Shown in pieces: positions 1 to 64,000 of a stretch of 64,000 nt of DNA (position 1 is the stretch's first letter; every line of letters begins with the position of its first letter). Location of the stretch: contig OZ365115.1 in assembly GCA_977030845.1 (NCBI GenBank), positions 5,952,001 to 6,016,000 on the forward strand. The letters run 5' to 3'. This stretch comes from Fimbriosthenelais zetlandica. Lineage: Eukaryota. The notes beneath the pieces were generated by a model. The model was not told the origin of the DNA, searched no databases, and was given only the letters and a program-made list of their open reading frames with translations. Both the position numbers and the translations under genes were made by a program.

Positions 1-3000
1 GAAATAATGGCAGCTCGGCTTCCATTCCCCGTCAGATTCTGTACACGACACTGTCAAGTGTCACCATGCAGCCTTCCAGCGCCCTCTCCTTCCTTTAATT
101 GGGCATGGATGACATAGGCAAAGGTGACTCCAACTCAAACTGCTGGTAGAGTCCACTTTCTTGCACATATGGCATTATCACAATTGAATTGTCTTTGAGG
201 AATAAAATACTCTGGGGCACTGCTTTAAACCTTATGACAGCTATACTTTGCCCCATACTATGCCGTATGGGGCAAGAATTCCCTGTCGGACACCAAGATG
301 ACCAATTTATAAATCCTGCAAATGCTTTCAAGACCAAAATGCAACAAACGACCCTTGCACAGCAGTCACTGTCGAATATCGTCTTTGCCACCACTCAGAA
401 ATGAATTATGATGCAAGTGATATTTCTACAATTAATAAGTAAAAAGCGGAGGATTTGGTTCTATACATGGACTTGTACAGTACTCAGTATAGCTGAAGAA
501 CCTGCTGACGTGAGACGCCTGTCAGAGGTCAACACTGTCAAATGCTCTGACATAAATGAGCAGAGGGCAGAGGCAGGGCGGAAGCCATGCCGGTCCTACA
601 TGCTGTCACTACCTACTGCCACCCTCCCACTCTACACTGTTATGTGTATATACTGCATTATTAACATTGTAGCTCCAGATTGTAGGCAAACAGTATTCAC
701 TTCATTCTAGATATTCAATTGTAATTTATTGACTTTATGATTACATAGTGAAGTCTTCAATTTCTTATTTTCTATCCATCTGGTAGTTAGGCTTTGAAAA
801 CATTGTCAAGAGAGCTGCAGTGTGGGTATACAAAATGGGGACCTACCTCATATAAAATCTCATTATATAACAAGGAAACTGTGTTAAACGTGTCTATTGT
901 ATTTTTATGCGAGGTTTGTATGTTGGTTCAAGACTATTCTAGGCCAATAAATTGGACTGGCTGGTATGTGTCAGAGTAGAGATATATGTTAGATTGAATA
1001 GCCAGTGTATACAAACTGCTCAATGTCAAGTATTGCATTTTCGGCTCTTTTCCCCGAATGAAATCCAAGAATCTATTAAACTATCATCAAAATACTTCAA
1101 ATTCCAGATTTATACAAGGTCCTGTTTCCCAGAATTGCTAAAAAGAATCCGCCTTATCTTGATTACACTCATTGAGATAGGTGTAACAAGGACGATCTTC
1201 CCACACTATCTTTATCGCCTCTAATGTAATGAAATTTCACCAATTTAATTTCCATTTAGTTACCAAGGGCCTATCGAGTTGTTAATTTTGTTATTATTGG
1301 GATGTTCTATTATAGACGAGGCCTTTTTGTACATAGTCCAACAGATAAAGTTTATATACAATGTATCGGCAGGCCTCAAGAGATTGTAAGCAATGTAGAG
1401 TGCCACTCTAATGGCAAGATCTATTAGATATTCTGGTAAAGGACTTCTGATTGCTTATTATGTCACCTGCTCATATTAACATAAAGCACTGGGGGTGAAG
1501 AGGTCGAGCTGTGGGAAGATATTGTGCAAACATCAGTAGACATTATTGTCATTGCCTTTCTTTATGTAATCACCCATTTACTGCTGGATCAGCCTTGGTC
1601 AAGACCCTCATTTTCCTGACCCACATTCCCATATATCCTCTCTCCTCCCATTCCCATATCCTTCCCCATGCATGCAGTCTTCAACCAAGAAGGTCAAGTA
1701 GGGGGCCTTGACTATAGTCGTGGAAAGCTCACCTTTGCTGGCCACTTTTTTCCATCATCCCAAAGCTTTGCCTCCTTTTTGATCCAGCTATTGGTCTATT
1801 TTTAAACCCTGTTGGACAATAAAGTTGGCCGATGTCCTGGTGCGATGCGTCCTTCATGTGCACGCGGGCATATTATAGGCCCGGCGGAAGCTAACCCCAC
1901 AGTCAGTTACTCCGGATCGAAAGCATTATAAATCTTGGGCCAGAGGTCCCATCAAGGCCTCTACTATCTGATAGGAAGAGAATATTGAAAACCCAGCAAT
2001 GGTAGCTTAACTTTGCTCAACCATCCCTCCTCTCTTGCCTTCAGCGGGCAGGAAATACGCCTCCTACAGTTCTAGTGCCGAAAGCAACTTCATGGGGTCT
2101 GAGCACAAGGAAGACCACTTTGATAGACATTTACTTGAACAAAAGCGAATATAGAAGAAAGTATATCGACCATCCAAGCATAGCAATATTAACAGAAGTA
2201 TGGTAATCTCGAACAAGTTTCTCGCAAATTCAGGTTTTATTAAAATATTATCTTCAAATACACAAGTTTTAACTAAAAGTCTAACATCTTGCACATTTTA
2301 TCTTGAATGATTATGTGAAAATTTCTCACTTCTCACTTGAGTGTGAGTTTGGAAAAGTGGTGCTCAACACATAGAAAACTGCAGCTGTACTTGTGGGACC
2401 TGGCTCACATCAACCTACATTATGATGTCTGGGTGATAGCTAAGGACATCATGCTGGAACAAAAAGTCTAACTTCACTGAATTTGAAGGTTCACAATGAT
2501 ACTGAAATGAAACATCAACCACTTGACCCTCATCCGGAAGTAGGTGCAAACAGATATCGTGAACTTGTATTTTGTCATGACAAATGGCTTCAACTTTTTG
2601 AGTCAAGCTGGCTGGTGAAATGATGGCCTTTAGTTCAGAAAATGGCGAAGTATCTAGCTATTAGCTGGCTCTTTGGATAATTTGAAAATGGTCTTCAGTG
2701 GAAAATATAACATTCATTTTATTCAATATGGTTGATATCAGGTAGAGCCCTTCATGTCTCAGGGGTTTTTGCTATCCAGTACGTTAATCTGATTTTAAAC
2801 ACTGAAATCACCATTTACTTCCTTTACAAAACATCCTCTGATTAGCCGGTAAAATACTTCCCGACCACAGAATTTTTGACCAGGTTCTAGACAATAATTC
2901 AGAAGCCATTTTCCCATCAGGCTCTCACCCTCTATTTGGCACAATTGGGTCATGACTTGACCTATATATTTATTGGCTTATTGCTCGTCTGGTAATAGAG

Positions 3001-6000
3001 CTAGCGATGGTTAAGGTGTGATCTGCCATAGGTCACATGATTGACAAGCTCCACCCCAGCACCACCACCCCAACTATCTATCTCGCCCCTCAGCCATCAA
3101 ATTGAAATAGAACCATTCGCCCCACTTTTTTCCTAGCAGTGGCTGGCAGCTTTTTTCACCCCTTGCAAAGAAGTGATTGTGGAAACAGGGTGTTCCTCAA
3201 TTAATAGGGGATTAATTGTTCATTAATTATCATGCCTGTTGTCTGCTGGATGTGGCGATGGCTTGAACAAGAGACAAAGTGACAGAAAGTAGGGGAGAGA
3301 TAGAGAGCGATGAAGAAATGGGGTAGGTAGACAGAGAGGGAGGGGGGAGGGGAGTTGGAGAGAGTCAGACGGGGCCAAAGGAAGGTCTCCACTTTTGGAA
3401 ATTTGTACTTTTCTTATCTAACCTAAAGTTGATTTCTTCTAGAAGTCATCAGGTTTCGTACACCCCTTATCCTCTAAAACAGATTTTATTGTACCTAATA
3501 GAAACATCAGCCTTCATCGGATTAGATATCATGCATGAACAAAAATGTTTTTTCAAGGTCCACGACCACTATGAAAATACAACCCAGTTCAAATGATCCA
3601 CCATTGATGTTTTATTCCCCCGATTAAATCCCCTATAGTGATGATAATATTGTACTGCTACATGGCATTAATTATCATAGATAGTTTTCATATTCACCTT
3701 CTATTTTGGTCAGGACCTTTCTGTTCAATATGTACAGGTCATAAATCATCTATGCTAAAGCATGGGACAATAAAAAGTGGCCTTGAGTGAAGGCATGTGT
3801 ACGGCCATAAAGAGTGGAGGGTTTGGTTCATAATTGATTTGTCATATGTTGCAGTCACATCCATAACAAAGCATATGATCAAACATGCCTCGGTCTATTA
3901 TGGCGGCCAGAATGACCTCTGAAACACTTATTGTTGATAACAAACAATCGGGAGCAGCCCACTCCACCAGCCTGGTAAACAGCAAAACAAAGATGGCCGC
4001 CCACACATGTTCACGTGGGTATTTGAATATGGATCCCTGCTGGTCCCTGTGGTAACTATAGGTATCGCTTGACTATGTGCTTAGCGCTGATTATTTAATC
4101 AGAACGGTGTACTCAGAAAGTTTGTATAGGGCAGATTATCTTTCTTGAATAGCAAATATGCCTTGAAGAGTGTGGTAGTCTACACTTCCTGTTCTGTTTC
4201 CTGCCATATATACAGTTTTAATTTCTTTGGCCGGTGATGCTACTCATGCACAGAGTACTTAGGAAGTGATTAAAAACCCAATTCATCATCTTGCATGGTC
4301 AAATATGTATTGTTAACACCTTGATCCCTTCTGGTACTTTCGTATACATGTTTATAGAGCATTGTTCTCCTTCGTAATCTCAAAGTATGGGGTATTTCAT
4401 GTTTTGGGTCTTCCCTCGCCCGGCAGCCTTCTTGACTCACACATTGGGCAAGAGGAGGGCAATGAGATGGTCACATAGCACTGGGACATCTAAAACTAGG
4501 ATAGTCCTGCTAATTCACCCTGAACCGCTCGAGTGACCTGAATGAGAGCTACTCGCTTGATTAATTCCGTCGTCTCGAGCTATCAGGCTTGTTGCAGGAC
4601 GTGGCAATGTGTCCCAAGTTCATGGGTGACATAGTAAATGGTTCGTTCTCTTTGTCCCTTTGGTCCAAGTATGTACTCGACACTAGGGTGATATACTAGG
4701 TGTCTTTCTAACAAAGCAGTGTGTGTTTCTTCAACAATGATCATTCACATTCTATAAAGGCTAATTACCATTGTATTTTCAAAATTTGGGTTGGGCTTTT
4801 TAGCTATTTGCCATTTGATTATAAAAGATAGACTGCTTCTTTCGTCAAATATTAGGAAACCATTGAATTTTGCCATGGGGCCAGGCTTCACATCTATATA
4901 AGAATGCACGAGTTCCAAGATTCTATAGGAAAGGTTTCTGACCAAGTGAAGGTTGTTTGTTTCCTCAAACTTGAATCAATTTTATGTATTTCATGCATTG
5001 GAGGCCTTTCCACACTAACAAGTGATGCTAGAGTAAGTCAATAAAGCTCCAATGTTTTATAATTAGCTGAGATTATGAGGGTATATATGGGCCTGTTTAG
5101 GTTTGCCTATTGGAGAGCGTGTGAGGTCAGCCTGTATATTTACCCTAACTGGGCAGGCACTTAACATAATGACATCAAGGCTGACCCATACAGTTAGCCA
5201 GGCCTGGTCAGTGTCAACTCCTGGTCCACCCTCAGCTGCCCAGTCTCTAACACCCAGGTCTGTACTGTCACCCTAAAGTACCAGGTACTTACTTATTTCC
5301 TATGTAAGTTATTATCTGATGAATATTTTCAGGCAGATTTGGCGCCTACTTTGATGTTTCAGAAGGAAGGTGAAAAAAGGTGGGGGATTTTGGGCCACAT
5401 CCCTTTATTCAGCGAATCCAACTTTCTCATGCTTTTGGACTTTTGGCTTTAACTAAATTAACAACAAGAGGAAGACAATATATTATTCTATATCCATTTT
5501 CTCACATTAGCTTATAATGTATGTTAAAGATTGCATAGGACAATAACGAGATAGATGCTCAAAGTGCTTATTCTTTTGAGAGTTGGTGTGAAACTGTAGC
5601 AAGGATAATGTCGTTACTGTTGCTAGAAAGTCCAGCTAGAGTATCGAGCCTTTAGATCTCACTAGCTATAGGCTATGTAATAAATGGGTTGATCCTCAGG
5701 AGTGAGAATATCATAGTGGATCGTATACCTCACAAATTATAGTTTCAAATCTCTTTAGGGAACACGGACACTTGTTGTAAATTTGAAGTAGGATCTGTGG
5801 CTTCATGTGCAGATTGCTGAGGAACATAATATGACATATAGTCTGTATTCCACTTCCTCTTAATTCAATATTGAACAGGGATAAGATATCTTATTCCCCT
5901 TCTGTATATCCCTTTAAAATATCACTCGGATTTCCCCCACATTTTGTTCCTATTATGTTTCCGATTATATCTGATTAGATCCCATTCGAATAGAGATCCC

Positions 6001-7550
6001 CTGTAGACCAACTTACTTGAGGCTGGGAAGTGCCTCATCAAATAGCCAATGATTTCATTTTGTTGACTTTGGGGCGAGACCAAAACCAAGTTACTACAGC
6101 GCTAGATAATTACCACCCAAGCATAATTGGAAGCCTTCCATTCCACCAAGCACAAGTCTTGATATTATTTTCTCATCCCCATATCCTTTAGCCATCTTTC
6201 AGCTTCGATCAGGGACCGTGTCAGGAAAAAACTTTTAAGACACGCTACTCTTATTCTAATGAAATAAAGTAAACGCTTGCCCAAATTTCATTTCGACATA
6301 TACCATTCCACAACCTCATTCATTCATATCTATTATAAAATAAGAACATTTCTGCATGGTCTTATAAATTTCAGCAAGATTTATCTTCTTCCATAATTGC
6401 AGTACATTAAGATAGGGATCAGGTTGATTGAAAACTTGCTATAGAGGAGAGATGCCCTCACTTGTTTTTCTTCTTCTGAGACATTCCCCTGTCCATCGTA
6501 GTACATAATTCTCCTTGGCCGGCCCCCACCACTATCAATGTCGGTAGGCTTAACTAACTAGCGGATAAAGATGAGAAAAAACCCGTGGCACTCAACCCTC
6601 CGAATAGAGACCACCAAATTTATCGAGCGTTCGCAGGCCAGACGAATGATGGATGGAGTATTTATCTAGGTTCTGGAAAGCTTTAGTCATATAAACCAAT
6701 GAGGAAAAAACAGTCTCAGAGGTAATTCATGTATTACAGTTATACTATAGCTAAACATCAAATTCAATGATTGATTATTGCATATTTTTCGGGGGGAAAT
6801 CTTGATTGAGTATCGAGAAAAGGTCAGTTTATTTTTCGGTCGTCCTTGTCGCCATTCCATTCGACAGCATCTTGATATAAATGATATCATTTGCTGTTCC
6901 CAACATCTGGTTTCCCGTCCTCTCCAATTCTCCAATTCTTGAGAAACTTGACGTGTTAGTTTTGAAGGTCCTTTCATGAGTAAATGACCAGTATTTATAT
7001 TCGAACCTGTATATTTTTGTGATAACGACGAAGTATCATACATCAAAAATGCTCCCTCGACATTTCCATGCACTTTCCCCTATTTTCTCGACACTTTCAC
7101 ATTATTTGCTGCTTGATTTTCTTCCTTTATCTCACTTGTAATAAGAGTACTCTGCCCTGCCTAATATTAGCGCTTGATGCTCTAACTTTGGCTGCCTTTC
7201 TTCCTCTTCCTGAACTGTAATAGTAAGCCACCCTCCCCCTGTATATACCCCCTCACCCCCTGTCCTTTCCTTGTCATCTGCCTGGAGTTTAGTTGCCACA
7301 GAGTTGCTACAGTTGGCAGTGTATCCCCAAGAGGTGGCTGGTAAAGGATCCCCCTATCAGGGAATGCCATTGAGCAACATGCATGTCTGGAGGCCAAGGG
7401 GAAGGAAGGCTGTTGGAAGGGAGGAATCTCTGTCTAACTCCGCCAACAATCCACATACCTCTCTCATCTCATTTCAAAATATTTGAATGCTGAATGAACC
7501 CATAAAATCGATTACACCTATATATTGAAAATACTTAATACTAACTCAAG

Positions 7551-7605
7551 CGGTGTTAGCTCAGTTGGTTCAATGTGTTACAGAGCATTTTGTGTTTCAA
7601 TCCCC
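7551..7605 (+). mobile_element. Degenerate tRNA-derived SINE head, related to the 45546 element
   Basis: GTTAGCTCAGTTGGTT (7555-7570) is identical to 45551-45566. A B-box-like GTTTCAATCCCC lies at 7594-7605 with shortened spacing. Confidence 0.45.
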
Positions 7606-10600
7606 AATATACCCGCACCGGCATTCAGGACATTCCCGAATAATGTCTGCTGCAACAGAAGTCAACTTAGCAACGCACTGAGCAGTGCGTTTTAACTGCG
7701 TCCGTCTACAGGTTGTTGGGCGTGTTACAATATTGTGACTGCGTTGCACAACAATGCTTTAGCCTATATATGATTGTACATTGCAATGCCTTTACGTATA
7801 CTATTTTCTAGAGCACCTGGAATATCCGTTTCAACTTTCTCTGAATCCAACATAGTAACGTACTTAGACACAGAACACCCAGCTGAAACTGACAGAATAA
7901 CTTGAGAAATTTTGCGGTCTGTCTTTCACAGATAACAAAGCTTCTAACTTAGATAACTGACAGTATCCTATGTTAGAGCCTCCCTTATGTATCTGCACAG
8001 GTAGATTAATAGTGGCCAGTGATTTGTGTAACACATTGAAACATGGTATGGAGGATCGGCATGTGGGTGATTTGTCTAAGAACAATAACGCCTTCCAATA
8101 AATATCAAGGCATTATGAACAATGTGATGTACCACTCGTTATAATAAAAGATATAGGTCATGAGAGCAAAGCATAATTCTGATACAGTCGCTCCAAACCC
8201 GTCTCACCTTAAAGGTCAAATGAAATCAACTATATGGAACAAACAATTATTATGAAAATGGAAGTTGGGCTACCATGTTTGTCAACCACATTCTGAGCAT
8301 TTTAATGCTTCAAAAGTGTGACGATATTATTTGCTTGATTTTCTTTTATTCCGTCATATATTTATACGCCCATGAAATTCGCTGAAGCCCGTTTTTTGTT
8401 CGTTAATTCCATGTTAAGTCAATAAAGCTGAACGAAGAAACAGGCCCCTGCCTCCATGTTCAATCTGTCGCATCATATACACATTCTCAATACTGTTTTT
8501 TTTCTCAATATACATAACTGTAACCCGCTTCCTATTCTGTCCCATGTGTGAAATAAACAGGAGATTTAGGAAGATCTATTAATTGTCCAATTATAAAATG
8601 TGAGGCCACCATGCAGCGGCCCTCAGCATCTCTAACCATTACCTATCAGCAGCTAATATATGGCTCACACTATCTGGGACAATCCTCCCACGTTATAGCC
8701 TGGCGAGCTATCGATTGAATGCTGATCAATTAAAATAATGTATGTTGATACGCCGATCAGCTGGCTATTATACCCCTATAGCTTCTAAACCAGAAAACTA
8801 TCAGAGGACCCTGACCTCGAATCGCCTAAATGATGCTATTTTCTTCATTGAACAAGAATGAACTGGTCATTTTTCATACTTGGTTGAGTAATCCTATGTG
8901 TACCGGTACGTGATCATAATACAAAGTATGTGAATACCATTTCTATTATATTTGTTTGGTCTAGGAACAGGAATGAGCTCAGCTCATTTCCGATCTCTCA
9001 GTGCTAACCCATAGCTCACAGTTGTACATTATCGTCACCATGTATACTATTATCTAGTTCCATTATACATGGTCTTACATTGTCTGTTTGGGTCATGAAC
9101 TCAACAAATTCAGCTACATTCAGCAACAAACATACCACACATTACAACTATTTTCAAGCATATATAAGTGTCAACCTATTCACATTCAGTTCATTAATCA
9201 TTTTTGCCTTGTCTTTTTCGAACATTGTGTGTCACAATACAAATTTTGGTGATATAATAGCAATATCTCGTAGAAATATTCCATTGAAAGAAAGGCCATT
9301 TTAATGGTCTGACATAGGAGTGTTAAAGAATTCTCTCAGGTGGGTAGAGGACCACCGCTCTACCCTCATGGAGGAGGTGTGTGTAGAAGGAATGTCTACC
9401 AATAACTCCCCCAGAGCCAGTCTATACCATAACCCACACCCCTCTCATCCCACCTGGAGAAAGCAATGGATAAGCACACCACAGGCGGTCACCAGTTAGT
9501 ACATCCCCCAGACTTAATATACAATAAATTGTGCTCAGATCGCAGTGCTTTACAATGCTTCACATGCTAGGGAAATTATGCCTACAAATAGTGAATAGGA
9601 CACATATATGTTAACACGCATTAGCGATTTAATAAATTGATTAACAAACACTTGATTGCCTGTCATCAGGCTCCTCATCAGAACTGAGTATCACAGTCCT
9701 AATGTATCTGAAGTCAGTGGTGATACCATAATTCATATTAAAGGACAAAACCCCATGCCATCATTTACCACTGAGAATTATCATGATTTGAAGAGACCGT
9801 GAAATTCTAGGTAGGCAGTTCTGTATGATAAGGAAATTCCACCTGTTCAAAAGCGATTCATGATATTTCTGTGCATCCTTGAAATCTGTATAATACATAC
9901 AATAGCTCTCCCTGTAATCTTCGACATTACAAGCAAAGTTATAATGCTGTTATCTGATGAGGTTTTTTTGAGTTTAGTTTAATTATTTGTGTGCTTTTCT
10001 CAATTTGCATGAGAGATATCCTCCCTCACCATGCTGATGAAGGGAAACGTGCATTTCAAAAACATTTTCCTGTTCGTAAAATTCTGGAAGCAGTAAGAGT
10101 GAATACCTAAGACATTAGGTTGAAATGCGTTCCTGATGAACTATAATAGACAGAGAATGCTCAAAATGTCATTGGAGTCTATTCCTCGCATATCTATCCC
10201 CTTTTTATGAAATGGCCACCAATTTTGACATACCAGACCAAGGTTGTAGAGCCATGTCCACCACCACCAGGCCAGTCCCCATCTCTACCCCTCATCAGCA
10301 CCTTCCTACAGGCCTTCCAGGGGACTTTGACGCCCCGGGAGTGGTGATAAACTGACCTATATAAATGGAGGGTTATTGCAGCATTTTGCTGATTGTGTCA
10401 ATTTATTGCCACATTATCATCTGTCATCCTGCCCGCTTAGGAATCCTATGAATATTGAGTCAAGGGACCATGTTCATTTATACAGATTAACACAGCGTGG
10501 ACGCCGTATAACTGCCTCCCTATGTATTTGATTTTAAACATCAGGTACAGATCATCAATTACATGTGTATCTTTATTTTCATTTCATTACGATTCACCCA

Positions 10601-10789
10601 TGAAATCAGCTGGTGAAATTCTTCTGATTTAGGAAACTATGTTGTGGGCCATTTATATAGTTTCCCTTATGAATAATAATATATGTCACCTAGCTTGTCT
10701 TGATATTTCACCTAATGAGTAATTTATACTTCTGGCATGTCATTTATTTCATGTCTAAACTCATTATAACACATGTAGTAAATGTATAC

Positions 10790-11080
10790 TGAAGTTTCTC
10801 TTCTTCAACTTGTTCTTGTTTTTCATCATCGCTCCTTTATAATTCCCTATATCCTCTTCTGTCTTTTTCTGTTTTCTTTTACTTCTTCCATTCTTCCTTT
10901 TGTCCTCCTATACAATATGTTATTCCTCTTCCGGTTCTCCTTCGTTTCCTCCTTCTTTTACTCTTCCATCTTTCGCGTCTTCTCGTACTTCCTGTTGTTC
11001 TTGTACTTCCTGTTCTTTCTCATTCTCTACCCAATCCTCCATCTCTCTCGTTCCCTATTCCACCTAACTTTCTCCTATTA
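10790..11080. repeat. Pyrimidine-rich (CT/TCTT) low-complexity tract
   Basis: About 290 nt almost all C/T on the + strand. The overlapping 99-aa F/L/S-rich ORF is a compositional artefact. Confidence 0.9.
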
Positions 11081-11821
11081 ACCAGTCAATCAGGCAATAC
11101 CTGTGGAGGTGATGATTGTTGCAGCAGATCCCGCTGTGTTAGCCCACCTCCATGGTGTGCCTGGATTGAGGGGGAGGAGCGGACCGGAGTGTGTGGGAGG
11201 GACGGGCAGATATCTGCCTCCCACCGGTCCCATCCACCTTCCCGTAACCACCTATACCTGCCTATACCAACCTTCTCCCTTCTCTATACCTTTGCCTTTA
11301 TCCTCTCAAAATTAATTTAAACATGGAAAATAATATATCATTAGTCATACAAAATGTCATAGTATACTTTTGTACTTTCGGTCAAGTTATATTACTCATT
11401 TGAAGACCATTTGAAGACCCTAAAGTTTCTTACCAGTTATTACTTATATTTGTTCGGCATGAGACAACAGGTAATAACTATGGAAATATGGTACGATTTT
11501 TAGTAAGGCAGGAATCATGAGGCTCTCACAGAGGGGCTCAGTCAGACATTCCAATCAATGATTGATCCACAAGATGTATATAATCCACCACTGGGCAACA
11601 TTTGTCTAAGAGAATTATCTTTTTTTATCATATCTTCTGCATGCTACCTTTTCGGTCTCTAATTTTTGCTAGTCTGAGATTGAAAGGAGGAATGAAGAAG
11701 GGGACTTACCTAGAAGACTGGCAAGTATGCAAAATCTGATGAAAAAGACAACACAAGGTTTCATCTTGCGACGCGCATCCCATATCCGATATGCCGTAGA
11801 CGGCTGTACACAATCGATCTA

Positions 11822-11980
11822 GACCCTTTCTCTTTTCTTGTTCTTCCCGTCCTCCTCCTTCTGATCCTATTCTTATATTTTCCTTCCAACCAAGTTCGTA
11901 GATCCTTTTCTATTGTTCTCTACTCCTCTCTTCTCACCTTCCTTTTTCTCTCATTCCTTGTCTTTTTACCCCTTTCTCTA
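11822..11980. repeat. Second pyrimidine-rich low-complexity tract
   Basis: C/T-dominated + strand, similar to 10790-11080. Confidence 0.8.
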
Positions 11981-14900
11981 TAATTGGAAACGCAGCGAAT
12001 ATTATTCCAGGAACATCCAGCCAAAAGGTGCTCGGTCAAAATTCACAAAACAAAGTAGAAGTTTAAGAACCTGGGTTCAAGTTGTTCAGTTTGAATGTTG
12101 TGATATCTGGAGGGTTGAAGTGTTTGTGAGAGGTGTGCTTTGTAGGTCTGCGGGTCGGTTTAGCCATTAATAAGGCCTCCCAACAAGTGATATCCTGTCC
12201 TTCTATGATTTGACGGACCGTGGAGGAGGGAAGGAGGGGCGTCCGGAGCGGGGCAAGGGGAAGCCTTCAAACACACACACCGCCGCCTGGCCCTCTGTCC
12301 CTCTCTAGTCAGTCTCACCACAAAACTAGCCTTTCTTTTTTGGTCTTTTTTCAAAGTCGGAGTAGAAAATAAAGAGACTTTACAAACTGTGGGAGCCGGA
12401 TAACGATGAGGCGTGGAGTTGTTAGCCCTTTCCACTACAAGTTTAATATTCTAGCGTTTCCAGTAATGTACCAAGAGTTGCCTATGGTATCCAGTGTGTC
12501 TACCGCCTCCTTCAGCCACCACCAATACACCATGCGCATGGTTAGTTCACTCCGCAGAAAATAGTGCCTCAGTGCGCTCAGAGAGGGCGCACTCATCAGA
12601 AGCAGACTTAGCAGGAAGCGGAAGTGGATCTATGAGCATGCGCGTGGGAGATGGTAGGATATGCTGATTGGGAGGTACTGAGGATAATTTCAGGCTCATA
12701 GAGTGCATGTATGGCAAGTTGTATAGGGAAAGTAGGACGAGGGGTTTTGTTCAGGGATTTCATAATATAGGCCCCTTCTTATGTTTTCCACCATATATTT
12801 TAGTTTTGTTGCAGTTATAAGCTTCACCATGTCTGCTATACTCCTATACAGGTACCCTCTCATTTTATCGCGACATGCTTAGGCATTGTTATATACAACG
12901 AGGCGATTGAATATTGAACATGTTAACTGAAATCAATATAGGATAATCTCATTGTTTTATTTTGACAGAAGTTGGGCTTAGTTTACCCCTTCCACACAAT
13001 AACGTGTGTACCAGATGTAGAGGGAGAAACACTATGATTTTTACATATCAAACAACTGACAACTCTTTTTTCTCATTGTGGAATGAAGCTCCAGCTGACA
13101 AATGCATGGGTGGCGACAGTTGCTTGGGATACATGAGAAATAGACCTATATAGTGACATTGTGGACATGTCGACATAAAACACCATAAAATAATATATTT
13201 AGATTTTACACTATATATATATGTACAACAATTGGAATGAACTTTGTCAAAAGTAAATAGTTTAATACCTAAGGAAAATCACCCATCAATAATATTAGAG
13301 GAATCAAATGCTGACAAGATGATACAGCAGAAACATTCTTGTTTTAAGCACAAACCCAGTGGCTTTCACCCTTTCATTGTGCCACAATCTGAGAACACCA
13401 TATTTCCTTTACTGCTAGGCCATTCTCCATTCTTCCAGGACTAAAGACTTATCCTGTTTTTGATTTTTGATTACCGTTCATCGGGTCGCATCCGGGGTCA
13501 TGTGGCAGGGGTTCCTTTAATTTCCAAATCAAAAGCGGCCTTGTGCTATTGCCAGTCCCCCACCTTTCTGAACCCGCCCCATAACTGTTCTTCTGTTGGG
13601 GGAAATAATATAAAATGTAAGTGAACTAATGGCATCATAATTGCGTTTTTTACTCTCCTTCACACACTATTGGTAGAGGCAGGGAGGCAGTTGACATCTG
13701 TGTGTGACGTTAGTGATAGTCTAGTCATCCCTTTTTGCTGTTATTTCTCCTCCTCGATTCCTATCTCCACTTTCTATGTGAACAAATGAGGCGCAGTGTG
13801 GCAGGTTGTGTTGCCTTCTGATACCATTGTCCTGGGTTGGGCAAGCTTAGAGACTTCCACCTAAATGTCTCTAGGTTCGGTTTATACTCATCCTTCTGTC
13901 ACCCTCCCCCTTTTCATTCCTATATCTCCCGGTATACATATAGCGAACTGTTAAACCCAGTTAAATAAAAAAAAAGATGCATGTGACGAAAAAATGCGTC
14001 CAAAACTTCGACACTCCAATTTTGAAGAGGATCGAAAATTGAAACAGTGCACTATTTGTCATAAACAGATTCCCCGGCAGAAGGATGACTTCATCCTTCA
14101 CGCCATACAAACAAAGTGGGATTTGACTCCATTTTAAGTGGAATCAATGGGTATTGATTTGTGTTCACCTACATTGAGATAAGTGATTCCAAACTGAACT
14201 CAGATCGATACCATTTGCTTCTTATCGTTTGCCTTGCTAAGCACCCTTATAGTCCTCTAATTGAAGCCTTGTCCTGTCGCCTTTTCGGGCATTGTCATGT
14301 GTAATGATTCAATTATAGAAGTTGGAATCAATTATTTTTCGTGAAAAATTCTTACTGGGGAAGGTGGTCTATCAATCAACGCCAACATGGGGGACGTGAA
14401 AACAAAGATGATTGTTTTCATTGTCCGTAAACAAGATCATAGATAACATTAATAACAATTGTCAAAGACATTCTGGAACTACCAAAAAGCCTTGCATAAA
14501 CTATTTTAATTATAAAAAGTTTGTATAATTGTAAATGATTTATGCATGAGCAACCCGAAATCATCTTGTAATGTTTGAGTAGCAAATCATTCTCCTTTCT
14601 AGTGAATAGCATGCCTGAGAACATTACTGAAGGCATTTGCCTCTGTTTATACCGGTGGCCTTCAGACAAAGTATAACAGTTGGGATAATATTGATGCTGA
14701 TGGCTGACAGGTGGCATGTCTGTCGAGGGTTGCTCATGAGCAGGTTAGGTGTAGATAAGGAGCTTAAGTGAGCAAGTCACGAGAATAAGAGAACATCCTC
14801 ACTGAATACTCTGTTATGAACTGGTCACATGTGAAGAGGTCACATCTGCCAACGTCACGTCTCTGGGCCAATTTTCTATAAACATGAAATTGATATCATT

Positions 14901-16479
14901 TTGGCTTTGGACAGATTTGCTTTTCAAAAAGAATTGGTTTCGTTCAAAAACCATCTAATCAGTGGAGATATGAATTATCTTTCAATCTAAATATATACTT
15001 TCGAGGCTGCCTACATGTTTTAAGAACATGTTTAAACGAAATCTAGACAGCCTAGTATTAATTTGGAATTGATGAAATTGACGCTTCATTGCATCCTCTG
15101 TGGTTTATTATTGGGAATGACTTTGTTCCATTCTGTTTTGTAGCAAATCTCTATAGTTCCCAATCAAAACTATACAATTATCTTTCGACTGAATGCTTCT
15201 TAGACTCCCCAAACATTTCATAACATCATGTTTTACTGAATCATACTTGGTAATTTTGAAATCCATCAAGTTGCTGCTTCATAGCATCCTTTGCGACATT
15301 CTATTGGGAATTCCCTTCTCCTTACTGAAGAACTCTGAAAGGCCTGATGCCCATTTCTGTCCAATTTTGCATTTCGACTGATGCCAGCTCCAAATGTGGA
15401 CGAGTTTGTATCATCTACTTTGAAACCACTCGGACCCCTCCACTAGTGGACAAATTTCATTACCGTTTCGTTACCAAGGATGCCTTTCCTCCTGAACTCA
15501 TTCAGCCCTTCTGGTTCGGCCGGTAAAAAAGCTAGAGTCTGGGACATTGAGAGAGGGAAGAACGTTTTTGGGGAGTCTTATGATTAAATACCTATAGAAT
15601 GTCATGATGTCGAGCCGCCTGGGTGGCCATACCTGACATCTCAGGCCCCACGATTGAATAACTCCTGTCACTGAGACGTCCACCGCCCAACACTTCTCTG
15701 CCAGACGACAATTCAACCAGCGGCGAGTTTCTTCCAGCATTTCCTCACGGCTGGTGAGAGCTTGGGTAACGAAGTTAGGTGTGGAGGCTGGGTAGTGGAC
15801 AGGATGGCCAGTACAAGATGGCGGCTGACCGGATGGCCTGTGTGTTTATAGAGGTCTGAGCTGACAACTTGTACATCAGGATTATACCTGATAGAAGACA
15901 ATGGTGAAATACTCAAATTCAGCGACAATAGTTGTTGCAGCTAGTATGCCTTTTATGTTTATTTATGATTAATCATAGTATACATGGACTACATACATCA
16001 TATATATCAGACATGTACCCTAATGAGCTGCTCCTTTAACCTCAACAGTCAATTATCAGTCATTATCGACATCTATAATTTCCCTTTCTTCCCCATGCAA
16101 TAAATGCTTAATTCTTTAGCAACGACTCCTCCTTTGTGACTTGTCATAAATTGAATGCAGTCGACAAGAGTGATAAAATTGGTCGGTAGGTGGGGTTGTA
16201 ATGCTGCTTGCCATGACAGTGCCCCTAGCGAGGATGAGTTGTAGGGTGCGGTGACGTTCCCGGGAGACGCTCTAATGGCCTCTCCTATTTGCCTCGTTTT
16301 GATAGCGAGGCTTGCATGCCAGAGCCCCCGGGCGATAAGACGCGAAAAGAAGATCCGAGCCTCTCTGTTTTTGCCCCACAATACAACGGGTCAGGACTCG
16401 GGGCATGCAGTAAAAAACAGAAATGACAATTGGCAAGTAGAGCGATGCAATATGAAGGTCAGAGCTAATATTCTTAATG

Positions 16480-16743
16480 CTTCCCAAGCGAGGGCGCTGC
16501 CTGAATACCCCCAATTTACGACCATTGATGGGTCTAATGCTGTTGGTAATATTTCTATTAGAGAAAATCTTAAAAGCTTATAAAAGTGTATTGCATTCTG
16601 TCCTGACGGCATGTATAGATATATCTGGTATACAAGAAACCCAGAATGAAGGCATGGGGATGCACCCACTCCAAAGTTGTGGTTTGATATTTTTGGAATT
16701 GATTCAAGGGCTGGGAGAGCTTCTAAAGGAACCGCTAACATGA
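16480..16743 (+). mobile_element. Possible decayed non-LTR retrotransposon AP-endonuclease fragment
   Basis: IDISGIQETQNEGMG (from 16615) resembles the D-I-x-x-L/I-Q-E-T motif of RTE/CR1-type APE domains. Other APE motifs not found. Confidence 0.3.
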
Positions 16744-19700
16744 ACATGAAATGGTTCGAAAACAAGCCTTTTTTTATAACTGAAAGATGGGTTATCCATT
16801 TCATATAATTAAATAATATATTGTAAAAGTTGGTCAAAAATATGGCAGCACCCTAAACAGCCATGACCTATAGAAACTGTCATTGATCTTGAAGTGTGGT
16901 CTGGTGTCAGCACCTCACATTACAAGCGATGAACAATGGGATTCTTGGGATATGACATGTCTAGACCCATCCTCTACAACCCAGACCCTAAATATAGATC
17001 ACACCCGGGCAACCCTCACCCATCAATCCTCTCCTAGCTCAACCTTTAAAGGGCTTGTTTAAGAAGATAGGCCACCCTAGAAATTAGTTAAAAGTTTCAG
17101 GACATTTTCAAGTTTTAAGTATATTTTTGAACATAGCCTAACTTGAATCTGGAAGTGTTATAATTTTAATTACCGGTAGTTTTTACCACTCATTGCAATA
17201 TATTGATGTCCTTTATTTGGGGTTGTACATGACTGTTTGTTTGGTTGGTATGTTTCCCATTTCATTGGGCTGGAGAGAATTAATAGATGTCTTTTAAAGA
17301 CGTCTTGATGTTCCACCATGATGGAACCGAGCCTGCGGAAGTAACCCACCGGAAGTGGCTTTCCCAAGTAGCTGAGTAGCTTCTGTGCACAATGTTTATG
17401 ATCGATCCAAGGCGCCATAATCCGCCTTGTGAGGCATTGGCTTCAAATCAGTTCTGACAACTCGACTCCTGGCGCAAACTCGACCAATACGCCCAATGCA
17501 CCTCGCATAATACACTGATTGCTTGACAAATTGTTGGGGGCCATCTTGCAGGGCAAGAGAGTGGCGTAATCACATCGGCGGGGGGCATGTCAGCGCTGGC
17601 TTCTGGGTGACCCAGGGACGTCTGCATTCCCTTCTTTAAAGCCACCTTTGGCACTGACCCCATGCAGGTAGCGGGCTCATGACCTTGGCTGTATAAAGTC
17701 ATGGTGTCGTTCTGTCGGGAGACGACAGGAAGTGACGTAGAAGGAAGGTCTAGCACCCTCCTGCGGGAGGAAGGAGGATTATGAAACATGAGGTGGTTAG
17801 CGCAGGCCTTTGATGAGGACGGACCATGTGCCTATCGTAGGCAGCCATCTTGCTCGCTGTCTCCATACATACTGATATGGTCATCAGAGCTGGACGCCCC
17901 GGCATCGATCTTCAATAACAGATACAAACCCCAGACTGTTTAAATTCATCCTAGATCCCCACCCATGTACTTGCCCAGCACTTCGAATCCCTTTCTTTTC
18001 GTACAGACCATTTTTTAAGCCATCTTATTAAAGTATCCACAGAAGAGGTCTGATTTCTGCCGGAATCCCCAAGAAACAAAGCAGTTAAAGTCTGCTTGGT
18101 CCAAATTTCAAGATGTCCTATATTTATCCAAACTATCCATAAATTTAGGAGCATTGCAGGAAAGGCCTCAGTATATCTGCACAAATTGTATCCACGTCAA
18201 AATAACAGCATTATTTGTACTGAATATTGCTATCACTTCCAACCTATCTATCATAATCCATATCCAAAACCCCAGGAACCTTCACCCTTCTCCACTGTCG
18301 TGCGAAATTTTGTTGAATGTAAAATATTTTTCTTCTAACGTCAAGTCGCGTAGCTGAGCGGGTGTGGCTTAGCGATAGATGGCGAAGGGAAGGTGGCAGA
18401 ATTTCCAGACCTTGAAGTGATATCATGGGAAAAATTTAAGCAATCTAGTAACTGTTGTCACCCAGAACATCGGGACGTTGCTAATCATGTGGTGTAACCC
18501 TGTCCAGTCCGTACAAATTTTTGCAGGATTTTGTACGACACCACCCCGTCTGTGCACATCCCTCTTTTCACCATGATATATAGGACTTGTTAAGGGGGCC
18601 ATAGCTGTAGAAGTGCCCCTGGTATACCCACCAATGATCGGAGACATTCGGCAAACCTCGTAAATCCCACGAAGATCTACAATGTAGTTATGGCAGGGAT
18701 GGGGGGAATCGAATTACATAGTGGATATTGTCCGAATCTGAACACCCCAAAACATGATGCACGTAGAGGAAAACTCCTGCTCATGGCGAAACCCACTTTG
18801 TGCACTGGACCAGAAAACATAGTTAACATATCAATGTTGAACCTGCAAGGGATGTACGTGAAAATGTCCGGGCATATTGGTAAATGTAATTCATGCTTGT
18901 CATTTATTTTCACTGCCACCTTGATTATGACTCACTCTGTTGAAAAGATTGCTACATTTGCAGAGGAAGACATAAGCACATACCAGCTCGTGCATTCGTG
19001 GCTCAATCAGTTTTATTTTGTGCACCCATTTGGTATTGTCTTAGTATTAGGAGTTTGGAAATATAGCATACAATTAGCCTAATGCATTCGGAATAGATCT
19101 GTCTAGCCAGTGTGGTTTGGAGCCATTCAGTCCCTCATTCACAGAAATCGTCACTTGTTTCATCTGAGGACTAATTTTGACTTACAGTAGAACTGCTCGG
19201 AGCTTCCCATCGTCAGTGCTGTACCCTAGTGTTAATGTCTGGAACTTCCACTAAGGGAGCCACCATCTTGCTGCAGTATGGCACGTGGCCCTGGTGGGGA
19301 TGGCCTATCCCTTGCTCCCATGATACACAGATTTATTCAGTGTCTTCATTGATGGGAGTCAGTTTCTGAGCAGTCTCTCAGATCTTACGCGTAGCCTGTT
19401 TCAAAACGAAGATTAGCAATGTTGAGTCGATGGGACATTTTAGCACTGAAACAGGCCCCAGTTTCTGGAGTCGTGATTGCCCGACCTACAACTTGATTGT
19501 CAGTAATGACACCCATGTTATCTGGAGGCCTACAAAGGCTTTGCGGAGGAAAGATGCAGACAATTCGTTGTTGTGAAATAGCTGCGAAATTGCTGACTGG
19601 ACGTTGGACTACATTTTAATTAATATTCACTGACTTACTTCAGAACATCAGTCGAATAATCATGATGTGTAGGCCTATTAAGTGAGACTGGAAGATATTC

Positions 19701-22700
19701 AACATATGCAGGCTATACTGTCACTTCAGTCTGTATATTTATCGCATGTTTCCCACCTCCGAGTACAGATACCTGCAACTCAGTCCCTATATAGATACTA
19801 CCACCCAACCCCAAATTCTTTCGTCACAAAGAACCCAGGGGATGAGCAGTGGCCCACTGTGCCCTTATCACACACAACCATTCCTCCCGCCCTATGCGTA
19901 TTCCTGCTTTTGAGAATAGGATAAAAAACATTGTTAGAGAACTGTTGCTCAGCACCGAACCTTGTCTTGTCCATATCCAGCACATCAAATGTTGCATGCA
20001 ATGACAGTTCTGACCTACTCCACATGCCTATGTGGCTTCTTTTAACTCTCAGAGCTAGAACAACATGAGGGGCATACCCAGGTGCAGCCCTACATTGAAG
20101 TGTGACACCACCCTTTCTATGCAAATGGTGACATATCACCCGTGCTCTTTTTCTTCAGAATGTTACATTACAACGTTTTGCAAGGATGACGAACTTCAGA
20201 TGCTTTTCCAACTGCTTTCAGGGATGACCAACCTGAAATGCTTTTTCAAACCCCTAATATCATGACCATTTCTTACCTATTTCTAAGTCAGATACCTCAT
20301 CATACGTATGATAATGATCCAAACTTTGCATGTAGTAGACCTATACTGAGTTTTCTATAGATTTCAAAGAAATTTCATAGGCCATTGTAGCAATCCTCTA
20401 GACGCCTTTGAAGTTTCTACATCAAGGTAGTAACACCAACATAATGTCACATACAATGAAGCCGAAGGCATCCATGTCCTTACCCCGGCACTGGCGCCAT
20501 GCCGCGTCCAATAAACACCTTACTTGAACGAAAATGAAACCGGAAGTTACGTCTTGTTCAGAGCGAGGCTGGCACGTGACTGTCATGGCTAACAAGCCTT
20601 GTCATGGTAATGGGAATTTGTCGCCGCCCTAAGATAGATACAACCATGTATTAGGGCCCTTAGTCTCCTCCTCCTATTGCTGGCCGCCACTAATTGTGTT
20701 TAATTCTAGATTGATCTAATCCTATTTATTATCTGTCTAATGATTTTACAAACCCAAAGGCCTACTCGTTGCAGGGAGGCCTCCCGGGAGTAAGTCCCAG
20801 GGGAACGTCTCTGATGGGAAAAACAGTTCACAATTGAATAAGGTCTGTAAGGTTGAAGATGGATAAAATGTGTAATGTAATTTCAGGAATTTTGCAGTTG
20901 ATAGGTAGGCTATCCTTCATATACTCCATATTAACAGAGCAACATGAAGTGTCAATATGTTGTGAGAAGTAGCCCATAGTAATTTGTCCAAATTTCCCAG
21001 GGCGTAGAGATATTTGTACTCGATTTTGATCTCTAGCCCCCATGTAAAATTTTCAACTCAGGGATGTCCGTGATATGAATGAGCAAAACACTAAAGGTCA
21101 CTAAACTTAGAATTTCCTTATATTTTGACCCAATTGCTTTAAATCTGCTTTGGATATAGTTTCACCAAACCCAATGAACAAGAACACTTCCTAAAATTGA
21201 AAATTGCAAGATCAATTTTCATCATTAGTATCGGAAAATGTAATCGTTCGTGATTTGGTCAGAATTATGCCAATTGATCTGAAGGGCAGTCATTATTTTA
21301 ACCCTATTTCTTTGGGAAGATCCATAAGATTGTGAACATTCATTCTGTGATGAGACACGATTCAGCAGACTGTAACAAGCTATCATGACCAATACTTGAA
21401 AAAGGCCCAGCATGAGGTGGTCATAGATCTACCGTTACCAAGGCAACCCCAGCTTATGCTCGGCTATTGACTCGACCTTAACCTGCCCACATGACCTTGA
21501 CCAATGATCATTTAGGATTATGGAGCAAAGTGGGCCGGAGAGAATCAAATAAAATATTTTTGATGTGTTGCAGTTGGCCATTTTGTCAAAAGTGGTCCCA
21601 GTTGTGGGCCAGTAGGCGGGAATGTCTGGTAGTGACAAGTGTGCAGAGACCGGTGGAACCTTGATAATGGGAACCAATGAGGGCCACACTCCCCATTGCA
21701 CTCTGGGCACCGACCCCACCCTCAACCAAATTATGAAATCCTATTACACATTATGAAATATGAAGTGAGGATAGCATTGCAAAAGCTTATCATGTGGACC
21801 AGACATCCTTATCCCTCTTTATCAGTGTCCAAAATCCCTGGTAAAATGTCTTCAAATATGAGACATTTCCAGGTTAAACTATAATGTGAAAGGGAATAGA
21901 TACAAATTCATTCTATAGATTCCAAGGAAATCATTTCTTTGCCTAAAAAGATTGGATGTCTCGGGGATATATAATAGGCCTACAGATTTCCAAGTCCATA
22001 GGGAGCTCCTATGACTTTCCTAGCTAGCCTGAGTCTGTACGCTTGTACTTTTATATCCAGGATTTAAGATGATGCTTCACCATTCTCTCCAGAGGGACTT
22101 GATTTTCATGGTCTGGAATGTTTCCAGTGTATTCCACTCTCAGACATGGGGACAAGCACGTTTATTAGTGCTGACAGAAAAGATGAAGGTGAATGAAATG
22201 ATGCGCCACAACCGTGAAAGTTCACTGACCTATGATGAAGATTCATATTTCAGGTAGACATATATTATTATAATATTTTCCCCAGACATATCTCCCAGAC
22301 AGCGTTGAATGATGATATCTTAATATCATTGGCCCAAAATATGGACGGTAGAACGATTAGCATTGCTGTGATATATAAACCAAAAAGCACTCTTCAAGAC
22401 ACACTTTTTATTTCCTTAGATGAAAATATATGAATAAATCATAAGATTCACAGTGTATACTCTAATGATAAATGTTCCTTTAGGCAAGTCAACAGATTAC
22501 TGTATCCTAAATTCAATTGTGACAGCAGATTGATCGTTTTGATATAATGGTGACAAAGTGATTTTCCGGATAATGTTGTAAAGGACAACAGAAGTCACCG
22601 AGTTCCAACCAGGGCGAGGCTCGCGTCCTTGACCTGTGTGTTGACATGCGCAGTCGACAGAAAGACATTCCACTAAACATCGGTCTCTATCTAACACACC

Positions 22701-24943
22701 TTCAATTCATTCATTTGGAGAAATAAAAGTACATTTTGTCATTCGAGCAAAACAACGTTTAAATTAATAATATTCTAGTTTTTCACTTTATGAAACCGGT
22801 GGGTGAGATAATATAATCCATGTGAAAACTTGAGTACCATCATCGCTGCTCCGCACTATTATACCTTCCTTGACTTTATCGGTAAAAATCCACCATTGCC
22901 GGAAGAACAATAAAAGTCAAACAGTAATACAGTATAGCATATATATGCAGGAAGCCATCAGCGGTTCAACGTGAGTATTATCATGGCTGGATGAGTGATG
23001 ACGTCACTCAGTGCCAGGCTGAAGTGAAAAAAGACAGGCTTAAAATGCTCCACTGTGGTGAGATCGTTCCCTCACAAAAAAGTTTCCTTGACACAATTCA
23101 CCAGTGAGGGGGAAACGTTAGGTTAGATGATGATCACGATGTCGTAATTTGGTATAATACACGTAAGTGAGTCTATTTACAAAGATACCTCAATGATGGG
23201 TTCATTTTAGACATCCCTGCATATACCAATCGTTCATCTGTGGGTATCTCAATGATACAGTATGACCTACTAATCTCAGAGACATGTTCAGTCACAGAAA
23301 ATATCCTGCTATAATCAGTCCCAAAAATCAAGACCACCTTGCCTGCACTAAGTGGTATTTACAGTAAACCTATGTACATTATCTAAATAGTGAATATTCT
23401 CAGTGTGATGCTTCAATAGAATTTTATATATTTTATAAATACACAATTATTTACAGTTCTTTCTAACTTTCTACATGGTCTCAGTGATGCTGTCAACCAG
23501 CCATCAGACGGCACTATAAGTCATGTCATTGGATTCTAACTTCTTAGTTGACCTTGATAACTGTAATGCATATTGTACTTGGGATCTATGACATTTAAAT
23601 CGTCTGCATGATTACGCCTAGATTCCTGACAATTTCTTTGGTTACTTTACTAAGTTTTGTAAGAACAAACTTGATAGAAAATAATAACTAGGTCAATTTT
23701 TATCATCTAAAGATTAGTTCTAGCTTATCTGGCAGCAGAGTCCTTGCTGACATTCAAATTCCTATGTAGATAACAAAATGTCATCGCCCCTAGTTAGGTA
23801 GAAATTATCATCTCTTTTTCTACCTTGTCACGTCCCTTAAAAAGTGTTCAAATCCAATTAAAGCGGGATGAACATGACGTGTTCAGCGATGTACATGACA
23901 CACAACTGCCATGTGGACTCAGCGATAGATCACAGGGTCACGTGACTGGCCGGCGGCCATTTTGTGCATCTGTAGCTAGTAGATAAACCTAGCAGGCTCT
24001 CTGGTGATTCTGCCTGCAGGGAGACAGAGTGGTGCTCCCTTGCCACCTCGTTTGTAAATGACCAAGATATGACTTTGTCCTTGAAGGTTGGGGTGCAATA
24101 AAAAAAACTGGAGACTGCTGATATTTATGTATTATACATGTAGGTTACCTGGTAGGTTGAAACAGGTTTCAAACTTTGGCTACTATGTGTACAAGGTCAA
24201 CCTACTTCAGAAAGTACTCGGATGGGCCTGTCTACTTTATGCAACAGACAATAGCAGAGTGAGGCAAATTTAAAGGGGTTAGTAGACTGGGGTTACCAAG
24301 GGGATAGCTATGGTTCTCATAAATTATAAAAGGTTTGTTACTTTCTCTAAGAGTCACTGAGTAAGACCATTCTTAAATGTATTAAATGTATTCTTAAATG
24401 TCAATACAATCCTTTTGATTACATCATGACAAGTAGTCTAATATCAAAATATCAACCACTGGATCAATCTGGAAGAGTACCAAAATATTATAATAATACA
24501 TGTCATTCCAGTAAAGCCATAAAACTGACAAACCTTTTAGTAACCAACCGGTCATGCTGGATTAAGGAAAGATATGTACAAACCAGCCTTGCTGACATGA
24601 AGTTAAGAATAAAAGGCAGCTCCACCATGGTAGAAAATGACAGCCCCAAAAATGACAGCAGGCAACCATAAGGTGGCTACCAGCATCAAACATGAGTTCT
24701 CCACCAATTCATATCTCAAATTAACTACCAGTACCTAACCTGCCCAAACTTCATTTGAATACTCACTGGCTTTCATTCTTTCTCTCATTTCCTATATCCT
24801 TTTCATTTCCACTCTCTCTTTTCTCATTTTCCCTCCCACTCTTTCATTCTGTGTCAAGGTGTACATAAATCTTCCTTGTCATACAGGGGTCCAGCCTGTC
24901 TGTAAGGTAGTTTCAAATCCTACATGAAAAAGAGTAAACTTTC

Positions 24944-25395
24944 CTAAGTTGCGTTGTATGCTGGTACTTGCAAAAACATAGATGTGAGTGCTGCCACAGA
25001 AGCAGCAAGAAAGAGCCAGAAAAACATCCTGTCTACACATTTGGCCAGAATTTGCCACTCATGTGAGATCCTGGTTTGAATATCAAGGTCACTAGTTTTG
25101 TAAGGTGTTCCAGAGCGTTTACGACTGCAGCGACTCCTACAGGTTAAGGTTTCAGCCTCACTTTGGTTGGAAAGATTGTCTATCTCGATTTCCTGTATTT
25201 TGGTCTCGAGAATGTGGTTCTCTGTATGGGTGACTTTGTTGGAAAGGGCAGTGCGGCCCGATTTACCGATGAAAATTTTCCGTAAGCAGACAGGGACTCG
25301 ATGACCTGAGTCCTTGCGGAGGAATATGTTGGTAACTATGACAGCCATTACCAATGCTATGGAGACCATGAGCATGGTGGTACCAAACAACACCC
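24944..25395 (-). CDS. nAChR exon 6 (terminal): M3, short M3-M4 loop, MA/M4 (HEWQILAKCVDRMFFWLF), stop
   Basis: Acceptor TTTTCTCTAG|GG at 25396/25395 completes the Gly codon. The EW-x-x-LA-x-x-x-DR-x-FFW motif precedes M4. TAG at 24946-24944. Confidence 0.95.
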
Positions 25396-28300
25396 CTAGA
25401 GAAAAGAAGAGAAATGCGTACTTAAAAAATCAGTAACTTAATAATGAGACATGATATTTCAATCATCATTATAAGAGGACTAGTCTATCAATGAAAGTAT
25501 TACATAGTTACACCAGCTTATTGATCTTATATATAAGTCTCTACTTGGGCCAATTTTGCCTCCTATCTTCAAATCGTCTTATGGGGAGAAGTAACTCACC
25601 TAATGCAGGGATGGCGTCTGGCGTGGGTGGCAATGTTTCACCCACAATTAGCAGGAAAACAACAAGGGCCAATAGAATGGTTATTTCTAAGTTCACTTTC
25701 TCACCAGATTCAACTGGCAAGAAAAATCCGAGGAAGGACACAGCGTAGATGAGCAGGCAGGGGAAGATAAGGTTGATGATGTAGAAGAGGCTACGACGAG
25801 TCATGTGGATGGTAAACGTGACATCTGGGTAGGGTTCTATACAACAAGCATAGATCTTCTCATGGCGATCAACCCCGATCCTGTCTACATACCACTCCTG
25901 ATTCTTAGGCGTGTAGTACACAGTGTTGTGTTCGCTAACATTGTACGTTACATTCAGTTTGAACCCGTGGAAGGTCCACGAGATGAAGATGATCTTACAC
26001 TTTTGACGGTCAAAAGGGAAGTGCCTCACGTCCAGGGTACAATAAGTGGTAACTACAGCTGGGAACATCCATAAAACTGACCCATTTGAGGTGACAATAG
26101 CATATGTATCCATGAAGTCCTGAAAACTATCATCCGCACTGAAAAATAAGAACATCATTGTAATGCAGATAGGGAAATATATTGATGGTTATCCAATGAA
26201 GAAAATGTTGCAATAATTTTAATTTGTCAGTAATGAATGATAACGCATGTCAATATAATTTTTCTGCATCAGAGTTATAGGTCAGGTCTACAGAATTTAT
26301 GGAATTTGGTCCAATTTTCTGAACTTTGATTTTACTGTAGACGAGTAATGCATACTTGAGTCTCGACTGGAAAAGTAGGATGTAAAGTTCTTTACGTTCT
26401 GTGCGGATTAATTGTTCTATCTCATTAGCAGATGGCATCGAGATCATAATAGTGAGAATGAGAGAATATGCTGAATGTATTAAAGAAATGGGGATACATC
26501 TCTTTTTTCGCTGAATGTAATTTGCTGCGAGTTAGGCAGATAAGGAAGACATCAAAGGGAGAAGGATTTGTGGACGGGTGTCATTAAATATACATCTATA
26601 TCAAGGCCCTGTCGGACCTGAGATGAAGGCCCTTCAACCCGGCCTCAATAATTGGATATTTAATGCCCTTTTTGTCTGTCCTTGTACAATGCCGAGATCT
26701 GTGATGGGTTCATTTGCATGTATATCAAAACTTTCTAGAAGCCACTTGTGAAATCACTTTGACAAAAGTGTGCATTAAAAAGACGGTTTAGGCCTATGTA
26801 CTAAGTTGTCAGGTGTTGCTAAGAACAAAGTGTTTTAGAAGTTTCTCCCATTAAAAAGGAAATCCACAGCACAGCAATGTTACTGCGTAGTGAACAATGG
26901 GTTTTCTGCTGAAAAGAACTGATACTCACAAGTTATTGATGAAGATATCAGGTCTCCAAATATCCATGGCTGGCACCCATACATGTTCTACCCCGCCATT
27001 TTTGACAGGGTCCCATTTCAAAAACTCATCCTCCCATCTCTGGAATTGAAAAGAAATATTAAGACAATGTGACATACACATGTAGATTATTTCTTTATTG
27101 CATTATTAGAATATTTTTTATCATATATCTGCTTCCCTGACTAAAAACTGAAGAAGGGTCATGTGGTTAACAAATTAAACTTGGGCTATATTATATAGCG
27201 AACCCCAAGTTGTCGTGATAATGGTCCCTGAAGTCTGCAGCCATCCCACTCCTGGGAAGTACACCTATTTTGCCTGTATCTCCCTCTTAGACTCCCCACA
27301 ATGCAGGTTGCCCAGAGCCTTTGAGCAGGGCATGCACACATGATCAACTTCCCTTTTGGATTGTACCTTCCTTCCCGACGGAAATACAGCCTGACAGAGC
27401 ATGGTCTAACTAATCAGCAGCTGTAATGGCGGCTGTAACTGGACCTAAAAGATGCTAGGCTAGTGGCAGGGGGGCTGATACTGACCATGTCCTCCTCTCA
27501 TCACTACTACTAAAGACTACTACTAAGTACCTGTTATATGACATTTTATAAAAGATCTCAAGAAGTATAGCTAAATGTACATGGAATCTAATATAAGACC
27601 TCAAAAATCTTTCCATGGAACTTGAAAAATATTATGCTTGTAGAAGAAAGGTACTTACCAATCTCACAGCTATAAGTGCTTTCAGCGTTTGATACTTTTC
27701 ATTCTGAAAAGACAAAAAAGTGGTTCTTCATTAAGGACTTGTGTTCAGCAAAAATAGCCCGCATGTTTAATCAGTGGCCGAGCATGCAAGGAAGCAGGGA
27801 AACACAATACTGCGAACGAAGCTGCATGAACTCGAGGAACAAACAATCATTCATGAGTCGGGGATCAAATGATTTGACAATCTCAAAAAATAACGTTCAT
27901 CTTGTCTCAAGTTGGGAGTCGCGATTGACTGAACTGAAAAAAAGGCACAGAATGTAGCTCGAGTAAGTTTGACAATGGAATGTGTAGGTTACCGTTGCTA
28001 TTCAAAAGGGCCCACATAAGCCTCAATTTTCCCATCCGCGTAGAATATTAGCAGCTTGGTGCATCACGAGCTCCTGTCATATTTAGTATTTGTATAATAC
28101 TTTTACCATTTCGATATTCGGGAAATAAGTATCCTTATTTTGAATTAAATTTTGGCATTTCTCATGCAGAGGGGGGAAGCATTACAGAAAAGCATTGTTA
28201 AAGGTGTTTTAGGAAGTATACTACTATTCGTTGGTGAACGGGAAAACAATTGTTTAACTGCAACTGTTCTCATGCATGCTCTAACTGGCATTTGTTCCAA

Positions 28301-31300
28301 GACTATAAGAGTTCAGCCCCAGGGGGACTGCTAGTGCCCCACCATGCAGACCCATGTTGGTGATCTAGGTTTAGGCCATAGTTGGGCTAATCCTGCATGA
28401 CCTGTGATGTGATTTGGCAGGTGATTTGGGGCTAACCAAAGTGATGATTAAGTCGGTGGTGGGGAGGCCTTATGGACCTGTAATGGTGGTCGTGCTCGTG
28501 TGGGACATGGGGGAGCACGGGGAGCATATAGGCTTACTGACAATAAACGTTATGGTCAGAACCAGATGGCAATGACCAAGATGGTATATACTTGTTGGTG
28601 AAGGTCCGACAATGAGTGGAGTCACGTCCTATCTGAACCAGCAATGTCTAATGAGATTTTTATTTTTAACGTTTGTTGTTAAGCAGGCTACATGTGTCTG
28701 GCTTACACAGGAAGTCTCACCCTACTTGTGGTCATTATAAATGAGAAGGCTGTCAGGATATTGTGTTATTATTCAGCTATTATGTATGCACTGATTTAAT
28801 CATCTCAACCAAGGAACATTAACATCCACCCTGAAGGCTTACTATTGTAGTTCCATTCGTAGTTTTGCGGCCATTACCCATTATCTTCTATCAATGAGTC
28901 AGTTTGTCAGCATACATTTTTCCTGGCTTATGTCCGTTGAACATGTCAATTATAGGCAGTTTTCTTGATGGTCACATCAATTGCCCATAGAAAATTGATA
29001 GCCGGGGTGACACATTGAACTGACAGTAGCATAACTAACCAATTTTCAATACCTGTAAATCATTTAATGTATCTTACAAAAAGTTTCATGTCTTTATCTT
29101 AAAGGCAGACCTATGATGATTATTTCTTGAATTCCTCTTGGTTTACTTTCAACATTGTTGGAGAAACTTTGTTACATATGAGCAGTTGGCGTATGTGTAA
29201 TACTGTACACGGTAAATGCCAACCCAAAGGTAGCGTGCTTCACCCTGCATAGTTAGCTGAAATCTGCCCCTCAAATGCCACTCACAATGGTGGCAGGAGT
29301 AGACAGTGAACTAAAAGTAGGAGAATTCTATGTAAAATATTGATTAGAAGGTTGCAGTTAGGAAGGACAGAGAAGGTCTGCACTTAGTAGATGAGAGACG
29401 GGTATTGTCTTTGGCGGGCAGAACCCAGACTGGCGCCACACAAGAGAGTCTGTAATGCTGAGATACCCACAGTTGTAATGATCTGTGAAGAATAAAAATT
29501 CCTCCTACATCTTATAGACTCGGTGGGTGACACTCTACAGACACTGGCTACAGGTGTGCTCAGTATAAGGCCTTTCCACACAACCAAGTGTTCACAGCTG
29601 ATTCTAATTCAAGTTCAGAACCTATACAGAACATCCGACAGCATAACTTAACACCGCTAGAAGTCACAGCTAGAATTCACACTTTATACGTCACACAGTC
29701 ATTAATATTTGAGTGCTTATAGGTTTGTGGGTTTCAAATGGGTTCCTACTTTGAGAAATTCCTTTTCTCTGTGTTACGGAATAGAAGCTCATTTCGATAA
29801 CTTGAAAGCAGATCTATACCCTTTTACAAGCTGCATAAATCTAAAGACATCATGTCTGTCTTCTTCGAGAAATCAAAAAAAAGAATTTGAATCGAGAATG
29901 AAATCAATAGAATCAGCCCTTGTCTTGGAATCCAATGAAGAAATAATGAAAACAGTTTATTATACCACATACCATTATTAAGGACTTTAGGGACGTCCTT
30001 TCTTCTGGGTCACCTATATATTCAAAAAGCTTCGTGACAAGACTTTCCATTGAAACACCTATGCATAAGCTGAATGGCAGGCAACTCATCCTGCCATTAG
30101 AAAGTAAATAGGAAAATATCGATCCATCTTTAAAGTGCAAAAATATTCGGCAGTAAACGGGACTGACTAAAAGCATTGCCTATCAAGCTGTGAACTTGAA
30201 AACACTGCAACTCTATGAGTTTCACACAATGGCCATTCATTGCCTACTCCCTTGTATGTCTCTGAAGTGCTTTAACGATGCAATAAAAAGTAACTTGATA
30301 GCTTCTACCTAGGGACTTTAGGAAATGCACCTGTTGGTTTACCTGCTTGCTAGTGAAATGGTTCCAGCAAGTATCAATAAAGTTCTACATTATTGTTTGG
30401 TAGTTGCCAAAATGATATATTTCATATATTTATCTATATTCATAGGCCTATATATGATATAAAGTGGCGGTGTGTACCAGTCTTATTTTTCACACAATGT
30501 TTTGCATTTGAAAGCTTCTGGATAATTGGGTGACCGTTTCAATATCCTTTCTTTGAATCAGTGGCAAGTCTACCAAAAATATATTTAGCAGGTTGAAGAA
30601 AACTGCCCAAAATCCAAATTGTACAAATGAAATTTTCTAGATCTGCACCCACGCATCACTCACACAATCCCCTGATGCCTTATGTTACGGTTTCCAGGGA
30701 ATCTTTCCATTTCATATCCTGGCCTAATGCATCATGTGGCTTCTGCAAGGCTCCAAATATGACACAAATGACATAGTGGAGTATATCAACATCCAGATGA
30801 ATCAATAATAAATCTACTTCAATATCCGTCCTGTATGATGTTAGCCTACGCACACCACCTTAGTTATAGACGATAAGGAATTAAATGTAACATCCAGGGA
30901 ATTCACAGATGTATTGGCAGTGTATTTCCTGACGTATAAACCAATTCTTGCTTACTTCTTGAACTTAATACTATGGTCCTCGAAATAATCATAGTGAATG
31001 TCATCAATTATGATGTGTGGTAGAAGTATTACAAATTAACTTGACCCAAAGAAGTAACAGTGCCAGTTTGTCACTTTCTGGCCCACCAGTGACATAGTCT
31101 GGGATATTTAGACGGACTATGTTGGAGGGCCCTGCTCACTATGGCGCCAATTTACCGTCCAATTACCACTCAATTCTCCAATCTCGAGCTGTGTTCAACC
31201 ATTTAGTGTTACATGACAGTGGCAGGTGTGGTAAGATTGCAGGGAATGGTCTTGCATAACATAATATGCACCAAGGCTGATATTTCAGGAGGCCTCCAGG

Positions 31301-34300
31301 GGACAGAGCTTGTAAGATTGAGATACTGTGGCTCATGATGATGGGTCATCCATCTAAACTGACACCTTATCATATACAGCTAGCACTGTCCGCTGACTGA
31401 GTTCACTTATTAGCATCTTTACCTAATGTGTATATTTTGACTTTCATCTCAGAAACTGGTCTAGTCTTGATATGAATCTTCCTAATCAGGCAGGGTTGGT
31501 AATCACTGAGAACATTATATAATGACCTTCAGCTAATGAGACATTTCATTGACATTCCTTGCAGTCATCCTGTGTCATCTTAGATAACTTTACTTCAGTC
31601 CGGAAATCAAGCATTTTAGATTCAATACTTGAACCGGAAGTGAGTGGATACTAACCTGAAAGGTTGATTAACACCCATCGAGATGGGTGTAACATCTAAG
31701 AGACGTGAGTCAATCTAATAAACTCACTTCCTGCACCCGGTGACGCCCTGGTTTACCGCTGAAGTTGTCAGAGTTAGGAGTTGACATCAAAACCCCCCAG
31801 TGGAGACAACATAATTGACTCTCATATTTAGAAGTGAAGCCCAGTAAATGAAGCACCAAGGGAACAATAAACCGACCGATATTTAGAGCTATACGTCAAT
31901 GGTGACACTCCCACCATAGGGACAATTTATTGGTGCTGATATATTTATGGTCCTTTGTCATGAACTCTATACATTTCATCATCATGCACCATTTTTATTT
32001 GTCAACAATATGGTAATGTTTAGAAACCATTGGGATCTAATGGCTTTTTCACGTTTCATAGATTGGTATTGATCTCACTTAATTCAAATTTGAAATATGG
32101 GGAAAAGGCCCCGGGCAAATTAATTCATCGCCAAAGAACCAAATTTTGGTGATCATCGGTGAAAATCGACCGTGATATTGAAGTCACAGTGATGATGACA
32201 AACTGTGACACCTAATATTATCAATAACCCCAAGGTTATTTACTGGGTGATACAATATCACATCCCAGGCACCCTTATGGAATCTGCCCCTAGCCTTGAT
32301 CCATCGAGGTCATGCTTACTAGGCTAGGTGTCAGTTAATAGTGTTATTCATTGACTGAATATTGGTGATGTGGACCGGACCATAAGGTGATCCTGGTCTG
32401 CAAGAAACTGGGCAATGGTTCAAAATGACTGTAGCGAGTCAACAGGTAACGTTCAGTAAAAGACCTGTTGAAAGGCATTTCTAGACGGTTCAATGTTATT
32501 CCAAAATGAGAAAAGGATCGGCAGTCCCATCCAAATAACTTGGATATTAAATGCCTAACTGCAGGGTCCATACAGCAAATTGATATAGGCCTACTCATCA
32601 GTCGACTGAACCTGATTGATATTAAAGGGATGGGCATATATGGCACAGCTGACTTCTGGAATTCAATTGAATAAACTATAAAAAGGTAGAATTGCATGGC
32701 CAGATTACAAAATGTTATTTTATGGTGTTTAAATGTATTTAATCCGACGATTTTCCATTTATTTCAACTTTGAAACGAGGTCATTTGCCGGAGGATGTGG
32801 TAGTTTCTTCTCTTCTTAGTTGTAATGAATTCTTGCAAAAGCTGGGACACTAGGTTGGCCAAACTGAATTATTGCTTGGAGGCAAAGATTGATGATGTAA
32901 AATTAATTCGAAAAGGTTTTTCCACAGATTCAAGAGCCTTTGTCCAGGCAATAAGTCAAGTCAAGTGAAAGACTTCAAGTTCCAAACAAAACAAGTGATT
33001 TTAAAGTGAGGTCATTTTATTGTCTTTTAAAGATCAGACCTTGCTGTACTCTTGGGGAAACATTATTGCGATTTATATACATTATGGACATGTCTTGAAC
33101 CAGGCAGTCATGAATGTATAGGGTCTCGGAATATATCAGTTTTCTCTTTGGGCTAACTACTGCCATGCCTACCCAGGAAGCCTTGGGTATACATACATAA
33201 CTCTTTATCCCATCTTGAACATTTCATCTTCTTTGAAATGGTGCTTAATGGACAATGAATAAATTTGATTGCTACTGAGGGAAACCATTTTGAAAGATCT
33301 TTCAATGGTAAAGTTTCTTATAGGGTTGTTATGGGCTGGTCATATTGATTGATAGTAGACCTTGCCTCGGCAACATGGCCAGAATGAAGGAACCCGAGCC
33401 CTTCATCCACCCTTGATGGCCCCCACCTGGTCTCAGAAGGTCGTTCATTGACCTTTACTTTACATCAGACAAGAAAATATCAACAATGCCATTAGAACAT
33501 TATGTTCACCACACAAAGGACCAGATGGCCAACTGGCGGCAGTCCAACAAAGACCCGGTGAAGGTCTCTATAGGAAGATATATGGTCTTCTTTCCCATTT
33601 AACCAATTAGGTACCCATCTCCCGTCAATGATGCATAGTTATATGTGCTGGAACCAAAGGAATCGACTTGTATAACGCATTGTAGGCAAAGGAATAATTC
33701 TATCTAATTCCATGGAAGCCTTCAAATGCAAGAAACATGGATTGCTTTCTTACATCTTTATATCGGTGCAAATGTTGACAAAACGGAGCATTGAGCAATC
33801 ATATTCTTTAAATTACAAGTACCTCTGTAATCTCAAATGTTGTTACTGGGCACCCAACAAGAGAGGGGGAATCAGGGCTTGATGCCTACCTCAATGCCTG
33901 TCATGCTTTGTTCATCTACATCATCCATATCCTTTACTTTGCCAATCTCCAATCATGACATTCTCAAGCGTATTCAATGAAAGAAATCAAATATCATCAA
34001 GGAAGCGGGGCCCATCTCCCGATTGCCATATGCAGCAGCCTCTCTCACTTCCACATCTTCCTTTGTTAACCAGCCATGTGATCCATTAGCAATTGTCCTT
34101 TCCATGTACAGACAAAAATTGAGGACAGTGTTTTAATTCTACTCATATGGATATGATAGGCCTACAGAATGAATTCTTATAGTCTTCTTGTTCTTGGAAG
34201 GGCAGAAGGCATTAAAGATTTCGTATAAGCTAGAACTGCAGGTATTGATACGTATTGCTACATTGTATACTGGGTATTAAGAACAAATTTGCTTAACCAT

Positions 34301-37300
34301 TGTTACAGTATACAACGATGGAATGAAAACAAAAAAGAAGTAGGTCACAGGTCCCTTTCAAATGTCAATGAAAGTAGGATGCAATAGAAATAAGACAAAT
34401 AACTTCAAACTAAACGCATTATATTAATAACTTTGTATTATTGTATTTTGTCCGAAGACATTAATGTTAAAAGAGCAAGGACTATCATCCCTCAGTTTAT
34501 ATTTATTTCTGAAATGAAATGTATAAGGATTTCATTAGAAACTTTTGTTCACAAAGTCCACAAATGCCCAATTCCATTCAGATCTCGCTCCATCTTTGAC
34601 TACCAAACGAACCTACATTAAATCTCTTTTATCCTTTCTGCAATTGTACTCCTAAATGGTCTCTCGGTTAAAATCTCAAACCAAATTCTGATGAGATCAC
34701 TAATTCAGGGGATTAATGAAATTAAAATAACTTCAAATGCCTTTAAAACATTTCTAATTCTCCATACTTGTGATTTTTCGGGAGGAAAGAAGCAGTTCCT
34801 TCCAATCATTAGACTGTAATTATTAGCACTAGTGGTGGCTGGCTTGTTTTGCTTGGTGAATTTAGTAGGTGGCTTTAATTATGCTTGATCACGGTGGAGG
34901 CAAACTATTAGAACAAGTTTATGGTTCATGCTGCACAAGTGGGGTCTTTTTAGTGTAGGTTTCGTCCTTTGCATTTCCACGCAGGACATCCTGATAGGCA
35001 TAGGTTGTAGGCTATGAGACGAAGCAACCATATTGTGATGTACATACGAGAAAGTTGCCCTAAATTGGTCCAAAGACCTAGGCCTATACCATTTTGTAGT
35101 AGGACTGCCTGTGTTATGATACAGGGCACAAAATCAAAGTATAAAAAGACAAAATTGAACTTCATTATTGTCATTCAGATGAATAAATGATGGATACTGA
35201 TGAAGATATCTTTAATGAAAAGTGGTTTTTAATGTTGGTAGATCTATTGCTATCCCTCATCCTAATTTTCAAGATGTGTGTCCCATCTTGCAGCAACCGT
35301 AACAGGTCATAAATTAATACTAATTTTCTAATAGGAACTGGCAACTGACTGTAGCTATTTACAGCACCATAGAATGATTGATATCTGAACACGAATATTA
35401 TTAAATATGATAATCAATAATGTATAATTTAAGAGAGGTGTGACAACTGGATGAAAAATCAAGGATGGCGGAGGCGAGCGTTTAAGCCTATTCGAGGCAG
35501 GGCGCGAGGGGAATCCCCGTGATAGATTTCAGTATGATATATAAGAAGTTTTCTCGTTCCACAGGGTTGGGTGCCAGGTTTCCTATAGTCATTATATTGA
35601 TGTTACATTCTGATGTGAGCTTTATAAATGTGCTCATGTCTTGGGAACAGCCCAGCCTCCTTTTGCCCCCTGTGATATCAATACAGCCAATCACATTACA
35701 GGCCCCACCCTGCCACCTCATGTTTCACGTGACAACAGTTGCTCGGATTAAACGGAGAAGTGAGACGCGCTTTCCTGACTGAGTGAGAACGAGGCGGTGC
35801 CCATAGCACTGTACTGTATAGCTTTGCCAATCCGTCACACATGCCCCATACTCCGCCTTGTGCACGTGGTCTTATTAAATACTTGCATCTCAAGGTCGCT
35901 GCACCAGCAACCATTGTCGCCGAGACACGTGTAATGTACATTCTATACTTGCCAGCAACACCCGGCATTTCCACTACACAACGACAACAACAAACTGCAT
36001 CTCTCCTTCCGCTTTAAGATGGGTGGAAGTAATGGGAAGACATGGCTGTAAACTACAGGCTTCTTTACAGAGCGATCCACCTCCCCAAACAATGCTTCCG
36101 GGTTGCCATGATGGTGGTGCATTTGCTCATTGCTTCTCACATTGTTTGTCCTCGAGTGTTTCTTGCTTCTTATACAGGTATAGATTTTCTATGGTGAAAA
36201 ATGTACCCAATAACATGGGTTTGTCAAGAAAACCATTTGTTAATGGCAACAGGCCTAATAAATGACTCGCAGATCTCCATGTTCCATTTATATTGAGAAA
36301 GGCCTATAGATGTACCCAGATCTTATCAATAGATGCAAAAGAATGCAATTTCCCATGCCTTTACGCAAATAAAGAGAATGGGAAGATCTTAGTGTTGTGA
36401 TCCAATGACCCATGACCTCTCTGCGCCTCACTGATCCTTGACATAGAATAAAATCAATTGATTTTGACTTTGGACCATGTATTAATTTAGAGCAGGCAGG
36501 AACGAGGAACATGGTCGATAACGGTAGATCGTAGATAGGTGGCTGCAAATTGTACAGGACACTGCTGTAAAGTAACATCTCAAGGGTACAGTGTGTAGGA
36601 GACAGCCTTATTTGAGGAATACATTGAGATGCTCCTCTTAGCTGAAGAGCTGCAGGATTGTGAATGAAGCACACCTGGTCCCTCATGTTGTTCACCACCT
36701 TTATCAGATTAGACCATGAGACCCAAATGACCTTCATCCACGGAGAAAAAAGACCAAATAGTGGCATTCACTGTACATCAACTTAGATACCACATTTTGG
36801 CTTCGGTTTAAGAAAGATATATGTATACATGTGTCCTATATGCATTAGTTCATTGTAGGCCTACCACTGAGGATAATGAGAGCTGGAGATAAGACCACCT
36901 GGAGCTTTGTTATTTACTCCAGAAAGTTGCTGGGTAAATGTCCGTGAAAAGAAGCTAAACGTTTGTATGTGAAGCAGTAATTTTAAGGGCTACTTGCTAA
37001 TGATATGGGAGCATGTTTGTAGCAGGTGACAATGTGAGGCCCCATACCCCACCTTCCCTCTCATCTGCCCCTTTCAGATCATGCTCATATCGATCCATCT
37101 CTAATGATCTGAACCTGATAGGAGCCCAATTAGAGAAACAAGCCAATGAGTTTATCTCTGCTCGGACCTCAGGCCTTGAGGCAGTGTCTAACAAGTGACA
37201 AGCAGTTGGTGGTTAGGGACTGTAGTCAACCGGATGTAATTCTGATCCAATAAGAGGGTGAACTATATATGTGGAAAAAGTCTACTGTTGCATGTAGGTC

Positions 37301-40300
37301 ATAAAATACAATAACTGGATATCGGTGGGGAACTATAAAATGTGATTCACTTTTCTTCTGTCAAGGATATATACCGGTAATAATACACATAATACAATGC
37401 CATTTTTTCTGTCGAATGTGATTAAAGTATCTCATGAGAATATTCAGATATTCATCCTTCATCAGTTGCGTTTCTTTGACATGACTTGCTCTAAAGTTTC
37501 AAAAGTTTCCAAGCAGAAATCGGCCAAAAACTTTAAGCTGTCCCATTGTCACTGTACCTATACAATACCCACCGCACCCCTCATATTAATGTACACATTC
37601 CTAGGGCTTACCATACCACTCTGATATAAGCAACGCCATCTATACTGTATATAAGTCGGTTAGTCAATTACAGTGTCCATATCCCTATAACATTCCCAGT
37701 CCCTATATGTAAAGGGCCTTGTGAACTATTTAAGTCTCCAAAGTATAGGCCTATATAATATTATAGAAGGAGTCCCAAATTATGGGACTGCATGTAGGCC
37801 TATACAGTTAATGTGATAGAATATTCTCTGGGCAAACGATGTTGCTTTTATTGACTACCGGTAGGCTTCTGATTTTGATCACTTTATGCCAGATTGTTAT
37901 GATTATTCAGGGGATACGAAAATATTCAACACTCGTATCATGAACATTCGGCAGGACAGAACAACTTTGTTTTAGCTTGCAGATGGAACCCCTATTTGAT
38001 TTTAAACAAATTATCTCTGAAGTAATGTAAAATATAGGCCTTAAGTGTGAAGGCGCTGAAGAGAAAGATCATGAAATTCAATGAGAAAATTGGTCTGGCC
38101 ATGAATAAATGGCGAATAGATGATAGCAGTCACTGTGGATCCATGAACCACTGGCTGGACAAGTAGGGGAGACGATAAAGGGGCAGACGAGCAAGGATTC
38201 TCTCTACACATATCAGTATGCATCAATAGTAATTATTCTCTAAGTGATAAATGGAAACCACAGGGTTCTTGATGTTTTGATAAGTGCTCTTTCATAGCTG
38301 TGACGAGGAATGCAGGTGTAATCTCAATGTTGGGATATTCAGTGAGCAGTGCTGAGTGGTAATCATGGACAAGTGGCAATAGAAGGACCGTACAGTTTTT
38401 ATCCAAGCCTGAAATGGTTGTGAATGTTTGTTCACCAGTAAAAGTGACTCCATGTAGCCTAGGTAGGCCTACCATGTCCCAAACTTTCCCCAACAAAGCA
38501 AACGAGACACATAGCCTAACGTTAGTCAAAATATTTTGAAAATACCGTGCCGTAATTTAGGCCATATTTGTTCTGCCATTTGAATATTTATCAGAGTCAC
38601 AGATGACCTGATTTCACTGCTTCATGTGTTTGTTTCATTTGGCGGGAAAGTGGCACTGAATTGTCACTTTCCAACGGCCTCTCCCCGACTGCCACTTGAC
38701 ACGACGTCGCGTTGTTAACGACGACGACGTGTATCCAGGATACGTCCCAGACAGCCATTTCTTCACACGCAGCCAGGGATCTCTCTACTCCGCCATTTCC
38801 GCCCTTGGCTTATAGGCCTAGATTTAATAGATTTCTAAATTAAGGTCCTCTGCCAGTCTGATGAACGATTAGGCCTATAGACTATAGCAGCAAACTTATG
38901 CAAAGGTTACCAATGTGCATGTTCTTTCTGACCCTAGCATGGCAGACCTGTTGACTGAGACGTCATGCAGTCTGAATGGTCAGTCTATAACCGACAGCTA
39001 AGGAAACACTTGATGACCGTGACCTTTCTTTTGGCATTTTCAAATATTACTGTGGAGAGTCTGAGGAGAATATTTCAGAAAGAGAAAATTGTGACTACAT
39101 GTAAAAGTGTCGTCTATTCCTCGGTTTGTCACAGATTAAAGTTCAAAGAAGGGTCCTATAGTAGACCTATAGTAGACCTATCAGGCTCAGCAGCCCGTCT
39201 CAACAAATTGCAGATAGTCAGATAGACTGGGATTATTTAAAAGAGCATCCATATTGTTTTATGATATTATTCTAGTATGCCAGACATTTAAAGCCCACCT
39301 AATTATCTGACTCTCTCACATTCGTCACATTGAATATCTCTACCAACATTTTCCAATTTTGTAGGCCTATTGAACATTAAAAGGTCATATGATCAACACA
39401 ATTAATGAAAAGTGGTCACCTACTCAATGATCCATTTATTGATTAATGAGCACGTTTGATCACTCCCTTCATAATGAGCAGAGGCTTCAACTGTCTGGAT
39501 CCTCTTAAAGAAGCCTTTTCAAGGACTGAGAGGATTTGAATAACTTGGAGTAGCCTATTACTGCAGAGTGCTACTTTCTAACCATTCAAAATCACGAGTC
39601 CTCGATGCCGGACAACTTGATACATTAATTTGACGCTTCGTCCAATAATCGGTTTACTTTTTCAAATTGAAATTGCTATTCATTTTCACAGTGTGCTCAG
39701 GTCGCCGACCCCACCTCTTCTTCCATTCTCATGTATAGTGTTTGGTACCAATGTTAAGTGGCCAAATGCAGTTGCCCAATAGGGCCTACATGGCAATGTT
39801 AAGAACCTTCCATTTAGCAGTTTACTGTCTCTGTTCCACCAATCGATCGGCGGGTAGGACCGGAAGGGATTCTCGGTGGGCGGGCACTTTGGGTTTATTG
39901 ATCCGTCAACAAGGCCATGTTACAATAGGAGATAAAAGGGGCGATAAAGGGGCAATGTTGACACTGACGAGAAACAATTTAGGAATGAGCTTACTCGGGT
40001 AGTCAGGGAAATGGTAAACCTCTAGAGGATTACATTTTATGAGTAATGTAAACGGTTTACCGTTAGGTATATTGGCACATGAAATAGGACATTGATAGTA
40101 TAATTAAATTCTTGATAATATATTTGTTGCCCACAGTGACTGTTGTATAATGCTGATATGTCCGCCAAAAGGTTCTTGCATAAAAATATATATGAGTGGA
40201 AATTAACTAAATCTTGACCATTTTATTCCAATTAGTGAGGCTTTGAGAAAAAAAAGTGAATGAATAATGAGATTTTACCGTATCTAGGATATGGTAGAGT

Positions 40301-43300
40301 GACATCCCAACATAAAGATCTGTTGTTGTAGAGTCATTACGAACTGGCCTTGTCGTCTTATCATAGTAACGATCCCTTAACAACTTCCGCTTAATCTGGT
40401 ACTCAAATGAGTAGTCTTTTTGCCGGTATCTTCGACTATCGCCGGTTGTCACTTTCATATCCTTGCGCTTTTTGCCACGTTTAGTCCGACTTAGCAGGGA
40501 CTCACTATCATCCTCCTCATCCTGGGACACAGGGGCATGATCAAGTATAGTGTACTCGGTTCCGTTAATTTCTATAATATTTTCTGATGTGTAGGTGACC
40601 ACAGTCGGTGTGGGGGTCACAACTTCCGGCCTCCTGCCATCACCTTGCGGTACAGTAGTGCCCTCTGTGGGCTCTTGTCTGAAGTCTTTGCCGGAAGTGA
40701 CGTGAAGGTCATTGTATGGGGATTTCCGCTGGACGTCTTTTGTAGGAACAGGCTGGTGAGCCTTGCTGAAGGGCGTCGAGCTTGGGGCTGGGGTCCGCCG
40801 GAGGTAGTGGCGAGTGGGTAGTGGTTGCTTGGGTGCCTTTGTGCCTTCAGGTGATGGGGTGGTTGTTTCGGGCATTTTACTCGGTGGTAATGTGGTTGAA
40901 TGGAGATCACTTGAAACACCCGATACTGAAAGAAAACAGAAGTGAGAGGTCTCATGAGACGCAGGTTCATCTGTCATGCAATATTAAATGTGCGTAGGGA
41001 CAAATCTGCTGGAGTTTCAGCTGAAAGAATAGTTTGGTATTATAAAAAGTTCAAAGAATAGCTTGTGCTATACCAGTATTGAAAGAACATGCAGCACACA
41101 AGTAGCCTACAAAAGACAGATCATGGACAACCAAAGAAAGTCCTCCTCCAATGACAAATCTATAAGGCAAAGTCAGAAACAGAATTATGTGACTCAATGC
41201 GTGGGGATGAATGGATAAAATCCCAAAAGCAAAGCGAAGTTAATTTCTAGCAAAATTCAACCTGCTGAAGAAGAGAGCAGATAAAAATAAGTTTAAGGAT
41301 CCACCATGGATTATAATGATGATGTAAATTATCATTACATTCATGATGTAATTGTCAGCTCTACAGTTTTTTTAATGCTGATCATGTCACTCAGTAGCCT
41401 GCTCAACACTTTCCACCACCTCATTAATTCTGATACCAACACAAACTTTTTTCTGGCAATTCTTTGGCACACTACACATTGGCAAGTTCTCCTGAAAATA
41501 ATCTCTATGATGTATGGGATATTTTCGTGACTGTGATTGAAGATTCCGATTTCTAGTTCACCATGTTTGATATAATACATATTATGCATTCTGTTCCAGT
41601 GGTGTCCTCCTTAAAAGACACTGATAGAGAAAACCATTTCTCCACTGATAAAAGAAAAGGAAAATGGATGGGAAGAGTTTAGTATATACATGTATAGGCT
41701 ACCCTCTTAGGACTGAATGATGGGCAAAAGTTTGATCTACATCACATGAATCCTAGTTACCGTCCACCCCGTGCCCCGGTAGGCTTTATGGATCCTCAAT
41801 CATCACTTATACATTAAAGATGAAGAATTCCCTGTCACTATCTGACGAAAAGATGTTTTAAACCCACCACTAGAAACTATAGCCTGGGTCGATTAATTCG
41901 CCAACAAATCGATTAAAGCCGGCTATTTGAGCAGCCATGTCTCTGGGGACCCTATTCTCCACGCGCCGCTTACCGGAAGACGATGTAGCTACATCCGGGA
42001 CATGACGATGGTGCTCAATGATATGCGCTAACCTTTGAACCACATCACTTTAGAGGCAGACTATGGTTCACTGGAGCATATCGCAGCTGTCGGCAGAGAT
42101 CAAAAGAAGCCAAGGGAGGCGATAGATCATCGCTGTCAGCATCAAGTTTTGACACTGTTTCATATCCATCTACCCATTCAGAAAGTTTGTCCCTCGCAGA
42201 CAAAGACTGTCCAATCTTGCATTTTTTTGGAATGGGCAAGGCCTAATATTAAATATTTCTCTTGGTATTTATCTTTAATGACATTATCGTATTGCAAAAG
42301 GAACATCATCTTTTTCTTCTGAGGACTTGCATTAATGTTTTAATTCGGCTAAATGAAACCTAGAGGGAGACCTACAGGAACACAATATTTGGTCTGAAAT
42401 TAATGAATAAAGGTTTTGTATGCTTGGCATTCATAAAATGCCATAGGGCCCTTGCCTGATGGAATCAATTATGTAAATGTGCGTAACAATATGTATGCAT
42501 GAAAAATAATCTTGTAAGCGAGTTTTTGACCTCCGAACCTTATGTAAAACTTCATCAAGTCTTTTGTAAAAGCTTTGCAGGGGGACAACTGAGAGACTTA
42601 CTTTCTATGGGGAAATATGAGATGTAGCATTGTGCAATGTGCGGAATCTTATAATAAATGTCTTATAAGCTTCGTTGATTAGCTTTACAGCAAGCTATGG
42701 CCCAACTTTTCCTTCATGGAAAGATTATCATATTGATATTGCCATCATTTCCGCCGCTGGGTTGTTTGCTCAAATTGAAATGTCCTTTTCACCTGAGGCA
42801 TTGAGAGGAAGATATTCGCCATGTGAAATTATGAAATGGATGCAAGAATCAAGACGGAATGAAAGTTAGGCTACATGTCCTTTCTCTGAAATATGAAAAG
42901 TATTGGGGAATAGATATTTCTGACACCGAAATTACTTCATTCATAACGATAGATCTCATTGCCTTTAGGCTTAAGGAGGTTTTCTTACTTTTCCCAAAAT
43001 TGATTAACTTTTAATCTGTTTTGAATAAAGAAGATGGATGATGGAACATGGTAGCACGAATCTGCGCTTAAAAGTATGGTAAAGGTGTGATAAATTGATA
43101 TTTCCATAAACAATTTTTGCAAGGTGATCAGTATATTGTTTGTGGGATATTCTAGTCCTACAGTAGCATGCAAATCATATTCCTATTATTTATCGTCATA
43201 TTCACCCCATAATGTTCAAAGGCAGCAATCATTCCGGGCACATATCCACCCACTACCAACCTTCATACCTCCACCAATACACCAGTCCCCTCCCCAGCCA

Positions 43301-43585
43301 GTCACGCCCCTGCCAACCTCTGTTGACAGGCTGCTGTTCTCAGCATTATTTTCTCTATTAATAATAGTCTTATCCTACTATTTAGGGAAGTATCAATCGA
43401 GAGTACAAAGGCAATGTTCAGAACACAAACAAGCATATAGCAAATCATTGTTTGATCAATCAATGATATTGATGAATCGCCTCGAAAAGCAAGGACTAAA
43501 TATTTCTACGTCAATTTATCCGTGTAATTTTACCTACAACTAATAGAAATATATGAAGGCAGGTGTTGGAGGTAATGGGGGACAT
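24944..43585 (-). CDS. Nicotinic acetylcholine receptor alpha-type subunit, alpha9/alpha10-like (pentameric Cys-loop cation channel), 6 coding exons, 614 aa, with an atypical N-terminal pro-/mucin-like extension
   Basis: Exons of 52+647+45+110+539+452 = 1845 nt form one open frame from ATG (43585) to TAG (24946-24944). All introns are GT-AG with phases 1,0,0,2,1. Hallmarks: signal peptide, W-x-PDI, 15-residue Cys-loop CTLDVRHFPFDRQKC, loop B SWT, loop C YACCIEPY (vicinal Cys, alpha type), M1-M4, GEK before M2. The 45+110 nt and 539 nt exons match the CHRNA9 layout as I recall it (155 and 533 nt). Symbol left blank because orthology was not tested. Confidence 0.95.
25600..26138 (-). CDS. nAChR exon 5 (539 nt): Cys-loop, loops B and C, M1, M2, M2-M3 linker
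   Basis: Acceptor CTTATTTTTCAG|T (26139/26138), donor TTA G|GTGAGT (25600/25599). Cys-loop codons 26041-25997, vicinal TGT TGT 25846-25841, M2 about 25705-25637. Confidence 0.97.
26930..27039 (-). CDS. nAChR exon 4 (110 nt, phase 0-2): RWEDEFLKWDPVKNGGVEHVWVPAMDIWRPDIFINN(F) (loop A)
   Basis: TTTCTTTTCAATTCCAG|AGA...AAC TT|GTGAGT. This is the conserved 110-nt nAChR exon with W-x-D-x-x-L-x-W-x-P and IW-x-PDI motifs. Confidence 0.95.
27659..27703 (-). CDS. nAChR exon 3 (45 nt, phase 0-0): NEKYQTLKALIAVRL (beta2, loop D)
   Basis: CTTTTTTGTCTTTTCAG|AAT...TTG|GTAAGT. It has the same length as, and aligns without gaps to, the conserved 45-nt DEKNQVLTTNIWLQM exon of CHRNA7. Confidence 0.93.
31636..31731. 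repeat. Small nested inverted repeat (foldback), possible MITE core
   Basis: ACACCCATC-GA-GATGGGTGT (31671-31690) is flanked almost symmetrically by GGAAGTGAGT (31636-31645) and ACTCACTTCC (31722-31731). Confidence 0.55.
35684..35931. promoter_or_regulatory. Candidate intronic promoter/enhancer: two CCAAT boxes and three CACGTG E-boxes
   Basis: AGCCAATCA (CCAAT 35687-35691), CACGTG 35726-35731, CCAAT 35827-35831, CACGTG 35863-35868 and 35926-35931, in a locally CpG-richer stretch. Motif evidence only. Confidence 0.35.
40279..40925 (-). CDS. nAChR exon 2 (647 nt): end of signal peptide, S/T/P-rich extension, RTKR site, helix alpha1 and beta1 of the ligand-binding domain
   Basis: Acceptor TTTTCTTTCAG|TA at 40926/40925, donor ACG|GTAAAA at 40279/40278. 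It ends in EYQIKRKLLRDRYYDKTTRPVRNDSTTTDLYVGMSLYHILDT, the canonical helix / RPV / beta1 segment of nAChRs. Confidence 0.9.
43534..43585 (-). CDS. nAChR exon 1 (coding part): start codon and signal peptide MSPITSNTCLHIFLLVV(V)
   Basis: Minus strand reads AAC ATG TCC...GTT GTA G|GTAAAA: A at -3, 52 nt, phase-1 donor matching the phase-1 acceptor of exon 2. The spliced product MSPITSNTCLHIFLLVVVSGVSS-DLH has a hydrophobic core and small residues at -3/-1. Confidence 0.75.
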
Positions 43586-45545
43586 GTTAATGAAATTTAA
43601 GGACTAAATTCACAGCTGGGAATTACGATGGTGCGGAGACGAAACCAAACTACAGAACATGATCGATTCCCGAACAGGTGGGCAATAGAACTTCATGCTT
43701 CGTGGTTGGTAGACAAGTCACTGCTACATTGAGTTCATTGAACTCTATTGGTTCACTGAACTGCTTTCGTTCATTTACATCTTACATCTTACATTTAGGC
43801 CTTATTGTTGTGTACCCCCTTTTATTAATTTTGTTGTTGAAAGTGACAAACAAAAGTTGTTACAAAGATGGCAAGGATGTTTACAAAAGTACATCAATTT
43901 GTATATTATATTGTCAATTTTGCTATAAGAAGTTGCAACAAGAACACCGGCACATCCTTTCGTGCAACAATAGGTCTTTAAGTGAGATGATCATGTTTCT
44001 CTCCTGGATGAATTCTATAATGTATACTGCAGCATTCTGCTCCTTTTATGTTGTCAGAAAGTGTTGTCACAGCTTTGAGGAATACAGAGATATCATATCT
44101 GAGTCAGACTGAGGGGTCACTGATATGGTGACAAGCAAAACATATCTTAATATCATATATGTGACACATAATTTGGACATTGTCCTTCTCCAACAGGGCT
44201 TTTACAGTGAAAAGAAAAGCCTGACTATGCTTTATGACCATAATTCCTTATCTAGTTTTCAACAATAAGGACACTTGATAGAATTATTACAAGATAGGGT
44301 TGTTTGCATAGCAGCTAAACATACGTCATTTAAAGCGTATGCTTGGATTAACCATTTCATCGTGAAAGCTCGAACAATGATGTTACCTACCAAGATCTGG
44401 CAACAATGGCAATGTTTTATTTTGAGAGTCAGGTATCACTGGCCATATTTTTATTTCCATGACAACCTTTCATAAATATGACAAGCTGGCTCAATGGCTG
44501 GTCGGATTCTATCACGCCAACTCGTATCCAATTAGGAAATTGATTACTGGCCGATCAGATAATCTGCTGATATGGGAAAGACATAGACAATCTCCACTAC
44601 CACTTATTTAAATACTGAGACAACGCTCACACTGTGGCCTTCATTAACCCTCAACCTATACCCGCTTCTCGTGTATTGCTCTCATTCCTTATATTCAATT
44701 CCTCCAAGGAAAGCAGCATCATTCATATTCATTTAATTAGCAATTGCCTACCAACTATTGCAGCAATTTGCTAATAAGTTCCCCACTGAGCTTTAAGGCA
44801 TGGAGGAATATATTATAGGAATCAGTCTTATATAATGTCATGAATATCAGTGGCTTAATGAAAGTCGGCATGATCCATTACAATAAAGGCATCGCGAGTT
44901 CCCTCGTCAAAGACGATAGGAATGATCAGGTAATGAAGGAAATCATGACAAACAAAATAATGAATATCCCTTAGTGAAGCTAAGAGCAAAGATACCGCCA
45001 GATACCTTTGATACTTAGTTCATCGCTTGTACTTTTCAGTCAACACAGCTTTTCCTATAATTATCTGTGTTGGAAAGGAGGGTTTCCTGCTTGTTAGAGG
45101 AAACGGCACATTCAACGGACATGTCTTCCAATTAGAGGGCGGTTTGTGTCGGTTTGGGGCCATGGCGTGACAACAGGCACATCCAGCAGGCACTGGCCAG
45201 CCGGACGGCTGCCAAGTCAGCCGCACTGCTGGTCCAACCACTGAAGCAAGGCATGTGGTGCGAGATACATGGAGTAGGTACTCAGGTCAGGAAGTTCATC
45301 AAGAACCATGTTATCAGCTAATCATCTGCCCGTTTCATACAAGAGGGCTATTTATCATCTTTAAACACAGGAGGTTAATAAAGATGAACAGCATGAAACT
45401 CAATCTACAAAGCACTGGGCATCTGAAAAAATATGTATCTTGGGTGTAAATGAGTGTTCATTGTTGCGATCTTAAACATTTCAAGTTAAATCTATTCCAG
45501 TAATTATTTAATTTCCGAGATATGATATTCATTGTATGATAGGGA

Positions 45546-45845
45546 GGGGAGTTAGCTCAGTTGGTTAGAGCGCCAGCTCATACAGGGTGATTGACTAATG
45601 ATCGAAGGGTCGGCGGTTCAATCCCCTGAGCTGTCCAAGGCATTTCCAATGCCTCCCTCCTCAGGGTGTTGGTGTACATATGTTCTAGAGCACATGCACC
45701 TAGAAATATCCATTGCACAGAAGGCAATGTAGCAATGCACATAGAAAGAGCCCCCAGCTGAAAACCATACGACAAACTTGAATCATCAAGAGTGTGAACT
45801 GGCATTCACCCATAACAGGCTCTATAAAAATTCTAACTAAAAAAA
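45546..45845 (+). mobile_element. tRNA-derived SINE (or tRNA pseudogene with 3' tail)
   Basis: Pol III A box TAGCTCAGTTGG (45553-45564), perfect D stem GCTC/GAGC, B box GGTTCAATCCC (45615-45625), partial acceptor-stem pairing to about 45637 and a broken T stem. About 200 nt of non-tRNA body follow, ending in an A-rich tail (CTATAAAAATTCTAACTAAAAAAAAC). Confidence 0.7.
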
Positions 45846-45954
45846 ACAATGCTTTTAAAATTATTAACTTCCAGCTGTCAATCCACATAATATGACTTTA
45901 ATTCCACGTATTTATATCTACATACTAAACGAAAGAGACATGATGGACGGACAG

Positions 45955-46840
45955 AATCATCCTCGAGTTAGTCTTAGTTTCCATCTCTTGAGTACTATCC
46001 TGGAACTTATATTTGAAACTAAATAATAATTCAATTTCCTTTGGAGTCTCGCGTGCGGAAGGCGAGCGTACGGAAACAGAAACGTAAAAATCCCTTGCAT
46101 GTATGACAAATGTAAAATCTCGAGTTGCTCACAAAATGGACGCAGTACCTTTTTATTCACCCTTTATCTTATGCCGGTCGACCTTGTTTTTATACTGCAA
46201 ATATCATTATTATATTACAAAGATCATTAAGCTCACTACATCTACGCATCAAAATGAAAGATATATGTAGACGATTAGGCATATACTAACAGATAAGCGT
46301 CAGTATAACATAATGTCATTTCTTTTGTACATTATGATGAGAAGATTAGTTACAAGCCCCTGGCATTGTGGCAAGCAGAGAGTAATTATTAAGTAACACC
46401 CGGCAACACGTGGCCCACATGTACTCATTACATAATATAATGAAATGCACCGAGTAGCCTACATATAACAGTACAAACCTACAAAGGGTAAGGAAATTAC
46501 CATTTAACATCATAATCAGTCATTATAGGGATCTCCAACCCAATTCCTGATTTGTGGGCCAGGTAGGCCTACCTCATCAGACACAAATATGCTATTGTTC
46601 TGTAAGTTGACGCCCCAGTGGAGACTTGATCAAGTTTGATCAACAGACATCAAGGACCGACATAATCATCCTCATGAAGAGTTACCGTGGTCTTAGTTTC
46701 TATCTGCTAAGTACTATCCTGGAACTCTTATATTTTGAAACAAAATAATAAGCCTAATTCAATTTCCTTTGGAGTTTTGTGCGCGGAAGGCGAAGTTACG
46801 GAAACAGAAAAGACAACTGCCAAGTTTGATCAAGTTTGAT
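45955..46840 (+). repeat. Pair of diverged direct repeats of about 130 bp (45955-46082 and 46664-46810)
   Basis: Shared blocks AATCATCCTC, GTCTTAGTTTC, AGTACTATCCTGGAACT, AATTCAATTTCCTTTGGAGT, GCGGAAGGCG and TACGGAAACAGAAA occur in the same order in both copies. Confidence 0.9.
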
Positions 46841-48429
46841 TCACTAAAATAGGCCTACATTGATAAAAAGGACTTTTTGAAAGGACTGGCCCATTATAGT
46901 TGTCTACAAACATTGTTCCACTCTAAGACGAATGTAGCCAGACAACTTTTTAGTAGGCTACCCGTGCTATGTTCTGGGATTAGACAGATAGTTTGACGAT
47001 TTGATACAAGGCAAATGAACGGCGCATTGCCATAAGATCTAAACGTTATGAGAGTAGGAGGGGGCCATGACAGTGTTAGGAGGCCTGGGTACATTTCATG
47101 TGGAGCAATTACTTTCATTAATAGCTCATTAACCTGCCTGATGAAACAGTCATCGCAGCAGTTCAGCTCCCATCTCCCCATCTCCACCATAGCAACACTA
47201 TAGTGGAGCAGTTCTAGTATCTTTGAGTGGTTGGGGTAATAGAGTGCTCGCCTATATTGGTACATGCATAAGGAATTAATGACAAGATCAGAGTATTCAC
47301 TCATCCATTATTTTACCAATGATAATATTCGAAGTTCAGCCAATATAATAGTATAGCTGAAAAAATTAGTTCATCAACGTGTCTACCATAGTTTCCAAGT
47401 TTCTATTTCACTTAATTACATTTTTACAGTGTATCGAGGTCCATGCATAATTTAATAGGATGGTTATTAACTTTGGTCCAAAATGTTTAGCATAGGTCGC
47501 ATGAATGTGGTGCATACATGTGTTGCATTATGAAAGTGCGGTTTCCTACGCATTGCATTCGTACGTAGATGAACTGGATCAACGTTCTTAGCCGTGGTAT
47601 AGACGGAACAGCATCAAGACAACTCGATGAACAGGTCAACTCAATTTTCTGCTTCAGACGTTTTACAACAATAGAGAAATCGTAAAAGCAATTCAAGACA
47701 TGGAACAATGTGTCATCAGATATTTTACTGATGTGTACCTTCTTCCTTTAAAAAATGCTTTCCTCACAGGAGTAGGCCTACATCAGACATAGGACAGTAT
47801 CTTGGATAGATAAACAAGGGCTAAAACTGAATTCATATATAAATCTCCAGCCATCTCCGAAACCACAGGATGGACACTCATAAAACAACATAAAACAGCG
47901 CCACTGTAACGTTTTTATTAATCTCGATTTCCAACCTTCTAGCCAAGGGGTTAACTGCTCGAGAATTTCTATCAAGAGATTGTGACCAAAAGGTATTAGC
48001 ACAGGCTGCTCCCTGGTAGCAAATGGGCAAAGTTAGCCATGCCGCCGTTGGGGGCAGACAGGCAATTGACACAGACTGTCAGAGGCAACTTGTACACAGC
48101 CCACCAGAGGCATTGGCGACTGTTGGATTAGAGGTCATTCTCTCAAGGCCAGGTTGGCTGGACATTACACGAAAACCGGTATCAGCCTGAAATGAGGATT
48201 CATATCCTTAGTAAAGAGATTGTCTTTTAGCTTAATTGTGATTAATGAATGCCATTTAATCAAAGCAAGCTAGAGCGAGCCTCCTCCAGTGGCTGCTACC
48301 TTGGGACCAGAGCAAGGAATGCATTTCATCCTCCTCAATAACTAAATGACTGAATCATCGCTTGATCCTCTAGTTGAACTTCGAACTATACATTAAAGCA
48401 ACAAAAAATAGCCCGTCTGCCGAATCAAA

Positions 48430-48870
48430 ATGGAACCTTGCGATTCAACAAATATGCACCAAAAAAGGAAAAAGTTTTACATAAAAACAAAACGAAATGA
48501 ATGGACTGGAACAGCAGAGGCAGGAAGTGGAGCTGCAGTTGAAAATGAAGTTGTTTACCCAGAGATAAAAGCTGAGGACATTTTGCCGTCTCCATACACG
48601 TTAATGCCTGCCCATTTACAGACCGCCTGCCTTTGATTGTTCAACCCTCCAGCACACTATTCACAGGGAAACACGGTTTGGAGCTCTGTCTCCATGAAAG
48701 ATATTCCTCTTCCAATTGGTAAAGTTTGATCCGAGATGAATCAAACAGATGCAGAGCACCAGCCAGTTCTGCTTACATTCCAGTCATTATTGAAATGTAG
48801 CCAAAATGAAACCGCGCTTGAATTTTCGGTGGTTTTTGAGCTGGTGTTCGTCTGGGTGGGCTGATGGTCT
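48430..48870 (+). mobile_element. Possible decayed hAT-superfamily transposase fragment
   Basis: One frame gives EDILPSPYTL (48574-48603), which resembles Hermes EELLPSPITL as I recall it. After one stop the same frame gives TVWSSVSMK (from 48673), resembling the hAT TTD-x-W-S/T segment without the catalytic Asp. No TIRs seen. Confidence 0.3.
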
Positions 48871-51800
48871 ACTTCTGCCTATAACTTACAATTACAAGTA
48901 TTATAAAGAGAACATTAGCTCTCTGTTGAAACTAGTCTAATATTATAGGACTTCACTGCTACGCAAAGACTTTATATCATATAAGCTCAGTCAACTGGTC
49001 CGAATTCTTTGAAGTATATGGCACAATCAATGCATAACAAGAGTAGTACTATAGTTCCCCTTCTAGATAGATAGGGAGCCAGAGACATGAGGACTTGCAT
49101 CAGAAGAGTTGTATTGATAAGCAGTTCTTGTGAAGAAAAGGCTTGTTTTGGCAAGCTTGTGTAAGAGGCGTCCCGGCGGGGTGGGCCCGCCCGGTCCACA
49201 GCTTGTGGAGGGCAGGATGTGGGTGAGGGACGTCCGTGGTGCCTGGCCTCTGGTAGATTACTTTCACCAGCTTCCTCTATTAATCACAACCATTCTTTAT
49301 ATCGCAAAGCACCCCCATATGCTGGTAGGATTTCAAATAAGAGCTATCCAAGCATTTTCTCGAGACAGGATGGATTCCCAATGGGAAGGCAAAAGTCTTT
49401 GAAACTTGTGACTCATGCTGAATGAAAGAAGATATGTATACGGGGACACTGAAGTTTGTCCCAAGAAGAATTCATCAGTCTCAGTCCCTGTGAAATGAAC
49501 ATATGGGACCTATTTCATAGCCATGGAAATGGCACTATTTGAACTAACCCCTAGCTATTTTTGTAATTCTTGCCTGTTTATGAGTTCACTCGCAACAACC
49601 GAAACGGTAGCAAACGGTGAAAACCAAGTCAGATCTGGCCTATAAAAGTATAATTCGCAGGTGCCGCAACAGGCAGAAATTGACAGTAGAGTTACATGTA
49701 TAATAATGGCTAATATCGCCCATGTATGAAACAAGCAAATCTTTTACAATATTTGCATACAGAACAAGCCATTATCCCAGGGCTTTTAAAGTTTTATTTG
49801 ACAATGTGGTAGGCCTATTTGACAAAAAAAATCACCTGCATAGGATGATGCCATGATGAAACTTTTTTGTGTTAATCAGTGATAGGTGTTCCATAACAAT
49901 CAAAACAATTAAATGGATTCATGTAACTTGGGTTCGTGACGAAATGATAAATGGTTTTGAATTTTTAATGTGATGAACTAGATGCCTTGCACAAACCCAA
50001 GCCTGACTATTTACACTTGCAGTGTGCTAGCCCTGCATGGTGCATTGACACGGCAGTGTTTTTCTTTCTGAATATTTTTTTCTTGCCGGACCATTTCAAA
50101 CAAAGATAGTCTGTATCTCATAGGACAAGCAGCTGCCAGAAGCCATTAACAGACTCCAAAAATCTGAGTGGACTTGATTAACCTAGGGTTATTTGGGTTG
50201 TCTGTTAAAACGCTGGCCAGGCAAGGGGCCCACTCCTACAGACTCCTGATAATGAAATCTCGGTTAATTACTGTGTACAGGTGGCGTGATTGTGGGTCAC
50301 AAAAGCTAACGTGGGAGGTATGCATCTCATAGAATCTCCACCTCCGACTGGGTCAGCATGGCCATTGTTCAATGATTACATTCATAATTGCCGTAATCTT
50401 GAGCAGAATGTGCACAATTATCATATCTTTCCCCAGATGCAATTGACATTAGCAATTCCCATTATGCCCAGACAGACATGAATTTTATGTATAAATTATT
50501 ATATAGAAGTGATTTGATTCTTATGAATGTTGTCAAGCACAAGCTATAGGAACCTTCAACTCTCAAAGGTGACATCGAATCTAGGCCTATACCTTTTTGT
50601 CTTGCGTTTTCTTCAGCCTAATCGGTGCACGTAGTATAGATATGTGCTAAGGGACATGGGCTAATCACCGATGACAAACTGGTGGGCCTATACCGAATTA
50701 CAGCAACAGGAAGACATATTAATACTTGGGAAGACCTACTTCCATACCCACAATTCCTGAGCATGTCCCTGTAATGCATGGTTGAAAAGTAAGGTTATAA
50801 TTAGAGTATATAGTTTCCTCGTTCATTGTACATACCCATGAAGGTCTGCATATTCAGATTGAGTCTGGAAGACAGGGAGCTAACGCAGCCACTCGGTGAG
50901 GGGTGCGAGCCACTATTATCAGTCGTTAAGTAGTCATTATTGAGTTGGGGAAGCGTTAATTCAAGCTTACATGAAGAAAATAAGACTAGTAGGGATTACC
51001 GCTAATGAGCCAAACCACTTTCTAATGTTATCTCGAGACGTGAATGTACATTTGCCTTGGACCAAATAGGAGAGGCTGGGTCGGTGACAGTAATGAAGCA
51101 GTGAGTCATTAAGGTTGCGAGCAATGTGTATAATTAGTTCACATTAATCAGATACCACATACCACATATCCCTGCCCCCTATACTGCCGTCAAGAAAAGC
51201 CTGCAAAACAATAAACCCCACCCGCTCCACCCCGCCGACAGTCTACTCCTAATTCTTCTTCCCGGGTCCCGCTCCTCTCCAAGATAAATGTCTATTTGCT
51301 AGCACATTCTTGAGAGCTGCGTTAATTTAATGAGTTCAACAAGCGAATGCAGGGTGTCGCCACTGACAAAGCAACCCCGGCAATAATACACTCATGAGAA
51401 ATTTCAACCCAATATATTATGCCATTTGTCCTTGGTGTTGAGACCCGTGAGGCAATTCATTCACTGTTCAAAATAGCAGCAATAGGAAATCTGAATGTTA
51501 CTGGTATAGCCTCTATGAAGCAGGGTTCTATGCTTTAACATATGACCCCAAAGATGTGGCAGCATTGTCGTTTTACGCACCTATAGCTCTATGAAACGTC
51601 TCTGAAAAGCGTTGAAAAAGATATATTAGATGTGCATGTAACTGACACTATAGTGACAGGGCTCTGCTTATTTGTTGTCTTTGAAATGTGGACTTAACCC
51701 ATATGGCTGTAATATATTGTTGTGTTGGTCCCTCTCAAAGTGCTCTCCAGTCACACACCGCCTCTCACTTATTCTCCCGAGTCCTTGGCATTCCCATGAG

Positions 51801-54800
51801 TCCATCTGATGCATTCTGGCAGAGCACCAGTTACCATGACTTCTAATATCAGGCTTGTGTTAGCAGCCCAGGCACGCTATTTTTATGGAGCAAGGACGAG
51901 TAATCCCTTGGTACACTTCTAAGAGAGAAATACCATTAATTTTTGTCTAAAGTTTAGTTGAGTATAGATTTTGGAAAAGGTGCAATAGTAATGATCGCTT
52001 CCGCAAAGAAGATTTCTCCAAACCAGCCTATAGGTTTAGCTATTAGGGAAAACTAGACCGGAAGTAGGCTATGCATGTCCACCAACTTTCCCGGATGTAT
52101 GTCATTAAATCTATGCTAGTCCCCGCCGAGAAAACAGGTGGCGCAGAATCGCCATGCCCTCTCCACCATTAAACAAATTTAGGTTCTGTTTCATAATCTC
52201 AAATCTAAATGATCTTTTCAGGCTGTTTCAAATGACGTTCCAGATCCCGCCACTTTATTTATCTCCAGGGTTGCCCTGATCAAAAATCAGATTAACGAAT
52301 GATTTTGATAGGATTATTCTAAGAATCAAATCCATCTCCCGCAACTTATCACTGTCATTCTTGTTGCCAAAATTAATAATAGAAATTACATGAGCTAGGG
52401 AAGTATCTGTTCTTTCCCTTATGACCTGATACAATATTTGTATGTATTTTGTCTTCATGCACTATCCGCTCCTTCCGTTCCCAAAGCATATTTGAAAATA
52501 TTAAAGTGTAAGAGCGCCATTATTATCAGCTGCACCTTTAACTCGGAATATTCTGCTTCATATAAAACCACTGTTCATCAATCCATCCCTTCATTTGTTC
52601 AATATCTCCTTTCATAACTCTTTCAATACGGTACAGCAGGGGAAAAACTAAGCATGAATAAGGTGGGAGTTTTCTATTTAAAAAAATGCTGACAGCTTTT
52701 ATCAACAACACACATCTCTTTGATAGCATGGGAAAACATGGGAAGTCAATATACCTAAAAGCAGACTTCCTGACCTCTTTGTTGCCGAGGAAAAAGAGAG
52801 CTATTAAAAATCATAGCGCAAGGGAACTTACAGGTATGCCAATGGCGTCGTGCATACGACCAATGCATACCACTGACATAATACCATCTTTATCCATAAA
52901 TCAATCTCATCATATCTGAACAAAGCAAGCTTTAAAACTTTCATCCCAAGTTTGAAAATGTAATGTTACTTTGACCTATATCTTCAATTATAGGAGTCAA
53001 TATTAAACAATTTCTTTTGATAACCATGGCTGGTATTATTGTTGTATTCCCCTTTCCCTTTTCAACACCGTACATCATTGGAGTTGCACATGAGTGGTCG
53101 CATATGTCTTTCACGATGCTTTAACACTGTTTGGAGCTCTCCGCAACAGAAACCTTGCCAATGTAAACGTTCTCAACAGGAACCATTGACCTGTTAGCAA
53201 CACGCCAGATCATCACATTGTTAACATCACTAACACTAACACAACACTATAATCCCATACTTTTTAACCCGTGCACTCAGCAAATGATTGCCATGGAAAG
53301 TTAGTACCTGAAGACTCCAGTTTGATTTCTCTTGATGAAGAACACAGTCACAGTGATAATAGTTCATAATGGAACATCAATATGAACATACGTGTAGGGA
53401 TATTGTTTTCATTCAAATGGATTGATGACCTAACAAAATGTGAAGTTTACTGGGAGATATCTGCTTTATATTCTTTCAATAGGATTAGTTCTGGAAGGAA
53501 AGAAGCCTGTGAAAAAGGCATTTTGCTTGTCGATATGGACATCTTAATTAATGTACTTCAATGTTTCGTGGACCGATTGAAAACGTTCAAAACAGCAAAT
53601 AGGATACTTTAAATTAAATGGGGCCAAAACGTATTACCATAAATCCATACTTGTCTGGGAAATAAAGGCAAGAGATAAAATCTGCAACTTCAGAGACGCA
53701 AGAGTTTTCCAATTTATTCTGCACAATACATGAAAATGATTAATGCAAGATGTCTACGATTTGAGATAGCTTGAACTAACTTAAGATGAAAATTAATTTA
53801 ATAAAATATTTTCCGGATGGGAACCTACTTGTAGGCCAACTCCATAGCGCTGTAGCTGTACCAGACAACATAGCCAGCCTATCGACCGACTTAAATATCG
53901 TAGCCTAAAGGGGCAGAGGTACCCCGACCACTTTATGCCACAACCAGCAGATTTCCTACGGTAATACCCCCTACCATCAATAAGGGATATTTCCCATCCT
54001 TCTCAGGCTTAATTGGGTTGTTTTCTGATGGAATCCTCAACCACCTAATTGCATGTACAAGATATGACACCCTCAGAGGTAATAGTCATAGATATTTCAA
54101 ATCAATCCAGTGACACTGTAAGATTTACTGGGCCAATTGAGTACCTTTACCTCACGCCTACCATAATTTATTGAGTTCCAATTACACCCGCTCTGTCCCA
54201 ACCAACAGAAAATTATAATTCAAGCGATTAATTGGTCGGTGTTTTTTATTTGTCACAAGAGAGAACTGGCTCACATGAGATGATGAGGTCTCGGAATGCA
54301 ACCTAAATTACATTTTCTGCCTGTACAACTGAAGACCGAGTGGAACGTATAGACAAAGTCTCCACCTTCAGTCATTAATATCCCATCCAACTATATCCCC
54401 GAACATCTCAAGGTGCTCGTCCGTTCGTTGTCTATGGTAGCCTCTATTTATGTCATCCATTGATCAAAAAACTTTCCTAGTAACCTACAAAATATTTTCA
54501 CAACACAAGGGAATCTGAAAACAATAACACCCAAGGAAATGACCCAAAAAACCAAATGGGATTAATTTTTAATTTCTCTCAAGAATCTGAATTCTTCAGG
54601 AGATTGCACCGTAACAAATTGTTTCCATCCGCCTATCGCTTGTCTTTTCACAAATGACTTGTGCAGGACTTCCCCATCCGTCACGGAGGTCAGAGCTGCA
54701 TCAGTCAGTATGAGGAGTGGAAAATAACCTGATGCAGCTGTCACTAAAAGTTAGTGCCTCTCTTCATATCCTCCAATTCAAATCAATTACCAACTTTAAA

Positions 54801-56248
54801 CCCTTCAGACAGACGACCTCCAGGCACATTGAATTAGATTATTGGAACAAACTAATCATCAGCTGTGAAATCCTCATCAAATTGCTTGTTTTTGTTGAGG
54901 TCATCACACGTTTCAAGGTGTCCTTGTAGCTGAACAAGGTCAGATGACCATTAGGCTTTACCCGTGTATCCACAACATATTTGCATATTAATTGTTAACT
55001 GCATTTAGTTTAAGCGGTGAAGTGCTTTCTTTAACATCAACAGAACCTGCAGAGAAATTTGACTTGGCAAGTTGTAGCTTCCACTGCATGTAAGGACCAC
55101 ATCCCATGAAGGCATAGTCGATGGCTTCCATTCATCTAGTATTTCACATGAATAGTTGCTCCATCTATTTCATAGCTTCTACTCGACCTCTGGAGGGGTT
55201 CACATTTATCTCCAGCAAACGTCTGGTGGAGCCAATCAAAACGTGGAGAAGCTTTCTTTTTCCGCCTTTTGTTTGGAAGTTGAGACATAGGACAATCAAG
55301 CATTCAACTTCTCCGGGAATATTTAAAGGACATTTTGTGTGGAAATGTTCTTGGACAATCAGTTCTAATCTAGACCTTGACTTTCATCTGGGTTTGATAA
55401 CGTTATGGGGCTTTATCATCAGCTCGGGGCGATATGAGTAGCGTCTCTTATCTGTGCTGCTCAGTCGTTTCACCAACTCATACTTGCCGGAAACAAAAGC
55501 CGCAGAAAATAGCCACCATTGTCTTAGCCTTCCAGCTTTCCATGGTTTCATTTCTTGCATTCCACAATAGCTGCCATCTGTATGATTGTGTTTAAAACAG
55601 GGACTCAGATGTAATGATAAGCCAGCTTGATTGTGTCTGTGTCCTATGAGAGAGTGGATTAAGTCCTTGTTTGGAGGTGGATCCCTTGTGCCTGATGGCT
55701 GGCTCTTTAAGCACATGCCTCTCCCTCGGTCCACTTCCGTCCTGGCGGCTGCATTAAAAAGCAATTTCAGCCAGCCTAGGCTTACATAGGCCAAGTCATT
55801 CTGATGATCATAAGATGTGTCCATGGTAGCGATGCCTTGAATAAGGCGGGCAAAACCGTGCTAATTAAGCAGAGATTATCTCTGCCGTCGAGCTGTGTTT
55901 TCATCAAACAACGCTTGGCGACGCTCGCGGCCAGAGCGGGACGCTAACAGATCGATTAAAATGCTACTGCATGTCATCTGCCTTTTTGGTGGAAGCACGG
56001 TGTAACAAAGGTAACTAGGATAACAATTTTAACCGTGTGTGCCATGTGATGGCGTTTCCTACACACCCATCGCTCTCTCCTGATAACACGGAGTTGACAG
56101 ATTATGCAAAAATCTTCACTATCGCTTTTTATCAATCTGGGAATACTCTAATTTGGGCTACCGGTACTTAATTTTGCAATGCATGAAAGTTGAAGTGATT
56201 CTCAAATACCGGCTTAAATGGATATTAAGTAGGTAATGAAACCGATAC

Positions 56249-56497
56249 ATTCCCCTTGTTGCATAACTTCAACGAGCGCTCGCTGGCCAACTCGCGTTGA
56301 AAATAAAATCTCAGAGAAAATTCTACGAGCAGTCCAACGAGCGCTGGCTGACTCCCGCTTGCATAACATCACTAGTATCGTTGGAACTAGCGATACATCC
56401 CCAGCAATTGTATGATATCTCTCGCAGCTGCGATTTTATTTTCTACGAGACTTCGCCAGCGAGCTAGCGCTCACTGAAGTTATGCAACAAGGGGAAT
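56249..56497. mobile_element. MITE (non-autonomous DNA transposon, about 250 bp)
   Basis: 23-bp perfect terminal inverted repeat ATTCCCCTTGTTGCATAACTTCA (56249-56271) / TGAAGTTATGCAACAAGGGGAAT (56475-56497), with further imperfect subterminal IRs (GAGCGCT..CGCTGGC / GCCAGCG..AGCGCTC) and no coding capacity. Superfamily not assigned. Confidence 0.8.
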
Positions 56498-59400
56498 ATG
56501 GGCAATTAGACAATGTAACACACATATTGATACTTTTGTTCAATACGGTCAAAATAAGTTTGGTTGTACAAATCTAGTGTTCAATATGGAATCTTTTTGT
56601 TGCAATTTCAAAAACCTGATCCAACATTCTGCATGCTTTTATCAGCATGCTCCTCATGTGAATCACTATGGTATTGTATAACATATCATCTTTTGTATTG
56701 CAGACAGCTCTGGGTAGCTCAAAAGCTCTCTTACTATCTCTGGTTTCACAAAAGCATCCTTGATGCTTTCTATAGATCAGTCAAGATACCATCTTGACAT
56801 CATAGAACCCCTGCCATTCTTCGCGTCTAGCCCGATCATGTAGATACCAAGTGCTAAGTTTAACACCTTCAAATAAAGTTTTCTCCCTGCAATAACGCGT
56901 TCACTTCAATACCCGTGACCCTTTGCACAGCCAACTAGGTTTGCATAGACAGCTGTGTAATCATGAAGCACTGCTATCGGGGACAAAGTCTTCTCAGAAT
57001 GGTTCTGAATACAGCAGGGTATGTCTAGGATTTAAATCAGTATTTGATCAGAACTTAGAGAAAAACAGATTTGGGGACTTAGATGTGGGCGAAGGCGACG
57101 TCTGAGCCGAATTACACCCGTTATGGTTGCCAATCAAGCCTGTCTTAAGCTGACACATTCAGCCTTTCCTCCAACAAACTAAGGATGGACACAACCAATT
57201 GGTCCTTTAACATTTCCACCTCTAGCTAGCTCATGGGTAAATATAGGAGTCTCTATCTTTCTCCACTTTTCAAGGTGGTGACAAACCCACAGTCATACGT
57301 TTATAGGTATCGGTGGTCACAGTAATTCGGTTGTTCAACTCTAAATTGCTAGTTAGGCTACAGTCACTGAACTAGTTGGAACTCATCATCTAGATTGTTG
57401 ATAAATTTGTCAGTTATATCATGACGATGCCTACTTCTGACATGAGCCCTATGCTCTTTTTCATCCAGATTGTGTATACTGGTTTTAAATCCATCATGAA
57501 GATCTAGACTTCCCAATGAAATGTTCGTAGATCTAACCACTGATGTGAAACCCCTAGCTACCCGGTCAGGATTTTAACAAAAATATCTGGTTTCATTAGC
57601 AAAATTTAAACTAGGACATTTGCTAGGACTTTAACTAGGTCTTTAAGCCTGCGGGCCGCGGTTGTGAGGTCCAGTCTGAAAGGCTAAACTTTATTTGGAG
57701 GACAAGATAGAGCCATGGCCTAAAATTCTTTGATCCTTCAGTTTGAAGGGATGCAAGGGGATCATACTTTATCAATATCTTCGATCCCGTGGTAAAACTC
57801 CAGTCTTCCTGATTGATTTTTGCCTGTACTGCTGCCTGATTAGGCTCTTTCTACCAGAAATCACATCAGCCTCAGTTACTAGACCAACAGAAAACTAGAC
57901 TTGATTCTAGATATATTTAACAAGGTTTATCTGCCAGACTGACTACATTTGTGGAGACTAGCGACTGATCTGATGTACATTGAACCTGTGGACGCCATAC
58001 AGGTCAAGGACTTAGTACCTTTCTGATGTAAAACCGTCAAAAAGGGTCACCGCCATATCATGGTCCCAACAGGTTTGGAACCTATTGATTTCTTCTTCAA
58101 GAAGTACGGGCCGTGTTTACTAACATTAGTTTGGTCTAACAACATGTCTATCTTGCTGAAGGTCCCTCCTGAATATATTGAATATATGCTCTATTGGTCA
58201 TGAAATAGATTGAACGGACCAAGGCTTGGTAAGAGAATTGTTATTGCACTGGTTGCATGGGGATAATGAAGTTTTGCCAGGCAATACATATATAACAGCT
58301 TCTAAATGGAATTTTGTGAAAAACGAAATTTCCCGGCAAGTGAGAGTGAGTTTTCCTACATATTATTATAAGCATGTTTAGAAGCCGAGGTACATCCTCC
58401 CAACATTGATGATACGGAAATTTGCCATCATGGGCATCATGACCATGTTAATTGTATAAAGTGACTATTATAAGCTTATGCTTCTATCTGTTAGAGTTCA
58501 TTTTTCAAAGTATTTCAAAGTGTTTATATCGTTGCAATCCCATTTGATTACTGGACTCCCATGGTAACTTAGCATCATGCAGCCTCTAATATTAGTCCCT
58601 TTATTTGGAGACCTTTGGGATCCACACTAGACGGTCTGATAATTCATCCGTAGATTCCTCAACTCAAAAAAAACTTTCTCCAAAGAGTAGAGTACCTCTG
58701 GGAGTACCAATAAGTCAGTTTAATAATAAGCAGGATGCTTCTCTATGCCCAGTAGAGTTCTATCTTGCCTTGCATGGCAAACGTGAAAGTACCATTGTGG
58801 TGAACGTGATGACGGCGGGGGAGGGCCTATAGACCAATGCCCGTCCCTCGGTATGGACACGCGGCCCTGGACATAGGCATCAGAAAAGCCAGATATCCAT
58901 GGTCTATAATGAGGTATATATATTTATGAATGTGAGTATTTGCCGGGATGCTATTATTATGATTTCCCTCTAGGTTTGGAGTGATTGGACTTTTTGTGTG
59001 TCGCAGACGGGGGTGACTTGGTGGTCGGGGACCCTCACTGATCAGGATATCTCATGCAATCACTCCCTCATCAATCACAATAAACATTTCATTTCGATCC
59101 AATGGACTTAAAACATACGATAATGGACTCTTTCTCGGGGTGCTTTATAATTAATTTAAACATAATGATCACCACTTGAAAGCTAAAACCATATTGCGAG
59201 GCGAGAGTATAGACACCTTTTTTTTGAAGTATTTTTAAGCAATCAGGCTATAAACTTTTCAGCTCTATGCATTAGCTGTAGTGTTGTTCAATATGGAATC
59301 AATCTTGATTTTCGTCATGAGTAATTTCATACTATTTAATTGGCATTAGTAGTTAAATAAATGACTATTAATTTCCCCCAGCAGTCCTGATATTTCTATG

Positions 59401-60980
59401 CTGATAACAAAGCCTACAGCTCGGTCAAGTTGCACTATGGTGCAAGTTTAATGACAGAATTGTTCATATAAATTGCTTTCATATAAAACTATGTTTACGG
59501 GTTCCATCAGGTTCTCTTTTGGTTAAAGGGATGCAGGGAAGCAGTGCATCCTGCTTGAAATTATCTCATTCAAGTGGCTTCATCAGAATGAGTTTTATCA
59601 ACTGAAAACCATTAAGAAATTCAAGAACAATGAATGAAGAGTGGAGAACTCTTTCTGATTGCAAGAATAATTTATTACCTCATGTGATGGATCATGTGTC
59701 AACCACAAACTATAAAAGTCTCCCTCGTCTGCTTCCACAATCAAAGAATCATCCTCCATCTTTGTTTAGTTTTCTTTATTTGTTGCGTGTTTGTCATAGA
59801 CTGGTCATTGAGAATACAAGTCATTGAACTGTCCATTTTGCTTTACAACACATGGACTAGACATTGGTTATTATGGGCCAGTGAATATCATCATCTAGGG
59901 TATGGACTTTCTTACGTTGGAACCCAATACTTGAGTCAATTATGTCTTAATGTCTTTTCAGTAATCTCTATGACTTCACCGCAGTCATAACCAAGTCAGA
60001 AGTTTTTTTTAAATAGTTGCATTATGCCACAGACGGGTAATTCTTTCAGTCCAGTGCAGGCAACTTCATTGAGGTCACTGAGTAAGCCGGAAAATGTAGT
60101 TGATTGACTACATCACCTAAAATAGTTTCCCCGTCCTTTTCAATTGGTCATTTCTGGCAGTTATCGAGCACACAGTTTGTTCTTTAAACATGCTTTTATA
60201 TATATGGAAATCATAATGATACAAATACAACAAAAACAAGACTTCGTGTCTCTCACATAATTATGAGGTATGGTTGATTCACAGAGTTAAGAGACGGTCT
60301 CCTTCCCCATCTCCTTTATACTAGCACCCTTTATACTAGCACCCATTTCTTTGCTGTCAGTCTCTACGAGCATGTACGCTTAGATGGATCTGGCTTCTAA
60401 TCACTGTCAACGGCCATCACAGGCATGCACACGTTTCCAGCCTTACACCCATGTCATCTGTGGTGGTCAGTTGGTGGGCTTTTAATGCCATCCAACTTCT
60501 ACCATGGCTATTTTGGCTCACTACATATTACACCTAATGACCAGTGACTGCAAGGAGAAAGGCAATTTCTAATTGCTCTGTAGCTAGTTTCCGTTGATGG
60601 GGGCCCAAATCCCTGACAATTAATCGACCGTGTATTGAAGAGACATCTTAGGATAGACGGGCAAATATGAGGTTTGAGAACCCAGGTTATTATAGGCCTA
60701 AGACCTCATTACTGGTGACAAAGCACCTGGTATTACAGATACCATGATAAGAAGATAGCAACGTTCATCTCCATTCCATCTCTCCTCAGTTTTGGAGCAC
60801 ACCCTTAACCATCCTTTCACATTGAGTAGGCAAACTCCTTATACATTTCAAGTTGTTTCTTTGAATTGGCGTGTTATTCCAAGAGCTGTTCTGAGAAATG
60901 CTGGTGGTTAGTGGGACAAGTTCCCTGAAAATCTCTTAATACTGTGACAATAGTTTCTGCTGCAGGCCAACCTTGCTTAC

Positions 60981-61049
60981 CCATCCCAGTTATTGTTGGT
61001 GGTGATCGAGCGATGGCCGTCGCAAAGAAAGCAATTAACACAGCAAAGC
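60981..61049 (-). other. Candidate orphan 69-nt coding exon encoding a signal-peptide-like segment
   Basis: CCATCCTGTTCAG|GC TTT GCT GTG TTA ATT GCT TTC TTT GCG ACG GCC ATC GCT CGA...ATG G|GTAAGC: phase 1-1, FAVLIAFFATAIARSPPTITGM. Confidence 0.3.
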
Positions 61050-64000
61050 CTGAACAGGATGGTCACGTTGAATCACATATACAGCATTCTCACATTATAA
61101 AGTGGCTCCTGGTTTGCCCTCACCCTGCTGTTCTCATTTCAAGCCGCCAACGACATGTCCAATTATTGTCTTGTATGACAGTATAGCTGGTGCTTCCCCC
61201 AGTTTGAGGTCAGACAATGATTGGAGATGGGAGGTTGGGAGGTGACACGTGGCCCAGTGCCACCTGTCACCCAGGTGGAGGTCAATGGCTGCACCTTCTC
61301 TAAGTTCCTGTCACAGGGCAGAGGACAATTTGCCCTCCCTGTTTGCCAATATGACCTGTAATGGTACAGGCGGCTTGTGGTGGAAACTTAACCAATTGTT
61401 GGCACTGCCAACGAGGCTCTTTAGCATATATGCGTCCGGCTTATCATGTGTTCTCTTACTTCCTTCGATTATGCTTTATGTGGAATCTGAGGGTTCTCTA
61501 TTTTGGAACTTGTAAACCCCAATTATTTACATGAATTAATGCTCTGCTTTTGCGAATACAGAAAGTGTAATTCAATGATATCTATTATGGTCTATATAGC
61601 TTCTGAAATACATAAGCCAATATAGATGTGTTTGACGATAGGTGAAGTTAAATGGCTGGAGACTGATGCCCACTGATTCAACTGTCAATTATAGGGTCCT
61701 GAGCCCATAAGTGACATGCTGTCACACTCAATGAGTGAAATATCATTTCTCTCCCAATACTCCACTTACACTGCTCAGATTGTAATAGTTCCATAGACAT
61801 GCAGATAAGACTCATCCTCGAGTCATGAAATGGTTAAATTAGATACCTCTCTAAGGCAAAATTGCAATGTTCCAGTTCCAGGTCTGAGGTATATAGAATT
61901 GCTTGGGATCCGGTTTGACCAGCTTCACATTTCTGAAGAATATTCAAGACAGGCAGTTGCGAAATGATTCTAATTAAAGGGACTACATTTTTCCTACAAC
62001 TACAGGTATGGCCTCAGGATATGCCTATGATAGCCAGGGCAATAATAATTCAGGGAAAACCTGGTTTACTAAGGGAGGCCAGAATCAATGTAAGAAATAG
62101 GTCCAACCATTGTGAGATCAATACATGTTCAACCTTACTAAAGGGGAATTTACACTGTCGTTACGGCTGACACTGGGCACATTTTGGGGCGATTTTAGAA
62201 AACGAAGATCATTCAAAACATCGTTTGATTCCTCGGGAGTTTACAAGAACAATATAAAGCAAGATTTGATGCCACTAAATATAGACCTGTATGCATTGGA
62301 ACGAGTCATACATACTTTTTGAATTCTTATTTAGGTTCTTAAAAAGTCAGATTGGAAGGAAAATGTATATTTCTTTTTCAGACGCGGTGGGGTGCAAATT
62401 GTAGCCATTTCAGCTGGAGTATTGCAATCTGAAACTGAGCAAAAGTGTGAACTCCCCTTAAGCAGGTGCTCAGCCAACACCCGAGTTACCAATATACACA
62501 TACAAGGAGAGCAGCAGCTCTCCTCAGTCTCCTGTGGTAATTGGATGGGGACACGAGGCCTGGTCATCACATGGTCAATGGGAACTGGGGTACTCATTGT
62601 CAGAATGTCCAGCAGACACTCTCAAGTGGACATTCTCAACCTCACAACCTATTCCACCTTCTACTCCAGCATTGGCAAAATTAAGCGATATCATATAAAA
62701 TAGGATCAACATAATAATATAGTCTTGAATAGATATATTATATGTATGTATTGTCATTCCAGCTGAAACTTGTGTGGCTGTCAAAGAAATGATAATATTA
62801 GTAATACAATGTGTTAAATATTCAAAACATTGGCGGATAATAATGAAGGCTATAGCCTTAAATATTTTCAACAGGGGATGCATAAGGAGTCCTGACGCCA
62901 CTATCATTGTCAAGCTTTAATGCACCAAGTTTCTTCCCTTAAAGAAAAAAATCCCAATCTTTCAGTGCATGCATCTTCAAATTAGTGAAAGAGCACCATA
63001 TTCAATGCACATGAAAACTTTTCTTGAAAATCTGAAGGACATTTCCTTTTTCTGTTGGCTGAGAACACAAACCTTAATGCGAAGGCGCGGCAGTTTTTCT
63101 TTCGGTAGAACGTTTTTATTCTGGCGGCTTGTAACGAAGAACTTTACTCAGCCAATCACCTGAAGACCTAAAGCTAAAAAGTAAAGATGATGTACATTCC
63201 AAACAGCGGGGAAAGCAGCAGATATAAAACGACTAGATAAGTTAATGTCCATTATGGGACAAACGTATTTGTGGCGTTTTACTTGCTTCTATCACTCCTC
63301 CTGCCGCATGATTCTACATAGTTTTCCACATAACTTTCATTTTCTATTATTTAGCCAATTATATATCCATATCAATGTCAGACAAAAAGACAGCAAAGGA
63401 CGAACAGCCATTCTCAAGTTCTCCAGACGAAAGGCTGATATCCACTGATCTCAAACAATGTATATCTGACTATCTCTTATCTTTTTAGGGATTGTTTCTC
63501 CTAACAAGATTTTTTGCTGCTCTTCCAATAGTTGGCATGTCTTCAAAGCATTGACATTGTCTATAGTAGCTAGGAGGAATCCAACGTTCAGATGATACTG
63601 TGACCCATAGTAATGCATTTTTATTATTTTGCTTCAGAGTTCAGGCTGTTTCCATTCATATGGGTAGTTTTCTGGTAGGCCATTGGCCAGATCCAAAGAG
63701 AAACATAACATTTCGCCAGTCGTAATATATGTATGAACTGCAACTTCTGACTTATGCCAGTCCCACAAAATAGTGGAAGTTACAGGAACATCTATTCTGG
63801 GAGAGCAATATTGAGTTGCCCTCAGTGGAAAATCTTATTTTCAAATGAAATGCCTAGGTCAACAGCAAAGCTTGGAGAGAGACACCTTCCCAGTGGCAGC
63901 TGTAAACACCTCCAACAAATGTGAGTGCTGCACCAACAGAACAGGCATTTGACCAAAGTTAAAAACGCTAATTGAACTAGGTTGATCGAGGCCCGCGTTC

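Follow-up and report, generated by a model that had tools for sequence, protein, structure and literature searches.

Comparison with homologues shows that a 144-residue extension (D24-R167), placed between the candidate signal peptide and helix alpha1 of a Cys-loop receptor subunit, is translated sequence under selection, with an R-x-K-R motif as its most conserved element. The gene lies on the minus strand of the window, the whole 64,000-nucleotide stretch of Fimbriosthenelais zetlandica DNA analysed here. We suggest, with a probability of roughly 45% as judged from the sequence, that a furin-type proprotein convertase may cut this subunit after R167 in the late secretory pathway.

The receptor gene and its N-terminal extension

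The gene model has six exons (about 43585-24944), clean AG/GT junctions, an in-frame CDS of 1845 nt coding for 614 aa, and no disruption in any exon. A slash marks the splice junctions below.

43534..43585, minus strand: candidate exon 1, an ATG plus 17 codons and 1 nt (MSPITSNTCLHIFLLVV), with donor TAG/gtaaaa in phase 1
40279..40925, minus strand: exon 2 (647 nt), with acceptor ttctgttttctttcag/TA in phase 1 and donor ACG/gtaaaa in phase 0
27659..27703, minus strand: exon 3 (45 nt, NEKYQTLKALIAVRL), with the loop D position inside
26930..27039, minus strand: exon 4 (RWEDEFLKWDP...IWRPDIFINN), with loop A inside and a Pfam Neur_chan_LBD match
25600..26138, minus strand: exon 5, the remaining ligand-binding domain with the Cys-loop C-x13-C and loop C YACC, and also TM1 and TM2
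24944..25395, minus strand: exon 6, with TM3, a short intracellular loop, TM4 and the stop codon; Neur_chan_memb

The product is an alpha7-like, probably cation-selective Cys-loop receptor subunit. Neur_chan_LBD (PF02931) matches exon 5 (E=1.5e-25) and exon 4 (E=4.2e-9), with only a weak match on exon 2 (E=0.0086, profile positions 2-39), and Neur_chan_memb (PF02932) matches exon 5 (E=3.8e-15) and exon 6 (E=2.1e-12), giving the four-helix transmembrane domain. Both domains are shared with alpha7 and alpha9/alpha10-like nAChR subunits, as are the C-x13-C loop (CTLDVRHFPFDRQKC), the vicinal Cys pair of loop C, the four TM segments, the GEK ring before TM2 (cation-type) and an exon 3 of 45 nt, which is typical of nAChR genes and has counterparts in L007, a paralogous or orthologous locus in another assembly, and in L006, a relative's transcript. 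The closest solved relative is human alpha7 (E=2.4e-46 for exon 5); the Alvinella 'Alpo' receptors were considered for this place and ruled out, alpha7 being far closer. By inspection, the loop B Trp and loop C Tyr residues are kept and the rest of the aromatic box is incomplete, with Asn for Tyr in loop A (WRPDIFINN) and Ala for Trp in loop D (LIAVRL), and the subunit is therefore best described as nAChR-like by homology. These two replacements, together with a short intracellular loop and about 165 extra residues from signal peptide to alpha1, set it apart from the alpha7 and alpha9/alpha10-like subunits. In the well-studied Cys-loop receptors of vertebrates and insects, maturation ends with removal of the signal peptide, and helix alpha1 is nearly N-terminal.

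Exon 2, whose acceptor has 16/18 pyrimidines, codes for the signal-peptide tail, the extension, a basic linker, helix alpha1 and strand beta1. From D24 onward it is made up of the following parts.

40600..40908, minus strand: Ser/Thr/Pro-rich part D24-V126, mucin-like and predicted to be disordered (pLDDT about 50)
40549..40599, minus strand: module V127-T143 (VTYTSENIIEINGTEYT), with three short predicted beta strands and an NGT sequon
40498..40524, minus strand: acidic patch Q152-S160 (QDEEDDSES)
40477..40488, minus strand: R164-T-K-R167, an R-x-K/R-R furin/proprotein-convertase consensus at the acidic-to-basic junction, with Gly at P1'
40414..40476, minus strand: polybasic linker G168-D188 (GKKRKDMKVTTGDSRRYRQKD), including R182-R-Y-R185
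40279..40413, minus strand: helix alpha1 and strand beta1, Y189-T233 (YSFEYQIKRKLL...YDKTTRPVRNDSTTTDLYVGMSLYHILDT)

The 144 residues of the extension (40908-40477, minus strand; D24 at 40908-40906) contain 22 Thr, 20 Pro and 13 Ser, so that Ser, Thr and Pro make up 55 positions (38%, against 18% in the remaining protein), and there is no Cys. The sole sequon is N138-G-T (40566-40558), and RTKR is the only R-x-[KR]-R within the 614-aa model. In the limits of the segment, its Ser/Thr/Pro count, the lack of Cys, the single sequon, the acidic patch and RTKR, the original prediction was correct to the base, and the second R-x-x-R that it placed in a basic linker before alpha1 is found at 182-185 (RRYR), directly ahead of YSFEYQIKRKLL. 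We call the region mucin-like on the strength of its Ser/Thr/Pro content and predicted disorder, tandem repeats being absent from exon 2. Repeats do occur in some relatives (P0015, P0018). No paralogues or repeats of the extension were found elsewhere within the window.

The net charge changes from -7 over the 15 residues D146-S160 to +9 over R164-D188. AlphaFold2 predicts the module strands at exon-2 residues 109-111, 116-119 and 122-125 (pLDDT 74-83) and helix alpha1 at protein residues 191-202. Around the R-x-K-R (exon-2 residues 130-170) the model has no secondary structure and a pLDDT of about 50, and this predicted disorder suggests that the site would be accessible.

Translation and conservation of the extension

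None of the six reading frames of the window has a longer open stretch than the 258 codons that include the extension. Given how often stops occur in the window, a run of 170 codons would be free of them with a probability of about 5e-5. The GC content of the extension region is 0.53, against 0.38-0.40 in the introns. The original prediction had named, as evidence that would speak against it, an internal acceptor by which transcripts skip the extension, and loss of RTKR or of the open frame among homologues. No usable or credible acceptor of this kind was found in exon 2, the extension is open in a diverged homologue, and R-x-K-R is kept in 11 family members.

The homologous loci L001/L002 have the same phase-1 acceptor, with a stop 7 codons upstream and no ATG between, and their extension is open over about 170 aa, its C-terminal half being about 50% identical to the window protein. 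Because their DNA aligns with the window only over alpha1-beta1 and third codon positions are near saturation, dN/dS is not meaningful here, and selection was judged instead by differences per codon position between window and homologue. The same exon plan, again with a phase-1 acceptor, is found in L005 and in L007, the latter with all downstream exons and with TM1-TM2 94% identical to the window protein. Conservation is unevenly spread along the extension: D24-V126 is poorly conserved, the equivalent ~100 codons being open in L001 but not alignable, and the V127-T143 module is conserved, reading YTSEKTVEINGTAYTIVD in P0001 and YTPGGTMQINGTQYIVVD in P0002.

For the alpha1-beta1 region 97 homologues were found, most of them single-exon ORF calls in which orthologues and paralogues are not separated. 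Dozens of them carry an acidic block, a motif, a polybasic run and alpha1 in that order; of 23 members with both an acidic and a basic block, 21 have the acidic one first. A set of 11 homologues, chosen by the motif itself and drawn from at least 7 assemblies, has no invariant column on the N-terminal side of alpha1 other than the R, K and R of R-x-K-R, although the preceding Ser comes close to it. Across long-extension members, R-x-[KR]-R occurs in 13/48, compared with 3.0 +/- 1.7 in shuffles. Motif-bearing members stand at no fewer than three places (at least 3) in an alpha1-beta1 tree, which means that the motif is either old or recurrent; with 46 columns, the tree is too short to separate one origin from several or from independent retention.

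At the N-terminus, the signal peptide that the original prediction has cleaved at S23/D24 depends on candidate exon 1. Of the ATG-to-phase-1-donor segments in 23 kb of upstream sequence, this is the best one that has a hydrophobic core; it joins exon 2 in frame and would give the n- and h-regions, but a search of 10 kb ahead of L001 and of L007 found no counterpart. The 39-nt match that precedes exon 2 in both compared loci looks like an unrelated repeat, and an in-frame ATG at 40977, which would keep the same numbering, was set aside because its peptide (MTDEPASHETSHFCFLSV...) is not signal-like. Among relatives, signal-like starts are seen in the transcript L006 and in ORFs P0009 and P0012. 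Only these three count as signal-peptide evidence from relatives; P0015 does not belong with them, its hydrophobic N-terminus being a translated polypyrimidine tract with a TTG 'start' from a prokaryote-style gene caller. Receptor-family topology puts the N-terminus outside the cell, with candidate exon 1 as the putative source of the signal peptide.

Proposed cleavage and its alternatives

Read from its N-terminus, the subunit would present the end of the signal peptide, about 100 disordered Ser/Thr/Pro-rich residues, a small, putatively N-glycosylated beta-hairpin module, an acidic patch, the invariant R-x-K-R, a polybasic linker and alpha1, a pre-pro-like arrangement typical of an annelid subgroup. 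Convertases generally accept as substrate an R-x-K-R that lies exposed within a disordered stretch in the lumen. A cut after R167 would separate off the mucin-like and acidic piece, so that a polybasic tail of ~20 residues would remain atop the extracellular domain of every mature subunit. Perhaps the acidic piece would neutralise or mask this tail through folding, assembly and transport, as the anionic pro-piece of a cationic mature peptide does, and perhaps the tail, once exposed by cleavage, could attach to anionic partners, heparan sulphate or matrix for example, and so help to place or cluster the receptor.

The serious rival to cleavage, which we regard as quite possible without favouring it, is that the extension stays on as a permanent disordered brush. 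Five mucin-like tails would then stand atop the pentamer with their charge blocks serving as a tether, and RTKR would simply open a polybasic, Cardin-Weintraub-like motif that binds glycosaminoglycan or matrix and so places or clusters the receptor. In several members of group A (the R-x-K-R members), the motif indeed continues directly into RRKTKFTKK. Within the basic stretch, however, only the R-x-K-R is invariant while other basic residues drift, and a patch that serves binding would be unlikely to fix precisely P4, P2 and P1 together with the preceding Ser/Leu.

The relatives bear on this choice in several ways. The subunit is placed by its sequence in a spiralian clade marked by ...SLYHILDT/NEK.QT.... 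Group B, the larger group, shares the acidic-then-basic layout and the exon plan, with a variable region, acidic block, junction motif, K/R run and alpha1 in turn, but its junction is (D/R)MQxDF in place of S-R-x-K-R, and its K/R runs, with recurrent KKNR, hold no consistent furin consensus. It includes the annotated, extension-bearing Paralvinella palmiformis model KAK2168105.1, and in at least two of its members (P0009 and P0012) the signal peptide appears to lie in the same exon. The wider 'alpha-9/alpha-10-like' clade (Owenia fusiformis, Lineus longissimus, Tubulanus polymorphus, Lingula anatina, Capitella, Helobdella and Macrostomum) is 57-62% identical to P0100, the Paralvinella family member used as search query. 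It has SNEY.IK, YDK.SRPV, SLYHILDT/NEK.QT and the loss of the loop D Trp in common with our subunit, but its N-termini are short (0-65 residues past the signal peptide) and lack the mucin-like part, the acidic part and the S-R-x-K-R junction. Basic linkers nevertheless precede alpha1 in Tubulanus (GSRRLNRGGRRGRGE), Lineus (RRQLPKGRKRKQ) and Owenia (KMKKKSSKKFRK); together with group B, these suggest that the polybasic stretch may function without cleavage. The spliced transcript L006 joins a signal peptide, an ~85-aa Ser/Thr/Pro/Lys-rich extension and alpha1 to exon 3, without an acidic patch or R-x-K-R; word-indexed searches returned no full-length transcripts or annotated proteins of group A, and cluster look-ups gave a single named member. 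The pro-form of the original prediction is upheld as far as a coding extension and a conserved R-x-K-R, in predicted disorder at an acidic-to-basic junction, are concerned, and is weakened by a group B that has the same layout with no consistent furin site and by short-N-terminus relatives that already carry the basic linker. The further steps of that prediction, namely O-glycosylation of the segment, shielding of the vestibule or binding sites, activation of the ENaC kind and a bioactive released peptide, would be putative additions to this picture.

It is very unlikely, in our view, that the subunit is a drifting member of a massively expanded family, with its ACh site partly dismantled and its function perhaps relaxed, in which case RTKR would be a leftover and the extension low-complexity sequence that is tolerated without serving any particular role. 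Annelids have a greatly enlarged nAChR gene set, of 52-129 genes (PMC6896357), and the replaced loop A and loop D residues and the unalignable N-terminal half of the extension would fit such drift. All six exons are intact, however, the near-identity of TM1-TM2 to L007 and the conserved hairpin module, sequon and R-x-K-R speak against it, and the loop D change, being common to relatives of other phyla, is old and stable. Less probable still is a gene-model artefact, in which the first exon splices near alpha1 or translation starts downstream and the frame is open fortuitously over 144 untranslated residues: exon 1 is only a candidate and the ATG at 40977 yields no signal peptide, but the length of the open frame without a credible internal acceptor, the homologue with its open, partly conserved extension and same acceptor, the family-wide architecture, the extension in L006 and an R-x-K-R kept among otherwise diverged sequences, hard to explain in untranslated DNA, all weigh against it.

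Processed receptors and the significance of the annelid subunits

Should cleavage after R167 occur, its logic would be familiar from other secreted and surface proteins. In anionic pro-pieces of cationic peptides, for example those of alpha-defensin precursors, an acidic segment stands directly before a basic one with the processing site between, and mucin-type N-termini such as that of PSGL-1 combine convertase-removed propeptides with Ser/Thr/Pro-rich stalks. Several members of the receptor family also have Tyr residues in an acidic context, which may be likened to PSGL-1-type N-termini. The likeness is one of logic only, as these proteins are neither ion channels nor related to the subunit in sequence.

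Among receptors, the closest analogue of a pro-receptor with a bioactive fragment would be sortilin, which is made as a precursor and loses its N-terminal propeptide to furin in the late Golgi, the freed peptide being bioactive (PMC6331531). Sortilin differs in its Vps10p domain fold, is no channel and no homologue, and has a short propeptide that is neither mucin-like nor acidic. The epithelial channel ENaC carries furin consensus sites in its extracellular part (PMC9163703, PMC6197857). It is a trimeric DEG/ENaC channel, and its cleavage cuts inhibitory tracts out of the interior of a folded domain. The single site here would instead release a disordered segment from the end of the chain, and any influence on gating is a proposal by analogy. 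Gating control of the ENaC kind is conceivable but improbable, and is the least supported step of the scheme. It is tempting to go further and imagine a receptor that is silent or unplaced for as long as it carries the acidic, mucin-like pro-piece, which a convertase, or an extracellular protease acting at the same site, would eventually remove. The new polybasic N-terminus (GKKRK...) would then target its own receptor, as a tethered ligand for a pocket that has lost its ACh-type aromatics or by plugging and unplugging an electronegative vestibule. We consider this a long shot; if true, a whole annelid clade of 'orphan nicotinic' subunits would be protease-gated or self-liganded channels.

In our literature searches we found neither a pentameric channel subunit reported to be processed by a proprotein convertase nor nicotinic-type subunits described as having a conserved pre-pro-like N-terminal region. 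Use of the conserved R-x-K-R would bring proteolytic maturation, a mechanism known for ENaC and for receptors such as sortilin, into the biology of pentameric channels. The annelid clade would also offer natural constructs for the effect of a long apex tail on assembly, clustering or gating, and it gives access to the 'orphan' nicotinic-like subunits of spiralians, which form a large and unstudied group.

A nicotinic-type subunit with a long N-terminal region

Read from its sequence, the window holds a real nicotinic-type subunit gene, modelled as six exons with AG/GT at every junction and an in-frame coding sequence of 1845 nt that encodes 614 aa.

Features of the subunit gene
43585-43534, minus strand: candidate exon 1, MSPITSNTCLHIFLLVV, the best candidate within 23 kb
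40925-40279, minus strand: exon 2, a single exon; strong acceptor ttctgttttctttcag/TA with 16 of 18 pyrimidines, GT donor
40908-40477, minus strand: extension, D24-R167
40566-40558, minus strand: NGT sequon
40524-40498, minus strand: acidic patch QDEEDDSES
40488-40477, minus strand: R-T-K-R
27703-27659, minus strand: exon 3, part of the assembled model
27039-26930, minus strand: exon 4, Pfam match
26138-25600, minus strand: exon 5, Pfam match; Cys-loop region undivided and unduplicated
25395-24944, minus strand: exon 6, Pfam match

Exons 4-6 have Pfam matches (Neur_chan_LBD, Neur_chan_memb), and among solved structures the human alpha7 nAChR is closest (exon 5 query, E=2.4e-46). The subunit has a Cys-loop, the YACC of loop C and a GEK ring before TM2. 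By inspection, Ala replaces Trp in loop D (LIAVRL; exon 3, 27659-27703) and Asn replaces Tyr in loop A (WRPDIFINN; exon 4, 26930-27039). The TM3-TM4 intracellular loop (24944-25395) is short, at ~90 residues, and includes a basic Cys/Ser/Arg-rich stretch, CRSRCSRKRSG. No paralogue of the gene was found within the 64-kb window.

Translation of exon 2 bears out the composition and junction claimed in the original prediction: 144 residues with no Cys, 55 of them Thr (22), Pro (20) or Ser (13), a single NGT sequon, the acidic patch, and RTKR, the sole R-x-[KR]-R of the whole protein, followed by GKKRKDMKVTTGDSRRYRQKD and then helix alpha1 (YSFEYQIKRKLL...). Net charge is -7 over D146-S160 and +9 over R164-D188. 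AlphaFold2, given exon 2 and an alignment of 32 sequences, assigned the extension a pLDDT of ~50 and no secondary structure except at V127-T143, a conserved module bearing the NGT sequon, where three short strands (VTY, IIEI and TEYT) reach pLDDT 74-83; a helix is predicted at 191-202. Given the low pLDDT and lack of secondary structure, RTKR is predicted to lie in a flexible, exposed stretch.

Conservation of the junction and its interpretation

The N-terminal region is a trait of the lineage, and a furin-type consensus is conserved in it where acidic residues give way to basic ones. With exon 2 as query, an exhaustive HMMER search returned 97 proteins, mostly anonymous ORF fragments; nearly all are short ORFs with the ending ...GMSLYHILDTV and represent homologues of exon 2 in which the call continues into the intron. 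At least 70 residues lie upstream of alpha1 in 48 of the 97; a strong acidic block and a strong basic block occur together in 23 of these 48, the acidic one first in 21. Among relatives with a long exon 2, two junction motifs are prominent. Group A, with L-S-R-x-K-R and K/R directly after, comprises the window sequence and family members P0001, 2, 15, 20, 33, 34, 36, 47, 48 and 50, which come from seven or more assemblies or samples. Across these 11 sequences, whose membership is defined by R-x-K-R itself, no column upstream of alpha1 is invariant other than the R, K and R; the Ser just before them is almost so, and the rest of the extension is variable. The group B junction has (D/R)MQxDF, conserved in the group B members among P0003-P0024 and placed after the acidic block, then a few residues and the K/R run itself, with recurrent KKNR.

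In the secretory lumen, an R-x-K-R that is both exposed and invariant is usually cleaved, and here it is exactly P4, P2 and P1 that selection fixes; for these reasons we tentatively infer, at a probability of roughly 45%, that a convertase cuts after R167. The main alternative is that the protein stays uncut and that its basic stretch serves as a binding motif. Two things speak for this somewhat doubtful reading: the stretch also occurs in relatives with short N-termini, and group B is without a consistent furin site. Relaxed drift is improbable. R-x-[KR]-R occurs in 13 of the 48 long members; shuffled sequences give 3.0 +/- 1.7, and none of 1000 shuffles comes up to 13. This excess measures conservation rather than independent events, since the sequences are related. 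In an alpha1-beta1 tree (46 columns, poorly resolved) group A falls in three or more places, and the window sequence and P0001 lie closer to group B, so that R-x-K-R was either present in the ancestor and retained by selection or acquired repeatedly.

Two further features of the family were observed. Tyr residues within long Asp/Glu runs (such as DEEYDDDF and EDEYETDD) of P0009, P0017, P0019, P0033, P0036, P0039 and P0048 look like tyrosine-sulfation sites; the window's acidic patch contains no Tyr. A group A relative (locus L007, ENA ERZ21781341) carries the Cys-loop exon twice in tandem (16773-17024 and 17577-17816; 68% and 86% identity to window residues 286-365), and the copies look like mutually exclusive alternative exons.

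Translation of the extension

Several independent lines show the extension to be translated, and a gene-model artefact is highly improbable. Its open frame of 258 codons is the longest in the window (six frames, 64 kb); 170 stop-free codons have P ~5e-5 at the window stop frequency of 0.057 per codon, GC is 0.53, compared with 0.38-0.40 for the introns on either side, and no AG with a credible pyrimidine tract and frame offers an internal acceptor skipping the extension. P0001, the closest homologue, is found on two haplotig-like contigs of ENA assembly ERZ25767047 and keeps an open extension of ~170 residues. Its acceptor corresponds in position and phase to that of the window gene; a stop seven codons upstream and the absence of an ATG make an upstream exon obligatory there. 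Third codon positions of the two genes differ by 0.61-0.72, so divergence is near saturation, and their DNA is alignable over alpha1-beta1 only (71%). The C-terminal half of the extension keeps ~50% protein identity (codon-position 1/2/3 differences 0.39/0.32/0.61), with YTSE..vEINGT.YTI.D, the acidic run and L.SR.KR.KKR conserved. L007, where all downstream exons follow in order, and a further homologue locus, L005, also have this phase-1 acceptor within the part that codes for the signal peptide. In a relative, a spliced transcript contig of 2.2 kb (Logan SRR23076782) encodes 590 aa, with a signal-like N-terminus, a Ser/Thr/Pro/Lys-rich extension of ~85 residues (SSSSTTTTPPPPPPP) and then alpha1, its exon 2 part correctly joined to exon 3 (HILDT/NEKFQ). 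An extension of this kind is also present in GenBank model KAK2168105.1 of the annelid Paralvinella palmiformis.

The P0015 N-terminus 'MIIFISVFAV...' (L005:100-200) was rejected as a signal peptide, being a translated polypyrimidine tract with a TTG start. It illustrates a database trap: prokaryote-style ORF calling on eukaryotic contigs turns the acceptor polypyrimidine tract into a signal-peptide-like hydrophobic N-terminus. A 39-nt stretch (window 42069-42107, L001:8470-8508 on a P0001 contig; 82% identical) lies ~1.1-1.2 kb upstream of exon 2 at both loci, within opposite-strand ORFs; it is probably no exon but a repeat or a piece of a transposon common to both.

Origin and possible roles of the N-terminal region

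Annotated relatives in other spiralian phyla (Owenia, Lineus, Tubulanus, Lingula; 57-62% identity to the Paralvinella member P0100, the search query) have common ligand-binding-domain signatures, including the absent loop D Trp, and the clade as a whole may thus not be acetylcholine-gated. Their N-termini are short, and several still carry a basic linker before alpha1, which makes the polybasic linker older than the acidic/mucin part. A survey of lophotrochozoan nAChR expansion counted 52-129 genes in annelids, with unusual domain combinations, and did not report a long N-terminal extension (PMC6896357); our full-text literature searches found no paper that describes a Cys-loop receptor processed by a convertase or, for nicotinic-type subunits, an N-terminal extension that is both long and conserved.

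Of the proposed pro-receptor, the translated extension and the conserved consensus at its acidic-to-basic junction stand, but the gating role and bioactive fragment are unsupported here. By analogy, it is possible that cleavage contributes to gating as in ENaC (PMC9163703, PMC6197857), or that a released fragment is bioactive, as is the sortilin propeptide (PMC6331531). If the site is cut, a polybasic tail of ~20 residues would form the N-terminus of the mature subunit, at the top of its extracellular domain, and the acidic/mucin piece would serve as a pro-piece neutralising that tail during biogenesis.
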